A stretch of DNA of 64,000 bases from Halobacteriovoraceae bacterium. Its GTDB lineage: Bacteria; Bdellovibrionota; Bacteriovoracia; Bacteriovoracales; Bacteriovoracaceae. Below the pieces are notes generated by a model. It was not told where the DNA came from and ran no database searches. It saw nothing but the letters and a program-made list of their open reading frames with translations. The stretch lies in the NCBI GenBank assembly GCA_963719505.1, contig CAVRCF010000001.1, positions 416,001-480,000 on the forward strand, read 5' to 3'. The position numbers and the translations under genes were made by a program. This document shows, in pieces, positions 1 through 64,000 of this stretch (within the stretch, counting starts at the first letter, position 1; each line of letters begins with the position of its first letter).

Positions 1-417
1 GGAAAAACATATACTCCAATTTATTTCGATATAAGAGCTAGTTTAGATATTAATAGAAATAACTTCTCGTTAACTGTTTTAGGATTAGATTTACTAAATA
101 AAGACCGCTTTAATTATTTTACTGCAGATATAAATTATATGAGGTTATTAAATAGATATTTAAGTATTGGGCTTATATTATCACCAGTTTTTGAGGGTAA
201 TTATAAAATTGAAGAAACTTTAGGTATTTATGCAATGGTAAATATACATGAGAGACTTAAGTTAGAGTTGAAGTATACAGATTTAGTTTCATCCTTGAAT
301 AGCAATTTAGTTTTTAAACATTTTGATACTCAGTTGGGATGGGAGCGAGTTAGGGAAAGTACGTTTAGTGATTTACAAGTAAGTAATTTGTATTTAAAAC
401 TTCAACTAAAGTATTAA
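1..417 (+). CDS. 5'-truncated hypothetical protein, probable outer-membrane beta-barrel C-terminus
   Basis: Frame 1 is open from base 1 (GKTYTPIYFD...) to the stop at 417; alternating hydrophobic strands and terminal LYLKLQLKY. Confidence 0.5.
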   Translation, partial: GKTYTPIYFDIRASLDINRNNFSLTVLGLDLLNKDRFNYFTADINYMRLLNRYLSIGLILSPVFEGNYKIEETLGIYAMVNIHERLKLELKYTDLVSSLNSNLVFKHFDTQLGWERVRESTFSDLQVSNLYLKLQLKY

Positions 418-422
418 TTAGT

Positions 423-442
423 TGTACTCATCTGTGTACTCA
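423..442. repeat. Direct repeat TGTACTCA x2, possible integrase arm-type sites
   Basis: Copies at 423-430 and 435-442, about 140 bp upstream of the tRNA fragment. Confidence 0.4.
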
Positions 443-581
443 AATAAATGTCCTTTTAGAGTTAAGTTAATGTAATTGTTACGTCATACTTTTACCTCAA
501 GCAAACTAACTATTTTCAAACTTATGTATAAGTGTTTAAATTATAAAGGAAGAATAGAATTAAATCACTCTGAGCTAGTGT

Positions 582-639
582 TTGGAAAGCATGTAATGGG
601 GTAACTCCTTCGAGGGTTCGAATCCCTTGTTCTCCGCTA
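582..639 (+). pseudogene. 3' half of tRNA-Ser(GGA); att-site remnant
   Basis: TTGGAAA anticodon loop, GCATG, long variable arm, GAGGGTTCGAATCCC T-arm, GTTCTCCGCTA end. The 5' half (acceptor, D-arm, 5' anticodon stem) is absent. Confidence 0.8.
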
Positions 640-809
640 TATTTCCCTAACCTATTAATATCAAAACACTTATTACCTCTTTTAAATATATATTGGCAGA
701 GGATTATCGGAAAGTGACTAGTATCTATACATCTCTGTAATCTATTCAACCTGGCCTTAATGTAAATATTATCCACGTTAAAATATGAATCAATATTAAT
801 TTATAGATT

Positions 810-1721
810 GTGAGAATAAATATAAAGCTCTTAACCTGTGCCATTCTGTCTTTATTAAGCTTCTATGCTAATGCCCATGGAGACTATTTCAAGTCTACTA
901 GAACTGAGATAATTAGCTCGTCTGAAGAGCAACTTAAAGAGTTACGTAAATCATTAATAGAAATTAATCCAAGTGCAAATACTGAAATTTATGTGAAAAG
1001 AACGCTAAGTGGTAAATATAAATTAAAAGTAAGTGAGCTCGTTCCTCAGCCTTTTAAAGAAATACTTATGAGGTCACAGAGGAATGGTGAAGCAAACTGC
1101 TATAACGGAGCACTTGTCTTCAATAAAATAATTCCAGCTCTAAGGTTTTCCTCTCCTGTAGAGTTTGGATTCTATATGAACTCAAAACTTTGTCGAAAAC
1201 TGAACTTCGATGAAAAAAATATCACGGGAGATATTATAGAGTTTCTTGGAGGACATGCTTCAGTATATATAACGGATGATGTTTTGTTCAATAAGGTGAG
1301 TAATGATCGGACACCTTGGAAGTTTGAAAAAATGTCTAGAGCATGGAGAGAGTTTAAAGAGTATAAAAAATGTGAATCTTCAGATCAGAGTGACGTATGT
1401 GGAATGGTAGAAATCTACAGGTGTAGAGATTTGAAAAACCTTCAAGTTTTAAGCGCTGATTATAGTGAATTGGCTGACATTGATATGAAATTGAGTAAAG
1501 TTGAAAAGGCATACGAACTAAATACTTTAACAAGAGGAAGGACTAGACATTCTTTGCTGAGAGCGTGGAAGAGTGACATCCAATTAATAAAAGATGAACT
1601 AGACAATCTCAATGAGTTTAGTTGGAAAAATGAAAAGATAGAAAAACTTTTTTATTTTAATTCATTACATGAGAGATATAGAATGACTAGAAATGCACTC
1701 GATAACCATTTTGGTTTTTGA
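810..1721 (+). CDS. Secreted hypothetical protein, possible papain-like (NlpC/P60-type fold) Cys hydrolase
   Basis: Signal peptide ending ANA; NCYN ... GDII ... HASVY arrangement. Confidence 0.55.
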   Translation: MRINIKLLTCAILSLLSFYANAHGDYFKSTRTEIISSSEEQLKELRKSLIEINPSANTEIYVKRTLSGKYKLKVSELVPQPFKEILMRSQRNGEANCYNGALVFNKIIPALRFSSPVEFGFYMNSKLCRKLNFDEKNITGDIIEFLGGHASVYITDDVLFNKVSNDRTPWKFEKMSRAWREFKEYKKCESSDQSDVCGMVEIYRCRDLKNLQVLSADYSELADIDMKLSKVEKAYELNTLTRGRTRHSLLRAWKSDIQLIKDELDNLNEFSWKNEKIEKLFYFNSLHERYRMTRNALDNHFGF

Positions 1722-1727
1722 ATTTAA

Positions 1728-1746
1728 TGTGGCAAAATTGTGGCAA
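1728..1746. repeat. Direct repeat TGTGGCAA x2, possible integrase arm-type sites
   Basis: Copies at 1728-1735 and 1739-1746, about 150 bp upstream of the second att core. Confidence 0.4.
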
Positions 1747-1894
1747 CTAAAAATATAACTGTCACTTTTCCAAAAACTTAAATTAATATAGACAACAAAT
1801 AACCAATAGCTCAGAATAGTTTTTAGTTAATGTTAATAATGGTTTAGATCATTTTTGTGTTCTTTGAGTTAGCTTGCTCTTTGTTTGCTTCTTA

Positions 1895-1913
1895 AATCCC
1901 TTGTTCTCCGCCA
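1895..1913 (+). repeat. Second tRNA-Ser 3'-end att core AATCCCTTGTTCTCCGCCA
   Basis: Matches 621-639 at 18 of 19 positions and ends in CCA. Confidence 0.75.
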
Positions 1914-2133
1914 TTTTTTTCATGACGATTACTATATATTTTCAATGGGGAAAAAATCTCTGCCACTAAAGATTAATCAACTTAATATACATTAATTTAT
2001 CCTTAGATATCTTTCTTGGAATTCTCCGATGGTCCTTTATCATTAAATCATAACTTTATGGCAGTAATGAAAGAACATTAATACTCCTTGTTCGTGACCC
2101 CCTTTTGACGGCTACCTCTTAACGGAGGAAAAA

Positions 2134-2499
2134 ATGGAAAGAAAAAGAAGAAGATTTACCGAAGATCAAAAAATCCAAATTCTACAGGAACATCGTTCAA
2201 AAGGTGTTCCAATTTCAGTTTTAGCACGAGTCCATGATATAAATGCAGTAACTTTATACCAATGGAAAAGAGCTATGAAAGACAAACCTGATACTAATAT
2301 CGATGTTGCTGACCTTTTGAAACAAATTGATCAACTTAAAAAAGACAAAGATAAACTACTCAAGAAAGTTGGTGAATCTACCCTCAGAGAAGAGGTCGCT
2401 CAGGATATCATCGATTTTTATAAAAAAAAGATCTTGGAACAGGAGTTGATCGAGCAAAAGAATTCATCAAACTCAAAAAGAAAGGATCAAAAAAAATGA
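2134..2499 (+). CDS. IS3 transposase OrfA (HTH)
   Basis: RRRFTEDQKIQIL...VLARVHDI...LYQWKR HTH followed by a coiled coil. Confidence 0.9.
   Translation: MERKRRRFTEDQKIQILQEHRSKGVPISVLARVHDINAVTLYQWKRAMKDKPDTNIDVADLLKQIDQLKKDKDKLLKKVGESTLREEVAQDIIDFYKKKILEQELIEQKNSSNSKRKDQKK
2424..2430 (+). other. -1 ribosomal frameshift slippery site A AAA AAG
   Basis: In the OrfA frame; the -1 frame is open from here into OrfB. Confidence 0.8.
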
Positions 2500-3299
2500 T
2501 CTGTGAAATGTTTGGAGTCCACTCAAAATCAATTTATAAAACGACTAGCTCAAAGAAATTTTACTTTAAAGCTGAAGATGGAGAAATACTAAGCCAGATT
2601 AGGTCAATTGTTTCCTTACGACCAACTTATGGTTATAAACGAGTTACGGCCATGGTCAATCGTCTTCGACTTACTCTGGGGCATCCAAGGCTTAATAAGA
2701 AGCGTATCTACAGGATCATGAGAGTGAATGGACTTCTTCTTCCAAAGTCTGCTGTGACGAGAACTCACACTCCAACTGGCAAAGTAATGACTCTGCATTC
2801 AAATACAAGGTGGTGCAGTGATTGTTTTGAGATTAAGTGCTTTAACGGAGAAAAAGTTTTTGTTTCTTTTGTTTTAGATACATGTGACAGAGAGGTTCTC
2901 TCATTTGTAGCTTCAAAATCACCACTGCTTGCGACTGATATTGAGAGTCTGATGCTGAAAGCAGTTAAATACAGGTTTAAAGATTACAAAACTTTGAGAA
3001 CGATAGAATTTTTATCGGATAGAGGAAGTATTTATCGAGCCCATTCTGTTAAGAATTTGGCGAACCATCTTGGTTTAAAAAGCTGTTATACAGCTGCCTA
3101 TAGCCCAGAATCAAATGGAATGAGTGAAGCTTTTGTGAAAACGATCAAGCGAGACTATGTCTACAACAGCGACTGTTACAGTGCGGATGTAGTGCTGAAG
3201 ATGATCAAGGGTTGGATGAAAGATTATAATGAAATAGCACCTCATTCAGGGCTTGGCATGTTGAGCCCGAAAGAGTATTTATTAGAAAATCAAAGGTAG
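2496..3299 (+). CDS. IS3 transposase OrfB (DDE integrase core)
   Basis: YGYKRV, RWCSDCFEIKC, LDTCDRE, SDRGS, SPESNGMSEAF, PHSGLG (IS2 InsD-like). Confidence 0.92.
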   Translation: MICEMFGVHSKSIYKTTSSKKFYFKAEDGEILSQIRSIVSLRPTYGYKRVTAMVNRLRLTLGHPRLNKKRIYRIMRVNGLLLPKSAVTRTHTPTGKVMTLHSNTRWCSDCFEIKCFNGEKVFVSFVLDTCDREVLSFVASKSPLLATDIESLMLKAVKYRFKDYKTLRTIEFLSDRGSIYRAHSVKNLANHLGLKSCYTAAYSPESNGMSEAFVKTIKRDYVYNSDCYSADVVLKMIKGWMKDYNEIAPHSGLGMLSPKEYLLENQR

Positions 3300-3389
3300 C
3301 CTAAAACGGGGTCCAATCCATCCTTAATCTGATTTTGATGAATTGTAATGATTTCAATATAGATTACTATAATTAAAACAGGAGGTTTT

Positions 3390-4283
3390 ATGAAAAAATT
3401 AATAGTCGTCGCGGCTATCTTAACAAGCAATGCCTTGTTGGCTAAATCAGAAGTTAGGGATTTAATGTACTTCCCAGAAAAAGGTACTTTGAATGGTCAA
3501 ACATCTATTGATGTTACTGATTCTGAGTTTGAATTAGTTGATGAAAAGACTGAAACTAAAACTTTCGAAATTACCCAACAGCTCAGTTATGTAGTCTCTA
3601 AGGGATTATCGCTTGGTGTTCAGTTGCAAAAAGAAGAGAGTGAGACAGAACAAAATGGTGATGAGTTCGAAAGAGAAGGCTATGAGAATCCAACTTTCGT
3701 TTTACAGAAAAGAATCAATTGGCAAGATGAGGATGGAAGCAACCTTGATATTGGACTACAATTTTCACCGGATATGAATGATAGAGAAGACTCTTCGGAA
3801 ACAAAAAAGGGTAATGTTGCTGCCGGAGGCCCTTCAACAGGATTTTATATTAAGTACGGAAAGAAAGTTGAAGATACAGAGTTCTCTCTTTCAGCGAGTG
3901 CATTTTTCTTTGGAAAAGCTACAGAAGAGGATGCAACGGGAAGTGGCGAGTCAGAATCTGAAGCGACTCAGTCACTTCAACTTGAATATACATGGCAAAG
4001 AAACCTTAACGATAAATTTAGTTTTAACTTTGGTGGAATTTACGTCTACTACGGTGATAGTGAGTCTCAAGATTCGTCTGGAAGTAAAACAGAAATTGAA
4101 GGGTACGGTTTGATAGGTCTTTTTGGGACATTAAAGGCGAATGTAACTCAAGATTTTGTTGTTTCTGTAAGCTATGGTTCAACCTTAGATGCAGATACTG
4201 ATGCTAAAGTTGGCGGTACTGAGTACGAGCTTGAGAACCTTTCACAAAGCTCACTAAGTCTTGCTGCTACTTACGAATTCTAA
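3390..4283 (+). CDS. Outer-membrane beta-barrel protein
   Basis: GGAGG RBS, signal peptide, amphipathic strands, C-terminal LAATYEF. Confidence 0.7.
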   Translation: MKKLIVVAAILTSNALLAKSEVRDLMYFPEKGTLNGQTSIDVTDSEFELVDEKTETKTFEITQQLSYVVSKGLSLGVQLQKEESETEQNGDEFEREGYENPTFVLQKRINWQDEDGSNLDIGLQFSPDMNDREDSSETKKGNVAAGGPSTGFYIKYGKKVEDTEFSLSASAFFFGKATEEDATGSGESESEATQSLQLEYTWQRNLNDKFSFNFGGIYVYYGDSESQDSSGSKTEIEGYGLIGLFGTLKANVTQDFVVSVSYGSTLDADTDAKVGGTEYELENLSQSSLSLAATYEF

Positions 4284-4290
4284 ATTTTTT

Positions 4291-4327
4291 TCATCCCAGG
4301 TTCAATGCCTGGGATGAGCCCCTTTTT
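4291..4327 (+). terminator. Hairpin, probable terminator
   Basis: 10-bp stem TCATCCCAGG/CCTGGGATGA just after the stop; the T-run follows after a few bases. Confidence 0.5.
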
Positions 4328-4342
4328 GGCACCCCTCTTGCT
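4327..4342 (+). promoter_or_regulatory. Sigma54 (-24/-12) promoter
   Basis: TGGCAC-CCCTC-TTGCT with exact GG-N10-GC spacing, upstream of the 4438 CDS. Confidence 0.65.
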
Positions 4343-4437
4343 ACTAATCTAAGTATAACCATTTAAAACTAATGTAATTTAAACAACTTAGATTAACTCA
4401 AATGTGTTTATTTATTAGACACCTGTTAGGAGAGAGA

Positions 4438-5715
4438 ATGAAAAAGAGAGCCCTATTTATTATCCCAATGACATTTATGCTTTTTTCATGTGAGCAAATG
4501 GAAGCCCAACAAAAAGATTCAAAAGCCAAGGTGACTTCAATAAGAAGTGCCAGTGAGTCTGATATAGAGTACTCACAAAAACTTACTCGAGTTGGAGAGA
4601 TATTAATTAATAATCCAGTCGGATTTCTTCATGCCAATGAACTTTTTGAAAAAGCATTAAAGCTAGATAGTAATAATGATAAAGCTCTTTTTTATAGTGC
4701 CTTTACTGGTATCTATGAAACTCTCAGAGGTGTTGGAGAAAGGGCAAAACCTATGTACGACTCCCCTAGTGAATATGAGGAAGGAGTTAAATCCTTAACT
4801 GACTATTACAAATATCCAGAGTTTAAAGACTTCATCCTTGGAAAGAAAAATGGTGCTCTGATTAAGAGTTATCAAGATGCTAAAAGATTCGCTCAAGTCG
4901 AAATCGACGGTGCTTTTGAAGCAGCTATTTCAAAGCTTGAAAAAATTGATAAAAGTGTTGATATCGTTATAACAAACCTAAAAACTGAAAATACTGCTAC
5001 TGAGACAAATTGTGTGACAGAAGAAGATGAGAATGGAACTTATGTTTCCTGTGATCTACTAGAGACGACAGATTCAACTTCAGCAATGCCAGCTTTAACA
5101 AGAACTGTTGATGTCGTCGATACTAAGATTATTGCAAGTGGAATAAAAGCTTACAGTGTTTATTTGAAGCTTCTAACCGCTTATAGTGTTGAAGGATCAA
5201 AAAACTTAGCTAATGAAATTAAAGTAAAAGAAGCTGACCTGAATCGATCACTTACTGATGAAGAAAATCACACCATTGTAAAAAGATATTCAGACTTTTT
5301 AAGGCTTGAAAAAGATCATAAAATGGATCAAATTGTTAAGAATTTAGAATCAATGGTTGAGGTTGGAATGGATCTTGATACTCTAAACAATCAGTTTTGT
5401 AATAATGACGAGAGATCAAATAACCTCATAAAAACAATCTGTATTGGTGAAGAAGAAAGAAACTCAATGAAAGAGGCGATGTCTTATTTATCTGGTCCAA
5501 AAGAAATTACTTTAGGATTAGATGCTCAAGGGAACGAAGTCAAAATCATTATGGATCTGCCAACTTACCTTGGAAATCCTCTTCAGGATTTGAAGTCACT
5601 TTTAACGGGAACATACGATGAGAATGGAAATTCTACTCTAACTTCTGAGCCTGAACTCAATGGCCTATTTCCTAATAGAGATCTACTAGAAAAAACGGGT
5701 CAACTTGCTAACTAA
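4438..5715 (+). CDS. Hypothetical lipoprotein with TPR-like N-terminal region
   Basis: RBS AGGAGA then ATG 4438; MKKR...LFSC lipobox; FEKALKLDSNNDKALFY TPR-like segment. Confidence 0.65.
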   Translation: MKKRALFIIPMTFMLFSCEQMEAQQKDSKAKVTSIRSASESDIEYSQKLTRVGEILINNPVGFLHANELFEKALKLDSNNDKALFYSAFTGIYETLRGVGERAKPMYDSPSEYEEGVKSLTDYYKYPEFKDFILGKKNGALIKSYQDAKRFAQVEIDGAFEAAISKLEKIDKSVDIVITNLKTENTATETNCVTEEDENGTYVSCDLLETTDSTSAMPALTRTVDVVDTKIIASGIKAYSVYLKLLTAYSVEGSKNLANEIKVKEADLNRSLTDEENHTIVKRYSDFLRLEKDHKMDQIVKNLESMVEVGMDLDTLNNQFCNNDERSNNLIKTICIGEEERNSMKEAMSYLSGPKEITLGLDAQGNEVKIIMDLPTYLGNPLQDLKSLLTGTYDENGNSTLTSEPELNGLFPNRDLLEKTGQLAN

Positions 5716-6148
5716 TCTTTCAAAATATATTTTAATTATCGGAGCTCTATGTTGGGGCTCCGTCTCTTTTGCCTCTTGTGACTTTAAGGTGAATAACTCA
5801 ACTTATTATTTTCAAGGGAGTTCAAAATATAAAGTTAGTATGAAAATTGACAAGGCATGTTCAAAAAACAGTGTTTATAAAAGAGAGTTAACTGGCGTTT
5901 CAATGAAGTTATATTTCGAGGATACGCTCGTTGATGAACTTTATTTCAGAGATGGTCTTTGGCAGCCAGAAGAAAACTTTTTCAGACTAAAAAATGGGTT
6001 AGGCAAAAATACAAACTGCTTCGATAAAACAAAATCTTTAAATATAGATCTAAAAAACGGAACGATTAATTCCCTGTCGGGAAATTATCTTAACTTGGCA
6101 TCTGGAATGAGCGTCAACGGTAGGTGTAAGGAACTGAGCAATACCTAG
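5705..6148 (+). CDS. Secreted hypothetical protein
   Basis: Overlaps the upstream stop; signal peptide ending SFA; several Cys. Confidence 0.5.
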   Translation: MLTNLSKYILIIGALCWGSVSFASCDFKVNNSTYYFQGSSKYKVSMKIDKACSKNSVYKRELTGVSMKLYFEDTLVDELYFRDGLWQPEENFFRLKNGLGKNTNCFDKTKSLNIDLKNGTINSLSGNYLNLASGMSVNGRCKELSNT

Positions 6149-6183
6149 TTTGCTATAGCGCGCAAACACTAATATTGTTTAAC

Positions 6184-6212
6184 TTTACATATTACTTCTT
6201 CACGAATAGTAT
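6184..6212 (+). promoter_or_regulatory. Sigma70 promoter of SRP RNA
   Basis: TTTACA-17 bp-TAGTAT. Confidence 0.65.
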
Positions 6213-6217
6213 CGTTG

Positions 6218-6307
6218 GCGGTAGTGCCACGATTGAATCACGAGTTAATCCGCCAGGTCGGGAACGAAGCAACGGGACTGGTTGTTTCTTTGTGTGGTGC
6301 TGCCACT
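6218..6307 (+). ncRNA. ffs: Signal recognition particle 4.5S RNA
   Basis: Domain IV CCGCCAGGTCGGGAACGAAGCAACGG; terminal stem GGTAGTGCCAC/GTGGTGCTGCC; usual position upstream of dnaX. Confidence 0.9.
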
Positions 6308-6433
6308 TATTATTTCAAATACATACCTAATATCTCCTTACATTTCCCTATTTGATTGATCCATGTCCAGTTGCGAATTGACTAATTGGCAGGCCCCATA
6401 TATTTTGCGCTAACAATTGAGAGAGTTTAATAT

Positions 6434-8077
6434 ATGACATACCAAGTATTAGCCCGAAAGTGGCGTCCGAAGCAGTTTGACGACGTTATTGGACAGGAAC
6501 ATGTAACAAAAACATTGAGAAACTCTGTTCTAAAAAAACAGATTGGACACGCATATCTTTTGACGGGAACTCGTGGTGTGGGAAAGACAACCATAGCGAG
6601 AATTTTTGCAAAAGCGATTCGTTGCGAAAATTTATCCTCTACTGGTAATCCTTGTTTAAAATGTTCATCATGTCTTTCGATTGATGATGGAAACTCCCTT
6701 GATTATATTGAAATCGACGGTGCCTCAAATACAGGTGTCGATAATATAAGAGACCTCATCGACAATGCTCAGTATCTTCCAACCAACGGAGATCATAAAG
6801 TTTACGTCATTGATGAGGTTCATATGCTTTCAGTAAATGCTTTTAATGCATTATTGAAAACATTAGAAGAGCCACCAGAGCACGTGGTTTTTATATTTGC
6901 CACGACAGACCCCCACAAACTTCTTGGTACAGTTCTTTCTAGAGTTCAGCGATTTGACTTTAAAAGTGTAAGTATCCCTACTCTTGTTAGTCATGTTGAA
7001 ATGATTGCAAAAGCTGAAGAGATAGAATTTGCCTCTCAAGATCTTATTAAAGAATTGGCAAAGCATGGGAAAGGATCTGTAAGAGATACACTCTCTCTTG
7101 TGGATCAAATAATGAGTCTATCTGTTGATAAGAAGATCACTGAGGATGTTTTACTCATGTCTTTGGGGTTGGCAAATACTCAGTCCCTAAGTCTTCTTCT
7201 TGGAGGTTTATTTAAGGGGAATAAGAGCGAGTGTGTAAAAGCTTTTGAGAGTGTTTTAAGCGAAAATATTGACCTTGAAAAATTTGTCCTTCAGGTTTTA
7301 GATAGTTTATTTGAAATGATTGAGAGTCTTGACTCAAAAAATAATATTACGACAACAGTTGTTGACAAAAAAATGATTGAAGACTTGTCCGCGGCAGAAC
7401 TTCTTTGGATGTATGAAGTCTTGGCCAAAGATTTTGAGTGGGCCATGAAATCGTTGGATCCAGAAAAAGCAATATCATTTGTTCTTATAAAGGTGGCTTT
7501 GCGTGAGCAAATAATCAACCCAGTTCCAAGAGCCGTTCATCAGGAAACTCAAGAGTTTGCACAATTCGAAGTTTCACAAGAGGTCGAATCACTTGTCGAA
7601 GAGGTTGAGGAAGTCGTTGAGGTTGAGGCACCAGCAGCAAAAATAGTGGAAGAAAAAACATGGGAAAACTTTCTTAGTTTTTCTATGACTCAATACAAAG
7701 CCATTGGAAGTAATCTCGAAAGAGGTAACCTACTCAACCCAATAGATCTTAATACCAAAACTCTTTTAGTTGACCTAGGAATAGTAGAGGCGAACAATAT
7801 ATTTAACGAATATTTGAGCTCATCTGAAAACAAAGAAAAAATTATATCAATGCTAAAAGAATTCTTCGAAAAAGAAGAGGTAACTTTTAGAATCACAATG
7901 TTAAACGCTGAAGAAAAAGAGAAGAAAAACTTCTCTAGTGTTGCTGAAATCGATGAGAAAAAAATTGCAGATGCACTTGAAGCAAAACGTGAAAAGATTA
8001 AAAATAACGAATATATACTCAAAGCCCAAGAGCTCTTTAATCGCTCGATAGATAAAATAATCGTAAATAAGGAATAA
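6434..8077 (+). CDS. dnaX: DNA polymerase III gamma/tau
   Basis: YQVLARKWRP, GTRGVGKTT, Zn cysteines, IDEVHML, LLKTLEEPP. Confidence 0.97.
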   Translation: MTYQVLARKWRPKQFDDVIGQEHVTKTLRNSVLKKQIGHAYLLTGTRGVGKTTIARIFAKAIRCENLSSTGNPCLKCSSCLSIDDGNSLDYIEIDGASNTGVDNIRDLIDNAQYLPTNGDHKVYVIDEVHMLSVNAFNALLKTLEEPPEHVVFIFATTDPHKLLGTVLSRVQRFDFKSVSIPTLVSHVEMIAKAEEIEFASQDLIKELAKHGKGSVRDTLSLVDQIMSLSVDKKITEDVLLMSLGLANTQSLSLLLGGLFKGNKSECVKAFESVLSENIDLEKFVLQVLDSLFEMIESLDSKNNITTTVVDKKMIEDLSAAELLWMYEVLAKDFEWAMKSLDPEKAISFVLIKVALREQIINPVPRAVHQETQEFAQFEVSQEVESLVEEVEEVVEVEAPAAKIVEEKTWENFLSFSMTQYKAIGSNLERGNLLNPIDLNTKTLLVDLGIVEANNIFNEYLSSSENKEKIISMLKEFFEKEEVTFRITMLNAEEKEKKNFSSVAEIDEKKIADALEAKREKIKNNEYILKAQELFNRSIDKIIVNKE

Positions 8078-8079
8078 CT

Positions 8080-8391
8080 ATGGCAAACATGAATCAAATG
8101 ATGAAGCAGGCACAGCAGATGCAAGCAAAAATGGCGACACTTCAAAAAGAACTTGATGCGAGACAGTTCGATGCATCTTCGGGTGGTGGAATGGTTAAGG
8201 TTGTCGTCAATGGAAAGCAAGAACTTATCAATATAGAAATAAATAAAGAATGCGTTGATCCAGATGATGTTGAAATGCTTCAGGATCTCGTTAAAACGGC
8301 AGTTAACCAAGCAATGTCCACTTCTCAAGAGTCTGTTAATAAGGCGATGAGTAAGGTTACTGGTGGACTATCAATCCCAGGACTTTTTTAA
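8080..8391 (+). CDS. ybaB: YbaB/EbfC nucleoid-associated protein
   Basis: MKQAQQMQ, SGGGMVKV, DVEMLQDLV; dnaX-ybaB-recR synteny. Confidence 0.95.
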   Translation: MANMNQMMKQAQQMQAKMATLQKELDARQFDASSGGGMVKVVVNGKQELINIEINKECVDPDDVEMLQDLVKTAVNQAMSTSQESVNKAMSKVTGGLSIPGLF

Positions 8392-8394
8392 TTT

Positions 8395-8985
8395 ATGCAG
8401 TTACCAAGCAATATCCAAAATTCAGTAACAGGATTTTCAAGGCTTCCCGGTGTTGGGGAGAAAACAGCTTTGAGACAAGTTATGGCAATGACCAAATGGA
8501 ATGCGGATGAAATTATTGAGTTTTCAAAATCAATTCAATCCTTAACGTCTCTTCGTTTTTGTGATGAGTGTGGGATGTTCTGTGAAGAAAACCTATGTGA
8601 GGTTTGCTTGAGAGAACACAGAAAAGAGATGGGAACCATTTGTGTCATAGAAAATGTAAGTGATCTTATGGCCATAGAAAAAAGTAATACCTTCAGTGGG
8701 CTTTATCATATTTTGGGTGGGGTGCTAAATCCCCTCGCAGGAATTGGCCCTGATCAATTAAAAATAAATAAATTAATAGAGCGAGTGAAAAATCTCAATA
8801 TTAAAACTTTAGTTCTCGCTATTAACCCATCAGTTGAGGGCGACGCGACCTGTGCTTATCTTAATCAGCTGCTTCCTGATGTTATCGTTGAAAGGATTGG
8901 GTTTGGCATTCCTATCGGTGGAAGCTTAGAGTTCTTAGACCCCCTAACGATATCTAAGGCCCTAGAAAACAGGAAACTTTTATAA
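8395..8985 (+). CDS. recR: Recombination mediator RecR
   Basis: LPGVGEKTA HhH, C4 zinc finger, Toprim (YHILGG, EGDAT). Confidence 0.96.
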   Translation: MQLPSNIQNSVTGFSRLPGVGEKTALRQVMAMTKWNADEIIEFSKSIQSLTSLRFCDECGMFCEENLCEVCLREHRKEMGTICVIENVSDLMAIEKSNTFSGLYHILGGVLNPLAGIGPDQLKINKLIERVKNLNIKTLVLAINPSVEGDATCAYLNQLLPDVIVERIGFGIPIGGSLEFLDPLTISKALENRKLL

Positions 8986-9458
8986 TGAATCTCAATAGTC
9001 TTATCTCAGATTATTTTGATAATAATTGTGATTTTGACGTCTCTATGACAACGATAGTACGAGCTGATGGAATTGTTGTTTACTCTTCAAGAGACTTAGC
9101 ACCCAAAGCTGCCTCTATAGGGGCACTTGTTGGAGGTGTTTGGCAAGCTGCAGAAGCTTTGAATACGCATAGTGGAAAAGGTGAAGAAATATCAGAATAC
9201 CGCTTTAGTTTTGATAAAACAGATAGTGGAATATATATTTTGCCAGTAATGATCGAGAAAAATTATTACTATATCGCTACTCTGTACAGCGACACATTTA
9301 ACCCTGCACTTTTGAAGAGAAACTTTAGGCTTTTAAAAGAAGATGTAGAAAAGTTTTTATCAAAAAATAAAGTAAAGAAAACTCACTTGAGAGAAGATTT
9401 CTTATTTAAAAATATTACAGATGAAGAGATTGATAATCTCTTCTCGTTTGGAAGGTAA
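8985..9458 (+). CDS. mglB: Divergent MglB-like roadblock/LC7 protein
   Basis: IVRADG, IGALVGGVWQAAEAL, C-terminal ITDEEIDNLF; directly before mglA. Confidence 0.7.
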   Translation: MNLNSLISDYFDNNCDFDVSMTTIVRADGIVVYSSRDLAPKAASIGALVGGVWQAAEALNTHSGKGEEISEYRFSFDKTDSGIYILPVMIEKNYYYIATLYSDTFNPALLKRNFRLLKEDVEKFLSKNKVKKTHLREDFLFKNITDEEIDNLFSFGR

Positions 9459-9463
9459 ATAAT

Positions 9464-10057
9464 ATGTCTTTTGTAAATTATCACACAAAAGAAATTAACT
9501 GTAAGATCGTCTACTATGGCCCAGGCTTGGGTGGAAAGACGACCAATATACAACACGTTTATCAGAGGACTTCAGCGGGAGCTAAAGGCCAGATGGTAAC
9601 TCTAAACACTGAAAATGAGAGAACATTATTTTTCGATTTTCTTCCTTTGGATTTGGGTCAAATAAGGGGATACAAAACTCGTTTTCACCTGTATACCGTA
9701 CCAGGACAAGTGTTTTATGAAGCGAGTAGAAAGTTAATTCTCAGAGGAGTCGATGGCATCGTTTTTGTTGCAGATTCTCAAGTAGAAAGAATGGAAGATA
9801 ACGTAGAGAGTCTAAAAGGTTTAAAAGCAAACCTTGAAGCCCAAGGTTATGAATTTAATAAGGTTCCCATTGTGATGCAGTGGAACAAAAGAGATCTTCC
9901 CAATATCGTTTCGACGCAAGATTTGGACAGGAAGTTGAATGAATTTGACTTTCCAGCCTTTGAATCAACTGCTACAACCGGGGAAGGCGTATTTGAGACA
10001 TTAAAGATGATTAGTAAACTAGTATTGCTTAATATAAAAAGTGGATTGGACAACTGA
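9464..10057 (+). CDS. mglA: Ras-like GTPase MglA
   Basis: KIVYYGPGLGGKTTN, RTLFFDFLP, LYTVPGQ, NKRDLP. Confidence 0.96.
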   Translation: MSFVNYHTKEINCKIVYYGPGLGGKTTNIQHVYQRTSAGAKGQMVTLNTENERTLFFDFLPLDLGQIRGYKTRFHLYTVPGQVFYEASRKLILRGVDGIVFVADSQVERMEDNVESLKGLKANLEAQGYEFNKVPIVMQWNKRDLPNIVSTQDLDRKLNEFDFPAFESTATTGEGVFETLKMISKLVLLNIKSGLDN

Positions 10058-10072
10058 GAGAGAGGAGAGCCT

Positions 10073-10492
10073 GTGAAACTTAAGAAAAAACAATTGGCAG
10101 AATTAAAAGAAAAAGTAATTGCCGAAAGAGAAAGAGTTTTAACAAAGTTAGCAATTGATGAAGAGATGTTCACAATAGCAAGTGAAGAGAGATCAGACGA
10201 AGTAGACCAAGCGTCAGCCGACTATCAAAGATCACAAATGCTAAGATTTAGAAACAGAGATGTTTTCTATGCAAAAAAATTAAAACAAGCTTTACAAAAA
10301 ATTGAAGAAGGAGACTACGGTCTTTGTGTTGAATGTGACGAAACAATTAACTTTAAAAGATTAATTGCTAGACCGACAGCAGACCTTTGTATTTCTTGTA
10401 AAGACGAAGCAGAAAAAGAAGAGCATTCTAACGTTATCGGAAGACAATCTAAATCACTTGGTAAGCAAGTAGAAATGGTTAAAACTCTTTAG
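10073..10492 (+). CDS. dksA: DksA/TraR family transcription factor
   Basis: DEVDQA coiled-coil tip; YGLCVEC...RLIARP...CISC zinc finger. Confidence 0.85.
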   Translation: MKLKKKQLAELKEKVIAERERVLTKLAIDEEMFTIASEERSDEVDQASADYQRSQMLRFRNRDVFYAKKLKQALQKIEEGDYGLCVECDETINFKRLIARPTADLCISCKDEAEKEEHSNVIGRQSKSLGKQVEMVKTL

Positions 10493-10500
10493 GTAAATGT

Positions 10501-11340
10501 ATGACAAAAATTGCAATAATTGGTGGAAGTGGAATTTATAATTTAGACGGTGTCGAGACGGTTGAAGACCACCTTATCGATACTCCTTTTGGTAAGCCTA
10601 GCGGCAATATCAAAAAGCTAAAGGTTGAAAATAGCCACTTCTACTTTATCGCAAGACATGGTGAGGGACACAAAATCTCACCTTCAGAAATAAACTTTCG
10701 CGCGAATATTTACGCTTTAAAAACTCTCGGTGTTGATACTGTGATAAGTATCTCAGCCGTTGGTTCCTTAAAAGAAGAGCATAAGCCAGGTGACTTTGTT
10801 CTTGTTAGCCAATTTATCGATTGGACTAAAGGCCTAAGAGCGAGAACATTTTTTGATAACGGTGTTGTGGGACATGTTAGTGTGGCCCAACCTGTTAACT
10901 TAGACCTTCGCCAAATTATTAAAAACTCTCTTGAAAAGACAGATGTAAGTCACTCATTAGGTGGCGCATATCTTTGTATAGAGGGACCTCAGTTTTCTAC
11001 AAAAGCGGAGTCAAATATTTATCGTTCTTTTGAAGCAGATGTTATTGGTATGACCAATGTTCCTGAAGCTTTTTTGGCCAAAGAAGCCGGTATGGCCTAT
11101 GCAACTGTTGCCATGGTTACAGACTACGACTGTTGGAAAGACGAACACTGCACAGTTGATGAAATCATGCGTGTTATGAAAGATAATTACGCCTCTGCTA
11201 GCAAATTGATAAAGGTTCTTATTCCTACACTTTCAGATTCACCTCTGGAGTTTGAAGCTGAGAATAAGCACGCCATCATGACAAATCCATCACTTGTTTC
11301 TGCGGAACAAGAAAAAATAATTCACACCCTTTTAAATTAA
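10501..11340 (+). CDS. mtnP: S-methyl-5'-thioadenosine phosphorylase
   Basis: IIGGSG, RHGEGH, EGPQFSTKAES, IGMT, VTDYDCW. Confidence 0.92.
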   Translation: MTKIAIIGGSGIYNLDGVETVEDHLIDTPFGKPSGNIKKLKVENSHFYFIARHGEGHKISPSEINFRANIYALKTLGVDTVISISAVGSLKEEHKPGDFVLVSQFIDWTKGLRARTFFDNGVVGHVSVAQPVNLDLRQIIKNSLEKTDVSHSLGGAYLCIEGPQFSTKAESNIYRSFEADVIGMTNVPEAFLAKEAGMAYATVAMVTDYDCWKDEHCTVDEIMRVMKDNYASASKLIKVLIPTLSDSPLEFEAENKHAIMTNPSLVSAEQEKIIHTLLN

Positions 11341-12263
11341 TGGCACAAGAGTACGGAAAACATTATTCGGTTATGTTTGATGAGTGCTTATCAGCACTTA
11401 TTAATAATGACTCGAATAATTTAAAGTTCGCTGACATGACTTTTGGTGCCGGTGGACACTCCTTTGGAATAGCAAAAGCTGTCGAGGGTTGCACTGTCTA
11501 CAGTGTAGACCAAGATCCAGACGCTATAAAAAATGGTATTGAAAAGATTGAAGAGTATGGAATCGAGAATGTTAAATTAATTAAAACAAATTACACTGAC
11601 TTCCCAAAATGGATTCAAGAAAATGAGCCCGAGACAAAGTTTCAGGGTATCCTTATGGATATAGGTGTTTCTTCCCACCAGTTTGATACTTTTGAGCGCG
11701 GATTTTCCTTTAGAGCAGATGCCTATCTCGATATGAGAATGGACTATGAAAATGAAAATGCCCCTACAGCTGCAGATATTTTGAACGATTACGACGAAGA
11801 AGATATCGCAAATCTTATTTTTAAATATGGAGAAGAGAGACTTTCAAGAAGGATTGCGGCTGAAATTGTCGCCCGAAGATCTGAAAAAAGAATTGAAAGA
11901 ACAAAAGAGCTCGAAGATATATGTTTCCATGCGTACCCCAAGAAAATGCGTTTTGGTAAAACCCACCCCGCAACTCGAACCTTCCAGGCACTGAGAATCG
12001 CTGTTAATGACGAGCTAGGCGTTCTTGAGAATACTATACAGAAACTGTTTGATATTTTAGACGTAGGTGGCACTTTGGCCATTATCAGCTTTCATTCTTT
12101 AGAAGACAGAATAGTTAAACATAAATTCAAAGAAATTTTTCAAACTGACAAAAATATTGCTAAAATAATAACTAAGAGACCATTATTGCCAACAGAAGAA
12201 GAAGTTTCTGAAAACAAAAGGTCGAGAAGTGCAAAGCTGAGAGTTATTCAAAAAATAGCTTAG
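11340..12263 (+). CDS. rsmH: 16S rRNA m4C1402 methyltransferase
   Basis: DMTFGAGGHS, DIGVSS, HPATRTFQALRI, SFHSLEDR, SRSAKLR. Confidence 0.97.
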   Translation: MAQEYGKHYSVMFDECLSALINNDSNNLKFADMTFGAGGHSFGIAKAVEGCTVYSVDQDPDAIKNGIEKIEEYGIENVKLIKTNYTDFPKWIQENEPETKFQGILMDIGVSSHQFDTFERGFSFRADAYLDMRMDYENENAPTAADILNDYDEEDIANLIFKYGEERLSRRIAAEIVARRSEKRIERTKELEDICFHAYPKKMRFGKTHPATRTFQALRIAVNDELGVLENTIQKLFDILDVGGTLAIISFHSLEDRIVKHKFKEIFQTDKNIAKIITKRPLLPTEEEVSENKRSRSAKLRVIQKIA

Positions 12264-12292
12264 AGCTTTTATTAACACCATGGAGGGTTGTT

Positions 12293-12622
12293 ATGACTGC
12301 TAAGAGAAGGGCCAAGTCGAGAAAGGCTAAGAGTTCACCGATTAGAAATTTCCTAGAAAAATACGTATTGACCTCACAAACATTTCCCTTAATTTGTGTT
12401 CTTGGAACACTTGGAGTTATGTTCGTCCTCATTAGAATGAAAGGGCTCGAGCAAGATTACCGTTATAGCGATATAAGTAAAAAAATTAAAATACAAGAAA
12501 CAGAGAATAAAGAGCTTAAAGCCGAAAGAGCAAGAATGCTCTCTATTAAAAATCTAAAAGGCTTCGCATCAAAATATAAATTGAAAGAACCCGACGAGAA
12601 ACATATCATTATAATTCCCTAA
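12293..12622 (+). CDS. ftsL: FtsL-like cell division protein
   Basis: Basic tail, one TM helix, coiled coil; between rsmH and ftsI. Confidence 0.7.
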   Translation: MTAKRRAKSRKAKSSPIRNFLEKYVLTSQTFPLICVLGTLGVMFVLIRMKGLEQDYRYSDISKKIKIQETENKELKAERARMLSIKNLKGFASKYKLKEPDEKHIIIIP

Positions 12623-12634
12623 CTTGGTATTTAG

Positions 12635-14533
12635 ATGAAAAATAAAATTAAAGTCGTTTTCGTAGTCATAAACATACTTTTTATTAGTGTGATTGTTAGA
12701 GCTGTCCAAATTCAAGTCGTTGATAGAACGAACCTTATTAAATATTCAAATAGCCAGGTCAAAAGAGAAATTAAAAGCTATCCCGAAAGAGGTCATATTC
12801 TTGATAGAAATGGCAATCCTCTTGCTATCAATATCAAAAGTTACGATTTATTCACCTACCCTATTACTGATACCCAAATGTCGAAAAAACTGGATGAACT
12901 GGAAAGAATTATTCCTCAGTTAAATTATGCAAAACTCAGAAAGACGACAATGAATAGAAATGGAAAGTTTACGTGGCTAGGAAGAAAGGTTGATATTAAT
13001 AACCAGCAACTGGAAGTTTTAAAAACAGTTGAGGGTGTCAATATTAGAATCCAAGCAAGTCGTCTTTACCCAAATCACGAACTGGCTTCTCAAATCTTAG
13101 GCTTTGTCGGAATCGATAACGACGGTCTATCTGGTCTTGAATATTCTTTTAATGAAAAATTAAAAGGAAAAGCTGTCATTGAACGCTATAGCAAAGACGC
13201 CAAAGGAAGAAAAATTAAATCAAAGCAAGTCAGTGTTCCAGGAAAGGCGCACGACCTGATTCTAAGTATAGATAAAGATATTCAAGCTTCACTGGAGACA
13301 TACCTAAAAGAAGGTGTCTTGGAATTTGAAGGAGAAAGTGGCGGTGCCGCTGTAATGGATGCCGAAACTGGTGAAATTTGGGCGATGGCAAATTATCCTT
13401 CGTTTGATCCAAATGACGTAAAAAATACAAAGCTATCTCAAAGAAGATTATCATTTGTCTCCGACCAGTTTGAACCAGGTTCTACTTTTAAAACGCTGAC
13501 AATTGCATCTGCTTTAGAGAACAATATCGTCAAACCTGACACAAACTATTATTGTGAAAAGGGAAAATACCTTGTTGGTAATCACTATATTAGTGAATCA
13601 GACAATAAACATGCTTTTGAGTGGCTCTCAGTTGAAGATATATTAAAGTACAGTTCAAATATTGGAACAACCAAGATCGCGTTTGATCTGACCTACCCTT
13701 CATTAAAAAAGACATTAGATAAGTTTAGAATTGGTGTGAGAACAGGGATTGAAAACCCTGGAGAAGCCAAGGGGGCATTGGATACTAAACTAAATATTTC
13801 TCCCTTAAGGTTGAGTAATATAAGTTTTGGTCAAGGTGTTGCCACTACGGGAATACAAATGCTTGCAGCTTATGCCTCTATTGCAAACGGCGGAAAGTAT
13901 GTGACCCCAACTATTGTAAAGGGTGATAGAAATAAAAAGAGTGCCAAGCGAATCATCTCTAAAGATACAGCTCATATCCTTCAAAAGATCCTCGTCAAAG
14001 CCGTTGAAGAGGGCACGGGAAAAAATGCGATGGTTAAACATTTTCAAATTGCCGGTAAAACAAGTACCGCTCAGGCAGTTGATGATAACGGTGGATATGT
14101 CGGTCATATTTCTGGATTTATTGGCTTTCCACTCAACGTTGGAAAGAAGTTTGTGGTCTATACCTATGTGAAAAAGCCAAAGAAAGCCTACTATGGAAGT
14201 ACAGTTGCAGCACCGATTTTTCAAAAAATAGTAAAAAGTATTTTGTATAAAAGAAGAGAGTATAATCAGCTCGCCAGTATCAATACCACAAAGAATAACT
14301 CTATCGATGAGATAAGACTCAAGCAGTCTGCGAGGCGAACCGTCACAAGGGGAATTGTTCCTAATCTCATCGGTATGGATAAATCAAGTGCCTTTCACCT
14401 TCTCGATCAGTCAAAGATAAAATATTCCTATAGAGGATTTGGCGTCGTCTATTCGCAGTCTCCAAGAGCTGGAGATCCAATGTCAGATAGTACCGAAGTC
14501 AAACTTAAGTTTAAAACACCAAGCTATGAATGA
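12635..14533 (+). CDS. ftsI: Class B PBP (FtsI) with C-terminal PASTA domain
   Basis: RGHILDRNG, GLSGLE, EPGSTFK, SSN, GKTST. Confidence 0.93.
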   Translation: MKNKIKVVFVVINILFISVIVRAVQIQVVDRTNLIKYSNSQVKREIKSYPERGHILDRNGNPLAINIKSYDLFTYPITDTQMSKKLDELERIIPQLNYAKLRKTTMNRNGKFTWLGRKVDINNQQLEVLKTVEGVNIRIQASRLYPNHELASQILGFVGIDNDGLSGLEYSFNEKLKGKAVIERYSKDAKGRKIKSKQVSVPGKAHDLILSIDKDIQASLETYLKEGVLEFEGESGGAAVMDAETGEIWAMANYPSFDPNDVKNTKLSQRRLSFVSDQFEPGSTFKTLTIASALENNIVKPDTNYYCEKGKYLVGNHYISESDNKHAFEWLSVEDILKYSSNIGTTKIAFDLTYPSLKKTLDKFRIGVRTGIENPGEAKGALDTKLNISPLRLSNISFGQGVATTGIQMLAAYASIANGGKYVTPTIVKGDRNKKSAKRIISKDTAHILQKILVKAVEEGTGKNAMVKHFQIAGKTSTAQAVDDNGGYVGHISGFIGFPLNVGKKFVVYTYVKKPKKAYYGSTVAAPIFQKIVKSILYKRREYNQLASINTTKNNSIDEIRLKQSARRTVTRGIVPNLIGMDKSSAFHLLDQSKIKYSYRGFGVVYSQSPRAGDPMSDSTEVKLKFKTPSYE

Positions 14534-15803
14534 CCTTCAGTGGAAAACGAGTAATTGCACCAAAAACTCAATTCTCTTCTATTATTTTCCAGAAAAAACA
14601 CAAAAGAGAGTCGACGACTTTTTAAAACGTCTTAATGAAACTGAGTTTCAAACTTGCTATGTGAATATTGAACTTGATCGAGATAGAGTTATTTGTCTAA
14701 CAACCCAAAAGTGGATGGAGAAGAGAGAGTCTCTTTGTAATGAAGTCTATCCATCAAAAGCTAAAAAGCTTATAGGTGTTACTGGAACAAATGGAAAAAC
14801 GACAACAGTAGATATCATTCGCCAACTCCTAGACGGCAAAGATAAAAAAGTTATGACTGTTGGCACCTTGGGTGTCTTTTATAACAAAAATAAAGTCGAC
14901 GACTTCGGACTAACCACCCCCGATTATATTGACCTTCGAAAGTCTTTAAATCGTTATGAAAGTGACTATGCAGTCGTTGAAGTTTCCAGCCATGCTTTAA
15001 GTCAAAACAGATTTTCAAAAATGGTTTTTGATAGAACAATTTGGACAAGCTTTTCACAAGATCACCTTGATTATCATGGATCAATGGAAAATTATTTTAA
15101 GGCAAAAGAAAAAATAGTTAACCTCACAAAGGAAAAGCTCTATATCTCAGAGTCAGATCCTGAAATCTATAAACGAATCACGAGTAAAAAAGTAAAAATT
15201 ATAAAGACAAAAAGTCTTAAAACCTCGAGCTACTTTTCTATTTCTTATAATAATAAAAACCTAAGCCTTGCGCTTGGACTTTTAGAGGATGAAGGATTAG
15301 AAATTACTCCAACAGATCTTGTTGAACTTAATCAAACGCCCGGTCGCTTTAACCTCTACGAACAAGAGGAGAGAAAGGTCGTTATAGATTTTGCACACAC
15401 CCCTGATGCTCTTTTAAATGTAGGCTCGGAGATTAGAAAAACCTTCCCCCATAAAAAAATAATTACCATCTTTGGTTGTGGTGGAGACAGGGACAGAAAA
15501 AAGCGACCTTTGATGGGAAAAGCAGCTTGTATCTTTTCAGACTTAGTTGTGATTACCTCAGATAACCCAAGAAGTGAAAATGCTTTAAATATCATTGAGG
15601 ATATTTATATTGGATGTGATTCTAGTAAGACGACAAAAGAAATTGAAAGAAAAATAGCAATTAGAAAAACGATGACCTCTTACTCTGATGCAGTATTTCT
15701 CATCGCGGGAAAGGGGCACGAAAACTATATCGAGATAAAGGGAGAACGACTTCCCTATAGCGACGAAGAAGAAGTTAAAAGGGTTTTAGATGATCTATCA
15801 TAG
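14526..15803 (+). CDS. murE: UDP-MurNAc-tripeptide synthetase (DAP-adding)
   Basis: GTNGKTT, EVSSHAL, DHLDYH, DFAHTPD, DNPR; start moved to ATG 14526. Confidence 0.92.
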   Translation: MNDLQWKTSNCTKNSILFYYFPEKTQKRVDDFLKRLNETEFQTCYVNIELDRDRVICLTTQKWMEKRESLCNEVYPSKAKKLIGVTGTNGKTTTVDIIRQLLDGKDKKVMTVGTLGVFYNKNKVDDFGLTTPDYIDLRKSLNRYESDYAVVEVSSHALSQNRFSKMVFDRTIWTSFSQDHLDYHGSMENYFKAKEKIVNLTKEKLYISESDPEIYKRITSKKVKIIKTKSLKTSSYFSISYNNKNLSLALGLLEDEGLEITPTDLVELNQTPGRFNLYEQEERKVVIDFAHTPDALLNVGSEIRKTFPHKKIITIFGCGGDRDRKKRPLMGKAACIFSDLVVITSDNPRSENALNIIEDIYIGCDSSKTTKEIERKIAIRKTMTSYSDAVFLIAGKGHENYIEIKGERLPYSDEEEVKRVLDDLS

Positions 15804-17157
15804 GGATTTTAAAAAGTGTTCTTCATTTATTTCTTCGCTAGAGTCAGACGATAAAAAAATTGATATCAATACGGATTCAAGAACTCTGTCTGCTGATGAA
15901 TCCTTTTTGGCCATTTCTGGTGAAAATCATAATGCTTTAAAATTTTTGGAAAGTGTTAAAACTTCTGGATGTTCCACCGTCATTTACACAAAAAATCACG
16001 AAAATGATAAGTTGATTCAGAAGTATCAAGATAGTATCAACTTTATTGCTACGACTGATTCAGTGCTCTTCCTTCAACAAATTACCAACCTACTAAGTAA
16101 TCGTTTCCAAGATAACGGTGGAAAACTTATCGCTATTAGCGGCTCGAATGGTAAAACAACCACCAAGGAGATGCTTTTTCATCTTCTTCATTGTGTTGAA
16201 CCCCAAACAATTTGCACTCAAAAGAATAATAACAATCACATCGGCGTTCCACTAACGCTATTACAGATAAATGAAAAAACGAAATATGCCATTATTGAAC
16301 TTGGTAGCAATCACCCAGGTGAGATAAAAACTCTTTGTGAAATTGTAAACCCAGCTATTGGTGTAACAACAAATATCGGAGATACGCATCTGGAATTTTT
16401 TGAAAATAGAGAGAACGTTTTTAAAGAGGAAGGTTATCTTTATGAATCTATTCTTAACTGTGAAAAAGAAAACAAATTATTTTTTAAGAACTCTGACGAC
16501 GAGTATCTCAAAAGCTTAAAAACGAAACCTTTTGTCGAAGAGTTTGGTTGCACTGCAGAAAATAATAACTTTACTATTGAAAAAGAAAGCGCAATTGTGA
16601 ACAATAGTGGTTATGAATACAAATTCACTAATAAATATATTACTGGGAAGCATAATCTTCACAATCTTTGTCTTGCTTTTATCATGGCAAAAAGCGTTGA
16701 TTCGTCTCGCACAGAAGAATTTGTCGCGCTTTGTGAAAGTTTCAGGCCGACAAAAAATCGTTCTGAATGGCTAGTGCGGGGGGAAAGTAAAATCTTTCTC
16801 GATGCCTATAATGCTAATCCAAGTTCAATGAAAGCTGCTGTTGAAGGCTTCCTCAGTGTTGCCTCTGCATCAAATTGCCTGATCGTTGGCGACATGAACG
16901 AGCTTGGTGAGAATGCCGAAAAGTTTCATCAAGAAACGGCCAAGTTTATTAGTGCTCAAACTGCGCAAAAGGTTATCTTTGTAGGACGCTTTGCACAAGT
17001 AGCAGCAAAAGATTGTCCCGGATCTATGGCATTTGGCTCTGCACAACTTCTAAAAGATTACTTTGATAAAAGTATCTTAAATACTTATAAATACATCTTT
17101 ATTAAAGGCAGTCGGTCTTTACAACTTGAGTCAATCTTAGATATAACTTCCCATTAG
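15790..17157 (+). CDS. murF: UDP-MurNAc-tripeptide D-Ala-D-Ala ligase
   Basis: GSNGKTTTKE, NNHIGVP, DAYNANP, KGSR. Confidence 0.94.
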   Translation: MIYHRDFKKCSSFISSLESDDKKIDINTDSRTLSADESFLAISGENHNALKFLESVKTSGCSTVIYTKNHENDKLIQKYQDSINFIATTDSVLFLQQITNLLSNRFQDNGGKLIAISGSNGKTTTKEMLFHLLHCVEPQTICTQKNNNNHIGVPLTLLQINEKTKYAIIELGSNHPGEIKTLCEIVNPAIGVTTNIGDTHLEFFENRENVFKEEGYLYESILNCEKENKLFFKNSDDEYLKSLKTKPFVEEFGCTAENNNFTIEKESAIVNNSGYEYKFTNKYITGKHNLHNLCLAFIMAKSVDSSRTEEFVALCESFRPTKNRSEWLVRGESKIFLDAYNANPSSMKAAVEGFLSVASASNCLIVGDMNELGENAEKFHQETAKFISAQTAQKVIFVGRFAQVAAKDCPGSMAFGSAQLLKDYFDKSILNTYKYIFIKGSRSLQLESILDITSH

Positions 17158-17178
17158 AAAAAACTAAGGCTTTATTAA

Positions 17179-18255
17179 ATGTTGTATCATTTGTTATATC
17201 CAATGAGCTTGGACGTCTCGCTTTTTAATGTGTTTAGATATATCACTTTTCGATCCTTTATCGCATTTGTAGTAGCGTCTATAATTTCAATTTTATGGGG
17301 AAAACGTTTTATCGCTTTCATGCAAAGAAAGCAATTCGGTCAAACCATTCGCGAGGATGGACCAAAAGAGCACTTAAAAAAAGCTGGCACGCCGACTTTG
17401 GGTGGAATTTTTATCATAGGCTCCGTCGTGTTAACCATGATTGTTGCTGGCAACTTTTCATCACCACCTTTTATCGTTTGCTTACTTGTCATGATTTCAT
17501 TCTTCCTTCTTGGCTGGCTAGACGATTACTTAAAAATAATTAAAAAAAATTCTGATGGAGTTTCTGCAAAAGGAAAACTTGCATGGCAATTTTTAACCTC
17601 ACTCGCAGCATGTTGGTATCTCGTTGAGTTCGGAGTAATAGACACAAATCTTTATGTACCCTTCGTTAAGGGACCGCTGATTGATCTTGGTTGGTTCTAT
17701 ATGTTTTTTGGAAGCATTGTTATTGTGGGGTCGAGTAATGCCGTTAACTTAACTGATGGACTTGATGGCCTTGTTACTGGACCAGTAATAACGAGCTCAG
17801 CAACGCTGGGGATTTTAGCATACGTCGCAGGCCACGTCACAATCTCTCAGTATTTGTTTATTCCCTATATTGTCAATGTCGGTGAGCTAATGGTTCTTGC
17901 CGCGGCTATCGTTGGCGCAAGCGTTGGCTTCCTTTGGTACAATTCCTACCCCGCTCAAATATTTATGGGTGATGTTGGATCTTTATCACTTGGTGGTGTT
18001 TTAGGGACGATAGCAGTTGTGACAAAAAACGAAATCCTCTTTGTTGTTATCGGAGGAATATTTGTGATGGAGGCAGTCTCAGTCATTTTACAGGTAGGCT
18101 CATACAAACTAAGAAAGAAAAGAATATTTAAAATGGCTCCAATACACCATCACTTTGAGTTGAAAGGATGGCCCGAGCCAAAAGTAATCGTTAGATTTTG
18201 GATAATCAGTATCGTGTTATCCATACTAGCACTCGCAACATTAAAATTAAGATAG
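17179..18255 (+). CDS. mraY: Phospho-MurNAc-pentapeptide transferase
   Basis: KAGTPTLGG, DDYLK, NLTDGLDGL, FMGDVGS, PIHHHFE. Confidence 0.97.
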   Translation: MLYHLLYPMSLDVSLFNVFRYITFRSFIAFVVASIISILWGKRFIAFMQRKQFGQTIREDGPKEHLKKAGTPTLGGIFIIGSVVLTMIVAGNFSSPPFIVCLLVMISFFLLGWLDDYLKIIKKNSDGVSAKGKLAWQFLTSLAACWYLVEFGVIDTNLYVPFVKGPLIDLGWFYMFFGSIVIVGSSNAVNLTDGLDGLVTGPVITSSATLGILAYVAGHVTISQYLFIPYIVNVGELMVLAAAIVGASVGFLWYNSYPAQIFMGDVGSLSLGGVLGTIAVVTKNEILFVVIGGIFVMEAVSVILQVGSYKLRKKRIFKMAPIHHHFELKGWPEPKVIVRFWIISIVLSILALATLKLR

Positions 18256-18263
18256 GAGAAATA

Positions 18264-19643
18264 ATGGAAAAGTATAATGGTAAGAAAGTTTTAGTTATCG
18301 GTCTTGGGAAAACAGGATTTGCTTTGATTAATCTCTTTAATCAATTCAAATGTGAAATTCGTGTAACAGATATAAAACCAATTTTTGATTTAAATAAGCC
18401 TGTTAAAAGACTTAAAAAAGTTACTCCGACACCAGCGATGACTTTAGGTGAGCACAAGCTTGAAGATTTCCTCGCTGCTGATATTATTGTTTATTCATCA
18501 AGCGTAGATCCAAATATGCCTCAACTTCAGGCTGCGAGAGAAGCTGGTAAAGCAGTTTATAGTGAGTTTGCTTTTGCTTATGAAAATTGTGATAAACCGG
18601 TTATTGCAGTTTGTGGAAGTAAGGGAAGAACAACGATTGCCCACATGATTGGTTTTGCTTTAAAATTAGAAAAGAAAAACGTTTTTGTTGGTGGAACAAA
18701 CACTGAACCATTTTGTAACTTTCTTATTCAACCAGAAAAAGATGATATTGATTACGTCGTTGTTGAGGTTAGTCCATTCCAATTACAATCAATGGATAAC
18801 TTTAGTCCCATTTTAGCAGTTTATCCAAATATCGAAGAGAGAACAATTGAAGGCAGATTTAAAACTGCAGGTGAGTATATTGAAAACTCACTTAAAGTGT
18901 TGAAAAACTTAAGTAAAGATAATTATTTAATCGTAAACTTTGATAAACTTTCAAGTAACTCTATTTTGAGAAACTCTGAAGCTCAAACGTTTTGGTACTC
19001 AAGAAAATCATTTGTTAAAATGGGAGTTATTACTGAGATCCAAGGAACTCACTTCCACGATAAAAGAATTCATTCCAACACACATTATCACTCAGAGTTT
19101 AAAGTTAACCAGATGAGAATTGTGGGTCAAAATAATAGAGAAAACCTTCTCGCGGCTATCACAGCTTTGAAAGCACTAAAGGTTTCAGATGTGTCTATTC
19201 AACAGGCCATTGAAAAGTTTCCTGGAATACCACATAGAATGGAATTTGTGATCGAGAAAAGTGGAGTTATGTTTTATAACGATGCCAAGTCAGAGACAAT
19301 GGCTGAGATGGCAGAGACTCTTCGCAATTTAAAGGGATCTGTAATCCTTATCTCTGGCGGAAAAGACACTGAGCAAATGTACGAAGGTTATAACGATATT
19401 ATCAACGAAAAAGTTCGCTTAATGGTTCTCGTTGGTGAGTGTAAAGAAAACATGAATAGGATCATAGGTGATTCGACTCAGACATTCTTAGTTGGATCTT
19501 TCGACGAATCTATTTTGTTGGCATTTCAAAAGTCGAGAACTGGTGACACGATCATTTTATGTCCAGGTAATGACTCCACAGATATTTTTAGAGATTATGA
19601 AGAGAAAGGTAACTATTATAAGAAATTAATTTTTCAAATATAA
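18264..19643 (+). CDS. murD: MurD-like ligase with divergent catalytic motifs
   Basis: GLGKTG, PHRME, NDAK, GG-K motifs and dcw position; several catalytic motifs altered; start ATG 18264 after GGAGA. Confidence 0.8.
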   Translation: MEKYNGKKVLVIGLGKTGFALINLFNQFKCEIRVTDIKPIFDLNKPVKRLKKVTPTPAMTLGEHKLEDFLAADIIVYSSSVDPNMPQLQAAREAGKAVYSEFAFAYENCDKPVIAVCGSKGRTTIAHMIGFALKLEKKNVFVGGTNTEPFCNFLIQPEKDDIDYVVVEVSPFQLQSMDNFSPILAVYPNIEERTIEGRFKTAGEYIENSLKVLKNLSKDNYLIVNFDKLSSNSILRNSEAQTFWYSRKSFVKMGVITEIQGTHFHDKRIHSNTHYHSEFKVNQMRIVGQNNRENLLAAITALKALKVSDVSIQQAIEKFPGIPHRMEFVIEKSGVMFYNDAKSETMAEMAETLRNLKGSVILISGGKDTEQMYEGYNDIINEKVRLMVLVGECKENMNRIIGDSTQTFLVGSFDESILLAFQKSRTGDTIILCPGNDSTDIFRDYEEKGNYYKKLIFQI

Positions 19644-19680
19644 TTAACCATTGATGTTCCATGTCACGTTCTGATACCAT

Positions 19681-20811
19681 TTGTTTATGACAGAAAAGAT
19701 AAAAAAATATTTTATTTGGGACATCAGCATACTTGTCTTTATTGGTCTGGTAATGGTGTGGTCATCTAGTTGGATCGTCGCTAAAGAAAACCTTGGATCT
19801 TCAATTCACTTTGTCTCTAAACAGATAATTTTTTTAGCGCTTGGATCTGCCCTGGCTTTTGCAGTTTCTAAATCAAAGCTTGGCTTCTGGTTTAGAAATG
19901 CTTACCGAATAAATTGCGTTGCTACATTCCTTCTTTTTTTAACATTTACCCCAATGGGACTTGTAATAAAAGGATCGAGTCGCTGGCTAAGCTTTGGTGG
20001 ATATAACTTACAACCTGGTGAATTTGTAAAATACACTGTTATGTTCTGTGCCCTTAGTTATTTTTCAAATTTTAATAAGTACTCACGCAACGATAAAATG
20101 CTTTACGTGCTCAATCTCATCGTCCCTTTAGGCCTTCTTATTATGCAGCCCGATTTCGGAACTTTTAGTATCACCGCTGTAATGATCGCTTTTATTTGGT
20201 TTATGAGCGACCTTCCAAGAAAATACTTTTACTCATCAATGGTTTTAGGGGCTGTCTCTGGTGCCGCTGTCTTGGTCGCTGCTCCCTATAGAGTTAAACG
20301 ATTGATGACCTTTTTAGATCCTTGGGCAGATCCTCAAGGTTCAGGTTTTCAAATCATTCAGTCTTATCTGGCCTTTGCAAATGGACATGTTTTTGGAAAA
20401 GGAATTGGAAATAGTAATGAGAAGCTCTACTATCTTCCAGAAGCTTACAATGACTTTATCTTCAGCGTCATTGGTGAAGAATTGGGTTTAATAGGAGTCA
20501 TCGCTGTTGTTGCTTTTTATATGATCTTTATTTACCTAGGTTTTCGTCTAGCATTGTCAGTGAAAAGTAAATTAAACACACAACTTATTGCAGCAGTTAT
20601 TTTTGCGATCGGTTTTCAAGCATTTTTAAATATGGGTGTCGTGCTAGGTCTTTTGCCAACAAAAGGGCTTAACTTGCCTTTTATCTCTTATGGTGGATCA
20701 TCATTGGTAGCAAACCTTATCGCTTTAGGGGCAGTTTTTTGCGCTTTATCCCCAAAGTCACAAATTGTTGACGAGGAATCCAAGCCTCAGTCTTACTCAT
20801 TTAACCCTTAG
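19681..20811 (+). CDS. ftsW: Peptidoglycan polymerase FtsW (SEDS)
   Basis: RW...LQPGEFVK, QPDFG, LPEAYNDFI, LPFISYGGSS. Confidence 0.95.
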   Translation: MFMTEKIKKYFIWDISILVFIGLVMVWSSSWIVAKENLGSSIHFVSKQIIFLALGSALAFAVSKSKLGFWFRNAYRINCVATFLLFLTFTPMGLVIKGSSRWLSFGGYNLQPGEFVKYTVMFCALSYFSNFNKYSRNDKMLYVLNLIVPLGLLIMQPDFGTFSITAVMIAFIWFMSDLPRKYFYSSMVLGAVSGAAVLVAAPYRVKRLMTFLDPWADPQGSGFQIIQSYLAFANGHVFGKGIGNSNEKLYYLPEAYNDFIFSVIGEELGLIGVIAVVAFYMIFIYLGFRLALSVKSKLNTQLIAAVIFAIGFQAFLNMGVVLGLLPTKGLNLPFISYGGSSLVANLIALGAVFCALSPKSQIVDEESKPQSYSFNP

Positions 20812-20820
20812 GTTTTAAAC

Positions 20821-21849
20821 ATGGAAAAAATATATCTTGTTGCAGGTGGTACTGGTGGTCATATAAATGCAGCCTTGTCGATTGGTAAGGATTATAAAAA
20901 AACGTATGACGTTCACTATATAACGGGCACCCGCTATTTAGATTATCAACTTTTTAAAGGTGAAAATGTTATTCACCTAGAGAGTAAGCCTCTAAAGGTA
21001 AAAAATCCGATCTATCTGAGTGTGAATATTGTTAAAAACATCTTTGTGTTCATTAAATTAATTTTTTTATTTCTTAAGACAAAGCCAAAGTTTTTCATCG
21101 GAGCTGGTGGGTATGTCTGTGGACCAGCTCTTTTGGCGGGATGGATTTTAAGAAAACCAATTTTTATTATCGAACAAAATGCAACAGTTGGGCTAACAAA
21201 TAAGCTGTTGGCAAAAATATCAAATAGAGTTTTCGTGCATTTTGAAAAGACAAGAGGATTAGAGAATCACAATAATCTTGTTCTTGCAGGAAACCCAATC
21301 AGAAAAGACATAGGCTTTAGCGAACAAAAATTAGAAGGCGATAAAATTAAAGTCTTAGCATATGGTGGAAGTCTTGGGGCTAACCAGATCAATAAGTCTC
21401 TTTATAAATATGTTCCTCATAAGAAAGAAAATATTCATATTCATCATCAAGTGGGAAAAGATAATATAAATCCGGAGATTGTCGCAAAAAACTATGAACA
21501 AATGGAGTATATCTCAGACATGCAAAAAGAATACGATTGGGCGAATATTATCGTGGCCCGATCTGGTGCTTCAACAGTTGCTGAGTTAAGAGTCGTGGGA
21601 AAGCCTTGTATTCTCATTCCATTTCCAGGGCATTCAGATCATCATCAACAATATAATGCTGAAGAATTAAAAAAGGATGCAAACTTTCCGGTAATGATAC
21701 TCAATAGCATGGCTTCGACAAAGCAGCTAGCCGAAGAGTTAGAAGATATAATAGAAAACTTTGAATTTAGTGACAAAAAGCTAGAAAGAACAAATGTGAT
21801 TGATTCTTTCGCTATTATAGATAAAGAGATTCAAAAATGTATGGAATAA
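20821..21849 (+). CDS. murG: Lipid I GlcNAc transferase
   Basis: GGTGGH, GGY, EQN, GNPIR, GGSLGA, RSGASTVAE. Confidence 0.94.
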   Translation: MEKIYLVAGGTGGHINAALSIGKDYKKTYDVHYITGTRYLDYQLFKGENVIHLESKPLKVKNPIYLSVNIVKNIFVFIKLIFLFLKTKPKFFIGAGGYVCGPALLAGWILRKPIFIIEQNATVGLTNKLLAKISNRVFVHFEKTRGLENHNNLVLAGNPIRKDIGFSEQKLEGDKIKVLAYGGSLGANQINKSLYKYVPHKKENIHIHHQVGKDNINPEIVAKNYEQMEYISDMQKEYDWANIIVARSGASTVAELRVVGKPCILIPFPGHSDHHQQYNAEELKKDANFPVMILNSMASTKQLAEELEDIIENFEFSDKKLERTNVIDSFAIIDKEIQKCME

Positions 21850-23231
21850 ATAAAGATCTCCACCTCCATTTTATTGGAATCGGTGGAATAGGAATGAGTG
21901 GAATTGCCAAAGTTCTAATGAACCTTGGGTACTCGATAAGTGGATCGGATCTTGGCGAGAATGAAACGACTGAAAAGTTAAAGCTTGCAGGTGCAAAAAT
22001 TTACAAAGGCCACTCAAAAGAGAATATTAAAGATGTACAAATTGTTGTGTACTCTTCAGCTATAGACCCCACAAATCCAGAAATCATTGAAGCAAAAGCT
22101 CAAAAAATCCCAATGATCAGAAGAGCAGAGATGCTTGCAGAGCTGATGCGTCTAAAGTACGGGATGGCTGTTGCTGGCTCTCATGGTAAAACGACTACGA
22201 CGAGTTTTCTCTCTACTATAATGAATGGTCTCAACCATAATCCGACATATATCATTGGAGGGCTCGTTAAAAACCTTCAAGATAATGCAGCGATTGGCGA
22301 TAGCGACCTTCTTATCGCCGAAGCCGATGAATCAGACGGATCTTTTCTATACCTCAACCCTATAATGTCGGTGATTACAAATATTGATAACGACCACCTC
22401 GACTATCATAAAACCTTAGAGAACCTTCATAATGCCTTTTCTGAATTTTCAAATAAAGTACCCTTTTATGGTGTTGTCGCTTTAAATGCAAATGATAAAC
22501 CTAGTGTCGCTCTTCTAAAAAAATTAAAGAGACCTCATATCTTCTTTGCCGTTGAGGGGCTAGAGCTGCATACTTCTGAGGTGGATATGTTTGCTCGAGA
22601 TGTTGAAGAGACAGTGGATGGAGCTAAGTTCAAAGTAGTCGTAGAAAATGAAATTGTTCCTTTTGAAATTTCTTTGAATGGTTTACACAATATATCAAAT
22701 GCACTTGGAGCTATTTCTTTAGCTAGGGCTTACGGTGCCAAGCTCACTGATATTGCCAAGGCAATCAAAACATTTGAGGGTGTCAGTAGAAGACAAGAAG
22801 TAATTTACACAAGTGACTCACTTGTAATTATCGATGACTACGCCCATCACCCAACAGAAATAAAAGCAACAATAAGTACCGTTAAAAATAAATTTCCACA
22901 GAAAAAGTTAATCGTATGCTTTGAGCCCCATCGCTTTTCCAGAACAAAGAATTTCTGGGAAGAGTTTATTGCAAGCTTTGAAGGCGCTGGAGAGGTTTAT
23001 ATCTCTCCTATTTACGCTGCTAGTGAGCAACCTATCCCCTATATAGACTCTGAGATTTTAGTTAAAAATATTAATAGCACTGGTCTTCCATGCTTTTATT
23101 TAGAGAGTACTAAAAAGATAGTCGATGTTATAGACAACCACTTAAAAGACCAGACCGTTATACTCACCTTAGGTGCTGGTGCAATAAGTAAGATTGTGAA
23201 AGAGATTGTTAATGAAAAGTTTAGAAAGTGA
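21837..23231 (+). CDS. murC: UDP-MurNAc-L-alanine ligase
   Basis: GIGGIGMSG, GSHGKTTT, EADESD, DDYAHHP. Confidence 0.96.
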   Translation: MYGINKDLHLHFIGIGGIGMSGIAKVLMNLGYSISGSDLGENETTEKLKLAGAKIYKGHSKENIKDVQIVVYSSAIDPTNPEIIEAKAQKIPMIRRAEMLAELMRLKYGMAVAGSHGKTTTTSFLSTIMNGLNHNPTYIIGGLVKNLQDNAAIGDSDLLIAEADESDGSFLYLNPIMSVITNIDNDHLDYHKTLENLHNAFSEFSNKVPFYGVVALNANDKPSVALLKKLKRPHIFFAVEGLELHTSEVDMFARDVEETVDGAKFKVVVENEIVPFEISLNGLHNISNALGAISLARAYGAKLTDIAKAIKTFEGVSRRQEVIYTSDSLVIIDDYAHHPTEIKATISTVKNKFPQKKLIVCFEPHRFSRTKNFWEEFIASFEGAGEVYISPIYAASEQPIPYIDSEILVKNINSTGLPCFYLESTKKIVDVIDNHLKDQTVILTLGAGAISKIVKEIVNEKFRK

Positions 23232-24108
23232 AATTCAATCGCTAGAAAATATAGATTTCAAGGTTTCCTGCGATCTCTCAAAATTTACCACTATTAAGCT
23301 AAAAAAAGTTGGTGACGTCCTTATTGTGCGTTCACTTGAATCTTTGAAAAAATCTTTGGAAATTATAAAACGCTATAAAAAAAAGTATCACCTTGTCGGT
23401 TGGGGCGCAAACCAGATTCTCCTAAATACAAAGGACGTTATCTTTATAAAAATAATGTTTGACTTTGATCGAAGCTATCTTGCAAGCCCAAAGGATGAGT
23501 ATGTCTTACCGGCTAATGTGCCTCTTAACATTCTAACCAGTCATGCAAAAAAGTTTGGACTTTCTGGATGGGAAGTTTTCACCGGCATACCCGCGAGTCT
23601 CGGTGGGGCTATTTATATGAATGCAGGCACGAACTTAGGTGAGATGAAAGATATCGTTAAGTCAGTGACAATTTTAAGAACCTCCTTAAATGTTGAAGAG
23701 GTTGTGGTAGACGAAACCTCTTTTAGTTATAGAGAAAATAGTATCATAAAGCCAGGTGACATCATCGTTGGGGCCACTCTTTTCCATCATGGATTAGATG
23801 ATTTAATCGGTAAAAAGATTGATAATTACCTAACTTTAAGGAAGGAAACTCAACCACTTCAGAGCTTTAACTGTGGCTGTGTGTTCAAAAACTTCGATAT
23901 AAATCATAGAGCTGGTCAATATATTGACGTTATTGGTTTAAAAGGTCTTAGGTTAGGAGATCTGATGGTAAGTGAAAAGCATGCAAACTTTATAGAGAAT
24001 ACTGGATCCGCGAAATCTGAGGATTTCGTCAATCTTACTGAAGAGTTAAAATACCAACTAGAACTCTTTTCGGGAATTCAGTTTGAATTAGAAGCAAAAG
24101 TCTATTAA
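23206..24108 (+). CDS. murB: UDP-N-acetylenolpyruvoylglucosamine reductase
   Basis: GIPASLGGAIYMNAG, FSYR, QP...GCVFKN, HANF. Confidence 0.93.
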   Translation: MLMKSLESEIQSLENIDFKVSCDLSKFTTIKLKKVGDVLIVRSLESLKKSLEIIKRYKKKYHLVGWGANQILLNTKDVIFIKIMFDFDRSYLASPKDEYVLPANVPLNILTSHAKKFGLSGWEVFTGIPASLGGAIYMNAGTNLGEMKDIVKSVTILRTSLNVEEVVVDETSFSYRENSIIKPGDIIVGATLFHHGLDDLIGKKIDNYLTLRKETQPLQSFNCGCVFKNFDINHRAGQYIDVIGLKGLRLGDLMVSEKHANFIENTGSAKSEDFVNLTEELKYQLELFSGIQFELEAKVY

Positions 24109-24118
24109 ACTATAAGCT

Positions 24119-24877
24119 ATGAGAAATATACTAATTACTATTTCCTTATTCTCACTCCTTTTTCTTGGCGAAGTTTTTTCGGCTCCAAAAACAAATACAT
24201 TTATTGGAGAGCTTCATTACAAAACAGTTTTTAATAAATGTCCGTCAAAAGTTGGTGGAAAGCTGACGCTACTTTTGATGAGAGAATTCGAAAAAAATAA
24301 GTCATTAAAAGATGTTAAAGAAAAGATTGTGACTGAAAAGCTTGATCAAAAGTACTTCTTGAGTGATTACAAAATTACATTTGATCCACTTCTTAATAGA
24401 ATTAAATTTGACTTTGAATGCCCAGACGCATTGATGAAAGTTCAAATATATAAGAAAAATGGAGATGAATTCTATACAGCAATTTTGGTTGATAACGGAG
24501 ACCTTGTAGATCCAACATATGAAGTGCTTTTAAGAAGTGAAAAAAAACTTAAAGGAAAACTTCCGGAGTTAGCGGTCCCCGTCAGTGTTTTAGACAGTAA
24601 AGGGCATTTAGAAATAACAAAACTTGTGGCCAAGATGGCACCAGACTTTAGAAAGAAAATTTCTGAAGTTATCATTAACGATAATAGTGAGTTAACTATT
24701 ATTCTCTCGATCAATAAAAGAGCCGCTAGTGTTTTCATGGGGAAAGATTACTGGAGCGAAAAAGTCGGGAAACTTGTAAAAGTAATAACTTACCTTAAAA
24801 AGAAAAAAACTATTCCGGCAATTATAAATCTTACCAATTCTAAGAAAATAGTTGTCAAGTTCTCTGACACACTCTAA
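24119..24877 (+). CDS. Divergent FtsQ/DivIB-like protein
   Basis: N-terminal hydrophobic segment; between murB and ftsA; C-terminal IINLTNSKKIVVK resembles the FtsQ last strands. Confidence 0.5.
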   Translation: MRNILITISLFSLLFLGEVFSAPKTNTFIGELHYKTVFNKCPSKVGGKLTLLLMREFEKNKSLKDVKEKIVTEKLDQKYFLSDYKITFDPLLNRIKFDFECPDALMKVQIYKKNGDEFYTAILVDNGDLVDPTYEVLLRSEKKLKGKLPELAVPVSVLDSKGHLEITKLVAKMAPDFRKKISEVIINDNSELTIILSINKRAASVFMGKDYWSEKVGKLVKVITYLKKKKTIPAIINLTNSKKIVVKFSDTL

Positions 24878-24972
24878 AGTTATAGTAAGTGCGTAGTGCA
24901 CAACTAATGATTACAGAATGAATCTGTGACTGTATTTAAACATTTAGAAATATAGTGAGAAAGGAATCTCGC

Positions 24973-26223
24973 ATGAACGAAAAGCAACAAATAGTATCTT
25001 TAGACGTCGGAACGACGAAGGTATGTACTATCATTGGTACGGCCAGTTCTGATGGAATCGAAATAATCGGGGTGGGTTCACATCCAAGCTACGGTCTTAA
25101 AAAAGGTTCAGTCGTAAATATCGATAAGACAGTTCGATCTATTCGTTGTTCTATTGAAGACGCTAAGCAGATGTCTGGTGTTCAAGATATTACTCACGCA
25201 ACAATCGGAATAGCTGGAAATCATATCTATTGTTTTAATAGTTCTGGAGTTGTTGCAGTTAAAGGAAAAGAGATTGTTGCAGCGGATGTTGATAGAGTTA
25301 TCGAAGCAGCGAAAGCAGTTCTAATACCTTCGGATAGAGAAGTTCTTCACGTTATTCCACAAGAGTTTAGAGTTGATAACACCGCTGGTATTAAAAACCC
25401 TGTCGGTATGTGTGGTTCACGTCTAGAAGCCCATGTTCATATCGTTACAGGAAAAACTCCACTCATTCAAAACCTTATTAAATGTGTTGAAGCGGCTGGA
25501 ATTCATGCAGAAAATATAATCTTACAACCAATTGCTTCATCAAGATCAGTTTTAACAGATGAAGAAAAAGAGCTTGGTGTTGTTCTTGTCGATATTGGCG
25601 GTGGAACAACTGATATAGCAGTTTGGAAAGATGGAAGCTTAATTCACTCTCAGATTATTCCTGTTGGCGGTAACCATTTTACAAATGATTTAGCTGTCGC
25701 TTTAAAGATTCCACATAACGAAGCAGAAAGAATAAAGTTAAATCATGGATGTGTTCTTCCAGAAAAAGTAAATCAATCAGCTCATATATCAGTTCAAGGT
25801 TTATCTGGCACAAAGCCAAGAGAAGTAAGACTTGGCACTGTCGCTGAAGTTCTCGGTGCTAGAGCAGAAGAGTTATTCTCTGTTATTGAAAATATGGTAA
25901 AAGACAATAATCTCCACACTTTAATTAACGGAGGTTATGTTATCACCGGTGGTGGAGCTTTAATTAAGGGTCTTCAAGAGTTGGCAGAATATGTTCTTGA
26001 AAAGCCAGCGAAGATTGGTTTTCCAAAACCTTTTGGCGGAATGACTAATATTATGCAAAATCCAAAATTTTCTACAGTATTAGGGTTGATGTTAGAGTCT
26101 ACAAAAGATTTTGATAGTAATAATAAAAAAACGAAGAACTCAGATAAGAATATTTCAAGTGAACACGACATACTTGGAAGATTTAGTGACTCTTTAAAAA
26201 ATGTATTTAGAGAAATATTTTAA
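24973..26223 (+). CDS. ftsA: Cell division protein FtsA
   Basis: [29 protein letters not shown]. Confidence 0.96.
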
Positions 26224-26233
26224 TTCGGAGGAT

Positions 26234-27709
26234 ATGATGTTTGAAATAGCCGATCAAAACGAAAAAGAAGTTGGTGCAAAAATTAAAGTAATTGGTGTCG
26301 GAGGCGGTGGATGTAATGCTGTTAATACGATGATCAAGTCTGGTTTATCTGGAGTTGAGTTTATCGTTGCTAACACGGACTCACAAGCTCTTGCAGCCAA
26401 CTTAGCACCAACAAAAATTCAACTAGGTTCTGACTTAACAAAAGGTCTTGGAGCAGGTGCAAATCCAGAAGTCGGAAGAAAAGCGGCTCTTGATGATTAC
26501 GAAAGATTAAGTGATGTTCTTGACGGCGCAGATATGGTTTTTGTCACTGCCGGAATGGGCGGTGGAACAGGAACTGGAGCTGCACCAGTTATAGCAAAAC
26601 TAGCAAAAGAAATGGGTGCACTAACAGTTGGTGTTGTTACAAAGCCATTTATGTTTGAAGGTAAAAAGAGAATGAAGCAAGCAGGACTTGGTATTCAAGC
26701 TCTTGAAGAGTGCGTTGACTCACTAATTACGATTCCAAACCAAAGACTCCTTCAGCTAGCAGGTGAAAGTCTTTCTCTTGTTGATACTTTTAGAAAAGCT
26801 GATGAAGTATTACTTCATGCAGTACAAGGTATTTCAGACCTGATTAATAATACCGGATTTATAAATGCTGACTTTGCGGATGTAAGTACTGTAATGGCAA
26901 ATAAAGGTCTTGCTCTTATGGGTACAGGTATTTGTAGTGGTCCTGATAGAGCTGTGAAAGCTGCAACAGACGCAATAAGTTCACCTCTACTTGAAGATAT
27001 TACAATTGATGGGGCAACTGGAATTATCATTAATATTTCAGGAAGCAGCTCTTTATCTATGCACGAAACAAATGAGGCTGTAACTCTAATAATGGAAGCG
27101 GCTGACGAAGATGCTGAAATTATTTTTGGAACAGTAATTGATGAAGACTTAGGTGATGATATCAAGATCACCGTTATAGCAACTGGTCTTGGCGGAGGAA
27201 CTACGGTCCGCGAAATTGGAAAACCAGTGTCTGAAATAGCAAGCCAGAGAATTGAGCCTACTTTTCAAGCTCCAGCTTACGTTGAGCCAATGGATTCACC
27301 AATGGAAGAGCTTCCAGCTTTTTCAGAAGCTATAACTAATAACGATACATCTACTCTTGATACTTTCTTAACAGAGAGCTCTGTTAATGAATTAAGAGAA
27401 GAGACAATCGAAGCGAATCAAAGTCGCTATGAAGATCTTTCAGCTCCAGCAAAAGCACCAGCAAAAGAGAGATCTAATCTCGCTCAAACAATTCAAAATG
27501 CAGCTCATAACTATGAGTCGACTAAGAGTGAAGAAGATAGTGTTGAACTAAGTTCACACAATGACTCTCAAAAAGAAGAAGTCGCAAAAGAGGGCTCAAG
27601 AGCGAAGTCAATAGCTGAAAAACTAGGCTTTATGAATTTTGATGATGATGAATTTGATACTCCAAGCTTTATGAGAAAAGATGGACCAGCTTCAGAGTCT
27701 CAGCCATAG
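26234..27709 (+). CDS. ftsZ: Cell division protein FtsZ with long acidic linker
   Basis: GVGGGG, GGGTGTG, NADFAD; C-terminal [17 protein letters not shown]. Confidence 0.98.
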
Positions 27710-27732
27710 TAATTAAAAAATTAATTGAATAT

Positions 27733-27762
27733 AAAAGCCTCACTTAGTGGGGCTTTTTTTTT
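27733..27762. terminator. Bidirectional intrinsic terminator
   Basis: AAAAGCCTCAC-TTA-GTGGGGCTTTT plus T-run, between convergent genes. Confidence 0.8.
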
Positions 27763-28120
27763 GGTAATAATCTAAAGTCGTTATAATCTTATTGTTCACT
27801 TCTTTGTAGGATGGCCTAAGAAATCCTAAGTGACCTTCTTCGTAGTATTTAATTTTTTTGTGATAAAGTTCAACACTCTGTTCTTCTTGGCCAGGTGAAC
27901 ACTCACAAGAATCAATGATAACCCATTCGCTACTTTTGTAGTCCTTAAAATGAGCCTGACAAAATGAAAGGCCGTCTGATTCTATGATAGAGTCTTCTTC
28001 GAAAATTTCGTTACAAATAACACAAATACTTTTGGATGAAATTTTTTGATTTTTGTTCATTGACTGCGAAACAAAAAATGCAATTAAAATAATTATGATC
28101 GCTAAATATACAGCTATCAC
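27740..28120 (-). CDS. Membrane-anchored hypothetical protein with CxxC...CxxH motif
   Basis: N-terminal TM helix; CVIC and CQAH; coupled to the rnj stop. Confidence 0.65.
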   Translation of the reverse strand: MIAVYLAIIIILIAFFVSQSMNKNQKISSKSICVICNEIFEEDSIIESDGLSFCQAHFKDYKSSEWVIIDSCECSPGQEEQSVELYHKKIKYYEEGHLGFLRPSYKEVNNKIITTLDYYQKKSPTK

Positions 28121-29745
28121 TGGACGTGAACGCTTACAATTGGCTTATAGCCCAGAATATTATTGTATGTTTGTCTCGCTTTAATTCTAAGTTTTTCCGC
28201 AGAGTAATCATTGTCTTTATTTTTCATATCTGTAAAAAAGTATTGAGAGAGAATATCAAGGAAGTCCTCCTCATATGCGTCGATATGTTTGGGTAGTCCT
28301 TTGTGAGTGAGAGTAAGACTTCTTCCTTTTTTAGAGACACTTATGAAGATCGCACCATTGCAGGCCATCTTTCTTCTCTCTGAGATCTTTTCTCTTTCAA
28401 TTTCAAGGTTGCGACTATGGATTAGCTTGGGCTCACTCGCCTCTTGGTTAACAATCGAGTATGAAAAGTCTGAAGCTAATGCCAGGGTATCGAAATTCTT
28501 CATCAGTATTGGAACTGCATTAGTATTTTCTTTGATGAAATTAATATGTCGATTGAGAAAAAATACTTCACCGTGAATAGGAACATAATGAGTGGGATTA
28601 ATTTCTTCCAACAAGGCCAAGAGATCTTTTTGTCCTGGATGGCCTGAGGCATGAATATTCTTTTCAGAGGCTGTTATGATTTGCGCTCCTTTTAAGGCTA
28701 TATCATTGTAAATTCTATAAACCTTTTTTTCATTACCGGGAATTGCTTTTGAGCTAAAAAGAAAAAGATCTCTTTCATTTACTTTAAAGTATTTGTGCTC
28801 ACCTGATGTGACTCTTCTTAGCGCACCAAAGTGGTCTCCTTGGCAGCCTGTAAGCATTATTATTAAGTTGTCAGCACCATGATTATTAAGCTGTTCAGAC
28901 TCTCTATAGACACTCATGTCTTTATCAATAAGACCACAAGCTTCAGCGGCTTCTAGATACGAAAATAATGATCTTCCAACTGGAACAATATGTTTTTTGT
29001 GTTTCTTCGCCATTTCAAAAAGTGTTCTCATTCTCCAAATATTAGATGAAAACATAGTGACAAAAATTCTTTGTTTACGGCTTAATATCTCATCTAGATC
29101 ATCTAATAAATCTCTTTCGGACAAAGTCCTTGTTGGAGAGAGAATATTGGTTGAATCTAGGAAGCAATATCTCTTTTCTGCCTGGTTAAAGAGCCTTTTC
29201 ACTTTTTGAATATCAAAAGCATCTTCGTAAAGCGGATTGAGATCGTATTTGAAGTCTGAAATAAAAAGAAGAGAAAGTTCATTCCCCTTGTCTTTAAGAA
29301 TAAGGCCAAAGGTATGGGGAATCGAATGTGTAACATGAATTGGATGGAGTTCAAACTCACCAAAATCGAGATGGTCGTCTTTTGTGTAGACATTTATCTT
29401 TGCCGGCAATTTTGCTTCATCAAACTTTCTTCGCAAAAGCTTTGCTGCGAAATCTGGAGCATAAATTTTAGCATCAGGCATTTCAGTAAAAAGATGAACG
29501 GCTGCCCCAATATGGTCTTCATGGCCATGGGTGAAAAATATTTTTGTTGGCTTGGTTTTATCAAGCTTTTGAATATCGACAATTAAATAATTCAAATCAA
29601 AAAAGTCTTCGTATGGAAAAAGTATCCCGTAGTCGACAATTATTCTTTCTTCACTCGTTTCAAAAACGGTCATATTTGAGCCAATCTCACCGACTCCACC
29701 CATTGGGGTGATACTCAAACGACTATTCTTGATGTGCAAGTTCAT
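28117..29745 (-). CDS. rnj: Ribonuclease J
   Basis: GGVGEIGSN, THGHEDHIG, HSIP, HASGH, PIHGE. Confidence 0.94.
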   Translation of the reverse strand: MNLHIKNSRLSITPMGGVGEIGSNMTVFETSEERIIVDYGILFPYEDFFDLNYLIVDIQKLDKTKPTKIFFTHGHEDHIGAAVHLFTEMPDAKIYAPDFAAKLLRRKFDEAKLPAKINVYTKDDHLDFGEFELHPIHVTHSIPHTFGLILKDKGNELSLLFISDFKYDLNPLYEDAFDIQKVKRLFNQAEKRYCFLDSTNILSPTRTLSERDLLDDLDEILSRKQRIFVTMFSSNIWRMRTLFEMAKKHKKHIVPVGRSLFSYLEAAEACGLIDKDMSVYRESEQLNNHGADNLIIMLTGCQGDHFGALRRVTSGEHKYFKVNERDLFLFSSKAIPGNEKKVYRIYNDIALKGAQIITASEKNIHASGHPGQKDLLALLEEINPTHYVPIHGEVFFLNRHINFIKENTNAVPILMKNFDTLALASDFSYSIVNQEASEPKLIHSRNLEIEREKISERRKMACNGAIFISVSKKGRSLTLTHKGLPKHIDAYEEDFLDILSQYFFTDMKNKDNDYSAEKLRIKARQTYNNILGYKPIVSVHVQ

Positions 29746-30350
29746 AATGTTAGAATTCCTTTAAGCTTAGATCCCAAGATATCGGCTGCAACATCTGTTT
29801 CCTCTCCAACTGTAAAGTCTGCAAATTGCTTTTGTGGGTCTAAGTATTTCTGGTACATGGGTCTTACTGTTTCGTAATACTGAGCAATGACTGATTCTAA
29901 AGACCTTCCCCTATCATTAACGTCTCTATGAAGTCTTCTGGTAAAGCGAATATCTGAGTCGACATGGAGGAAGCATTTAATATCAAGCATTGAGCGAATC
30001 TCTTTGTCAAAAAGAGTAAAGATTCCCTCAAAAAGAACCATCTGGCATGGGCCAACTGTTGTTGTTTCGCTAAGTCTTGAGTTGGTTTTAAAATCATATC
30101 GTGGACACTCAATCGTCTTACCAGCTTTTAAGTCTGAAATATGGGAGTTGAGTAATTCCCAATCAAAAGAATGAGGGTGATCAAAGTTGGGTGATCCTGA
30201 ATTTGTAAAAATATGTTTAGGAGGCTCGTTTAAATAATAAGAATCCATATGAAGAATGATTGCATTTTCTTCACCGATACTTTTTAAAACCTTTTTAGCA
30301 AATGTGGTCTTTCCCGATCCTGATCCACCTGCGATACCAACAATGTACAT
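29742..30350 (-). CDS. udk: Uridine kinase
   Basis: GIAGGSGSGKTT, NFDHP, RRLHRD..RGRS. Confidence 0.95.
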   Translation of the reverse strand: MYIVGIAGGSGSGKTTFAKKVLKSIGEENAIILHMDSYYLNEPPKHIFTNSGSPNFDHPHSFDWELLNSHISDLKAGKTIECPRYDFKTNSRLSETTTVGPCQMVLFEGIFTLFDKEIRSMLDIKCFLHVDSDIRFTRRLHRDVNDRGRSLESVIAQYYETVRPMYQKYLDPQKQFADFTVGEETDVAADILGSKLKGILTL

Positions 30351-30480
30351 ATATCTCCTAATAATTTTGAATAGATACGTATTAACATAGAATCGTGAAA
30401 TTTAAAATTAATTAGAGTAATAATTATAATGATTTGAAGTTCCAATATGCGAATTGGGTAAAGATAGTTATAAGGGCAGC

Positions 30481-31443
30481 ATGAACAAATATTTTTATGT
30501 AAAATTGACTCTTAAAGAAGGATCTTTAGGCCAAGAGGACTTAGAGCGGCTAGCTTTTACAGACTTTGGAGCTACTGGAATAGAAGAATTCTCAATTGAT
30601 GAACCAAAAGTTGATGAAATCCTAGGCGAAAGGTCCTATTCGGGAGCTGACATTCCAGTGTCCGTGATAGAAGAAGTAGAACTTCGTGTTAACACGGAGT
30701 CTAATAACGCGAAAAACATCCACTTCAATTCAAAAAAAGAGGCAAAAGCTTTTCAGGATTGGTTCGAATCAACAAGTTACGGAAGCTCAGAAATCATCGA
30801 AAAGAACATTGAAGATTGGAATGAATCTTGGAGAGAATCCTATAAGCCTATCGCTGTAAGTGAAAATTTCGTTATCGTTCCTTCTTGGATGAAAGACACC
30901 TACCAGGGAGCTGAAAAATATAAACTATACATCTATCCTGGTATGGGATTTGGAACTGGTAGTCACGAGACGACCTTTCTTTGTTTGAAGCTGCTGACCA
31001 CTCTTAAATTGAAAAAAGAAACAGCATGCTTAGACTTTGGTTGTGGTTCCGGAATTTTAGGCTTAGGTCTGAGGCTAATAGATAGTAAATCGACTATTGA
31101 TCTGTATGATATCGATCAGGAAGCCCTTGATAATTGTGTTCAGAACTTGGATCTAAATGAGACGTCTAGAGAAAATATAAGACTACTCTTACCAAAAGAT
31201 AGAGAGAAAATTAATAAAAAATATGATGTTGTCTTTGCCAATATTTTAAAAAATGTATTAGAGATTGAAAAACCCTATCTTACTCAATGTCTGAATGACG
31301 GTGGCGTGCTTATTCTATCTGGTTTATTAAAAGAGCAAGAAGAAGATATCATTCAGCAGTACCAGGAATATCAGCCAAAGCTTCAATTAAAAAATGTCCT
31401 AAGGGATGGTGATTGGATAGCCATTATGTTCTGCCTACCATGA
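30481..31443 (+). CDS. prmA: Ribosomal protein L11 methyltransferase
   Basis: DWNESWR, PGMGFGTGSHETT, LDFGCGSGIL, ANIL. Confidence 0.93.
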   Translation: MNKYFYVKLTLKEGSLGQEDLERLAFTDFGATGIEEFSIDEPKVDEILGERSYSGADIPVSVIEEVELRVNTESNNAKNIHFNSKKEAKAFQDWFESTSYGSSEIIEKNIEDWNESWRESYKPIAVSENFVIVPSWMKDTYQGAEKYKLYIYPGMGFGTGSHETTFLCLKLLTTLKLKKETACLDFGCGSGILGLGLRLIDSKSTIDLYDIDQEALDNCVQNLDLNETSRENIRLLLPKDREKINKKYDVVFANILKNVLEIEKPYLTQCLNDGGVLILSGLLKEQEEDIIQQYQEYQPKLQLKNVLRDGDWIAIMFCLP

Positions 31444-32129
31444 GAGCTTGTTATTTAGAAAACCTAAGTGAGTATGGATCAACTATCGAGCTAAGTACCA
31501 AAGCTATGCACCATCTTGTGAATGTGGTTCGGCTTAAAGTCGGCGATGAATTAAAGTTTTTTGATCGCGACCAAAATATTAGTCTTGTCTCGACTGAAGA
31601 AATAACAAAGAAAAATATGATATTCAGAGTTTTAGAAAAAAGTAAGGCTCAAGAATGTAAAATCAAATTAAGCTTTGCCATAGGGAAACTGAAAAAAGAT
31701 GCTATGGACTTGGCCATAAAGCAACTTGTTGAGATTGGTGCATCCAAAATTATCATTTTCGAGTCTACCTTCTCACAAGCCTACCCTATCAAAATTGAAA
31801 GGCTTGAAAAAATAATTATCTCGGCAATGGAGCAATCAAATAATTTCAACTTTCCAGAGATCAACTTTATGAAGCTCGACGATTTGTTGAAAAGTGAAAA
31901 AAATAAAATATATTTTAGCTCTGTAACCTCGGAGGATCAAAAAATTGACGCTTTTAATGAGAATTCAATTTTTATCATAGGTCCAGAGGGCGGAATGAGC
32001 GAGAATGAAGAGAAAATCCTTATCGAGTCTTCAGATGTAATAAACTTACCCACATTTATTTTGAGAGCATCAACTGCAGTTTCATATTGTGCCGGTTACG
32101 TAAGTGCTAAAATGCAATTGAATGTTTGA
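31440..32129 (+). CDS. rsmE: 16S rRNA m3U1498 methyltransferase
   Basis: HHLVNVVRL, EQS, IGPEGG, ILRASTA; ATG overlaps the prmA stop. Confidence 0.92.
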   Translation: MRACYLENLSEYGSTIELSTKAMHHLVNVVRLKVGDELKFFDRDQNISLVSTEEITKKNMIFRVLEKSKAQECKIKLSFAIGKLKKDAMDLAIKQLVEIGASKIIIFESTFSQAYPIKIERLEKIIISAMEQSNNFNFPEINFMKLDDLLKSEKNKIYFSSVTSEDQKIDAFNENSIFIIGPEGGMSENEEKILIESSDVINLPTFILRASTAVSYCAGYVSAKMQLNV

Positions 32130-32173
32130 AGACTTAACAGAAATATGAGATTCTTCTATAAGGGAGATAATGC

Positions 32174-32878
32174 ATGAACAATTCTGAAGATCTTGAGATT
32201 GATAGATTATTAGACGAAAACTTTTTTAAGCCAGTGACGAAAGGTTTGGGCTTTCACCATTCCTTAAAAGATAAAAAAGAAGTAGCAGGATCTCTAAGAG
32301 AAAAAAGCTTAGATTTAAAAGCTGACCTAGATAAAAGATCGAGAGAGTTAAACATTAGAAATTCTTTTGAGAATACTTCATCTTTAAAAACTGGTGAACT
32401 AAGTGCATTCTATCAAGCTCCAGAAAGTAAAGCTGTAGAGCTTAACTTAGATGGTGATTTATCAGAGTCTTTCCAAATGGAAGCAAACCTCCTCCCCCGT
32501 TTTGGTGCGTGGATAGCTGACATGGTTATTATTACTTGTGCTTTGAGCCTTATGGCCATCGCAGCAATCTTCATAAGCGATATCCCCCTCTCCTTTTTTA
32601 GAGAAAATATCTTCAACCTAGATATCGGTTTTTTCGCAATAGCCTTAACTTCTCTTTTTTACGTTTTCTATTTTTCTTTTTTTGATAAGACAGAATTCTC
32701 CACCCCAGGAAAAAGAATTTTTGGTTTAAAAGTTCAAAGATTAAATGGAGAGAACATTGATTTGATACAAGCATTAAATAGATCGCTTGTCTCTCTTCTG
32801 TCCTTGCTAACTTTTGGACTTGGCAATATCCTCAAGGTTCAAGACAAACTGACTGATTCTATTGTCGTTTCAAAATGA
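32174..32878 (+). CDS. RDD family membrane protein
   Basis: [28 protein letters not shown]. Confidence 0.85.
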
Positions 32879-33327
32879 GTTTTTCTCCTGAGCTTGAAAA
32901 ATTTCTCACTGAAAATAAAGACAAAAAAATTGTTTTTACTAATGGCTGTTTTGATATCCTCCACAGAGGCCACTTGACCTATCTGGCTGAAGCTAAATCG
33001 TGTGCAGACAAATTAGTAGTTGGTCTTAATTCAGATGCCAGTGTAAAGCGTCTCAAGGGTCCTGAGCGTCCAATTAACAATGAAGAAGATCGCAAGTTTA
33101 TGCTCGAGAATCTGAGATCAGTTGACCATGTAGAAATCTTTGAAGAAGACACACCCCTAAAACTCATTCAAGCTATCCTTCCCCAAGTTTTAGTGAAGGG
33201 TGGAGATTGGAAAATCGAGCAGATAGTAGGATCATCCGAGGTTTTAGCCGCTGGTGGAGATGTTTATTCTCTAAACTTTATTGATGGATTCTCTACAACA
33301 AACATTATTGAGAAGATAAAAAAGTAA
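32875..33327 (+). CDS. rfaE2: D-glycero-beta-D-manno-heptose 1-phosphate adenylyltransferase (HldE domain II)
   Basis: [29 protein letters not shown]. Confidence 0.92.
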
Positions 33328-33377
33328 CTGTAAGTGTCCTAAATTACAGTAAAACCTGATTAAATCACTAAAATATC

Positions 33378-33404
33378 TAAAGTAATACCTGAGTAAGTCG
33401 ATAT
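33378..33404 (+). promoter_or_regulatory. Sigma28 (FliA) promoter of flagellin
   Basis: TAAA-15 bp-GTCGATAT. Confidence 0.8.
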
Positions 33405-33480
33405 GTTATGTAGCTGTACGTTTGGTTGGCTATTTAACATAAATTTTTGTGCTAAAGATTAGCATCGAAAGGAGAGAGAA

Positions 33481-34314
33481 ATGGGCTTAAGAATTAAAAC
33501 GAACATTGCCTCACAAGCTGTTCAAAACAACTTAAAAAAAGTAGATCAAAAAACTTCCGATAGTTTTGAGAGGCTATCTTCGGGAAAGAGAATTAACAAG
33601 TCTGCTGATGATGCGGCCGGTTTAGCTATTGCAAACAAAATGCAGGCTGAAGTAATTGGTCTAAAGATGGCAGAGAGAAATGCGAGTAATGGTATTTCAA
33701 TGGTTCAAGTTGCCGAAGGTGGTTTAGAAGAATCATCTAATATTTTAACAAGAATGAGAGAACTCTCAATCCAAGCTGCTTCAGACACAGTGGGTGAACG
33801 AGAAAGAGGGTACTTGAATCTAGAGTACGAACAACTTAATCAAGAAATCGATAGGATTTCTAAGACGACAAAATTTAGTGGTCGAGAACTTCTTACTGGA
33901 GAAGGCGATGGACCTCTAGACTTCCATGTCGGTGCATATGCCGGCGAAGAGAATAGAATTACCTTTGACTCAAGTGAAGCAAACGCAACTTCATCTGGTT
34001 TGGGGATTGACGGTACCAATATTACGAGTAAAGACGATGCCGTCGGAAATTTAGAAAAAATTGATGAAGCAATTGATAAGGTGTCAGGTTTTAGAGCAAA
34101 CCTTGGTTCAATCCAGTCAAGGCTTCAGTCTACAATCTCAAATCTAGGAACTCAGACTGTTAATACCGATGCAGCGAGAAGTAGAATTGAAGATGTTGAT
34201 GTTGCATCAGAGTCAGCAAAACTGGCATCAAGTAATGTTATCAAATCAGCCGCGACTGCTACATTAGTCCAGGCGAATGGAATTTCTAACTCGGCACTTA
34301 GGCTAGTTGGATAA
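33481..34314 (+). CDS. fliC: Flagellin (short, 277 aa)
   Basis: RLSSGKRINKSADDAAGLAI, RMREL, RANLGSIQSRL, SRIEDVD. Confidence 0.96.
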   Translation: MGLRIKTNIASQAVQNNLKKVDQKTSDSFERLSSGKRINKSADDAAGLAIANKMQAEVIGLKMAERNASNGISMVQVAEGGLEESSNILTRMRELSIQAASDTVGERERGYLNLEYEQLNQEIDRISKTTKFSGRELLTGEGDGPLDFHVGAYAGEENRITFDSSEANATSSGLGIDGTNITSKDDAVGNLEKIDEAIDKVSGFRANLGSIQSRLQSTISNLGTQTVNTDAARSRIEDVDVASESAKLASSNVIKSAATATLVQANGISNSALRLVG

Positions 34315-34402
34315 ACAAATGTAAATAGGGGACGAGAGTCCTCACTTAAGCCCGCCTCTTTAATTCAAGACGTCTTAAAGAGGCTAATATCAAAAGGTAA
34401 GA

Positions 34403-35152
34403 ATGAAACAAGTAGGAAAAAATCAATTAAAGAAAAATTATTCTGCTTGGGCAATCTTTAGTATCATCAATAATACAAAGATTTCTGAGAAACCTATTGT
34501 GGGCTGGAGAATGGTTGCTGGTAAAAAGGTGACGGTGGATCTCTACATAAGGGTCATTAGAAAATTTAGAAATGAATTTGTCATTAGACCCATAAAAGAA
34601 AGTGGTCAAAAAATCCTCGGTGATTTAGTAGCAGGTAGTGAAAGCATAAACCTTTTCCTACCGAGTGATCTTGTTCTTTGTCAGAGTCAGGTGAAAAAAA
34701 TTGAAGCTAACGGAGATATAACAGTCTCTATGCCCGAGATGATTGCGCAAATTGACCGGCGCAAACACCTGCGACTTTTCAGAGAAAGTGGCGTTAGTAT
34801 TGGTGTGGATTTCCAAAAAGAGCTGGGAACACACACACAAAGAGTTCAGTTTTTTAGCAAAGATTGTTTTGATATTAGTGCTGGAGGTCTTTCATTTATC
34901 CTCTCAAGAACTGAGAGTAAGTATTTCCAAAAAGAAAATGTTATTAATTCCATGACCCTTAATTTAGATGGCAAAAAGACTAAACTTAACGGAAGGATTG
35001 TAAATATTTTCGACGTGGAGCCAGATGATCAAAATGGCTTAATCTATAAAAGTAAAAAAGTATGCATCCAATTTGAACAACCCTCACAACAACAACAGAA
35101 GGTGATCAATGACTATGTTTTCAAGTATCTTGATATTGAAGATGCCATTTAA
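34403..35152 (+). CDS. PilZ-domain c-di-GMP receptor (YcgR-like)
   Basis: RRKHLR (RxxxR) and DISAGG (DxSxxG). Confidence 0.82.
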   Translation: MKQVGKNQLKKNYSAWAIFSIINNTKISEKPIVGWRMVAGKKVTVDLYIRVIRKFRNEFVIRPIKESGQKILGDLVAGSESINLFLPSDLVLCQSQVKKIEANGDITVSMPEMIAQIDRRKHLRLFRESGVSIGVDFQKELGTHTQRVQFFSKDCFDISAGGLSFILSRTESKYFQKENVINSMTLNLDGKKTKLNGRIVNIFDVEPDDQNGLIYKSKKVCIQFEQPSQQQQKVINDYVFKYLDIEDAI

Positions 35153-35178
35153 TTGAAAAGACTGCTATAATCAAGAAT

Positions 35179-35937
35179 ATGTCAGTTGTTTCATTTTCAG
35201 ACCTTCATTATTCCCATAAATATCCTAAGTCGAAGCATATTTGGTCGCTCTTTTGCCGCGAACCCAAGGTTCAATCCGCTAAGACAATAGTGCTTCTCGG
35301 TGATATTTTTGACCTCATGATCGGTGCAAAAACTCAGTACATTGACTATTACTTTGACTTTTTTAATGACATAAAAACATTCATTGAAGCGGGGCAAAAG
35401 GTAATTTACGTTGAAGGAAATCATGACTTTCATCTGGAAAAAGTTTTTGAAAAATTCTTGAAAAAATATAAATTGGATGAGGACCTTTTTGAGTATAAAA
35501 AAGATGAATTTATCGTTGAGATAGATGGAAAAAGGATTCTTTTTTGTCACGGTGATCTTGTTGATGACACAAATGAAAGTTTTAAAAAATGGAAATCTAT
35601 CTATCGGAATACAGCGTTTGAGTTTTTCACAAACAATATTCTTCCTTTTTTCTTTATAAAAAAGATAGGGGAGAAGGCTTCAGCTGATTCAAAACAGAGA
35701 AACTCAAGAGCATTTGATTATGAGAAATCTAAAGAGCTTTATAGGGAAGGTGCTGAACGAGTCCTTAGGAACAATAGGGTTGATTACTTAATCGCAGGAC
35801 ACACCCATATTATTGATAACTACCAATCCGTCGATGGACTTTATCTTAATAATGGCTTTCCACTAAAAGACAAAACCTTCATTGAGATTGAAGGTGGTAA
35901 ATGTCACCTCGTCAGTTTAGTGGATTCATGTGAATGA
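35179..35937 (+). CDS. lpxH: UDP-2,3-diacylglucosamine diphosphatase (metallophosphoesterase)
   Basis: SDLH, LGDIFD, EGNHD, HGD, GHTH. Confidence 0.82.
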   Translation: MSVVSFSDLHYSHKYPKSKHIWSLFCREPKVQSAKTIVLLGDIFDLMIGAKTQYIDYYFDFFNDIKTFIEAGQKVIYVEGNHDFHLEKVFEKFLKKYKLDEDLFEYKKDEFIVEIDGKRILFCHGDLVDDTNESFKKWKSIYRNTAFEFFTNNILPFFFIKKIGEKASADSKQRNSRAFDYEKSKELYREGAERVLRNNRVDYLIAGHTHIIDNYQSVDGLYLNNGFPLKDKTFIEIEGGKCHLVSLVDSCE

Positions 35938-37522
35938 CTTCTTCTTGAATATCTTTTCCTAAAAGTTCTTTTACAACTGAATAGGTTCTGTTCTCTTTGA
36001 CATCTTTTGTGACAAGGACTAAGCGATCTGAAAACTTTGCAATCTGTGGAAGGTGAGTAATTGCAATAACCTGAGAAGATGATGCCACCTTAGTAAGGGC
36101 TTCACCAATTTTTAGAGCTGTTTCTCCGCCAATTCCAGTATCAATTTCATCGAAAAGAAAGATATTAATAGTATCTTGCGAAGATAGGATCTGTCTTATT
36201 GCTAGAAGTATTCTGGAAAGCTCACCACCTGATGCTGCATCTTTGACTTTGTAAAATCCTTCACCTGGATTTGTCTCTGCTAAAAAATTGATCTGTGAGA
36301 TTCCATTTGATGTGAGAGTTTCATTTTTAAGAACTTCTATTTTTATTGTTGATCCATTCATCCGAAGAGAGCGAATGGCTTTAGTGAGTTCAGTTGATAG
36401 TTTTTTCGCCATCTTCACTCTGATGTCGTGCAATTCATTGGCCGATTTTATAGCTTTACTTGTGAGTGTGAATGATTTCTCTTCAAGGGACATTAGGTTA
36501 TCAGAAATATTATTTAGAGAGTCTTTCTCTTCACTTAGCTCTTGCTGGATTCCAAGCAGTCCATCCGTGTCGGTTGAAAACTTCCTCTTTAGTCGTTGAT
36601 ACCCATCAAGTTTTTCAATGACGACATCTAACTCTATATCTTGAAGATCACTTTCTTCTAGTGAGGAAACTCTATATTGAAGATCACTTAAAAGCTCTTT
36701 TGCCGTTGTGAAATCATCAGCGAACTCACTATCCAAAAATTTACTAGCGGACATTATTTCTTTCTCTAAGAGGCTTAAGGAATTATTGAGACCAAGGTTG
36801 TCCTCAAAAATGCTTTCTACATTTGCAATAAACTTTGATCTATTTTCAAGATTCATCACGACTTGTTTTTGCTTAAGTAATTCTTTCTCATCTTCAACTG
36901 ATGGTGAAATTTTATCTAACTCATCTAGTTGAAAATTGATATAGTCGAGGCGCCCAGCGTGGTCAACACGCTTTGTTTTTAGCTCTTCTATTTGTTTATT
37001 GACCTCGATAAGCTGACTGTATACGCTAGAAAACTTTTCTTTAGTTGTTGAGTTTTGGGAGAAATTATCCAGAAGAACGAGTTGGTACTTCTCTGAAAGA
37101 AGTTTCTGATTTTCAAATTGTCCTACCAGATCTATAAAACGTTTTGAGAATTTTTGTAAAATTTGAAGTGAACAAGCTTGAAAATTTAAATATGACTTTG
37201 TTTTGCCTGAAGAGTATATGATTCTTTTTATCGTAATTTCTTCATTATCAAAAGGGTAACCCTCATTGTTAAAGAATTTTTCTATGTTGGGATCTTGGCA
37301 GCTGAAGACTGCTTCTATAGTTGAGTACTCACAGTCTTTTCTGACAAGTTTTTTGTCTGCTCTAGCTCCAAGAATCATTTGAAGTGCATCCAGAATTAAA
37401 CTCTTTCCAGAACCTGTTTCTCCTACGATTGTATTAAACCCTAAGCCAAAGTTAATGGTCTGATCTTCAAAGGTTGCAAAGTTTTTGAGAATCAGTTCTG
37501 TTAAAATCAATTTGTCATCCAT
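35912..37522 (-). CDS. recN: DNA repair protein RecN
   Basis: GETGSGKS, ASGGELSR, FDEIDTGIGG, ITHLPQIA. Confidence 0.96.
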   Translation of the reverse strand: MDDKLILTELILKNFATFEDQTINFGLGFNTIVGETGSGKSLILDALQMILGARADKKLVRKDCEYSTIEAVFSCQDPNIEKFFNNEGYPFDNEEITIKRIIYSSGKTKSYLNFQACSLQILQKFSKRFIDLVGQFENQKLLSEKYQLVLLDNFSQNSTTKEKFSSVYSQLIEVNKQIEELKTKRVDHAGRLDYINFQLDELDKISPSVEDEKELLKQKQVVMNLENRSKFIANVESIFEDNLGLNNSLSLLEKEIMSASKFLDSEFADDFTTAKELLSDLQYRVSSLEESDLQDIELDVVIEKLDGYQRLKRKFSTDTDGLLGIQQELSEEKDSLNNISDNLMSLEEKSFTLTSKAIKSANELHDIRVKMAKKLSTELTKAIRSLRMNGSTIKIEVLKNETLTSNGISQINFLAETNPGEGFYKVKDAASGGELSRILLAIRQILSSQDTINIFLFDEIDTGIGGETALKIGEALTKVASSSQVIAITHLPQIAKFSDRLVLVTKDVKENRTYSVVKELLGKDIQEEVIHMNPLN

Positions 37523-37533
37523 TTAAGTCTCTC

Positions 37534-38454
37534 TTACCGTTCACTTCTCCCGTGAACGAATTTCTCTTTTAGTGTGTGGTAAAACGATCTTTCGTCGTTT
37601 ACGATTAAAGATATTTTTTTGCGTGTGTCTTTTTCTACTTTTACCTCATCTCCCTTCTTAAACTCAAGAACAATTTGGCCATCTACCGTAATAACTGCAT
37701 CTTCGTCGTCATCTACGAGCTGAACTGAGAGTTTTGAGTGGTCTGAAACTATCAGTGGACGATGGGTCAGTGAATGTGGACAAACAGGCGTTAGTAAAAT
37801 TGCGTTAACTGAGGGGTGAACAATTGCTCCTCCCGCGGCAAGAGAATAAGCTGTGGAGCCCACTGTTGAACTGATAATGAGGCCGTCACCTGATAAATTA
37901 TAGATGTGCTCAGAGTCGCTCGAAACCGAAAGAGTAAGCATTCTGGCAATTGTTTTCTTGTTAAAAACAATATCATTCAAAAAGTGCCTTTTAGAGATCT
38001 CTTTTCCTTTCTCGGTAACGGATACTTTAAATAATTGCTGTTTTCTAATTGAATACTTTCCTGAAAATACGACATTCAATTTTTCATAGAAGTCAGTCTT
38101 ACTAAACTCTGTAATAAATCCTAACCTTCCAAGGTTGACTCCAAAAACGGGTACATTGGGATCGACCTTGCGACAGACTCCCAGGAGTGTACCATCGCCA
38201 CCAAGGGAAATGATCAATTGAGATTTTTTAAAGACATCTTTTTCAGATTTGAAATGTATTTGCTTTGTAACATTTGGTGGAAGATTACTATTTAATCTTT
38301 CTTTTTCTTTTTCTAAAAAAATTACAGTCTTATTTCTTTTTTTCAGCCACCTTACTAAGTTGGTAATAGTATTGGTTATATCTTCATAAGAGGAGGGCTT
38401 TAGAACTATAGCAATATCTTTAAATTCATCTTTTCTATTCATTTTCCTTCCCAT
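37534..38454 (-). CDS. nadK: NAD kinase
   Basis: LGGDGT, GRLGF, ND, GDG...GSTAYSLAAGG. Confidence 0.95.
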   Translation of the reverse strand: MGRKMNRKDEFKDIAIVLKPSSYEDITNTITNLVRWLKKRNKTVIFLEKEKERLNSNLPPNVTKQIHFKSEKDVFKKSQLIISLGGDGTLLGVCRKVDPNVPVFGVNLGRLGFITEFSKTDFYEKLNVVFSGKYSIRKQQLFKVSVTEKGKEISKRHFLNDIVFNKKTIARMLTLSVSSDSEHIYNLSGDGLIISSTVGSTAYSLAAGGAIVHPSVNAILLTPVCPHSLTHRPLIVSDHSKLSVQLVDDDEDAVITVDGQIVLEFKKGDEVKVEKDTRKKISLIVNDERSFYHTLKEKFVHGRSER

Positions 38455-38806
38455 TAATCATGATTGAAAGTGCTTTTTTCATGTCTGCAAAAGGCTTGTT
38501 AAGAACAATGCAACCGTAGTCTTTAGCCTTTGTTAATACTTGTTCAGAGGAATAAGCCGTTATGATGATAAATTTTTGAGAAATCTCATCTTTTGTATAA
38601 AGCGCTTTAGAATCTTCGATGATATCGAAACCAGTAATATCCTGGAGCATAAGGTCACAGACTATTCTGTCAAAACTCTCTGATTTAATTTTTGAAAGGG
38701 CTTCTTTACCTCTAGACTCAGTTGTCACAGTAGCCCCCATTTTTTCGAGGAGCTTCTTTAGCGATTGCTGAATAAGGATTTCATCTTCAATGACTAGTAT
38801 TTTCAT
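38435..38806 (-). CDS. Single-domain response regulator
   Basis: VIEDE, CDLML phospho-Asp, TA, KPF. Confidence 0.9.
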   Translation of the reverse strand: MKILVIEDEILIQQSLKKLLEKMGATVTTESRGKEALSKIKSESFDRIVCDLMLQDITGFDIIEDSKALYTKDEISQKFIIITAYSSEQVLTKAKDYGCIVLNKPFADMKKALSIMINGKENE

Positions 38807-40139
38807 TAGGTAATTTTATAAGGAACTTAGCCCCTTTGTCACTTTTGACGCATGAGATCTCACCATTGAGCTTTTTGACAAGACTTTGGCATATTGCTAA
38901 CCCCAAGCCGGTTCCTTTCTCTTTTGTGGTAAAAAACGGTTTGAAGACTGTGGCACATTTATCATCGGCTATGCCGGGACCATTATCTTCGATGGTTAAC
39001 CTTAGATTGTCGTGATCTATTTCCACTTGTACATTTAAAGAGGCATTTGACCTCTCCTTACAAGCTTGAGCACTATTGATGACAATATTGAAAATAATTT
39101 GGGCTAACCAGGTGGGATTAGTTTTGTACATGAGCTCTGATTGTGATGATTCTACTGTCTTTAAAAGATGTCGGCTTTCACTTTTTGTCAGTGTAAAGAC
39201 TTCATTTACAAGCTTAAGAATATCAATGACTTCAAATTCGTTAGTTTCTTTATAAAGATGGGTGAAGTTCTCCATTATACTTTGAGAGCGTTTGATACTT
39301 TTCAAAATTTCATTTATGAACTCGGTTTGCTCTTCGTTATGTTCTTCTAAAAGCAAAAGTTGAGTTGTGAGTTCAAGGCCAAAGATAGGATTACTTAACT
39401 CATGCCTTAAAGTATTCAAGAGCTCACCAAGCAGGGAAACCCTTTCATGGTGAAAGATATCGCCGTGATCGATCAGACTACTTTTTTTTCTCTCAAGCTT
39501 TAGGTCACTGCTTTGATGATCCAATACTGAGTATGGAGACAATTCAAGTGCATTTTTTATCTTGGCAGTTCTCGAAACTTTTAAATTTTGCTCAAGTCTA
39601 ATCTCTATAAAAGAGGGGAGAAGTGCTGTCACCAAATTAAACGTCTCAATTTCGTCCTTTGTCTGTGGGAGAAAGTCATTTCTGGAGAAGACGATGATAA
39701 TATTATAATTTGAAAGAGAAAACTCGTGTGCCAAGAAGGTTCCAAGAATATTTAGGTTAATCCCAGAGATTTTAGATTGTCCGAAAGATCTATTTTTTGA
39801 TTTTTTAATGGATTGAAAAAGAGAGCTAAAATCTGAAATATTGTGATGATAAACTCTATGGTTTGCTCTTAAGACTTCAAGGTGTTCAGACTTCGTTAAG
39901 CCTTTTTGATGAATAAAAAGATGAATAGTTTCAAAAGACTTTAAGCTTTTGAAAGAAAACAGTTTTTGGATAAACTCTACGAGGCTATCAGTTTCACTAA
40001 GAAAACTTGTTAATTGATTCAAAAGTTTAGCTTGGAAGCTAAACTTAGACTTTGCTTTTGTGACTCTGCTGGCCACATTATTGAGATGGCTTAGATCGTG
40101 TTGAGTCTCTTGATTTGGGGTATTGCTGTAATCTTCCAC
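38787..40139 (-). CDS. Cytoplasmic sensor histidine kinase
   Basis: HELSNP H-box, N-box, DNGPGI, PFFTTK, GTGLGL; no TM segment seen. Confidence 0.9.
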   Translation of the reverse strand: MEDYSNTPNQETQHDLSHLNNVASRVTKAKSKFSFQAKLLNQLTSFLSETDSLVEFIQKLFSFKSLKSFETIHLFIHQKGLTKSEHLEVLRANHRVYHHNISDFSSLFQSIKKSKNRSFGQSKISGINLNILGTFLAHEFSLSNYNIIIVFSRNDFLPQTKDEIETFNLVTALLPSFIEIRLEQNLKVSRTAKIKNALELSPYSVLDHQSSDLKLERKKSSLIDHGDIFHHERVSLLGELLNTLRHELSNPIFGLELTTQLLLLEEHNEEQTEFINEILKSIKRSQSIMENFTHLYKETNEFEVIDILKLVNEVFTLTKSESRHLLKTVESSQSELMYKTNPTWLAQIIFNIVINSAQACKERSNASLNVQVEIDHDNLRLTIEDNGPGIADDKCATVFKPFFTTKEKGTGLGLAICQSLVKKLNGEISCVKSDKGAKFLIKLPNENTSH

Positions 40140-40711
40140 TGAGTAAGGTTATCTTTTAGCTCATAATCAAGCAAGTCCAGAAGCATAATCTCATCGTTCC
40201 TTCTTTTTGCCGATAAAAGAGCTTTTGTGACAGAAAGAAGATGAATTTCCAATTGCTTTATGGTGTGGCCAGAGTCGAGCCTTTTATCAGTTTGAATAAC
40301 AAGACCTTGATGAATTTGTGTAATGAGTTGAATAAAGGTGTCAATTTTTTCAATGATATCACCTAAGACTGCAAGCATTAGGGTTGTTTGCTCATTTTTT
40401 GAAAAGTTAACGGCTAGATCAATAGTGCTGATAAGACCATCTAAATACATTGGAAGTTCATCAATTGTTTCTAGAAGAATATTTTTACTATTAGAAACCC
40501 GAAATTGGACAAGGTCCACATCAGTGAGGCTTCTGTTTAAAAATAAGCTTTGGTTACTACTGTTTACTTCCTCACCATTAACAAAGAGCTCAGTTAAATA
40601 CTCATCCTTCCCAAGATGATTACTTTTGATACTCGGTATAAGTTCAGCTACGGTTCTAATCGTGTCGAGTTGTATTGACACTTTTTTATCATTAAATTCT
40701 ATCGTCGCCAT
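40091..40711 (-). CDS. Hypothetical protein (flagellar modification locus)
   Basis: 206-aa ORF in the operon; helical C-terminus with LLDLLDYEL...W. Confidence 0.7.
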   Translation of the reverse strand: MATIEFNDKKVSIQLDTIRTVAELIPSIKSNHLGKDEYLTELFVNGEEVNSSNQSLFLNRSLTDVDLVQFRVSNSKNILLETIDELPMYLDGLISTIDLAVNFSKNEQTTLMLAVLGDIIEKIDTFIQLITQIHQGLVIQTDKRLDSGHTIKQLEIHLLSVTKALLSAKRRNDEIMLLDLLDYELKDNLTQWKITAIPQIKRLNTI

Positions 40712-40720
40712 TTAAGCCCC

Positions 40721-42364
40721 CTAGGCTTCCTTTACTCTTTCATTATTGCTCAATTGTGGACCAACCGTCTTTGTTAAGAGGTCGTTCACAATGGCTACTA
40801 AATTCGTTGCTTCGTGAAAAGCAAGCATGTTGCTATTTGTGATCTCTATAATATTATTTCCTGGTGCATTCGCTTTATGAACAAAGAAAAAGTCAGCGAT
40901 AGGTGCAAGATGAGGAAATGCATTTTTTGTCGTTGAGACTAAAGAATCAATTTCACTCAGCTTGTTTACTCTCTCTTGGATCACTGGAACTGAAGGTGAA
41001 TCTTTTTCCGATTCATCGAGTATTTGATTACAAAACTGAAAGCCGTGGCTATAGACCTCAAAAAGATGTTTGGTTCCCTCGAGATGGTGCAGCAGAATAT
41101 TTTCAGTGTCTTTAGAAACTTTTGGAATCTTGCTAGCAAGCTCAATTCCCCTAAAATAATAATTCCATAGAAGTCGATAATAAGACTTAAAAGTATCAGC
41201 TGTATTGGTAAGGTTTTCAGTAATTTCTGTTAAAGCTAAACCACCTTCATCAAAACTTGCTTTAATTATTCTTACTGAGTCCAGCTCTAAAGGTGTACTT
41301 AGTTGAAGTAGGTTTTTAGTATTTATATCTTGCCCTGTAAGACTTAATGAAATAACTGACATCACGGTGTTGAGATTTAAACTTTTATGACATGGCAAAA
41401 GTTCACAAGATGTCTGAAGTTGACATGGAAAACACTTAATCTTCGGAGAGAGGTTAATAACTCTATCGTTGTATGGTGTCGTCTCATGTGGCTTCACGGT
41501 TCCCAAAGAGAGCACAATTGAAGGCATTCTCAAAATACCGGCTAAGTGTGATACCATAGAGTCGTGCCCAATGAATAACTGGGACTCTGAAAGCATATTG
41601 AAAGTATCCTCAACAGAGTTCTTACCAACGACATTTAAAATTCTTTTATTAAATATTTTTAAAATTGGAGCATTTATTATCTGCTCGGCTTTTGAGGCTT
41701 CGTTGGGTGCGCCAACAATATTAATCTCTATTTCTTTGTCTGATTGGAGAATTTTTTCAATTAATTGAGACCACTTACTTGCATCCCACATCTTCCTTTT
41801 ATGTGAAGCAAATGGATGAAGGGTGACGACTTTATTTTTTGGAGTTTTAAAATCAGTTGCAAATGTTTCTTTCGCACCCAAAATACCCTTGAAAACATCA
41901 ACTAGGTTTATTGGACAGTGGGTAGATTCCATGACGTTTGAATAGACATACTGTGACCATTTATCATCGATACCAACTTGTGCCTTCTCATTTCTATAAA
42001 GTCCCATCTTAAGTTTTTCAGAAATTTGAGTCGTTAAGTACGATGAAGACTTATTAAAAGAGAGATTTACAACTAAGTCATACTCATTCTTTTTTACATC
42101 ACTAACAAACTTATGGGTATTTTCAATCGCCTCTCTCAGGTTGATATTGCTTTTATTTAAAAAGTCTTTAGTTTCAAACTCTATGATATTATCAAAAGCT
42201 TCTTTTAGGAGAAATCTCAACTGAGTCGAAAATCTTCTTCTCGTTATAAGTGTCAATTCAAGATTTTGGTGCTCACTTTTTAGCTGCTTTGCTGCTACGT
42301 AGGTTTGTAGAATATCTCCAATACGGGTCAGTTGAATAACGCAAACTTTCATGTTCGTATCCAT
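40721..42364 (-). CDS. GT9 (heptosyltransferase-like) glycosyltransferase with C-terminal extension
   Basis: RIGDILQ, YDLVVNL, HPFAS...KMW, IGHDSMVSHLA, CFPC...C...C. Confidence 0.85.
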   Translation of the reverse strand: MDTNMKVCVIQLTRIGDILQTYVAAKQLKSEHQNLELTLITRRRFSTQLRFLLKEAFDNIIEFETKDFLNKSNINLREAIENTHKFVSDVKKNEYDLVVNLSFNKSSSYLTTQISEKLKMGLYRNEKAQVGIDDKWSQYVYSNVMESTHCPINLVDVFKGILGAKETFATDFKTPKNKVVTLHPFASHKRKMWDASKWSQLIEKILQSDKEIEINIVGAPNEASKAEQIINAPILKIFNKRILNVVGKNSVEDTFNMLSESQLFIGHDSMVSHLAGILRMPSIVLSLGTVKPHETTPYNDRVINLSPKIKCFPCQLQTSCELLPCHKSLNLNTVMSVISLSLTGQDINTKNLLQLSTPLELDSVRIIKASFDEGGLALTEITENLTNTADTFKSYYRLLWNYYFRGIELASKIPKVSKDTENILLHHLEGTKHLFEVYSHGFQFCNQILDESEKDSPSVPVIQERVNKLSEIDSLVSTTKNAFPHLAPIADFFFVHKANAPGNNIIEITNSNMLAFHEATNLVAIVNDLLTKTVGPQLSNNERVKEA

Positions 42365-42495
42365 TATGACTCCTCTTCTATGAGGGACGTAAGTAAAAGA
42401 AGATCTAAGTCTAAGTTTGACAGGTCATTTTGAGTATCAATTTTCTTTTGAAGTGTTTTTAGTGCTTCAGTTATTTCTAATTGTAAGTTGCTCAT
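42364..42495 (-). CDS. Small 43-aa protein not in the ORF track
   Basis: AGGAGG RBS, ATG 42495, MSNLQLEITEALKTLQKKIDTQNDLSNLDLDLLLLTSLIEEES; TAATG coupling to the GT9 start. Confidence 0.7.
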   Translation of the reverse strand: MSNLQLEITEALKTLQKKIDTQNDLSNLDLDLLLLTSLIEEES

Positions 42496-42535
42496 CTTTA
42501 TCCTCCTGATAATGATTGAACCAGATTTCTAGAAC

Positions 42536-44125
42536 CTATCTATTTGCCTCGGTTACGCCTTCTTCTTGTTCCACTGACACAAGGTCAGTAAGAAGGTTTG
42601 TAAGAGCTTGGAGATCGGTTTTGAGACTAAATAAGTGCTTTTCGATAAGTCTCATATTTTCTTCTGGATTTTCAGAGTTTATACTCTCGATTCTTCCTTC
42701 AAATAAACCAATAGCACCTCTGGTAATTGAGGTTGTTTTCGCTTTTGATATAATCTGGTCAAGGTAGAGAACAAAATTCTTTAAATTACTTTGGGACTGT
42801 TTAGCTCCTTTTAAAGAGCGTAAAGTTGCAAGTAAAAGTTTTACTGCGTTAGTTAACTCATCTTTTGATTGAGTGATGAAAGTTGAAAGTGCAATGGGAT
42901 CAACTGACTTTTTAAGATGGCTGACAAATTGTTTATTGGGTTGAAAGCCCATTAGTTGAAAATGGTATGTTCGTTCAATATGGTAGCGAAGTTCTTCATC
43001 TAATTCTACTGGGCCTCTGATTTGAGTCATTAGGAATCCGTAGTCATCTTCTGTTGTCATATAGATTTTATTTGACGTATGCATTGATGAAATCGGCAAC
43101 TCCGATTCAGTTTCTTGATTAAGAAGAATGAGAATATCGTTGGAGACAAGTTCCTCTCCTTGGTAGATAACAAAGTTATCAGTATTAACGAGTGAAGATC
43201 TTCTTTTCATGTTCTTTGATGATCTAAGCTCAATAGTTCTCGTCTCAATGGCATCAGCAAACATTAAGTGCTCGTTACTTTGTGAAACTAAAAAATCAAG
43301 GTTGAGTGCCACTGATGGAAAAGCAGTTCGATCGGTGTTTATAGAAATTAATTTGTTATCAAATCGCTCGTTTAGTCGATTGACAAGAGTCTTCTCTTTT
43401 TCGGATCCACTCAGAATGAGTACAGCTTTAAAGTTCTCAGAGTCTTCTAAGGCTTCAATGACTTCAGTAATCGATTCTTTGCATATTGGGCTCCCACCAA
43501 ATGATGGAGAGAGACTTATACCTACCATATAGGTCGGTTGCGATGTCTTTAAGGATTGGCGAATTCTGGAAAAATTCGTCGTTGCGACTTGAGTGAACTC
43601 ATTATTAAATTTTACTTTTTTCCCTTCTCTTCTATAAGGAACGGAGCTCATATAGTGTCTCACAAGATGAGAGGGAATAATATCTTCTTCAATATTAGGT
43701 GACACAAAGTTTAGGTAGTTTGACCACACGTTTGACGTTTGAGCAGAGCCAAGTTTTGAAATACTCGTTCCTGTCATATCGTCTGTTGTCATCATAGAAC
43801 AAAGATAAGAGGCAACTGTATCGTTGGAATAATTTATAATCTTATTCCAATGAGTATCGTAGCAAGGGGCCACAGATTTAAAAAAGCTGTTAAGGGCAAA
43901 AGAGTCACTATAAAGTGAGCTTTCAGAGACACTTTTGGCAAAATTTCTATCTATAGAGTAGACTTCAGATATACCGGCGTGTGCACTAAAGAACGTTAGA
44001 AGATCAGAGTAGGTTAAAACACTTATCTCACTGTGAGGATTTTCTTCTTTAAGAGAGCAAATCAAGTGAGTGCTCCCTATGATATCAATGTCGTGAGAGA
44101 GAATAGTGACTAGAATTTTACTCAT
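42536..44125 (-). CDS. Degenerate GT9-like paralog
   Basis: Similar length and layout to the 40721 GT9 but catalytic motifs are lost; start ATG 44125 after GAGGT. Confidence 0.65.
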   Translation of the reverse strand: MSKILVTILSHDIDIIGSTHLICSLKEENPHSEISVLTYSDLLTFFSAHAGISEVYSIDRNFAKSVSESSLYSDSFALNSFFKSVAPCYDTHWNKIINYSNDTVASYLCSMMTTDDMTGTSISKLGSAQTSNVWSNYLNFVSPNIEEDIIPSHLVRHYMSSVPYRREGKKVKFNNEFTQVATTNFSRIRQSLKTSQPTYMVGISLSPSFGGSPICKESITEVIEALEDSENFKAVLILSGSEKEKTLVNRLNERFDNKLISINTDRTAFPSVALNLDFLVSQSNEHLMFADAIETRTIELRSSKNMKRRSSLVNTDNFVIYQGEELVSNDILILLNQETESELPISSMHTSNKIYMTTEDDYGFLMTQIRGPVELDEELRYHIERTYHFQLMGFQPNKQFVSHLKKSVDPIALSTFITQSKDELTNAVKLLLATLRSLKGAKQSQSNLKNFVLYLDQIISKAKTTSITRGAIGLFEGRIESINSENPEENMRLIEKHLFSLKTDLQALTNLLTDLVSVEQEEGVTEANR

Positions 44126-44786
44126 GAGATACCTCGTTTTCTTTGCTGCCTTTAACAAGGGCGTCAAATGCTAGAAGTCCAAAGTCAAAGCGATTGCGAA
44201 TCCCTCGGTTAAGTTTTATGTCCTCAATAACATCCGTTATTGGTTTGTCTAGACTTTCAAAGTCAGTTAAATACATTTGAAGAATATCGGTGAGATCCTC
44301 AACATAAGCCTGCACATGTGTTGGGGCTTTGTATTTCAAAAAAGCTGTGTAGAACTTTTTCTCAATATTAAAAGAAGGATCGTGTTTTATGATAGCGGGC
44401 TTTTGCCTTAAAAAGCTTATGAACTCTGAACTCTTAAAAAGTTCTTCAACATCACTACTATTAATGACTGTGATTGAAGAGTTTTTAAAAGCTCGATATG
44501 TTTTAAAGCCTTCAGCTATTTTAGTATTTGGTTCGAGAACCAAGATATTAAAATGATCGTGATTTTCACTGAGAAGCCTCTCGATCTGATCAATATGATA
44601 TCCAAACCCGAGCCCGAGGACAAGAACGTGATTTGTTACTTTGAGAGTATCGATATACTTTTCTGCGAACGCCTCAGCTTCTTTAGCCGGGTTGTAAACA
44701 GAGTGAAGGTGAATACCTTTAACTACAGGAACGGGTAGTCCATTTCTTGAAGTTTTAATTTCAAACGTCGTCGTGCGTTCATCCAT
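44118..44786 (-). CDS. Maf (motility accessory factor) N-terminal-like protein
   Basis: LHSVYNPAKEA, VLGLGFGYHI, VLEP, as in Maf/MptE-like N-termini. Confidence 0.65.
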   Translation of the reverse strand: MDERTTTFEIKTSRNGLPVPVVKGIHLHSVYNPAKEAEAFAEKYIDTLKVTNHVLVLGLGFGYHIDQIERLLSENHDHFNILVLEPNTKIAEGFKTYRAFKNSSITVINSSDVEELFKSSEFISFLRQKPAIIKHDPSFNIEKKFYTAFLKYKAPTHVQAYVEDLTDILQMYLTDFESLDKPITDVIEDIKLNRGIRNRFDFGLLAFDALVKGSKENEVSHE

Positions 44787-44814
44787 AAGCGCAAACCTTT
44801 AAGTCAAGCATTGC

Positions 44815-45195
44815 TCATTTTAAGCAATTGAGATTATAACCTTTTAAATTTTCTTTGTTTTTAAACACTTTTGCAATTTCTATTTGTGTTTTATCCTTTT
44901 CTTCATCCAATTTTGAGACTATGAAGTCATCGAATTCAGAAATCTTACCTAATAACAGATTTAGTTGGTTATTATAAAGGACTGCATCTTCTTTATGACC
45001 TTCATTTTTTAAACTCGTCTGTTCAAGAGTTAGTCTTTCGTGGACAGTGCAAATGACACTGATGACTTTCTCTCTTTTTTTTATCAAGTCCTCTAGGGCT
45101 TCAAAGTCGCCCATGTTTACTTGGTTTACACACTCTTGTGAAATTTTCACTGCTTTTTCAATTAAATCTGTCAAAAGTGCGTAGTGGTTGTTCAT
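44815..45195 (-). CDS. FliT/FlgN-like flagellar chaperone
   Basis: Helical, LIKKREKVI, C-terminal KGY; follows fliS. Confidence 0.55.
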   Translation of the reverse strand: MNNHYALLTDLIEKAVKISQECVNQVNMGDFEALEDLIKKREKVISVICTVHERLTLEQTSLKNEGHKEDAVLYNNQLNLLLGKISEFDDFIVSKLDEEKDKTQIEIAKVFKNKENLKGYNLNCLK

Positions 45196-45584
45196 GCTTG
45201 TTTAGCTTCCTTAACTCTTAAGGACTTAACTGCAGACGCCCATCCATCATATAGAGTGTTAAGAACACCAAGCACGCCAACAAGTGGCTCTTTATCAATT
45301 TTAATATTGGCCTGAGTACTAGAGTAGATCATATAGTCGTAAAGAGAGGATAGTTCTTTTGAAATATCTCCACCTACTTCATGATCTAAACTATTGTTGA
45401 GCTCGATGATAATATCTTGAAGCTTTCCAATAAACTCACCCTTTTTGGCGACTTGTTTAGCTTCGATTGCGTCGATAGCTTTTTTGCAGTTTTTAATCGC
45501 TGCTTGATACAACATTAAAAGAACTTGCTCTTTACTTGCAGTTTGAACTGAAGTTTTCTTGTAAGCTCCTAATCCGTAGCTCAT
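45192..45584 (-). CDS. fliS: Flagellin chaperone FliS
   Basis: AYKKTSVQTAS..LLMLY, IIELNNSLD, LYDYM, W near the C-terminus. Confidence 0.95.
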   Translation of the reverse strand: MSYGLGAYKKTSVQTASKEQVLLMLYQAAIKNCKKAIDAIEAKQVAKKGEFIGKLQDIIIELNNSLDHEVGGDISKELSSLYDYMIYSSTQANIKIDKEPLVGVLGVLNTLYDGWASAVKSLRVKEAKQA

Positions 45585-45599
45585 TCATTCCTCCTTAAA

Positions 45600-46988
45600 T
45601 TATCCCAGTTGGGTTACAGGGTTTCCACCACCGCCCATTCCGGCGAGACCACTACCTTGTGCCTTTATTCTACTCATTGTTTCTTCAAGCCTAGCAAACT
45701 TTGCTTTGAGCATTTGCTCTTTCTTATCCACATGTCTCTGCTTGCTCACAATCTTTCTATCAATCTGCTTTATCTGACTCTCAAGTCCATGCTTCCTAGA
45801 ACTAAGGACACCGCCTTGAGACTTAAGGGCATCAGAGACGAGTGTGTCCAAGTGATCAATAAAGCCATCGACCTTTCCATTTTCTCTTGTATATTTACCC
45901 GTAATAATCTGCGCGACTTCATCATAATTTTGGTCTAGTTTTGATTTAAGCTTATCTGTATCAAGCTTGAGCATACCATCTCTTTGGAAGGCAAGACCCA
46001 AGTCTCCGATTCGTCTATTACCATAATCAGTAGAAATATTTTTAAAAATACTTCCTCTGATTCTCGACTCTAGAGTTTGTAGCGTTAAATCACCACCAAG
46101 AGTTTGGGATGTATCGACACTTTCATCAAGGGCATTTTGCTCCTTGATAAACTTAATAACGTCATTTATTTTCGCAACGAGGCCATTGATCTTTTCACTA
46201 ATCTTTGCAGTATCTTCTGTAATTTCAATCGTTACTTCATCACCAGGCTTAGCTTTTTTTAGATCTATAGTTGCTCCAGGAATCAGCTCTGTCGTTCTAT
46301 TGGCCGGAACCTCTAATTCAAATCCATCAAGCTTAACCTTGGCATCCTGAGCATCTCTTTGATTATCAAAGTATATATCTTCAACACCGTCGACAAGGTA
46401 TAGTTCTGGAAAGTCGGCTTTTGCATCATCACCTGTGTCTTCAAGTGTAATAATCATTTTCCAAGGTTTGTCAGTGCCATCACGTGAGTTTACAACATTG
46501 GCTAGCATACCATTGTCACTGTCTTTGTTAATGAGTTTCGCAATTCCAGAAAGAGATGAACTATCACTGTCGATGTAGACTTCTTTTGTTTCTCCATCTG
46601 GTAGCTCGTACTGTATATAGCCCACACCAAGGTATGTTTTGTCTTTGTCCTCAACACCATTTGAAATAGCGGATGATTTTTGGGCGAGTTGAATGACTTC
46701 CAGCTGATAGGCACCAGGTTCGGCTATATTTTTGTCGACGCTAACATCGACCCAGTCTTCTGATACATTGACTTGAAATTCTCTGAAGCTTCGAGCGGAT
46801 TTGGAACTATAGATATCTCCGCGTAGATTTTCTACATGCGCTGTAAGATCACCAAGAAGAGCTTTCTTATTCTCTATTTTTCCTTTTCTCACATTCATCT
46901 GCTCCAAAGGTATTTTTTCAGCGGCAACAATTTGCTGAACAATATCTTTTGGTAGACCTGAATTTATTGATCCAAAAGCAATACCCAA
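45600..46988 (-). CDS. fliD: Flagellar cap protein FliD
   Basis: GSINSGL...IVAAEKIP, QLAQ, AQDA, FARLE; TTG start at 46988 after AGGAGG. Confidence 0.93.
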   Translation of the reverse strand: MGIAFGSINSGLPKDIVQQIVAAEKIPLEQMNVRKGKIENKKALLGDLTAHVENLRGDIYSSKSARSFREFQVNVSEDWVDVSVDKNIAEPGAYQLEVIQLAQKSSAISNGVEDKDKTYLGVGYIQYELPDGETKEVYIDSDSSSLSGIAKLINKDSDNGMLANVVNSRDGTDKPWKMIITLEDTGDDAKADFPELYLVDGVEDIYFDNQRDAQDAKVKLDGFELEVPANRTTELIPGATIDLKKAKPGDEVTIEITEDTAKISEKINGLVAKINDVIKFIKEQNALDESVDTSQTLGGDLTLQTLESRIRGSIFKNISTDYGNRRIGDLGLAFQRDGMLKLDTDKLKSKLDQNYDEVAQIITGKYTRENGKVDGFIDHLDTLVSDALKSQGGVLSSRKHGLESQIKQIDRKIVSKQRHVDKKEQMLKAKFARLEETMSRIKAQGSGLAGMGGGGNPVTQLG

Positions 46989-47093
46989 ATGTCCTCCTGA
47001 CTTCGTAAAAGCGCTCCTGCACTTTCTGGGCTTCAGGTATAAGATTATCATAGTAAGAATTTGATGCAATAGGGAACAATTTGAGTTAGAATC

Positions 47094-47128
47094 AAAAAAT
47101 GGCCTGTCTCTTTGGGAAGAAACAGGCC
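47094..47128 (-). terminator. Intrinsic terminator upstream of fliD
   Basis: Minus strand GGCCTGTTTCTT-CCCA-AAGAGACAGGCC-ATTTTTT; 12-bp stem whose G-U pair forms only on the minus strand. Confidence 0.8.
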
Positions 47129-47178
47129 GTTGGGATTAGGATAAATTGGGTATGGGTTTATGAGCTATTAACTCATAC
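47094..47178 (-). ncRNA. Candidate sigma28-dependent small RNA or attenuated fliD leader (~85 nt)
   Basis: Promoter at 47184-47210, 5' hairpin, C-rich unpaired middle, terminator. Confidence 0.55.
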
Positions 47179-47183
47179 TAATC

Positions 47184-47210
47184 TTGTCGGGTATTATGGA
47201 TAAAACTTTA
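47184..47210 (-). promoter_or_regulatory. Sigma28 (FliA) promoter
   Basis: Minus strand TAAA-15 bp-CCCGACAA; same TAAAGT start and spacing as the flagellin promoter. Confidence 0.7.
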
Positions 47211-48732
47211 GTAAAAAAGTCGGATATATTAAAAATAAAGTATATATTCTTTATAAGTCGGATAGTTACGTACTTCTCGTTCTTATTAATTCCAATATGG
47301 TTACAAAAATCTGTTGAATCTAACCTAGCAGTTCAGTCAGGTATTTTGTTGATGTACATGATCTTCATGGGCGGTCAGTGGTATTTGCTGGGTAAGGAGA
47401 TCGACCACAGATTGGGGATCTATTATAGGGTAAATTCTTCCATGGATAGAATTCTCTATCGTGTCGTAATGGGAAATATTTTTGTTATAATTTTCTTTAA
47501 CGCTGTCGCATTATTACCGGACTCAGTCGCTCAGGTAATCTTTTGGTGTTTCTATGGATTTCTAGGAATCTTTTATTCATGGCCCACTCGAGGAAAAATC
47601 ATTGAAGAGTCAATGGCCGCACAGTTTAGCGAGTTTAAATTTTTAGATTCCTTTGAGAAAACAGTCTTAGGTTTAACCTTTATCGTAAGCCTATGCTCTT
47701 TACCGGAAATTCCATTATTTGAAAATATTGATGCACTTAAAATGTATTTCGACCCAAGTGAAAAAATTCATATTGGAATATGGGAATTTTTGAAAGTAAA
47801 CTATCTCCCTTTTAATTCTTATCCTCAGTTATATAATTTATCTTGGAGCTATCACTTTTTCTTTAATGGGCTGATGATTTACCTATTGTCTTTTTACGCA
47901 CTCGCTAGGTTTTTTCTTTCTCGCCGCCTCTCAATTTTGGCTGTTTTTTCAGTTGTCTCAACTTGGTCTTTTGCAAAAATTGTAGGTAACAATATTATTC
48001 TCACCTACACTACGACTTTCCTTGTCCTATGGGTGTGGTCGTTTCTATGGACCATTAAAAGTGCAACATATCGTTCAGGTCTCTTTACGGGTCTTGTGCT
48101 AGCTTTTGGAGTGATGTTAAATATTCATTATATTTTTTTACTGCCTGTAACCTTACTCAGCATTTATTTTATACTTTCTTAAAAAAGAAACAACGTGGTT
48201 TAAGCGGCAATGGCTAAAGTATAATATCCTTGGTTTTCTTGTCACTTTAGTCGTTTCTCTGACTCACTTTGAGATGGGAAAAATGTTTTCTGGAGAATCG
48301 TTTTCTTTTCTTTATGCAATATTGGCAGAGTTTATTTATAGGAAAGCTTTCTACGTGCTTTCTTTCTTTGGAGTTTTTCTCGTTTTATGCTTCAAGTTTA
48401 ATTTCCTTAAAAGGTATTTGTCATTAGTGACTTTCGACAAAGAGAGATTTAATCAATTGTTTTTCTGTGTCTGTGTCATAATAGTTTTTGGATTAACTTT
48501 TAGTAAAGTTTACTTGGAAGGTTTTTCTCTGTTATGGATTATTGCTTTTCTTTGCTTAATTCCACTCGAATGGATTTTCCAATCTATCAGTCGCCTTAGA
48601 TCGAAAAGAAATATCATCTACACGCTCTACATCCTTGTATGCCTATTAGACTCACACCTAGAGGGACGTATCAGAATTATGGGAAAACTTTTTCTAAATG
48701 AAGAGGTTTATAAGTATATCAATCAAATGTAA
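47196..48732 (+). pseudogene. Polytopic membrane protein split by a 1-bp frameshift (or assembly error)
   Basis: First frame stops at 48182; the +1 frame is open from 48151 through 48732 and continues hydrophobic sequence (YFLKKETTWFKRQWLKYNILG...). Start codon uncertain. Confidence 0.7.
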
Positions 48733-48790
48733 GTAAAGTAAATACACCTAGCATAAGTAATTAAAATCACTGACTAAATCTCTTTTTATC

Positions 48791-48820
48791 TTGCTGCAAG
48801 TTTCTTTGTGGTGGTAAACT
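48791..48820 (+). promoter_or_regulatory. Putative sigma70 promoter
   Basis: TTGCTG-18 bp-TAAACT with TGn extension. Confidence 0.4.
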
Positions 48821-48842
48821 ATAAGAGAGTTTAAAGCAGTTT

Positions 48843-49088
48843 ATGGCAAGGAGGTCATTTTTGCTTAAGTCTACGCTATCCGCTTCTCTTTTCGATGAAT
48901 TTTCATCTTCCTATCAAACCTACAACCCATCACTTGACCACACAGACAAACCCTTCGTTTATGTAGATCCACTTGGAAACATAAAGCTTCTTACGAATAT
49001 GGTGACTGATAATGAGTCTGACGATGGAATTTTTGCAGTTTCTGTGGCCGAAGATGGTTGGATGGAGTATCTAGCACTGCAAGAATAA
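48843..49088 (+). CDS. Small hypothetical protein
   Basis: ORF with an upstream promoter-like motif; AAGGAGGT suggests an alternative TTG start near 48861. Confidence 0.6.
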   Translation: MARRSFLLKSTLSASLFDEFSSSYQTYNPSLDHTDKPFVYVDPLGNIKLLTNMVTDNESDDGIFAVSVAEDGWMEYLALQE

Positions 49089-49299
49089 GTCAGTTTGGGG
49101 AAAACTAAAACCTCAAATCTAACTGTTTCTGTCATGTCTTTTGCGTAGCAGTATAAAGGATTTTATTTAACGTCCTAACTACATGAAAGTATGAACTTAA
49201 TTAAATAAACGTTTATTCGTTTTGCGTTAGTTCTGCTACACTCAAGTGTGGAAAACTGCAGCTAATCTGTGGATTAGTTTTAAAAAGCGTAGAAAACTT

Positions 49300-50064
49300 A
49301 TGAGAAATAAAATAGATTTTGTTGAAATTTTGGCTATCTTAAATCAAATTAAGCCACAAATTTGTCAATTTATTGACTCAAAAATGAATGATTTTGAGTC
49401 TTTAGAACTTTCTCATAAGCGAGATGATTCACCAGTAACTATAATTGATTTAGAAATCTCACGGATTTTCAAAAAAGCCTTTATAGAATCGTTCCCTCAC
49501 CTAAATTTCTATTCAGAAGAGGACCCAGAGAACTTTATATACCCATGCGTTATTCTCGATCCTATTGATGGAACAAAGGAGTTGGCTCAAGGTGTGGACG
49601 AGTGTGCGATTTCTTTTGGAATCTACTTCTCAGGAGACTTTGATGATGAAGACAATTTCTCTTGGATTTTTAACCCTTTCAATAATTTGAAGGCGCACAG
49701 CGCCCAAAAATACATAAATTCGAGAAAGAAGAAAAGGTCGTCTCTTTACGGACTGGTCTCTAATACAGAGTTTGAGGCGGATTTATACGGTAACAATTAT
49801 AGTGGCGTTATGGTCATGCCTAAGGGGAGCATAGCCTACAAGCTAGCGCTGTTGAGCCAAGGCGTGTGTGACTTTGTTATGACGAAAAAACCCAAGAATA
49901 TTTGGGATATTATGGCCGGAAGCCATCTTTGCCATCGAAAGGGAATAGCTCTCTTTCAAGGTGAAAAACAACTCAGCTCCTTAGATTCAGCTCTAATTGA
50001 AGGGCCACTTATTTGGTGTAAAAAAGAAGACTTTCCAAAAATAAAAAAGCTAATTCAAAAGTGA
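49300..50064 (+). CDS. Inositol monophosphatase/CysQ family phosphatase
   Basis: SPVT..D, SEE, LDPIDGTK, GSIAYK, WDIMAG. Confidence 0.88.
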   Translation: MRNKIDFVEILAILNQIKPQICQFIDSKMNDFESLELSHKRDDSPVTIIDLEISRIFKKAFIESFPHLNFYSEEDPENFIYPCVILDPIDGTKELAQGVDECAISFGIYFSGDFDDEDNFSWIFNPFNNLKAHSAQKYINSRKKKRSSLYGLVSNTEFEADLYGNNYSGVMVMPKGSIAYKLALLSQGVCDFVMTKKPKNIWDIMAGSHLCHRKGIALFQGEKQLSSLDSALIEGPLIWCKKEDFPKIKKLIQK

Positions 50065-50079
50065 AATAGATCGCAGTAT

Positions 50080-50104
50080 TTCGAGTTCAATAATTGAACT
50101 CGAA
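50080..50104. promoter_or_regulatory. Perfect 11-bp inverted repeat (operator or hairpin)
   Basis: TTCGAGTTCAA-TAA-TTGAACTCGAA, intergenic. Confidence 0.5.
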
Positions 50105-50145
50105 TGGTTTATTGATTAAAACTCCCTCAGCAAAAGGAGGGAAAT

Positions 50146-51054
50146 GTGCTAACAAAAAATCACCTTACAAAAATTCAAAGTTCTATTTTAATCGAAGGAG
50201 AGCCTGGCAGCGGAAAGAGTCATCTTGCAAAATGGGTTCACAACAACTCAGATAGATCTGAGAAAAACTTTATTCAAGTCAATATTGCGAGTCTTCACAA
50301 AGGTCTTTTTGAGAGCGAACTTTTTGGTCACAAAAAGGGAAGCTTTACAGGGGCACATATGGATAAGGAAGGTTTTTGTTCCAAAGCTCAAAGAGGAACA
50401 CTTTTTATCGACGAAATCGGTGAACTCTTTCTCGACCAACAAAAAGCCCTACTCAGCTTATTAGAGGAGAGAATATACTATCCTGTCGGCTCTAGCGAAA
50501 AATTGCATTTCAACGGAACTTTTATTTTTGCCACAAATAAAAATCTGGAAAAAGAAGTTGAAAGAGGGAACTTCAGAGAAGACCTCTATCATCGCCTAAG
50601 GGCTTATAGTTTTCAAACCCAACGATTTAGTCAGTGGAGAGATAAAAAGTTTATTATTTTGGAGGAGTTTGAGAAGGCTAAGATTAAACATGATAAAAAA
50701 AACTTAATTCTCTCCTCTGAGATAAAACAGTTTCTTTATTCTTACGATTTTCCGGGAAACTTCAGAGAACTTCTTCAAATAATAGACTATTGCACTTTTA
50801 TTGCTGAAAATAGAGTCGAAATCGTCCACCTTCCGATTTGGACAAAGTCTAGGCCTGAACAAAAACCCATGACAGATAGCTACTACGAGGCTTTGGAGAG
50901 CTTTGAGTCAGTCTTCTTAAAAAGGAAACTCGAAAAGTATCAAGGCAGAATAAACTACACGGCACAAATGGTGAAAATAAGTAAGGTTACATTGATTTCA
51001 AAGATAAAAAAATATGGTATTAATATACAAGAGTTTAAAATGATTAATGTTTAG
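50146..51054 (+). CDS. Sigma54 enhancer-binding protein without regulatory domain
   Basis: GEPGSGKS, ESELFGHKKGSFTGA, FIDE, FREDLYHRL, FPGNFREL, Fis-type HTH. Confidence 0.9.
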   Translation: MLTKNHLTKIQSSILIEGEPGSGKSHLAKWVHNNSDRSEKNFIQVNIASLHKGLFESELFGHKKGSFTGAHMDKEGFCSKAQRGTLFIDEIGELFLDQQKALLSLLEERIYYPVGSSEKLHFNGTFIFATNKNLEKEVERGNFREDLYHRLRAYSFQTQRFSQWRDKKFIILEEFEKAKIKHDKKNLILSSEIKQFLYSYDFPGNFRELLQIIDYCTFIAENRVEIVHLPIWTKSRPEQKPMTDSYYEALESFESVFLKRKLEKYQGRINYTAQMVKISKVTLISKIKKYGINIQEFKMINV

Positions 51055-51068
51055 AAGACTGGAAAATT

Positions 51069-51662
51069 ATGGGATTTAAAGTTCAAGACCACTATTTTAA
51101 TAAAGCTAAGAAAGAGAACTACTTTGCAAGAAGTGTTTATAAGCTTGAAGAAATTGATAAAAAACATAAAGTGATTAAAAAAAACGACCACGTTATGGAT
51201 TTTGGCTATCATCCAGGTTCTTGGACTCAGTATACAGCGAAAAAAGTCGGTGAAAAAGGATCCGTAGTTGGAATAGATATAAGAGAGATCAACACCAAGC
51301 TTGAAGTACTTCCCAATGTTCGTGTCTATCAGAAAGATATTAATGATGTAAAAGACTTATCGGAGCTTGGCACGCAGGAACAATTTGACGTTGTCATCTC
51401 AGACATGGCGCCAAATACAACGGGCATAAAATCTGTCGATCAAATCAGAAGTTTGCAACTCGTTGAAATGTGTTTTTATCACCTTAAACAATTTTTAAAG
51501 CCCGGAGGAAACTTTGTTATAAAGGTTTTTGACTCTAACGATGCTCAACAATATTTAAAAACAGAAAGAAAAAACTTCGAAAGCTTTCACTATTTAAAAC
51601 CAAAATCTACCAGAGACGTAAGTAAAGAGTTTTTTGTGATTGGACTGGGCTATAAAGGATGA
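51069..51662 (+). CDS. rlmE: 23S rRNA Um2552 methyltransferase
   Basis: ARSVYKL, PGSW, SDMAP, KVF, KP.STR..SKE. Confidence 0.94.
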   Translation: MGFKVQDHYFNKAKKENYFARSVYKLEEIDKKHKVIKKNDHVMDFGYHPGSWTQYTAKKVGEKGSVVGIDIREINTKLEVLPNVRVYQKDINDVKDLSELGTQEQFDVVISDMAPNTTGIKSVDQIRSLQLVEMCFYHLKQFLKPGGNFVIKVFDSNDAQQYLKTERKNFESFHYLKPKSTRDVSKEFFVIGLGYKG

Positions 51663-52876
51663 AGTTACTTCTCATTTTTCTTTTTACAAGCCAAGCTTTT
51701 GCCAATCTAAATTTTGGTAAAGATTTCTCACTCACTAAATTTGATTTTGATAAATTCAAAATAGAATTCAATGAAAAGTTTTTTAACGGAATTTTTCCAG
51801 ATACAATCTCTTCGAATGATAAAGACTTTGATGTTACCTACAGCATAAATAAAAATTTAGAAAAGCAAGTTAAGAGATATTTGAGAAGGTATCGATCCGA
51901 CTACGCTTCAGTGGTCATCATTGATAATAACACTGGCGAAGTCCTAACAGCTATAGATTATACTAAAGAGACTAAAGAGTTTGGTACCGCTATAACTTTT
52001 TCAAGCACTAATCCGGCGGCAAGTATTTTTAAGGTCATTACAGCTGCTGATCTTTTAGAAAACAAAAAGGTTGATAGTGAAACCCCTTTTAGTTACTCAG
52101 GACGCTCTTCTACACTTTATAAATATCAATTAAAAAATAAAAAAAATAAATGGACCAGAACGATTCCTTTTAAGAAGGCTTTCGCAAGATCTAATAATGT
52201 TATTTTTGGTAAAGCGGCTCAAAAAAATACAACAGCATTAAGTATTCAGAACACTGCTAATAAGTTTGGCTTTAATAGTAATGACCTCTTTCAACTCTTA
52301 GATGTCGGCGAGTCACAAGTCTTTACGGCAACAACCAATTATGGTCTTGCTGAGTTAGCTTCGGGATTTAATAAAGCGACGATGATTTCACCAGTCCATG
52401 GAGCTGTTATTGCCTCTGTTATAGCCAATAAGGGATACCTTATTAATCCGAAGTTAGTGACGAGGGTTTATGACTCTAAAAATGAAAGAGAAATATGGAA
52501 GCCTGAACATGTCAAAAAGCAAGTCCTTACAAATGAGTCTGCTGATGAGTTAGATAAAATGATGAGGTTGACTGTTGAAGCTGGGACAGCTCGTGGAGCT
52601 TTTAGAGCGAGGAAGATGAGAAGAATTAGAAACATAGACGTTGCAGGAAAGACGGGAAGTATTACTGGTGGAGTTCCTTTTGGGAAGCGAGATTGGTTCG
52701 TGTCTTACGCAAAGCCCAATGATAAACCTGATGACAATGGAATTTCAGTTTGTGTTATGATTGTTAACGTAAAGAAGTGGTATATTAAATCGACATACCT
52801 TGCTAAAAAAATCATTCAATATTATTATGATGACTTACAAAGATTAGAATCCAAAACAAAAGTGGTAAAAAAATGA
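51659..52876 (+). CDS. Transpeptidase-domain-only penicillin-binding protein
   Basis: SIFK, SNN, KTG motifs; signal peptide; no dimerisation domain. Confidence 0.85.
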   Translation: MKLLLIFLFTSQAFANLNFGKDFSLTKFDFDKFKIEFNEKFFNGIFPDTISSNDKDFDVTYSINKNLEKQVKRYLRRYRSDYASVVIIDNNTGEVLTAIDYTKETKEFGTAITFSSTNPAASIFKVITAADLLENKKVDSETPFSYSGRSSTLYKYQLKNKKNKWTRTIPFKKAFARSNNVIFGKAAQKNTTALSIQNTANKFGFNSNDLFQLLDVGESQVFTATTNYGLAELASGFNKATMISPVHGAVIASVIANKGYLINPKLVTRVYDSKNEREIWKPEHVKKQVLTNESADELDKMMRLTVEAGTARGAFRARKMRRIRNIDVAGKTGSITGGVPFGKRDWFVSYAKPNDKPDDNGISVCVMIVNVKKWYIKSTYLAKKIIQYYYDDLQRLESKTKVVKK

Positions 52877-53646
52877 GTGAAGTTTCAAGTGAGTCTCTAG
52901 AACAGGATGGGACGCAAAAGTTATCAAAAATGCAAAAATTTAAAAAAGAAGCCAAGTCGATAACTTTTATCATCATTGCTGTTCTTGCATTTAGATCTAC
53001 ATTTTTTGAACCCTTTAAAATTCCTTCAGGATCAATGATACCAACACTTTTAATCGGGGACTTTATTCTCGTTAATAAATTCTCCTATGGATTTAAGGTC
53101 CCTTTTTCCGATTGGTTCTCAGATCCCATTTATATAACAGGACCAGATCAGCCAGACAGAGGTGATGTCGTGGTTTTTAAGTATCCAAATGATACGTCAC
53201 TTAATTATATTAAAAGAGTCGTGGGTCTTCCCGGTGATACTGTTCAGATGATTAACCGAGTTATTTATATAAATGACCAACCAATTGAGGCAACACCAAT
53301 TGAGGCATCAGCCTTCATGGAAGATATGGATGAAAAATATAAAGTTTATAATTTAGAATTCTTCAAAACAAAAACTGGTGATGCTGAACACATAACGCAA
53401 ATTGATGCTGATAACTACTACTCAAGCGACTTTTCAAAGCTTGAGGTTCCAAAAGGTCATTACTTTGTGATGGGTGACAATAGAGATTTCTCTGCAGATT
53501 CTAGAAGTTGGGGATTTGTCCCCTTTGGACATATTAAGGGTAAAGCCGTTTTAATTTGGTTTTCAACCAATATTCCTTTTCCTGGCGCTGATGCCGGAGA
53601 TGTTTTCACTTTCAGACCATGGCGTATAGGTAACTTAATTAAGTAA
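52873..53646 (+). CDS. lepB: Signal peptidase I
   Basis: IPSGSMIPTL, YIKRVVG, GDNRDFSADSR. Confidence 0.96.
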   Translation: MSEVSSESLEQDGTQKLSKMQKFKKEAKSITFIIIAVLAFRSTFFEPFKIPSGSMIPTLLIGDFILVNKFSYGFKVPFSDWFSDPIYITGPDQPDRGDVVVFKYPNDTSLNYIKRVVGLPGDTVQMINRVIYINDQPIEATPIEASAFMEDMDEKYKVYNLEFFKTKTGDAEHITQIDADNYYSSDFSKLEVPKGHYFVMGDNRDFSADSRSWGFVPFGHIKGKAVLIWFSTNIPFPGADAGDVFTFRPWRIGNLIK

Positions 53647-56002
53647 GAACCACTCTTGTTTCACCGTCATTACCTGTGTCATTCGAATCGGCTTTTATCG
53701 ATTTGTTCTTTTTGATAAAGTCCCTAAGCCAGCCTTTGAGAGTTCCGTTACCATGACCATGAATAAAGCAGACAAATGGTACTGAGTCTGTCAGAAGGTC
53801 TGAGACTGCTGACTCCACGACGCTTTGAAACTCCTCAAGTCTCATGCCACGACAATCATACTCGAGCTTTGCATTACTATTTTGAGGGTACTTAACTTGA
53901 ACATTACTTTGACCTTTCACTTTATGAGCGATTCTTAAAGAATCCATAGGACACTTTATACTCATGAGTCCTTTTGATACTTGAACTTCTTTTTTTCTCT
54001 CATTGATAGATTTAACTAAAACGGTTTGGCCTAAGAAGACTGAAAAATAGCTTTTTCCTACCTCTATGTTTTGAGGTTTTTTCATATGACTATATTTATC
54101 ACTGATTGGTTTAACTTTTTTATTTATAGGCTTTAGTTCAAAAAGAAGAGATTTGATTTCGTCATCTTTTTTATCGAGTTGCCTCTTACTTTCAATTTTA
54201 CCTGACTTTGCCTTGTGAAAATGACTTTGAGCTTTATCTAGAACTCGTTTAATTTTCTCTTCTAGATTAGAAACTTTCTCTTCAAGTTTTAGCTGATAAA
54301 CTCCCTCCATAGATTTCTTTTTGTTCTTAATTTGAATATTCAAATCTTTATTTTCTCTTAAAAGTTTATCGAGTTCATTTTCTTTTGCACCAATTTTTTC
54401 CAAAAGCGATTCATAATTGAGCATTTTATTGTCTAGGATTCGCTTTGCCTTTTCTACAATTCTTAAACTCTGTGGGCTATCACCATTGAGTTTTGTAAAT
54501 ACTTTAAGCGCCTGGGAGCTTCCTGGAGCCCCGGTGTGTAGATTATAACTTGGCTTATTCGTTTCTGTATCAAAGCCAACATGAGCTGAAACAAAGTGGT
54601 TTTTGTCGTGCATAAGAGTTTTAAGCATTTGATGGTGTGTTGATACTAAAAAATGCGTTTCACTTACTCCACTGATCTCTTCAAATAAAGAAAGGGCAAG
54701 CGCTGAGGCTTCTTCCGAGGAGGTGGAATTAAAAATTTCATCAATTATAATAAGATTTGTCGGCGCCAGCTTAACTAAAAGTTCTGAATAGTTTTTTACC
54801 TCAGAGGCGAAAGAACTTAGCCCCTCTGGTAGGTTTTGACCGTCGTTACCAAAATAATGAATGCCCTCGTAGAGGTGGATGGTCGCATTGTCGGCGGGAA
54901 TAAAGAGTCCGAATTTTAAAAATATCTGAATAAGTGCAATAGACTTTAAAGTTGCTGTCTTGCCCCCAGTATTTGGCCCAGAAATTATCATTCCATTTGA
55001 AGTGGGGAGAATCTCGATATCATTTTTTACTGGATCTTTAATGAGTGGATGATACATGCCTTTGATAATAACTTCTCGATTTTTTGAAAGAGTAGCTTTT
55101 ATATAATCATTAGTATGAGCAAACTTCATCCTCGTTAAATACTCATCTACATATTGAATAGTTAAAGAGATTAAAGCCAAGTGGTCATGTACTTGTGTTA
55201 GAGCATTCGAAAACTTGAGCGTAAGGGAGTTTAATTCTTTATCAAGTTTTAAAACAAGCTCTAAGCGAGCAATATTCATATTTTTGATCTTTGAAGGTTC
55301 AATAAATAAGGTTTGACCTGAGTCCGAGCGTGAAACGATTTGTCCTAGGGTCGATTGATAGGAGTCACTTTTAACTGGAAGGACGTATCTGTCGTTTATT
55401 AAATCAAAACTATCAAATTGTAATTTGGAGCTCCACTGAGAATCAGACATTAACCCTTGTAAACTCTTTCGGATATTTTGTTCGAGATCAATTTTTTCTT
55501 TGTAGAGAACTTTTAAAAGAGGATGCTTAAAATAGTCAATTTCACCATCAGTGCTGACAAAGCTGCGAAACTCTTTTAGAAAGGTATTTAGGTACTTTCT
55601 TTTTATATTGTGGAAATCATGTTTTTCTTCCTTAGTAAAACCTAAGTCAAAAAGATCAAAATAGTTTTCCAAATACAATTCGATTCCAAGGGCTATCTCA
55701 TTGAGCTGAGTGAAGTCGAAGACAGCAGACTTTGAGGATTTACTCATACAATCAAAAATAGATCCCGATGGATCTAGAACAACTAAAGCGGAAGATATAT
55801 CCTTGATTGCAGTACTATGATACTTTTCTAATAAAAGCTGGGTCCTATCAAGAGTCTTTTGAATATCGTGGACAGTTTTAGGTATAAAAATCTTTGTTTT
55901 AACCGTATCATAAAAATGGGCGTGACCCTCGAGCTGATGACTAATTAGAGGCCACTCTAAAAGTTTTAGAATCTCAGGGTCCAAAAAAAATTGAGAACTC
56001 AT
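53639..56002 (-). CDS. mutS2: MutS2 (ATPase, coiled coil, KOW, Smr)
   Basis: SDSGQTLFIEP, GPNTGGKT, LSSF, IIDE, STH; Smr DCRG...IHGHGNG. Confidence 0.9.
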   Translation of the reverse strand: MSSQFFLDPEILKLLEWPLISHQLEGHAHFYDTVKTKIFIPKTVHDIQKTLDRTQLLLEKYHSTAIKDISSALVVLDPSGSIFDCMSKSSKSAVFDFTQLNEIALGIELYLENYFDLFDLGFTKEEKHDFHNIKRKYLNTFLKEFRSFVSTDGEIDYFKHPLLKVLYKEKIDLEQNIRKSLQGLMSDSQWSSKLQFDSFDLINDRYVLPVKSDSYQSTLGQIVSRSDSGQTLFIEPSKIKNMNIARLELVLKLDKELNSLTLKFSNALTQVHDHLALISLTIQYVDEYLTRMKFAHTNDYIKATLSKNREVIIKGMYHPLIKDPVKNDIEILPTSNGMIISGPNTGGKTATLKSIALIQIFLKFGLFIPADNATIHLYEGIHYFGNDGQNLPEGLSSFASEVKNYSELLVKLAPTNLIIIDEIFNSTSSEEASALALSLFEEISGVSETHFLVSTHHQMLKTLMHDKNHFVSAHVGFDTETNKPSYNLHTGAPGSSQALKVFTKLNGDSPQSLRIVEKAKRILDNKMLNYESLLEKIGAKENELDKLLRENKDLNIQIKNKKKSMEGVYQLKLEEKVSNLEEKIKRVLDKAQSHFHKAKSGKIESKRQLDKKDDEIKSLLFELKPINKKVKPISDKYSHMKKPQNIEVGKSYFSVFLGQTVLVKSINERKKEVQVSKGLMSIKCPMDSLRIAHKVKGQSNVQVKYPQNSNAKLEYDCRGMRLEEFQSVVESAVSDLLTDSVPFVCFIHGHGNGTLKGWLRDFIKKNKSIKADSNDTGNDGETRVVLT

Positions 56003-57320
56003 GATACAAACTTATAATGATATCGCACAAGAAATCCAGAACTTTCGCAAGAAGTTTGGTGAATATGCTCAAATTCAAAAGATATACAGCTCCTCTCAGT
56101 TTATAAGCCTTCAAATACGTCTTCCGGGTAAAAGCTTCTATCTCTACTTTGGTAGAGGGCATCAATTTGAGGGCTTTTGGTTGGGCGAGAAGCAAATTGA
56201 AAGTGCACTGAGAAAAAGAGACCAATTTTTGGAATATTTCAGGCGATATTTGTCAGCATCGGTTCTTCTTAATCTTCAATTAGACTCAAAAGATAGAATT
56301 ACAAAAATTGACTACGGGAGGTTTGGACACACAAATAGAATGTTTCTCTTTTATAAAGGACGAGAACTCTACTTTGCCAATATCTATTTCGATGAAAAGA
56401 TAAAGAGATTCAAAACTTTCTGCTCTTGGATAAAAGGGACTCTTGATTTTGAAGCTAATGATTTTGAAATCTTTGATGAGATTGGTCGAAAAGACATCGA
56501 TAAATCAGCACCACTTCGAGAACCAAAGAGTATCGATAAACTCCTAAAAGTCGAAAAAGAGAAAGCCATCCAATTATTATCCTCCGGAAAGTCTAAGAAG
56601 TTTCTTGTAAGGAAGAAGAAAAACATTACCAATGATATTGATCAAGTCAATCGTTGGCCTGAGTTAGCGGAATTTATTCAAAATAATGAAAGTTTTGAAA
56701 AATTGAAACGAAAAGAAAAAATTAAGGGCTTTAAGATAAATTTTAAAAATGCAGATCATTATAAAAGACAAGATGAGCTTTACACGAAGGTTAAGAAGCT
56801 GAAAAAAGCGCAAAAAATTCTTGCTTTAAGATTATCGGATACTGAAAAAAGTCTAGATAAACAGATGACTCAATTACATGACTTTGAGAATAAACTTAAA
56901 ATTATTAAGCCCATTTGGGCTCAGTCATTTAAAGCTGATACGGTTGAAGTAACTGCTGAAAATGGATATAAAGTGTTTGATCTTGATCGTTTTAAATTAG
57001 CTGTCGGAATTTCGGCGGCGGGGAATGATCAGATGAGGAAAAGTTGGGCGAGTAAAGAGGATATGTGGTTTCACGCCCATGGAGACAAGTCTCCCCATAT
57101 TATCATCAAAACTGATCAGCCTTTAGATATGGAGTTATTCCAGAAAGTAGCAAGTGCAATGATTCATTTTATGGGAACTAAAAAGTCTGATGTGAATCTA
57201 ATGTATTGTCCCGTTAAAAATATTAAAGGTGTGAAAGGCGTTCAAGGCTCGGTGACCTTTAAAAAGGAAAAGTATATAAATGTTATTATTGAAAACGATT
57301 GGACTACTCTTATCAATTAG
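56001..57320 (+). CDS. NFACT/RqcH (FbpA) family protein
   Basis: IQKIY N-terminus, DR motif (KDRI), coiled coil, NFACT-R (VG.SA.GND, WFHA...SPHIII). Confidence 0.75.
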   Translation: MIQTYNDIAQEIQNFRKKFGEYAQIQKIYSSSQFISLQIRLPGKSFYLYFGRGHQFEGFWLGEKQIESALRKRDQFLEYFRRYLSASVLLNLQLDSKDRITKIDYGRFGHTNRMFLFYKGRELYFANIYFDEKIKRFKTFCSWIKGTLDFEANDFEIFDEIGRKDIDKSAPLREPKSIDKLLKVEKEKAIQLLSSGKSKKFLVRKKKNITNDIDQVNRWPELAEFIQNNESFEKLKRKEKIKGFKINFKNADHYKRQDELYTKVKKLKKAQKILALRLSDTEKSLDKQMTQLHDFENKLKIIKPIWAQSFKADTVEVTAENGYKVFDLDRFKLAVGISAAGNDQMRKSWASKEDMWFHAHGDKSPHIIIKTDQPLDMELFQKVASAMIHFMGTKKSDVNLMYCPVKNIKGVKGVQGSVTFKKEKYINVIIENDWTTLIN

Positions 57321-57993
57321 TGTTTTTGCAGCAGCAGAAAGAAGAGACTTCTGGCCTGAAAGCGCAAATATGAATGCCAATATTGGCAATTTTTCGGTGT
57401 CTATAAAGACCGACAGCTTTAAAGAAATTTTAAACTCAAATAAGAGTCTTTCATATAGGTATTTCTGGTCAAAAGATAAAGACTTCCTCGACTGTAGTGA
57501 GCCTTCAATCTGTCCTATCTTACTAAATAAAATTAAAATACTTACCGGTGATAATTTAAATAAATTTCTCGAGAAATATGTTTTTGTAGAAAAAGATAAT
57601 GGATGGCATAAATACAAAGATGGGAGTGGGGCTGAGGACTATTCTGATGTTTCAATTAAATATGAAAACGATATGCTTTATATTATACAAAAAAATCCAA
57701 CCGGAACCGAATATATCAATTACACTTTTAAAAAAGACGAGCATGGTCTAGCTCTCACTACAGTTGAGCATAAGTCTTATGTTGGTCTTCAAAAATTTAG
57801 GACAATTACCACCCTTGAATATGGTAAACTTAGGAAATTGAGATTTCCGACGAAAGTCATTATGGCGACAAACCAGTCTCTCATTACAAAAGATATCAAG
57901 ACCCCAAAACGGAAGGTGCGTGAAATCTACGACTTTACTGACTATAAAATTAATGACAAATCTAATCTCGAAAGGTTGAGTCGATCTAAGTAG
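57280..57993 (+). CDS. Secreted hypothetical protein
   Basis: Signal peptide (VFA); beta-rich. Confidence 0.6.
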   Translation: MLLLKTIGLLLSISVFAAAERRDFWPESANMNANIGNFSVSIKTDSFKEILNSNKSLSYRYFWSKDKDFLDCSEPSICPILLNKIKILTGDNLNKFLEKYVFVEKDNGWHKYKDGSGAEDYSDVSIKYENDMLYIIQKNPTGTEYINYTFKKDEHGLALTTVEHKSYVGLQKFRTITTLEYGKLRKLRFPTKVIMATNQSLITKDIKTPKRKVREIYDFTDYKINDKSNLERLSRSK

Positions 57994-58079
57994 TTGAATT
58001 TAATGTCTGTCTCGTGTAAAAAATACAATTTAAACGCCTAAATTCAGCAATTTAGCGCTTTGCGTTGTATTGTTGATTT

Positions 58080-61000
58080 ATGAAAATTATCGTCATGTTC
58101 TGGTTTGTACTAGTCCTATCTTGTGGGCAGCAACAAACTAAAATGAGCAGTAAACTTTTATCCGCCAGCGAACGAAAATCACTTTCGACAAAGTGCGAAG
58201 ACGCTAATTTTCACACAGATGTTTTAACGAAAAACGGCTTGATAAAGATATTTGAATGTCTCTCTTGGAAAGAAAAGTACCCCCAAGTTAGTCGCTGGTT
58301 GATCTCTATTGATGAAACTGATTTGAATAACTCTCTAGCTACTTTCAATCAAACATTTTTCAGGTCTACAGCGACAAGAAATAAATTTCTAGATTTCGCC
58401 AAAGAGTATATCTTAGAGGATGTCATTAAAGAGTGGCATACTTTAGCCAAGAACCTCTCTGAGGAATCCTTGCCGATTAATTTTTTAGATATTATATCTC
58501 AAAACAATCAAAACTTTCCTGAAATAAAACAACAGTCATTGCTGGTAGTAGGTGAATCTTTAGGTGGCATTTCTCAAAACCTTCAAGATAAGATCCAGAT
58601 AACTTTTCGTGAAATAAAAAACGATAAACCCCTTTACAGCAAATTGCCCCCTCTTCTTCAGGTGATACTGTCTGAATATGTCAAAGATCCAAAATCTTTT
58701 TTCAAGATGTTCAGTTCACTTGTTAGTCCAGACGAAGAACTCATCTTGGGTTTACAGACTATGGAGGGCCATAATTTTCAAAACCTACTTTACTACCCAA
58801 GAAGTAGAGAGAACGTCCAGCAGACCGCTGCTAGGTTGCAGCAGATTATTGTTAATAATGAGTACGCCTGTAGCGACACGACTGGTATCTATGAGCTGAA
58901 TCAAGTTAAAGAGCTAACAAGTAGAATGAAAGATCTTCGAGCTCTTAGTCACGAAGATTTTCTTTTTAGTCTCTATGATTTGCGGCTTAAATTTACTCTT
59001 TTTAACAATATTTGTTACTATAAAGAACTTGATGATCTCGTCAAAGTATTTATGGATGATCTGATTGAATTCTCCATTGATCCTGTCGGTTTTAATACCC
59101 TCAAGAGGGTTGCCCTTGGATCTGATGACGACTTCTCTCTTTTTAACTATATTAGTTCTGACTTTTTTAGCACCTATAAAAAGCTTGTTGAGCATGACAC
59201 AGAAGAAACGCTGATGAATTTACTCCCAGCGCTCCAAGCAATATCTATAAATGATTTGAAGCTTTTTTCAAATATACTTGGAGAACTGTCTTTAGACCTC
59301 TCTTTTGCAGCTCAATTTAAGTTGTATTGGAGTGAGTTTTCGACAAAAGAAAAAAACACAATTTTACATTTTGTTCGAGATAGTATTTTTTCTAAAGGGA
59401 AAATAACATCCTCTCTTATGGCCGGTGCAAAGCTTTTGAATTTATATCCTAACCTTATAAAGGACATTTATAAAAACACTGAAAAAGCTGGTGTCATAAG
59501 GCTTTTGAAAAAGTTCTCAGAAGCCTCTCAAAAAGAGGGTTTTAGGAATGATCTCTCTCATTTTGTGAGCGATGAAAACTTTGGACAATTGTTGCGAATC
59601 CTTGGACAAACAAAAGATGAGAAGCGCCCCGAGACAGACAGTGATGTTTCTGTGGCAAGAGTGCAGCAAGACAAGGGGAGCGCAATAAAGAGTTGCTTGA
59701 ATGATCTCTTTGAGAAGGTTAAGGGGGAATATAACTTTTGGACCTTGTTGGAAAAATACCCTGAAACTTGCCAAAGGCTTCCGGAACAAAAAAAAGAGAT
59801 GGCACATTTAGTCTTTGAATGGACCTTTGATATTGATCGGATCTTTCTTAAGTTTACCGGACAGAAGTTTGCTGTCGACTACGGAGTTATTTCTCCGCAA
59901 ATGATGCGCTACTATCATGAGCTCATTCACCTAACAAACAGACATTTACAAAAGAATAACCCTAACTATGTTTTAGAGACTATCGATCGGGTGAGAAAGC
60001 ATCTTTTTGACTTCAATTTGATAGGTGTTCTAGACTCATTTGTAACAGTGGCAAATAATACGATTGTTGGCTCAAGAAAAGAGACTGACCAAGCTTTAAA
60101 GCTACTCGTTGAAGCAGACTTCTCACAAGTAGATTCTTCAATTAAAAACCTTCTTTTGAGCTTAAACACCAAAGAACAAAAACCATCTAGTTATACTTAC
60201 ACTAAAAAATTAAATACTAGGGTTGGAGAAAAGAACACTTCATCGACAAAAGAAATCCTCAGTTTTGCAAAGGATACAAAAAAGCTTTTGTTAAAAGAGA
60301 ATGATGGACAAAACCTTTTGAGCAGTGTGATTGATCTTCTTCATCCCAAAAGTGGAGTTCCAATTCCCATGTTTCGGGATCAACAAAGAATAAAGAAATT
60401 TAACTTACAAGAATTTTTACTATTCCTCTATGATGCTTCATCTGGCGAAACAGCGGAGGAAGTTCTTTACCGAGATGAAAAAGGAAGTCAAGTTGTATCA
60501 CTTACTCTTATTCAAAGACTTGAACTAGTCATTAGAGAGATTGGATTTTTGAATAATTTCTACGGAGCCTTTTTCATAAATAAAATTGCAAAAGCAAAAA
60601 ACTATACAAGGCAAATTATAAAAATGAAGAAGACTCTAAGGGTTATAGATAAGTCGAGCGGTCTTTTTAGAAAACTAGGTATATTTCCTAAGGAAACTCA
60701 ATGGGCTTTTAAGAATATTGATCAAGCCTATGATTCACTTTGGCAACTCAACGATGGAAAGATGAGGTACGGAGATCTTATTCAATCTATATTGGCCACT
60801 ACCGTAACGAGTTCACCAGTGAACGCTCAATCATTTTCAGCACTAAGAAGACCCGACACCAATAGGGTTGAAGACCATAATGGTAAGTTCATTCGGTTGT
60901 TAACAAAAAATTCTATTCTTACTCATTTAAGTTTTTTCTTAAGAGAGAACTTCTCAAGAGATGAAATTGAGAACTCAGAATCTATAAGTATGGTTTCTGA

Positions 61001-61685
61001 AAACTTTCTAAAATTTATTTCTCAAGACGATCTTCTTTTACTGATGAGAAAAGTCTTGGAACATGAAAACTTTGAGGCAATCTTGGAAGACCTTGTGACT
61101 GAAAAAGATTTCTCTCTGGATGGTCTTTCCCACATCTTTAAGCTACTGGCCGATATGTCTTTAACTTTTAAGAATGAAGAATTGGGGAATTTAACTGGAG
61201 CTGTGATGGCTTTGATGGATCATTATTTTATTGTGATGAATATTGATAAAAAGGATAGTTTACGAGGGCTCGTGTCCCAATTTGCATCCATGGAAAGTGA
61301 AAAAAGGGTATCAGCATTAAAGGTATTAAAGTATTTCCCAAGAAAGGTTTCTGTTGACCGCCTTCAAATAGAGCAACTTGTCGCCAAGATAAATTTCTAT
61401 ACAAAAATGGGTGACAATAATAGTGGGTTTTTTAGAGAGTTCACTGGCGATAAGGACTTTAGTGTTACCCCAATTTTAAAGATGTTGCGCAGCACTCATC
61501 TGGAACAAGGAAATTTTAATTATTTTTATCATTTATTCGAGGTTTTGGGTGAGCGCGATGCTGAGGGCAGCATGCTCAAGCATGGTCTAGATAAACTCTT
61601 CAATGAAAAGTCCAACCAATTAGAGTCTTTTTTGTCTGACATTTTTACTCGGTTTGAGGACCAAAGCAGTTCTAAAAAGTTGTGA
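58080..61685 (+). CDS. Large helical hypothetical lipoprotein (1201 aa)
   Basis: VLSC lipobox; long uninterrupted ORF. Confidence 0.7.
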   Translation: MKIIVMFWFVLVLSCGQQQTKMSSKLLSASERKSLSTKCEDANFHTDVLTKNGLIKIFECLSWKEKYPQVSRWLISIDETDLNNSLATFNQTFFRSTATRNKFLDFAKEYILEDVIKEWHTLAKNLSEESLPINFLDIISQNNQNFPEIKQQSLLVVGESLGGISQNLQDKIQITFREIKNDKPLYSKLPPLLQVILSEYVKDPKSFFKMFSSLVSPDEELILGLQTMEGHNFQNLLYYPRSRENVQQTAARLQQIIVNNEYACSDTTGIYELNQVKELTSRMKDLRALSHEDFLFSLYDLRLKFTLFNNICYYKELDDLVKVFMDDLIEFSIDPVGFNTLKRVALGSDDDFSLFNYISSDFFSTYKKLVEHDTEETLMNLLPALQAISINDLKLFSNILGELSLDLSFAAQFKLYWSEFSTKEKNTILHFVRDSIFSKGKITSSLMAGAKLLNLYPNLIKDIYKNTEKAGVIRLLKKFSEASQKEGFRNDLSHFVSDENFGQLLRILGQTKDEKRPETDSDVSVARVQQDKGSAIKSCLNDLFEKVKGEYNFWTLLEKYPETCQRLPEQKKEMAHLVFEWTFDIDRIFLKFTGQKFAVDYGVISPQMMRYYHELIHLTNRHLQKNNPNYVLETIDRVRKHLFDFNLIGVLDSFVTVANNTIVGSRKETDQALKLLVEADFSQVDSSIKNLLLSLNTKEQKPSSYTYTKKLNTRVGEKNTSSTKEILSFAKDTKKLLLKENDGQNLLSSVIDLLHPKSGVPIPMFRDQQRIKKFNLQEFLLFLYDASSGETAEEVLYRDEKGSQVVSLTLIQRLELVIREIGFLNNFYGAFFINKIAKAKNYTRQIIKMKKTLRVIDKSSGLFRKLGIFPKETQWAFKNIDQAYDSLWQLNDGKMRYGDLIQSILATTVTSSPVNAQSFSALRRPDTNRVEDHNGKFIRLLTKNSILTHLSFFLRENFSRDEIENSESISMVSENFLKFISQDDLLLLMRKVLEHENFEAILEDLVTEKDFSLDGLSHIFKLLADMSLTFKNEELGNLTGAVMALMDHYFIVMNIDKKDSLRGLVSQFASMESEKRVSALKVLKYFPRKVSVDRLQIEQLVAKINFYTKMGDNNSGFFREFTGDKDFSVTPILKMLRSTHLEQGNFNYFYHLFEVLGERDAEGSMLKHGLDKLFNEKSNQLESFLSDIFTRFEDQSSSKKL

Positions 61686-61732
61686 TGTAACAACCCTTTG
61701 ATGTATAATGGTGTCTCTAAATAAGCAAAGGA

Positions 61733-62926
61733 ATGTTGTTGAAAGTTATAGAGCTATCCAAAGATGGAGCACAAAAATTACTTAAAGGAGCTAAGGAGCT
61801 TTATCCTCGAGATTTAGATGGATCTGTTAAATCTTGTACTCCTGGAGAATGGCTTTTTCTCAAAAACTCTCGAAAGAATATTCACTATCTCAGCTTTGTT
61901 AACCCCCTCGCTGTTGATTCGCCTATAGCTCATATAACTATTGAAACAGATCCCATTCCTAAAACTGAAGAGCAATTCCTCTTCGAGCTTATCGAAGCCT
62001 CGGTGAAAAGACGCGATATTTTTAAAAGCTATGAGAAGGGATGTCGACTTGTTTATGGCAATTCTGATTCACTTCCAGGACTAGTAGTTGATGCCTATTT
62101 AAATGCTGTGATTATACAGATCAATACAGCTGGGATAGATAAGTATAGAAAAAAGATTGAAGAATACTTCACAACTAAGTTTAATACGAGAAAAGTCTAC
62201 CTTTTAGATAATGAAAAATATCGTGAAAGAGAAGCTCTTCCAATTTATGAGAAAACTAAAATCTCTGAAGATCTTTTAATTGAAGAAAATGGTCTGAGCT
62301 TTTATGTAGAAAAAGAGAAAGTTCAGAAAGTTGGATATTACTATGACCATAGAGAAAATAGAGCAAGAGCTAGAAACCTTGTAGCGAAACTTAATCGAAA
62401 ATACAAAAAGGGCTTAGACCTCTTCTCTTACGTTGGTAGCTGGGGGATGAATGTTTTGGCTGGTGGTGTCGAACATATCACCTTTGTTGATCAAGGTGAT
62501 ATGTCTCATAGTACATTAAAGAGTTTAGAGCTAAATGACTTTTCATCTCGAGGAACCTTTATAAGAGAAAATGTATTTGATTATCTAAAAACTCAAAAAA
62601 ATAATAATAGTAAATTTGATATTATCTGTTCAGATCCTCCCGCTTTTTGTAAAAGTAAAAAAGAAGAGAGAAAAGCTTATGATGGTTACCTCAAACTTCA
62701 TAAGCTATTGATGGATCTTTTAGACAGAGATAGTATATTAATCGCTTGCTCCTGCACTTTGTATGTTGATTGGAATTCATTCCAGAAAAATATTGAAGAA
62801 GCAGCTTTTGCCAAGCAGAGAAAAATTCAATTGCTTGATTGTGGAGTTCAAGGTTTTGACCATCCCACAACAAGTCTCAATAGTAAAAATTCATATTTAA
62901 AATATTTTGCATACAGGGTGGAGTAA
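61733..62926 (+). CDS. RlmI-like class I SAM rRNA methyltransferase
   Basis: SDSLPGLVVD, QKVGYYYDHRENR, DLFSYVG, DPPAF, ACSC. Confidence 0.88.
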   Translation: MLLKVIELSKDGAQKLLKGAKELYPRDLDGSVKSCTPGEWLFLKNSRKNIHYLSFVNPLAVDSPIAHITIETDPIPKTEEQFLFELIEASVKRRDIFKSYEKGCRLVYGNSDSLPGLVVDAYLNAVIIQINTAGIDKYRKKIEEYFTTKFNTRKVYLLDNEKYREREALPIYEKTKISEDLLIEENGLSFYVEKEKVQKVGYYYDHRENRARARNLVAKLNRKYKKGLDLFSYVGSWGMNVLAGGVEHITFVDQGDMSHSTLKSLELNDFSSRGTFIRENVFDYLKTQKNNNSKFDIICSDPPAFCKSKKEERKAYDGYLKLHKLLMDLLDRDSILIACSCTLYVDWNSFQKNIEEAAFAKQRKIQLLDCGVQGFDHPTTSLNSKNSYLKYFAYRVE

Positions 62927-62928
62927 CT

Positions 62929-63876
62929 ATGTCTGATTTAAGAAAGAAAGTTGTTGATATTGTAGAAGATGCTAAAAAGGTTGTGTTCGGGCAAGACAAT
63001 ATGCTTGAGGCAATTATAGCAGCTTTAGTTTGTGAAGGGCATCTACTGATAGAAGGTATGCCAGGCCTTGGAAAGACTTTAAGTGTTTCTATCATGAGTA
63101 AATTGTGTGATCTAGACTTTAAGAGAGTTCAGTTTACCCCAGATCTTTTGCCATCAGACCTTATTGGAACAATGATTTATAATCAGCAAAAAGAAGAATT
63201 TTCCACAAAATTTGGACCTATCTTCACTCAACTTGTGCTTGCCGATGAGATTAACAGGTCTCCCGCTAAGGTTCAGGCTGCGTTGTTAGAAGCGATGGCC
63301 GAAAAACAAGTAACAATTGGTGATACGACTTTTAAGCTACAATCTCCATTTGTTGTTTTGGCAACACAAAACCCAATAGAACAAGAGGGAACCTATAACC
63401 TACCAGAAGCTCAACTTGATAGATTTATGATGAAGATCACTGTGGACTATCCAGAATTTGAAGCGGAGAAATCTATTCTTGATTTAAAAATGAGTAGTAT
63501 GGATAAATTAGTAGCGAAGCTGGGAGCTGATGATCTACTACTTCTAAAAGAAAAAGTAGAAAGTATCTATGTGGATGACAAAATTAAAGATTTAATTATT
63601 AAAATCGTCCACGCGACAAGACCTGGCTCTACACACTTTAACTCAGCCTATGAGGGAGTCATCATGGCCGGAGCCTCTCCGAGAGCTTCCATCTGGCTTT
63701 ATAAAATAGCTAAGTTTAAAGCCTTTCTTGCAGGTGCAGACTTCGTGACACCAGAGCATATCCTCTCAATCGTTAAGGGAGTTCTAGGGCACCGAGTGCT
63801 TCTGTCTTATGAAGCTGTCATTGATAAGGTTGATGTTGGAGAGCTGGTTTACAAAATTGCGAGTGAAAAGGTTTAA
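62929..63876 (+). CDS. MoxR family AAA+ ATPase
   Basis: EGMPGLGKT, RVQFTPDLLPSD, LADEINR, ATQNPIEQEGTYNLPEAQLDRF. Confidence 0.95.
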   Translation: MSDLRKKVVDIVEDAKKVVFGQDNMLEAIIAALVCEGHLLIEGMPGLGKTLSVSIMSKLCDLDFKRVQFTPDLLPSDLIGTMIYNQQKEEFSTKFGPIFTQLVLADEINRSPAKVQAALLEAMAEKQVTIGDTTFKLQSPFVVLATQNPIEQEGTYNLPEAQLDRFMMKITVDYPEFEAEKSILDLKMSSMDKLVAKLGADDLLLLKEKVESIYVDDKIKDLIIKIVHATRPGSTHFNSAYEGVIMAGASPRASIWLYKIAKFKAFLAGADFVTPEHILSIVKGVLGHRVLLSYEAVIDKVDVGELVYKIASEKV

Positions 63877-64000
63877 TGAATCTTAAAGAAATTGAAAAAG
63901 TTGTAGCGTCAATACGCACACATCTTTTTAGAAATTCAAACTCTTTTTCTGTTGGAATGTTAAAGTCACACTTTAAAGGTGCCGGATTACAATTTAAGGA
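63876..64000 (+). CDS. DUF58 family protein, 3'-truncated
   Basis: TAATG-coupled to MoxR; MNLKEIEK...GMLKSHFKGAGLQFK matches the DUF58 start. Confidence 0.75.
   Translation, partial: MNLKEIEKVVASIRTHLFRNSNSFSVGMLKSHFKGAGLQFK

What the first reader, a model, noticed from the sequence alone, without database searches (positions are those of the whole stretch)
46981..47210. Candidate FliA-driven small RNA antisense to fliD and flagellin-type start regions
Seen on the minus strand, in order: sigma28 promoter (47184-47210); an 8-bp hairpin starting at the expected +1 (47159-47177); an unpaired C-rich tract AACCCAUACCCAAUUUAUCCUAAUCCCAAC; a 12-bp terminator hairpin with CCCA loop and U6. It ends about 105 nt before the fliD start, and G-U pairs in both hairpins form only on this strand. 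The tract AUACCCAA-UUUA-UCCU can pair with the fliD initiation region AGGA-CAU-UUGGGUAU (SD plus UUG start, 46981-46995). Its complements also read AUGGGUUUA, UUGGGAUUA and UUGGGUAUG, i.e. Met-Gly-Leu/Met starts; the local flagellin begins AUGGGCUUA (one mismatch). UUUAUCCU also matches the 43-aa ORF RBS (42497-42504). Inference: a trans-acting sRNA, or an attenuator/anti-SD leader, tuning cap and flagellin translation. I do not recognise it as a known family.
Basis: partly seen in the sequence, partly recalled or inferred. Interest (0 to 1): 0.75.

Follow-up and report, generated by a model that had tools for sequence, protein, structure and literature searches.

The report
Conserved FliA-type small RNA upstream of fliD
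A short, structured RNA gene with a flagellar sigma-factor promoter and its own terminator sits just upstream of the flagellar cap gene in this predatory bacterium and its relatives; it looks like an undescribed regulatory RNA of the flagellar programme, but its target is only partly pinned down.

Summary
These are a sigma28-type promoter, an 8-bp 5' hairpin, a 30-nt C-rich unpaired tract, and a 12-bp terminator with a U6 tail.

It is not chance. Two covariance models found the same unit in 60 of 65 related loci that had upstream DNA (Bacteriovoracaceae and Halobacteriovoraceae). Both hairpins show compensatory changes. The TAAAG-N15-CCGA motif precedes 60 of 61 elements.

A conserved sigma70-type promoter lies between the terminator and fliD in 63 of 66 sequences. 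fliD therefore has its own promoter, and the upstream unit is best read as a separate RNA of about 85 nt. Rfam has no match, and my literature searches found no small RNA described for this group.

Target evidence is weaker:
- **fliD:** in the window's clade, the fliD start region is the best predicted pairing site in 13 of 16 genomes. This does not hold in the other 45 loci, and I found no locus-level covariation.
- **fliS:** the start region is a modest second candidate.
- **Flagellin and the 43-aa ORF:** these matches are at chance level.

Verdict: a real, new RNA family. Its action on fliD is plausible but unproven.

The parts
47184..47210 (-). Sigma28 (FliA)-type promoter: TAAAG (47210-47206), 15-nt spacer, CCGACAA (47190-47184)
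   Evidence: Sequence. The flagellin gene of the same window has the same architecture, CTAAAG-N15-TCGATA, at 33377-33403. The motif precedes 60 of 61 model hits, with a 15-nt spacer in 59 of 60. It agrees with the Bdellovibrio FliA consensus TTAAG-N16-CCGATA (PMC3627812, passages read).
47159..47177 (-). 5' hairpin (H1), 8 bp, starting at or within about 2 nt of the predicted +1
   Evidence: Fold. In relatives the helix is kept while its sequence changes: 7 of 10 pairs carry double changes and 92.3% of cells are paired in alignment A5.
47129..47158 (-). Unpaired C-rich tract with three CCCA motifs (a fourth is in the terminator loop) and UUUAUCCU; the candidate seed
   Evidence: Unpaired in both the MFE and centroid folds. 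It is conserved in the window's clade as ACCCAAyCCUAAUUCAUCCUAAu. It is complementary to the fliD SD and start.
47094..47128 (-). Intrinsic terminator: 12-bp stem (47128-47101) with CCCA loop, then A and U6 (47099-47094)
   Evidence: In relatives, 7 of 8 pairs (A5) and 12 of 15 pairs (A7, 94.6% paired) show compensatory changes. A T-run of 4 or more follows in 47 of 61 elements.
47042..47069 (-). Separate sigma70-type promoter of fliD (P2): TTGCAT (47069-47064), 16-nt spacer ending in TGA, TAATCT (47047-47042)
   Evidence: TTGCNN-N16(-17)-TANNNT occurs at this position in 63 of 66 upstream regions, against 2.8% of shuffled controls. A TG lies just upstream of the -10 in 55.
46981..46998 (-). 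fliD translation initiation region: AGGAGG (46998-46993), UUG start at 46988, then GGUAU; the predicted pairing partner of the tract
   Evidence: fliD is identified by Pfam FliD_N/FliD_C and by NCBIfam FliD models.
45600..46988 (-). fliD (flagellar filament cap), 462 aa from the UUG start
   Evidence: There are 69 related loci.
45192..45584 (-). fliS (flagellin chaperone). Codons 4-6, GGAUUAGGA, are perfectly complementary to UCCUAAUCC in the tract; a second candidate site
   Evidence: Pfam FliS. Pairing shown.
47196..48182 (+). Divergent membrane-protein gene whose ATG lies inside the spacer of the sigma28 promoter (CCAT on the minus strand)
   Evidence: The N-terminus aligns from residue 1 with the 511-aa protein of L034.

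Best explanation
The region encodes an independent small RNA of about 85 nt. It is transcribed by RNA polymerase carrying the flagellar/attack-phase sigma factor FliA (sigma28) and ends at its own intrinsic terminator.

Its layout is that of a stable base-pairing regulator: a 5'-terminal hairpin, a 30-nt single-stranded C-rich seed, and a terminator hairpin with a U tail.

In this genome and its close clade, the seed most likely pairs with the Shine-Dalgarno/UUG-start region of the fliD mRNA. That mRNA is made from a separate housekeeping-type promoter located between the RNA's terminator and fliD. The seed may also pair with the first codons of fliS in the same operon. Pairing would limit translation of the cap and chaperone genes once the late, FliA-driven programme is on.

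- **Shown here:** the sequence elements, their conservation, structural covariation, and the separate fliD promoter motif.
- **Inferred:** that the RNA is made and depends on FliA, that it acts in trans, the identity of its target, and the direction of the effect.
For: **Anatomy and fold**
- The same promoter type sits in front of the window's flagellin gene.

**Conservation**
- Model R1, built from 9 relatives without the window, finds the window element at 37.3 bits, E = 3e-5. It finds one element each in the window and 17 loci (18 in all) at E <= 0.01.
- Model R2 finds 44 plus-strand elements, plus 3 weak minus-strand matches to the palindromic terminator.
- The union is 60 of 65 loci with upstream DNA, plus the window.

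**Covariation**
- A5: 92.9% of cells paired, 14 of 19 pairs with double changes, 0 of 500 shuffles as high, and slid controls at 24-59% paired.
- A7: the terminator helix is 94.6% paired, with 12 of 15 pairs compensatory.

**Promoter**
- The motif is present before 60 of 61 hits. It is kept even in G+C-rich relatives and in loci where it does not overlap the neighbour's start codon.

**Independence from fliD**
- A conserved P2 promoter lies downstream of the terminator in 63 of 66 sequences.
- In 4 loci, 1-2 ORFs of 537-553 aa sit between the element and fliD, and fliD keeps P2.

**Target**
- In the window's clade, the fliD start region ranks first in 13 of 16 genomes against 2.8 expected.
- Its empirical p is below 0.01 in 13 of 16, against 3 of 74 other start regions.
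- In the window, cofold gives ddG -9.1 kcal/mol with 16 intermolecular pairs over -13..+7, and 0 of 30 tract shuffles are as good.

**Precedent**
- FliA-dependent sRNAs acting on flagellar genes are known in E. coli (PMC10578931, abstract) and in C. jejuni (PMC11187230, abstract).
Against: - No transcript data were available, so expression, ends and FliA dependence are all inferred.
- In the window alone the fliD site is only modestly unusual: 2.2% of random windows pair as well.
- In the other 45 loci the fliD start region is not enriched: 5 of 45 at p < 0.05, against 23 of 315 for other start regions.
- Against tract shuffles, the median z over all 61 is only -0.55.
- Cognate pairs are no better than non-cognate pairs within a clade: -18.2 against -17.7 kcal/mol, and -10.4 against -10.6 kcal/mol. 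There is therefore no fine-scale co-evolution, and the clade signal may reflect one inherited state.
- Part of the pairing segment (AUA/UAC) belongs to the 3' arm of hairpin 1 in most relatives.
- The most conserved motifs of the larger clade are left unexplained by the fliD model. These are ACC-yWAGAC and the terminator loop GUUCA(C/A)C.
- The covariation counts come from alignments fitted to the models.
Confidence: 0.45

Rival explanations
1. Cis-acting leader or attenuator. The sigma28 promoter is a second (late-class) promoter of the fliD-fliS operon, and the terminator limits read-through. In read-through transcripts the C-rich tract folds back on the fliD SD and start as an anti-SD, so late-promoter transcripts are poorly translated or are regulated.
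For: - The unit lies directly upstream of fliD, in the same orientation, in 56 of the 60 loci with a model hit and in the window.
- In a 214-nt read-through RNA, both the MFE and centroid folds contain the tract/start-region helix.
- 14 of 61 elements have only an interrupted T-rich tail, so some read-through is plausible.
- From general knowledge, fliD operons of enterobacteria carry a sigma28 promoter in addition to an earlier-class one.
Against: - The terminator is strong, conserved and covarying, with a T-run of 4 or more in 47 of 61 elements.
- A conserved promoter lies between the terminator and fliD in 63 of 66 sequences.
- In 4 loci, 1.8-3.5 kb of coding sequence separates the unit from fliD.
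- No alternative antiterminator pairing appears in the folds.
- No riboswitch or leader family matches.
Confidence: 0.2
2. A base-pairing or protein-binding small RNA whose main conserved target lies outside the sequence available here. Candidates are flagellin or other attack-phase mRNAs, or an RNA-binding protein. On this view the complementarity to fliD is a by-product of an anti-SD-like C/U-rich seed.
For: - The invariant motifs of the large clade have no consistent partner in fliD. These are ACC-yWAGAC and the loop GUUCA(C/A)C.
- The clade-A tract also pairs fairly well with foreign fliD start regions, at -14.8 kcal/mol.
- The fliS start is enriched in the large clade: 14 of 42 at p < 0.05, against 23 of 315 for other start regions.
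- In Bdellovibrio, FliA drives a broad attack-phase regulon (PMC3627812, passages read).
Against: - In the window's clade, fliD clearly beats the other start regions, which also carry SD sequences.
- The only flagellin start available, in the window, pairs at chance level.
- No GGA motifs of the CsrA-binding type occur in the clade-A RNAs (sequences shown).
Confidence: 0.2
3. Regulator of the divergent membrane-protein gene. The sigma28 promoter overlaps that gene's start codon. Firing of the promoter (transcriptional interference), or the RNA acting as a cis-antisense to that gene's leader, would then control the neighbour rather than fliD.
For: - The ATG of the divergent gene lies inside the promoter spacer, and the overlap holds in a distant relative.
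- The unit stays next to this gene in all 4 loci where it is separated from fliD.
- In the window, the tract can pair with this gene's start region at -16.0 kcal/mol.
Against: - No promoter for the divergent gene could be identified, so any overlap of the two transcripts is unknown.
- 3.4% of random windows pair as well with the tract.
- The UUUAUCC/GGAUAAA match is not kept in relatives (sequences).
- The physical linkage follows trivially from the overlap.
- Interference would not explain the conserved tract and terminator loop.
Confidence: 0.1
4. Chance juxtaposition of a promoter-like motif and hairpins in an AT-rich spacer, with no function.
For: The loose promoter pattern alone is not rarer than chance in the window: 2 found against 1.29 expected.
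Against: - The whole unit is conserved in 60 of 65 loci.
- Both helices carry compensatory substitutions.
- The promoter spacing is fixed at 15 nt in 59 of 60 elements.
Confidence: 0.02

Closest known systems
Sigma28-dependent sRNAs of E. coli: UhpU, MotR, FliX, FlgO (PMC10578931; abstract and outline read)
   Same: These are short RNAs whose expression is controlled by FliA. They sit within the flagellar regulon and act by base pairing to tune flagellar synthesis.
   Different: - By that paper's abstract, the E. coli RNAs are UTR-derived. [quoted passage not shown]
- The present unit is a free-standing gene between divergent genes, with its own promoter and terminator.
- No Rfam family matches the region. 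Whether these four RNAs are represented in Rfam was not checked.
C. jejuni CJnc170 (FlmR), FliA-dependent, and CJnc230 (FlmE) (PMC11187230; abstract and outline read)
   Same: These are sRNAs wired into the flagellar transcription hierarchy. They feed back on flagellar components and repress translation by pairing at mRNA 5' regions.
   Different: - They come from another phylum and have no detectable sequence relation.
- Their targets, by the abstract, are flgM and Cj1387c for CJnc230.
- CJnc230 is processed from the flgE mRNA rather than made as a primary terminated transcript.
Attack-phase sRNAs of Bdellovibrio bacteriovorus HD100, especially APsRNA3 (PMC3627812; passages, section 16 and supplements read)
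   Same: - Same phylum.
- It has a FliA-type promoter.
- It is a short RNA in a flagellar gene neighbourhood: APsRNA3 is at 561,854-561,981, just upstream of flagellin Bd0604 at 562,130.
   Different: - APsRNA3 precedes a flagellin gene, not fliD. In HD100 fliD is Bd0610 at 570,624, preceded by Bd0609, and no sRNA is listed there.
- By eye, its printed sequence does not show the hairpin-tract-terminator layout. I did not run it through any tool.
C-rich-seed sRNAs that block G-rich ribosome-binding sites, for example RsaE of Staphylococcus and RepG of Helicobacter
   Same: Repeated unpaired C-rich motifs (here CCCA and UCCU) face the purine-rich SD and start region of the target.
   Different: The resemblance is in mechanism only. 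No homology was found and no test was done here.

Membership tests
Any described RNA family (Rfam 15) | Match to a covariance model at or near the family's gathering score | tested here: not met
   The gathering-threshold scan of the whole window found only the SRP RNA at 6216-6311. The permissive scan of 44000-50000 (E <= 10) gave 8 weak hits, none overlapping 47094-47210.
FliA (sigma28)-dependent flagellar sRNAs | Sigma28-type promoter directly upstream of the RNA | tested here: met
   The promoter is TAAAG-N15-CCGACAA. The window's flagellin gene has the same architecture. The motif is conserved before 60 of 61 elements. It agrees with the experimentally derived Bdellovibrio FliA motif.
FliA (sigma28)-dependent flagellar sRNAs | A discrete short transcript whose level depends on fliA | not testable with these tools
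   No transcriptome data were available for this organism. The need for Northern blots, dRNA-seq and a fliA mutant is listed under next steps.
FliA (sigma28)-dependent flagellar sRNAs | Base pairing with a flagellar mRNA that changes its translation or stability | tested here: inconclusive
   The predicted fliD pairing is strong in the window's clade: rank 1 in 13 of 16, and p < 0.01 in 13 of 16. It is absent in the other 45 loci, and there is no cognate-specific covariation.
Rho-independent (intrinsic) terminator | G+C-rich hairpin directly followed by a U-run on the transcribed strand | tested here: met
   The stem has 12 bp, 6 of them G-C, followed by A and U6. The helix covaries in relatives. 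The complementary strand has no U-run.
Transcription attenuator or riboswitch leader | Mutually exclusive terminator and antiterminator structures, or a ligand- or protein-binding aptamer upstream of the terminator | tested here: not met
   The MFE and centroid folds of the 85-nt and 214-nt RNAs keep the terminator, and no competing helix involves its 5' arm. The unpaired tract is only about 20-30 nt. No riboswitch model matches. Protein-mediated antitermination cannot be excluded.
Bdellovibrio attack-phase sRNAs (APsRNA1-7, merRNA) | Sequence or positional orthology to one of the eight published RNAs | not tested
   Positions differ: no published sRNA lies upstream of fliD Bd0610. The sequences printed in the paper's Figure S1 were compared by eye only.

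The most novel reading that the evidence does not exclude
An order-wide, previously undescribed RNA family of predatory Bacteriovoracales. It is a FliA-driven small RNA that uses repeated CCCA/CCUAA-type seeds to pair with the start regions of both genes of the adjacent fliD-fliS operon. This would give feedback from the late (attack-phase) programme onto cap and flagellin-chaperone synthesis. The seed and the target site would have been re-tuned between the marine-type and freshwater-type clades.
Probability: 0.3. Interest if true: 0.65.

Novelty: new member of a known kind. Interest (0 to 1): 0.55.

Why it matters
Post-transcriptional control of flagellar assembly by FliA-dependent small RNAs has been shown only in E. 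coli and Campylobacter. For Bdellovibrio-like predators, one paper lists unconserved attack-phase sRNAs of unknown function.

This element would be the first flagellum-linked RNA regulator conserved across the two families found here, Bacteriovoracaceae and Halobacteriovoraceae. Their motility and attack phase are run by FliA. It comes with a ready covariance model and a defined candidate target, fliD and possibly fliS. It also occurs in the complete genome of a named strain, Peredibacter sp. HCB2-198 (L015), and in MAGs labelled Bacteriovorax stolpii.

If the regulation is real, it links the late flagellar/attack programme to the supply of cap protein.

Tried and rejected
**Approaches that failed or added nothing**
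- A MAFFT alignment of 36 elements gave no RNAalifold consensus (0 pairs), because hairpin lengths differ. I replaced it with clade-wise seed alignments and covariance models.
- My first terminator finder was too strict and missed 26 loci. It was used only to pick seed coordinates.
- A 15-sequence alignment (A2) was too misaligned for a seed. Eight rows fitted 14 or fewer of the 19 pairs of the reference structure; the lowest were 5-8.

**Targets examined and rejected**
- Flagellin start (33481): -11.3 kcal/mol, and 17% of random windows pair as well.
- RBS of the 43-aa ORF: -9.8 kcal/mol, and 27% of random windows pair as well.
- A site at fliD codons 10-12 (UCUGGUCUA pairing with UAGACUAGA), seen in some large-clade loci. 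The codons vary freely among relatives.
- The UUUAUCC/GGAUAAA match to the divergent gene's start, which is not kept in relatives.

**Other readings considered and dropped**
- Covariation between fliS codons 4-6 and the tract: suggestive by eye but not significant, and it involves related genomes.
- Sigma54 promoter in the conserved block before fliD: there is no GG at the right distance from the GC (read by eye).
- Small ORF inside the RNA: only AUG-AGU-UAA in the window.
- CsrA decoy: the clade-A RNAs contain no GGA motifs.

**Limits of what was searched**
- There are no further copies of the element in the window or in any locus.
- No flagellin gene lies in any of the 69 loci.
- Only one genome-collection scan was allowed. 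Bdellovibrio and other Bdellovibrionota genomes, and the flagellin genes of relatives, therefore stayed unchecked.
Full report
**1. What is in the sequence**

I read the minus strand from 47210 downwards. It contains, in order:
- TAAAG (47210-47206), a 15-nt spacer, and CCGACAA (47190-47184).
- An 8-bp hairpin, UAUGAGUU-AAU-AGCUCAUA (47177-47159).
- The unpaired tract AACCCAUACCCAAUUUAUCCUAAUCCCAAC (47158-47129).
- A 12-bp hairpin, GGCCUGUUUCUU-CCCA-AAGAGACAGGCC (47128-47101), followed by A and U6 (47099-47094).

The terminator heads the list of terminator-like sites between 40 and 50 kb, with the most stem pairs. The 85-nt RNA folds into exactly these two hairpins with the tract free: -26.3 kcal/mol, z = -8.2, and 0 of 200 shuffles as good. 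The complementary strand folds about as well, because hairpins are palindromic, but it has no U-run. The G-U pairs in both stems exist only on the minus strand.

**2. Gene context**

- The ORF downstream on the same strand is fliD. It matches Pfam FliD_N and FliD_C and the NCBIfam FliD models. Its real start is UUG at 46988, behind AGGAGG.
- fliS follows at 45584-45192.
- Further downstream are glycosyltransferase-like genes: a Maf-like gene and two GT9 genes.
- Upstream, on the other strand, is a polytopic membrane-protein gene. Its ATG (47196) lies inside the promoter spacer. A language-model look-up gives a PMT_2-type glycosyltransferase as a lead only.
- No gene on the minus strand ends upstream of the terminator, so the terminator does not serve a coding gene.
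- The window's only flagellin gene is 13 kb away, at 33481-34314.
- The best fliD relatives place the window among Bacteriovoracaceae and Halobacteriovoraceae, in the Bdellovibrionota.

**3. The promoter**

- The flagellin gene is preceded by CTAAAG-N15-TCGATA.
- These two sites are the only exact matches to CTAAAG-N15-YCGAYA in the 64 kb. With one mismatch allowed there are 4 matches against 1.3 expected, and 3 of 100 shuffles reach 4.
- A looser pattern is not significant by itself.
- In Bdellovibrio bacteriovorus, 92 of 140 mapped attack-phase promoters carry TTAAG-N16-CCGATA, ascribed to FliA (PMC3627812, passages read).
- The supplement row for flagellin Bd0606 shows TAAAG-N15-CCGA with the mapped +1 at the 11th base after CCGA.
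- Applied here, +1 falls at about 47176-47179, the foot of hairpin 1.

**4. Conservation**

One scan of species-representative genomes with FliD returned 69 loci. Of these, 65 have upstream DNA. By eye and by per-sequence folding, nearly all show the same order: promoter, hairpin of variable sequence, unpaired tract, terminator.

- A covariance model built from 9 relatives, without the window, recovered the window element (47091-47185, 37.3 bits, E = 3e-5) and, at E <= 0.01, 17 loci.
- A second model built from 17 loci of the larger clade recovered 44 plus-strand elements, plus 3 weak minus-strand matches to the palindromic terminator.
- The union is 60 loci plus the window, with never more than one plus-strand copy per locus and none elsewhere in the window.
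- Of the 5 loci without a hit, L025, L030 and L067 show a recognisable variant by eye, L061 has a different hairpin, and L065 has nothing.

*Covariation.*
- In the 18-sequence alignment, 92.9% of cells pair and 14 of 19 pairs have changes on both sides. No shuffle of 500 reaches the observed values, and slid registers give 24-59% pairing.
- In the 47-row alignment, the terminator helix is 94.6% paired with 12 of 15 compensatory pairs. Hairpin 1 is only 71% paired there, because its length varies and the model register slips.
- These alignments are fitted to the models, which inflates pairing somewhat. The double substitutions are also visible in the raw sequences.

*Promoter motif.*
- The motif precedes 60 of 61 elements. 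In the 61st it was only clipped by my extraction window.
- The spacer is 15 nt in 59 of 60, with TAAAG in 58 and CCGA[TC] in 58.
- In most loci TAAAG is also read on the other strand as codons of the neighbour (xCT-TTA-G).
- It is nevertheless kept in relatives whose element has 53-55% G+C, and in the subclade whose spacer lacks the CCAT start. Coding constraint alone is therefore an unlikely cause.

**5. fliD has its own promoter**

- Between the terminator and fliD there is a second conserved block.
- TTGCNN-N16(-17)-TANNNT is found in 63 of 66 upstream regions, against 2.8% of shuffles. In 55 of these a TG precedes the -10.
- In the window it is TTGCAT (47069-47064) and TAATCT (47047-47042), 53 nt before the start codon.
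- The -10 hexamer varies (TAATCT, TACTCT, TAAAAT, TATTAT and others) while its position is fixed. This is the pattern expected of a working sigma70-type promoter.
- In L031, L034, L046 and L059 the element lies 1.8-3.5 kb from fliD, with one or two ORFs of 537-553 aa (no Pfam family) in between. fliD keeps this block.
- Together with the strong terminator, this makes an independent short RNA the most economical reading.

**6. What does the tract pair with?**

I compared the tract with all start-region-like sites of each locus (an SD motif, a start codon and an ORF of at least 80 aa) using RNAduplex. I split the loci into two groups: the window's clade (window plus 15 loci) and the other 45 loci.

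*Window's clade.*
- The fliD start region is the best site in 13 of 16, against 2.8 expected by chance. The median is -18 kcal/mol, against -8 kcal/mol for other sites.
- Against a background of all 55-nt windows of the same locus, it has p < 0.01 in 13 of 16. Only 3 of 74 other start regions reach that level.
- With intramolecular structure included (cofold), the window gives ddG -9.1 kcal/mol, with 16 intermolecular pairs from RNA nt 26-50 to mRNA -13..+7. None of 30 tract shuffles is as good. In this test (15 of the 16 sequences; L058, which in alignment A5 is identical to L056, was left out), 10 of 15 have at most 7% of shuffles as good.

*Limits.*
- In the window alone, 2.2% of random windows pair as well.
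- In the other 45 loci, fliD is not enriched: 5 of 45 at p < 0.05, against 23 of 315.
- Over all 61, the median z against tract shuffles is -0.55.
- Cognate RNA/start-region pairs are no better than non-cognate pairs of the same clade. There is thus no fine-scale co-evolution, and the clade signal could be one inherited state.

*fliS.*
- The fliS start is a second candidate.
- In the window, UCCUAAUCC is perfectly complementary to codons 4-6, GGAUUAGGA.
- In the large clade, fliS is at p < 0.05 in 14 of 42 loci and ranks first in 16 of 42.
- These duplexes are short and rich in G-U pairs.

*Other proposed matches.*
- The flagellin start and the RBS of the 43-aa ORF are at chance level, with 17% and 27% of random windows as good.
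- No related locus contains a flagellin gene, so that idea could not be tested further.

**7. Mechanism and rivals**

Best reading (confidence 0.45): a FliA-driven, terminator-ended sRNA of about 85 nt. It has a protective 5' hairpin and a C-rich seed. In this clade the seed masks the SD and UUG start of fliD, and possibly the first codons of fliS. This would damp cap and chaperone synthesis when the late programme is on.

- **Cis leader or attenuator (0.2).** The read-through fold does pair the tract with the start region, and 14 of 61 tails are weak. The conserved P2 promoter, the strong terminator and the four split loci argue against it.
- **Main target or protein partner elsewhere (0.2).** This would explain the invariant ACC-yWAGAC motif and the conserved terminator loops GUUCA(C/A)C and CUACCCAG. 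The fliD model leaves both unexplained.
- **Control of the divergent gene (0.1).** This could work by promoter overlap or antisense pairing. The overlap is real, but that gene's promoter could not be found.
- **Chance (0.02).** Effectively excluded.

**8. Comparison with what is known**

- Rfam 15 has no match.
- FliA-dependent sRNAs acting on flagellar synthesis are described in E. coli: UhpU, MotR, FliX and FlgO, which are UTR-derived (PMC10578931, abstract).
- They are also described in C. jejuni: CJnc170/FlmR (PMC11187230, abstract).
- B. bacteriovorus has eight attack-phase sRNAs, three with FliA promoters. APsRNA3 lies just upstream of flagellin Bd0604. None lies upstream of fliD Bd0610 (section 16 and supplements of PMC3627812).
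- Two full-text searches for small RNAs in Bacteriovorax, Halobacteriovorax or Bacteriovoracaceae found nothing relevant.
- The library lacks most subscription journals, so 'not in print' holds only for that library.
- The element therefore works like a known kind of regulator but belongs to no described family.

**9. Verdict**

The RNA unit and its FliA-type promoter are well supported. fliD targeting is plausible in this clade. Flagellin targeting is unsupported.
- Novelty: a new member of a known kind.
- Interest: 0.55.

Noticed in passing
window 47196-48182 and 48274-48732 (+): The divergent membrane-protein gene appears split in the window. The 328-aa ORF aligns with residues 1-325 of the 511-aa protein of L034 (53% identity). 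The next 152-aa ORF aligns with residues 365-495 (42% identity). This points to a frameshift or stop, or an assembly error, around 48183-48273. A language-model look-up suggests a PMT_2-type (GT-C) glycosyltransferase, as a lead only.
   Followed up: partly
window 47009-47024 (-), and the fliD 5' UTRs of the loci: The fliD 5' UTR made from P2 carries a small hairpin, AAGUGC-AGGA-GCGCUU. Relatives keep a hairpin here with purine-rich loops, often CAGGAUG or AGGA. In the large clade the SD itself sits in a CUUUC-AUGGAG-GAAAG hairpin. The layout resembles paired CsrA-binding sites. This was read by eye and not tested.
   Followed up: no
window 47070-47091 (-), and the same position in the loci: A conserved block lies directly upstream of the -35 of the fliD promoter. 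It reads TAGCTCACTTTCTTCCCAC in the large clade, TAGCTTAGATTCTACCCTA in the window's clade, and TAACTCAAATTGTTCCCTA in the window. It may be a regulator binding site.
   Followed up: no
L031 4119-4210, L034 4074-4165, L046 4099-4190, L059 2489-2575: In four loci the RNA element is separated from fliD by one or two same-strand ORFs of 537-553 aa with no Pfam family. In L034 the inserted ORF probably starts at an ATG about 55 nt after the terminator and has no obvious SD.
   Followed up: partly
Terminator loops of the element in alignments A5 and A7: The terminator loop sequence is conserved beyond what termination needs. It is GUUCA(C/A)C in the large clade and CUACCCAG in the window's clade; the window itself has CCCA. 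In the large clade, the loop plus 3' arm (UUCACCUUCUCU) resembles, by eye and from memory, the anti-SD end of 16S rRNA.
   Followed up: no
window 40721-44786 (-): Downstream of fliD-fliS lie two ORFs of about 545 aa. The first matches Pfam Glyco_transf_9 and the second matches NCBIfam heptosyltransferase models only weakly. There is also a 222-aa ORF with a weak Maf_flag10_N match. Together with the divergent gene, this suggests a flagellin-glycosylation island.
   Followed up: no
window 2134-3299 (+): An insertion-sequence-like pair of ORFs is present: a transposase with HTH_Tnp_1 and an integrase-core rve protein.
   Followed up: no
window 6216-6311 (+): The bacterial small SRP RNA is the only Rfam family found in the window at gathering score.
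   Followed up: no
L054 4941-4966 (+): This is the only exact TAAAG-N15-YCGAYA match in the 69 loci that is not the promoter of the RNA element. It lies about 860 nt upstream of the element, inside the divergent gene region.
   Followed up: no
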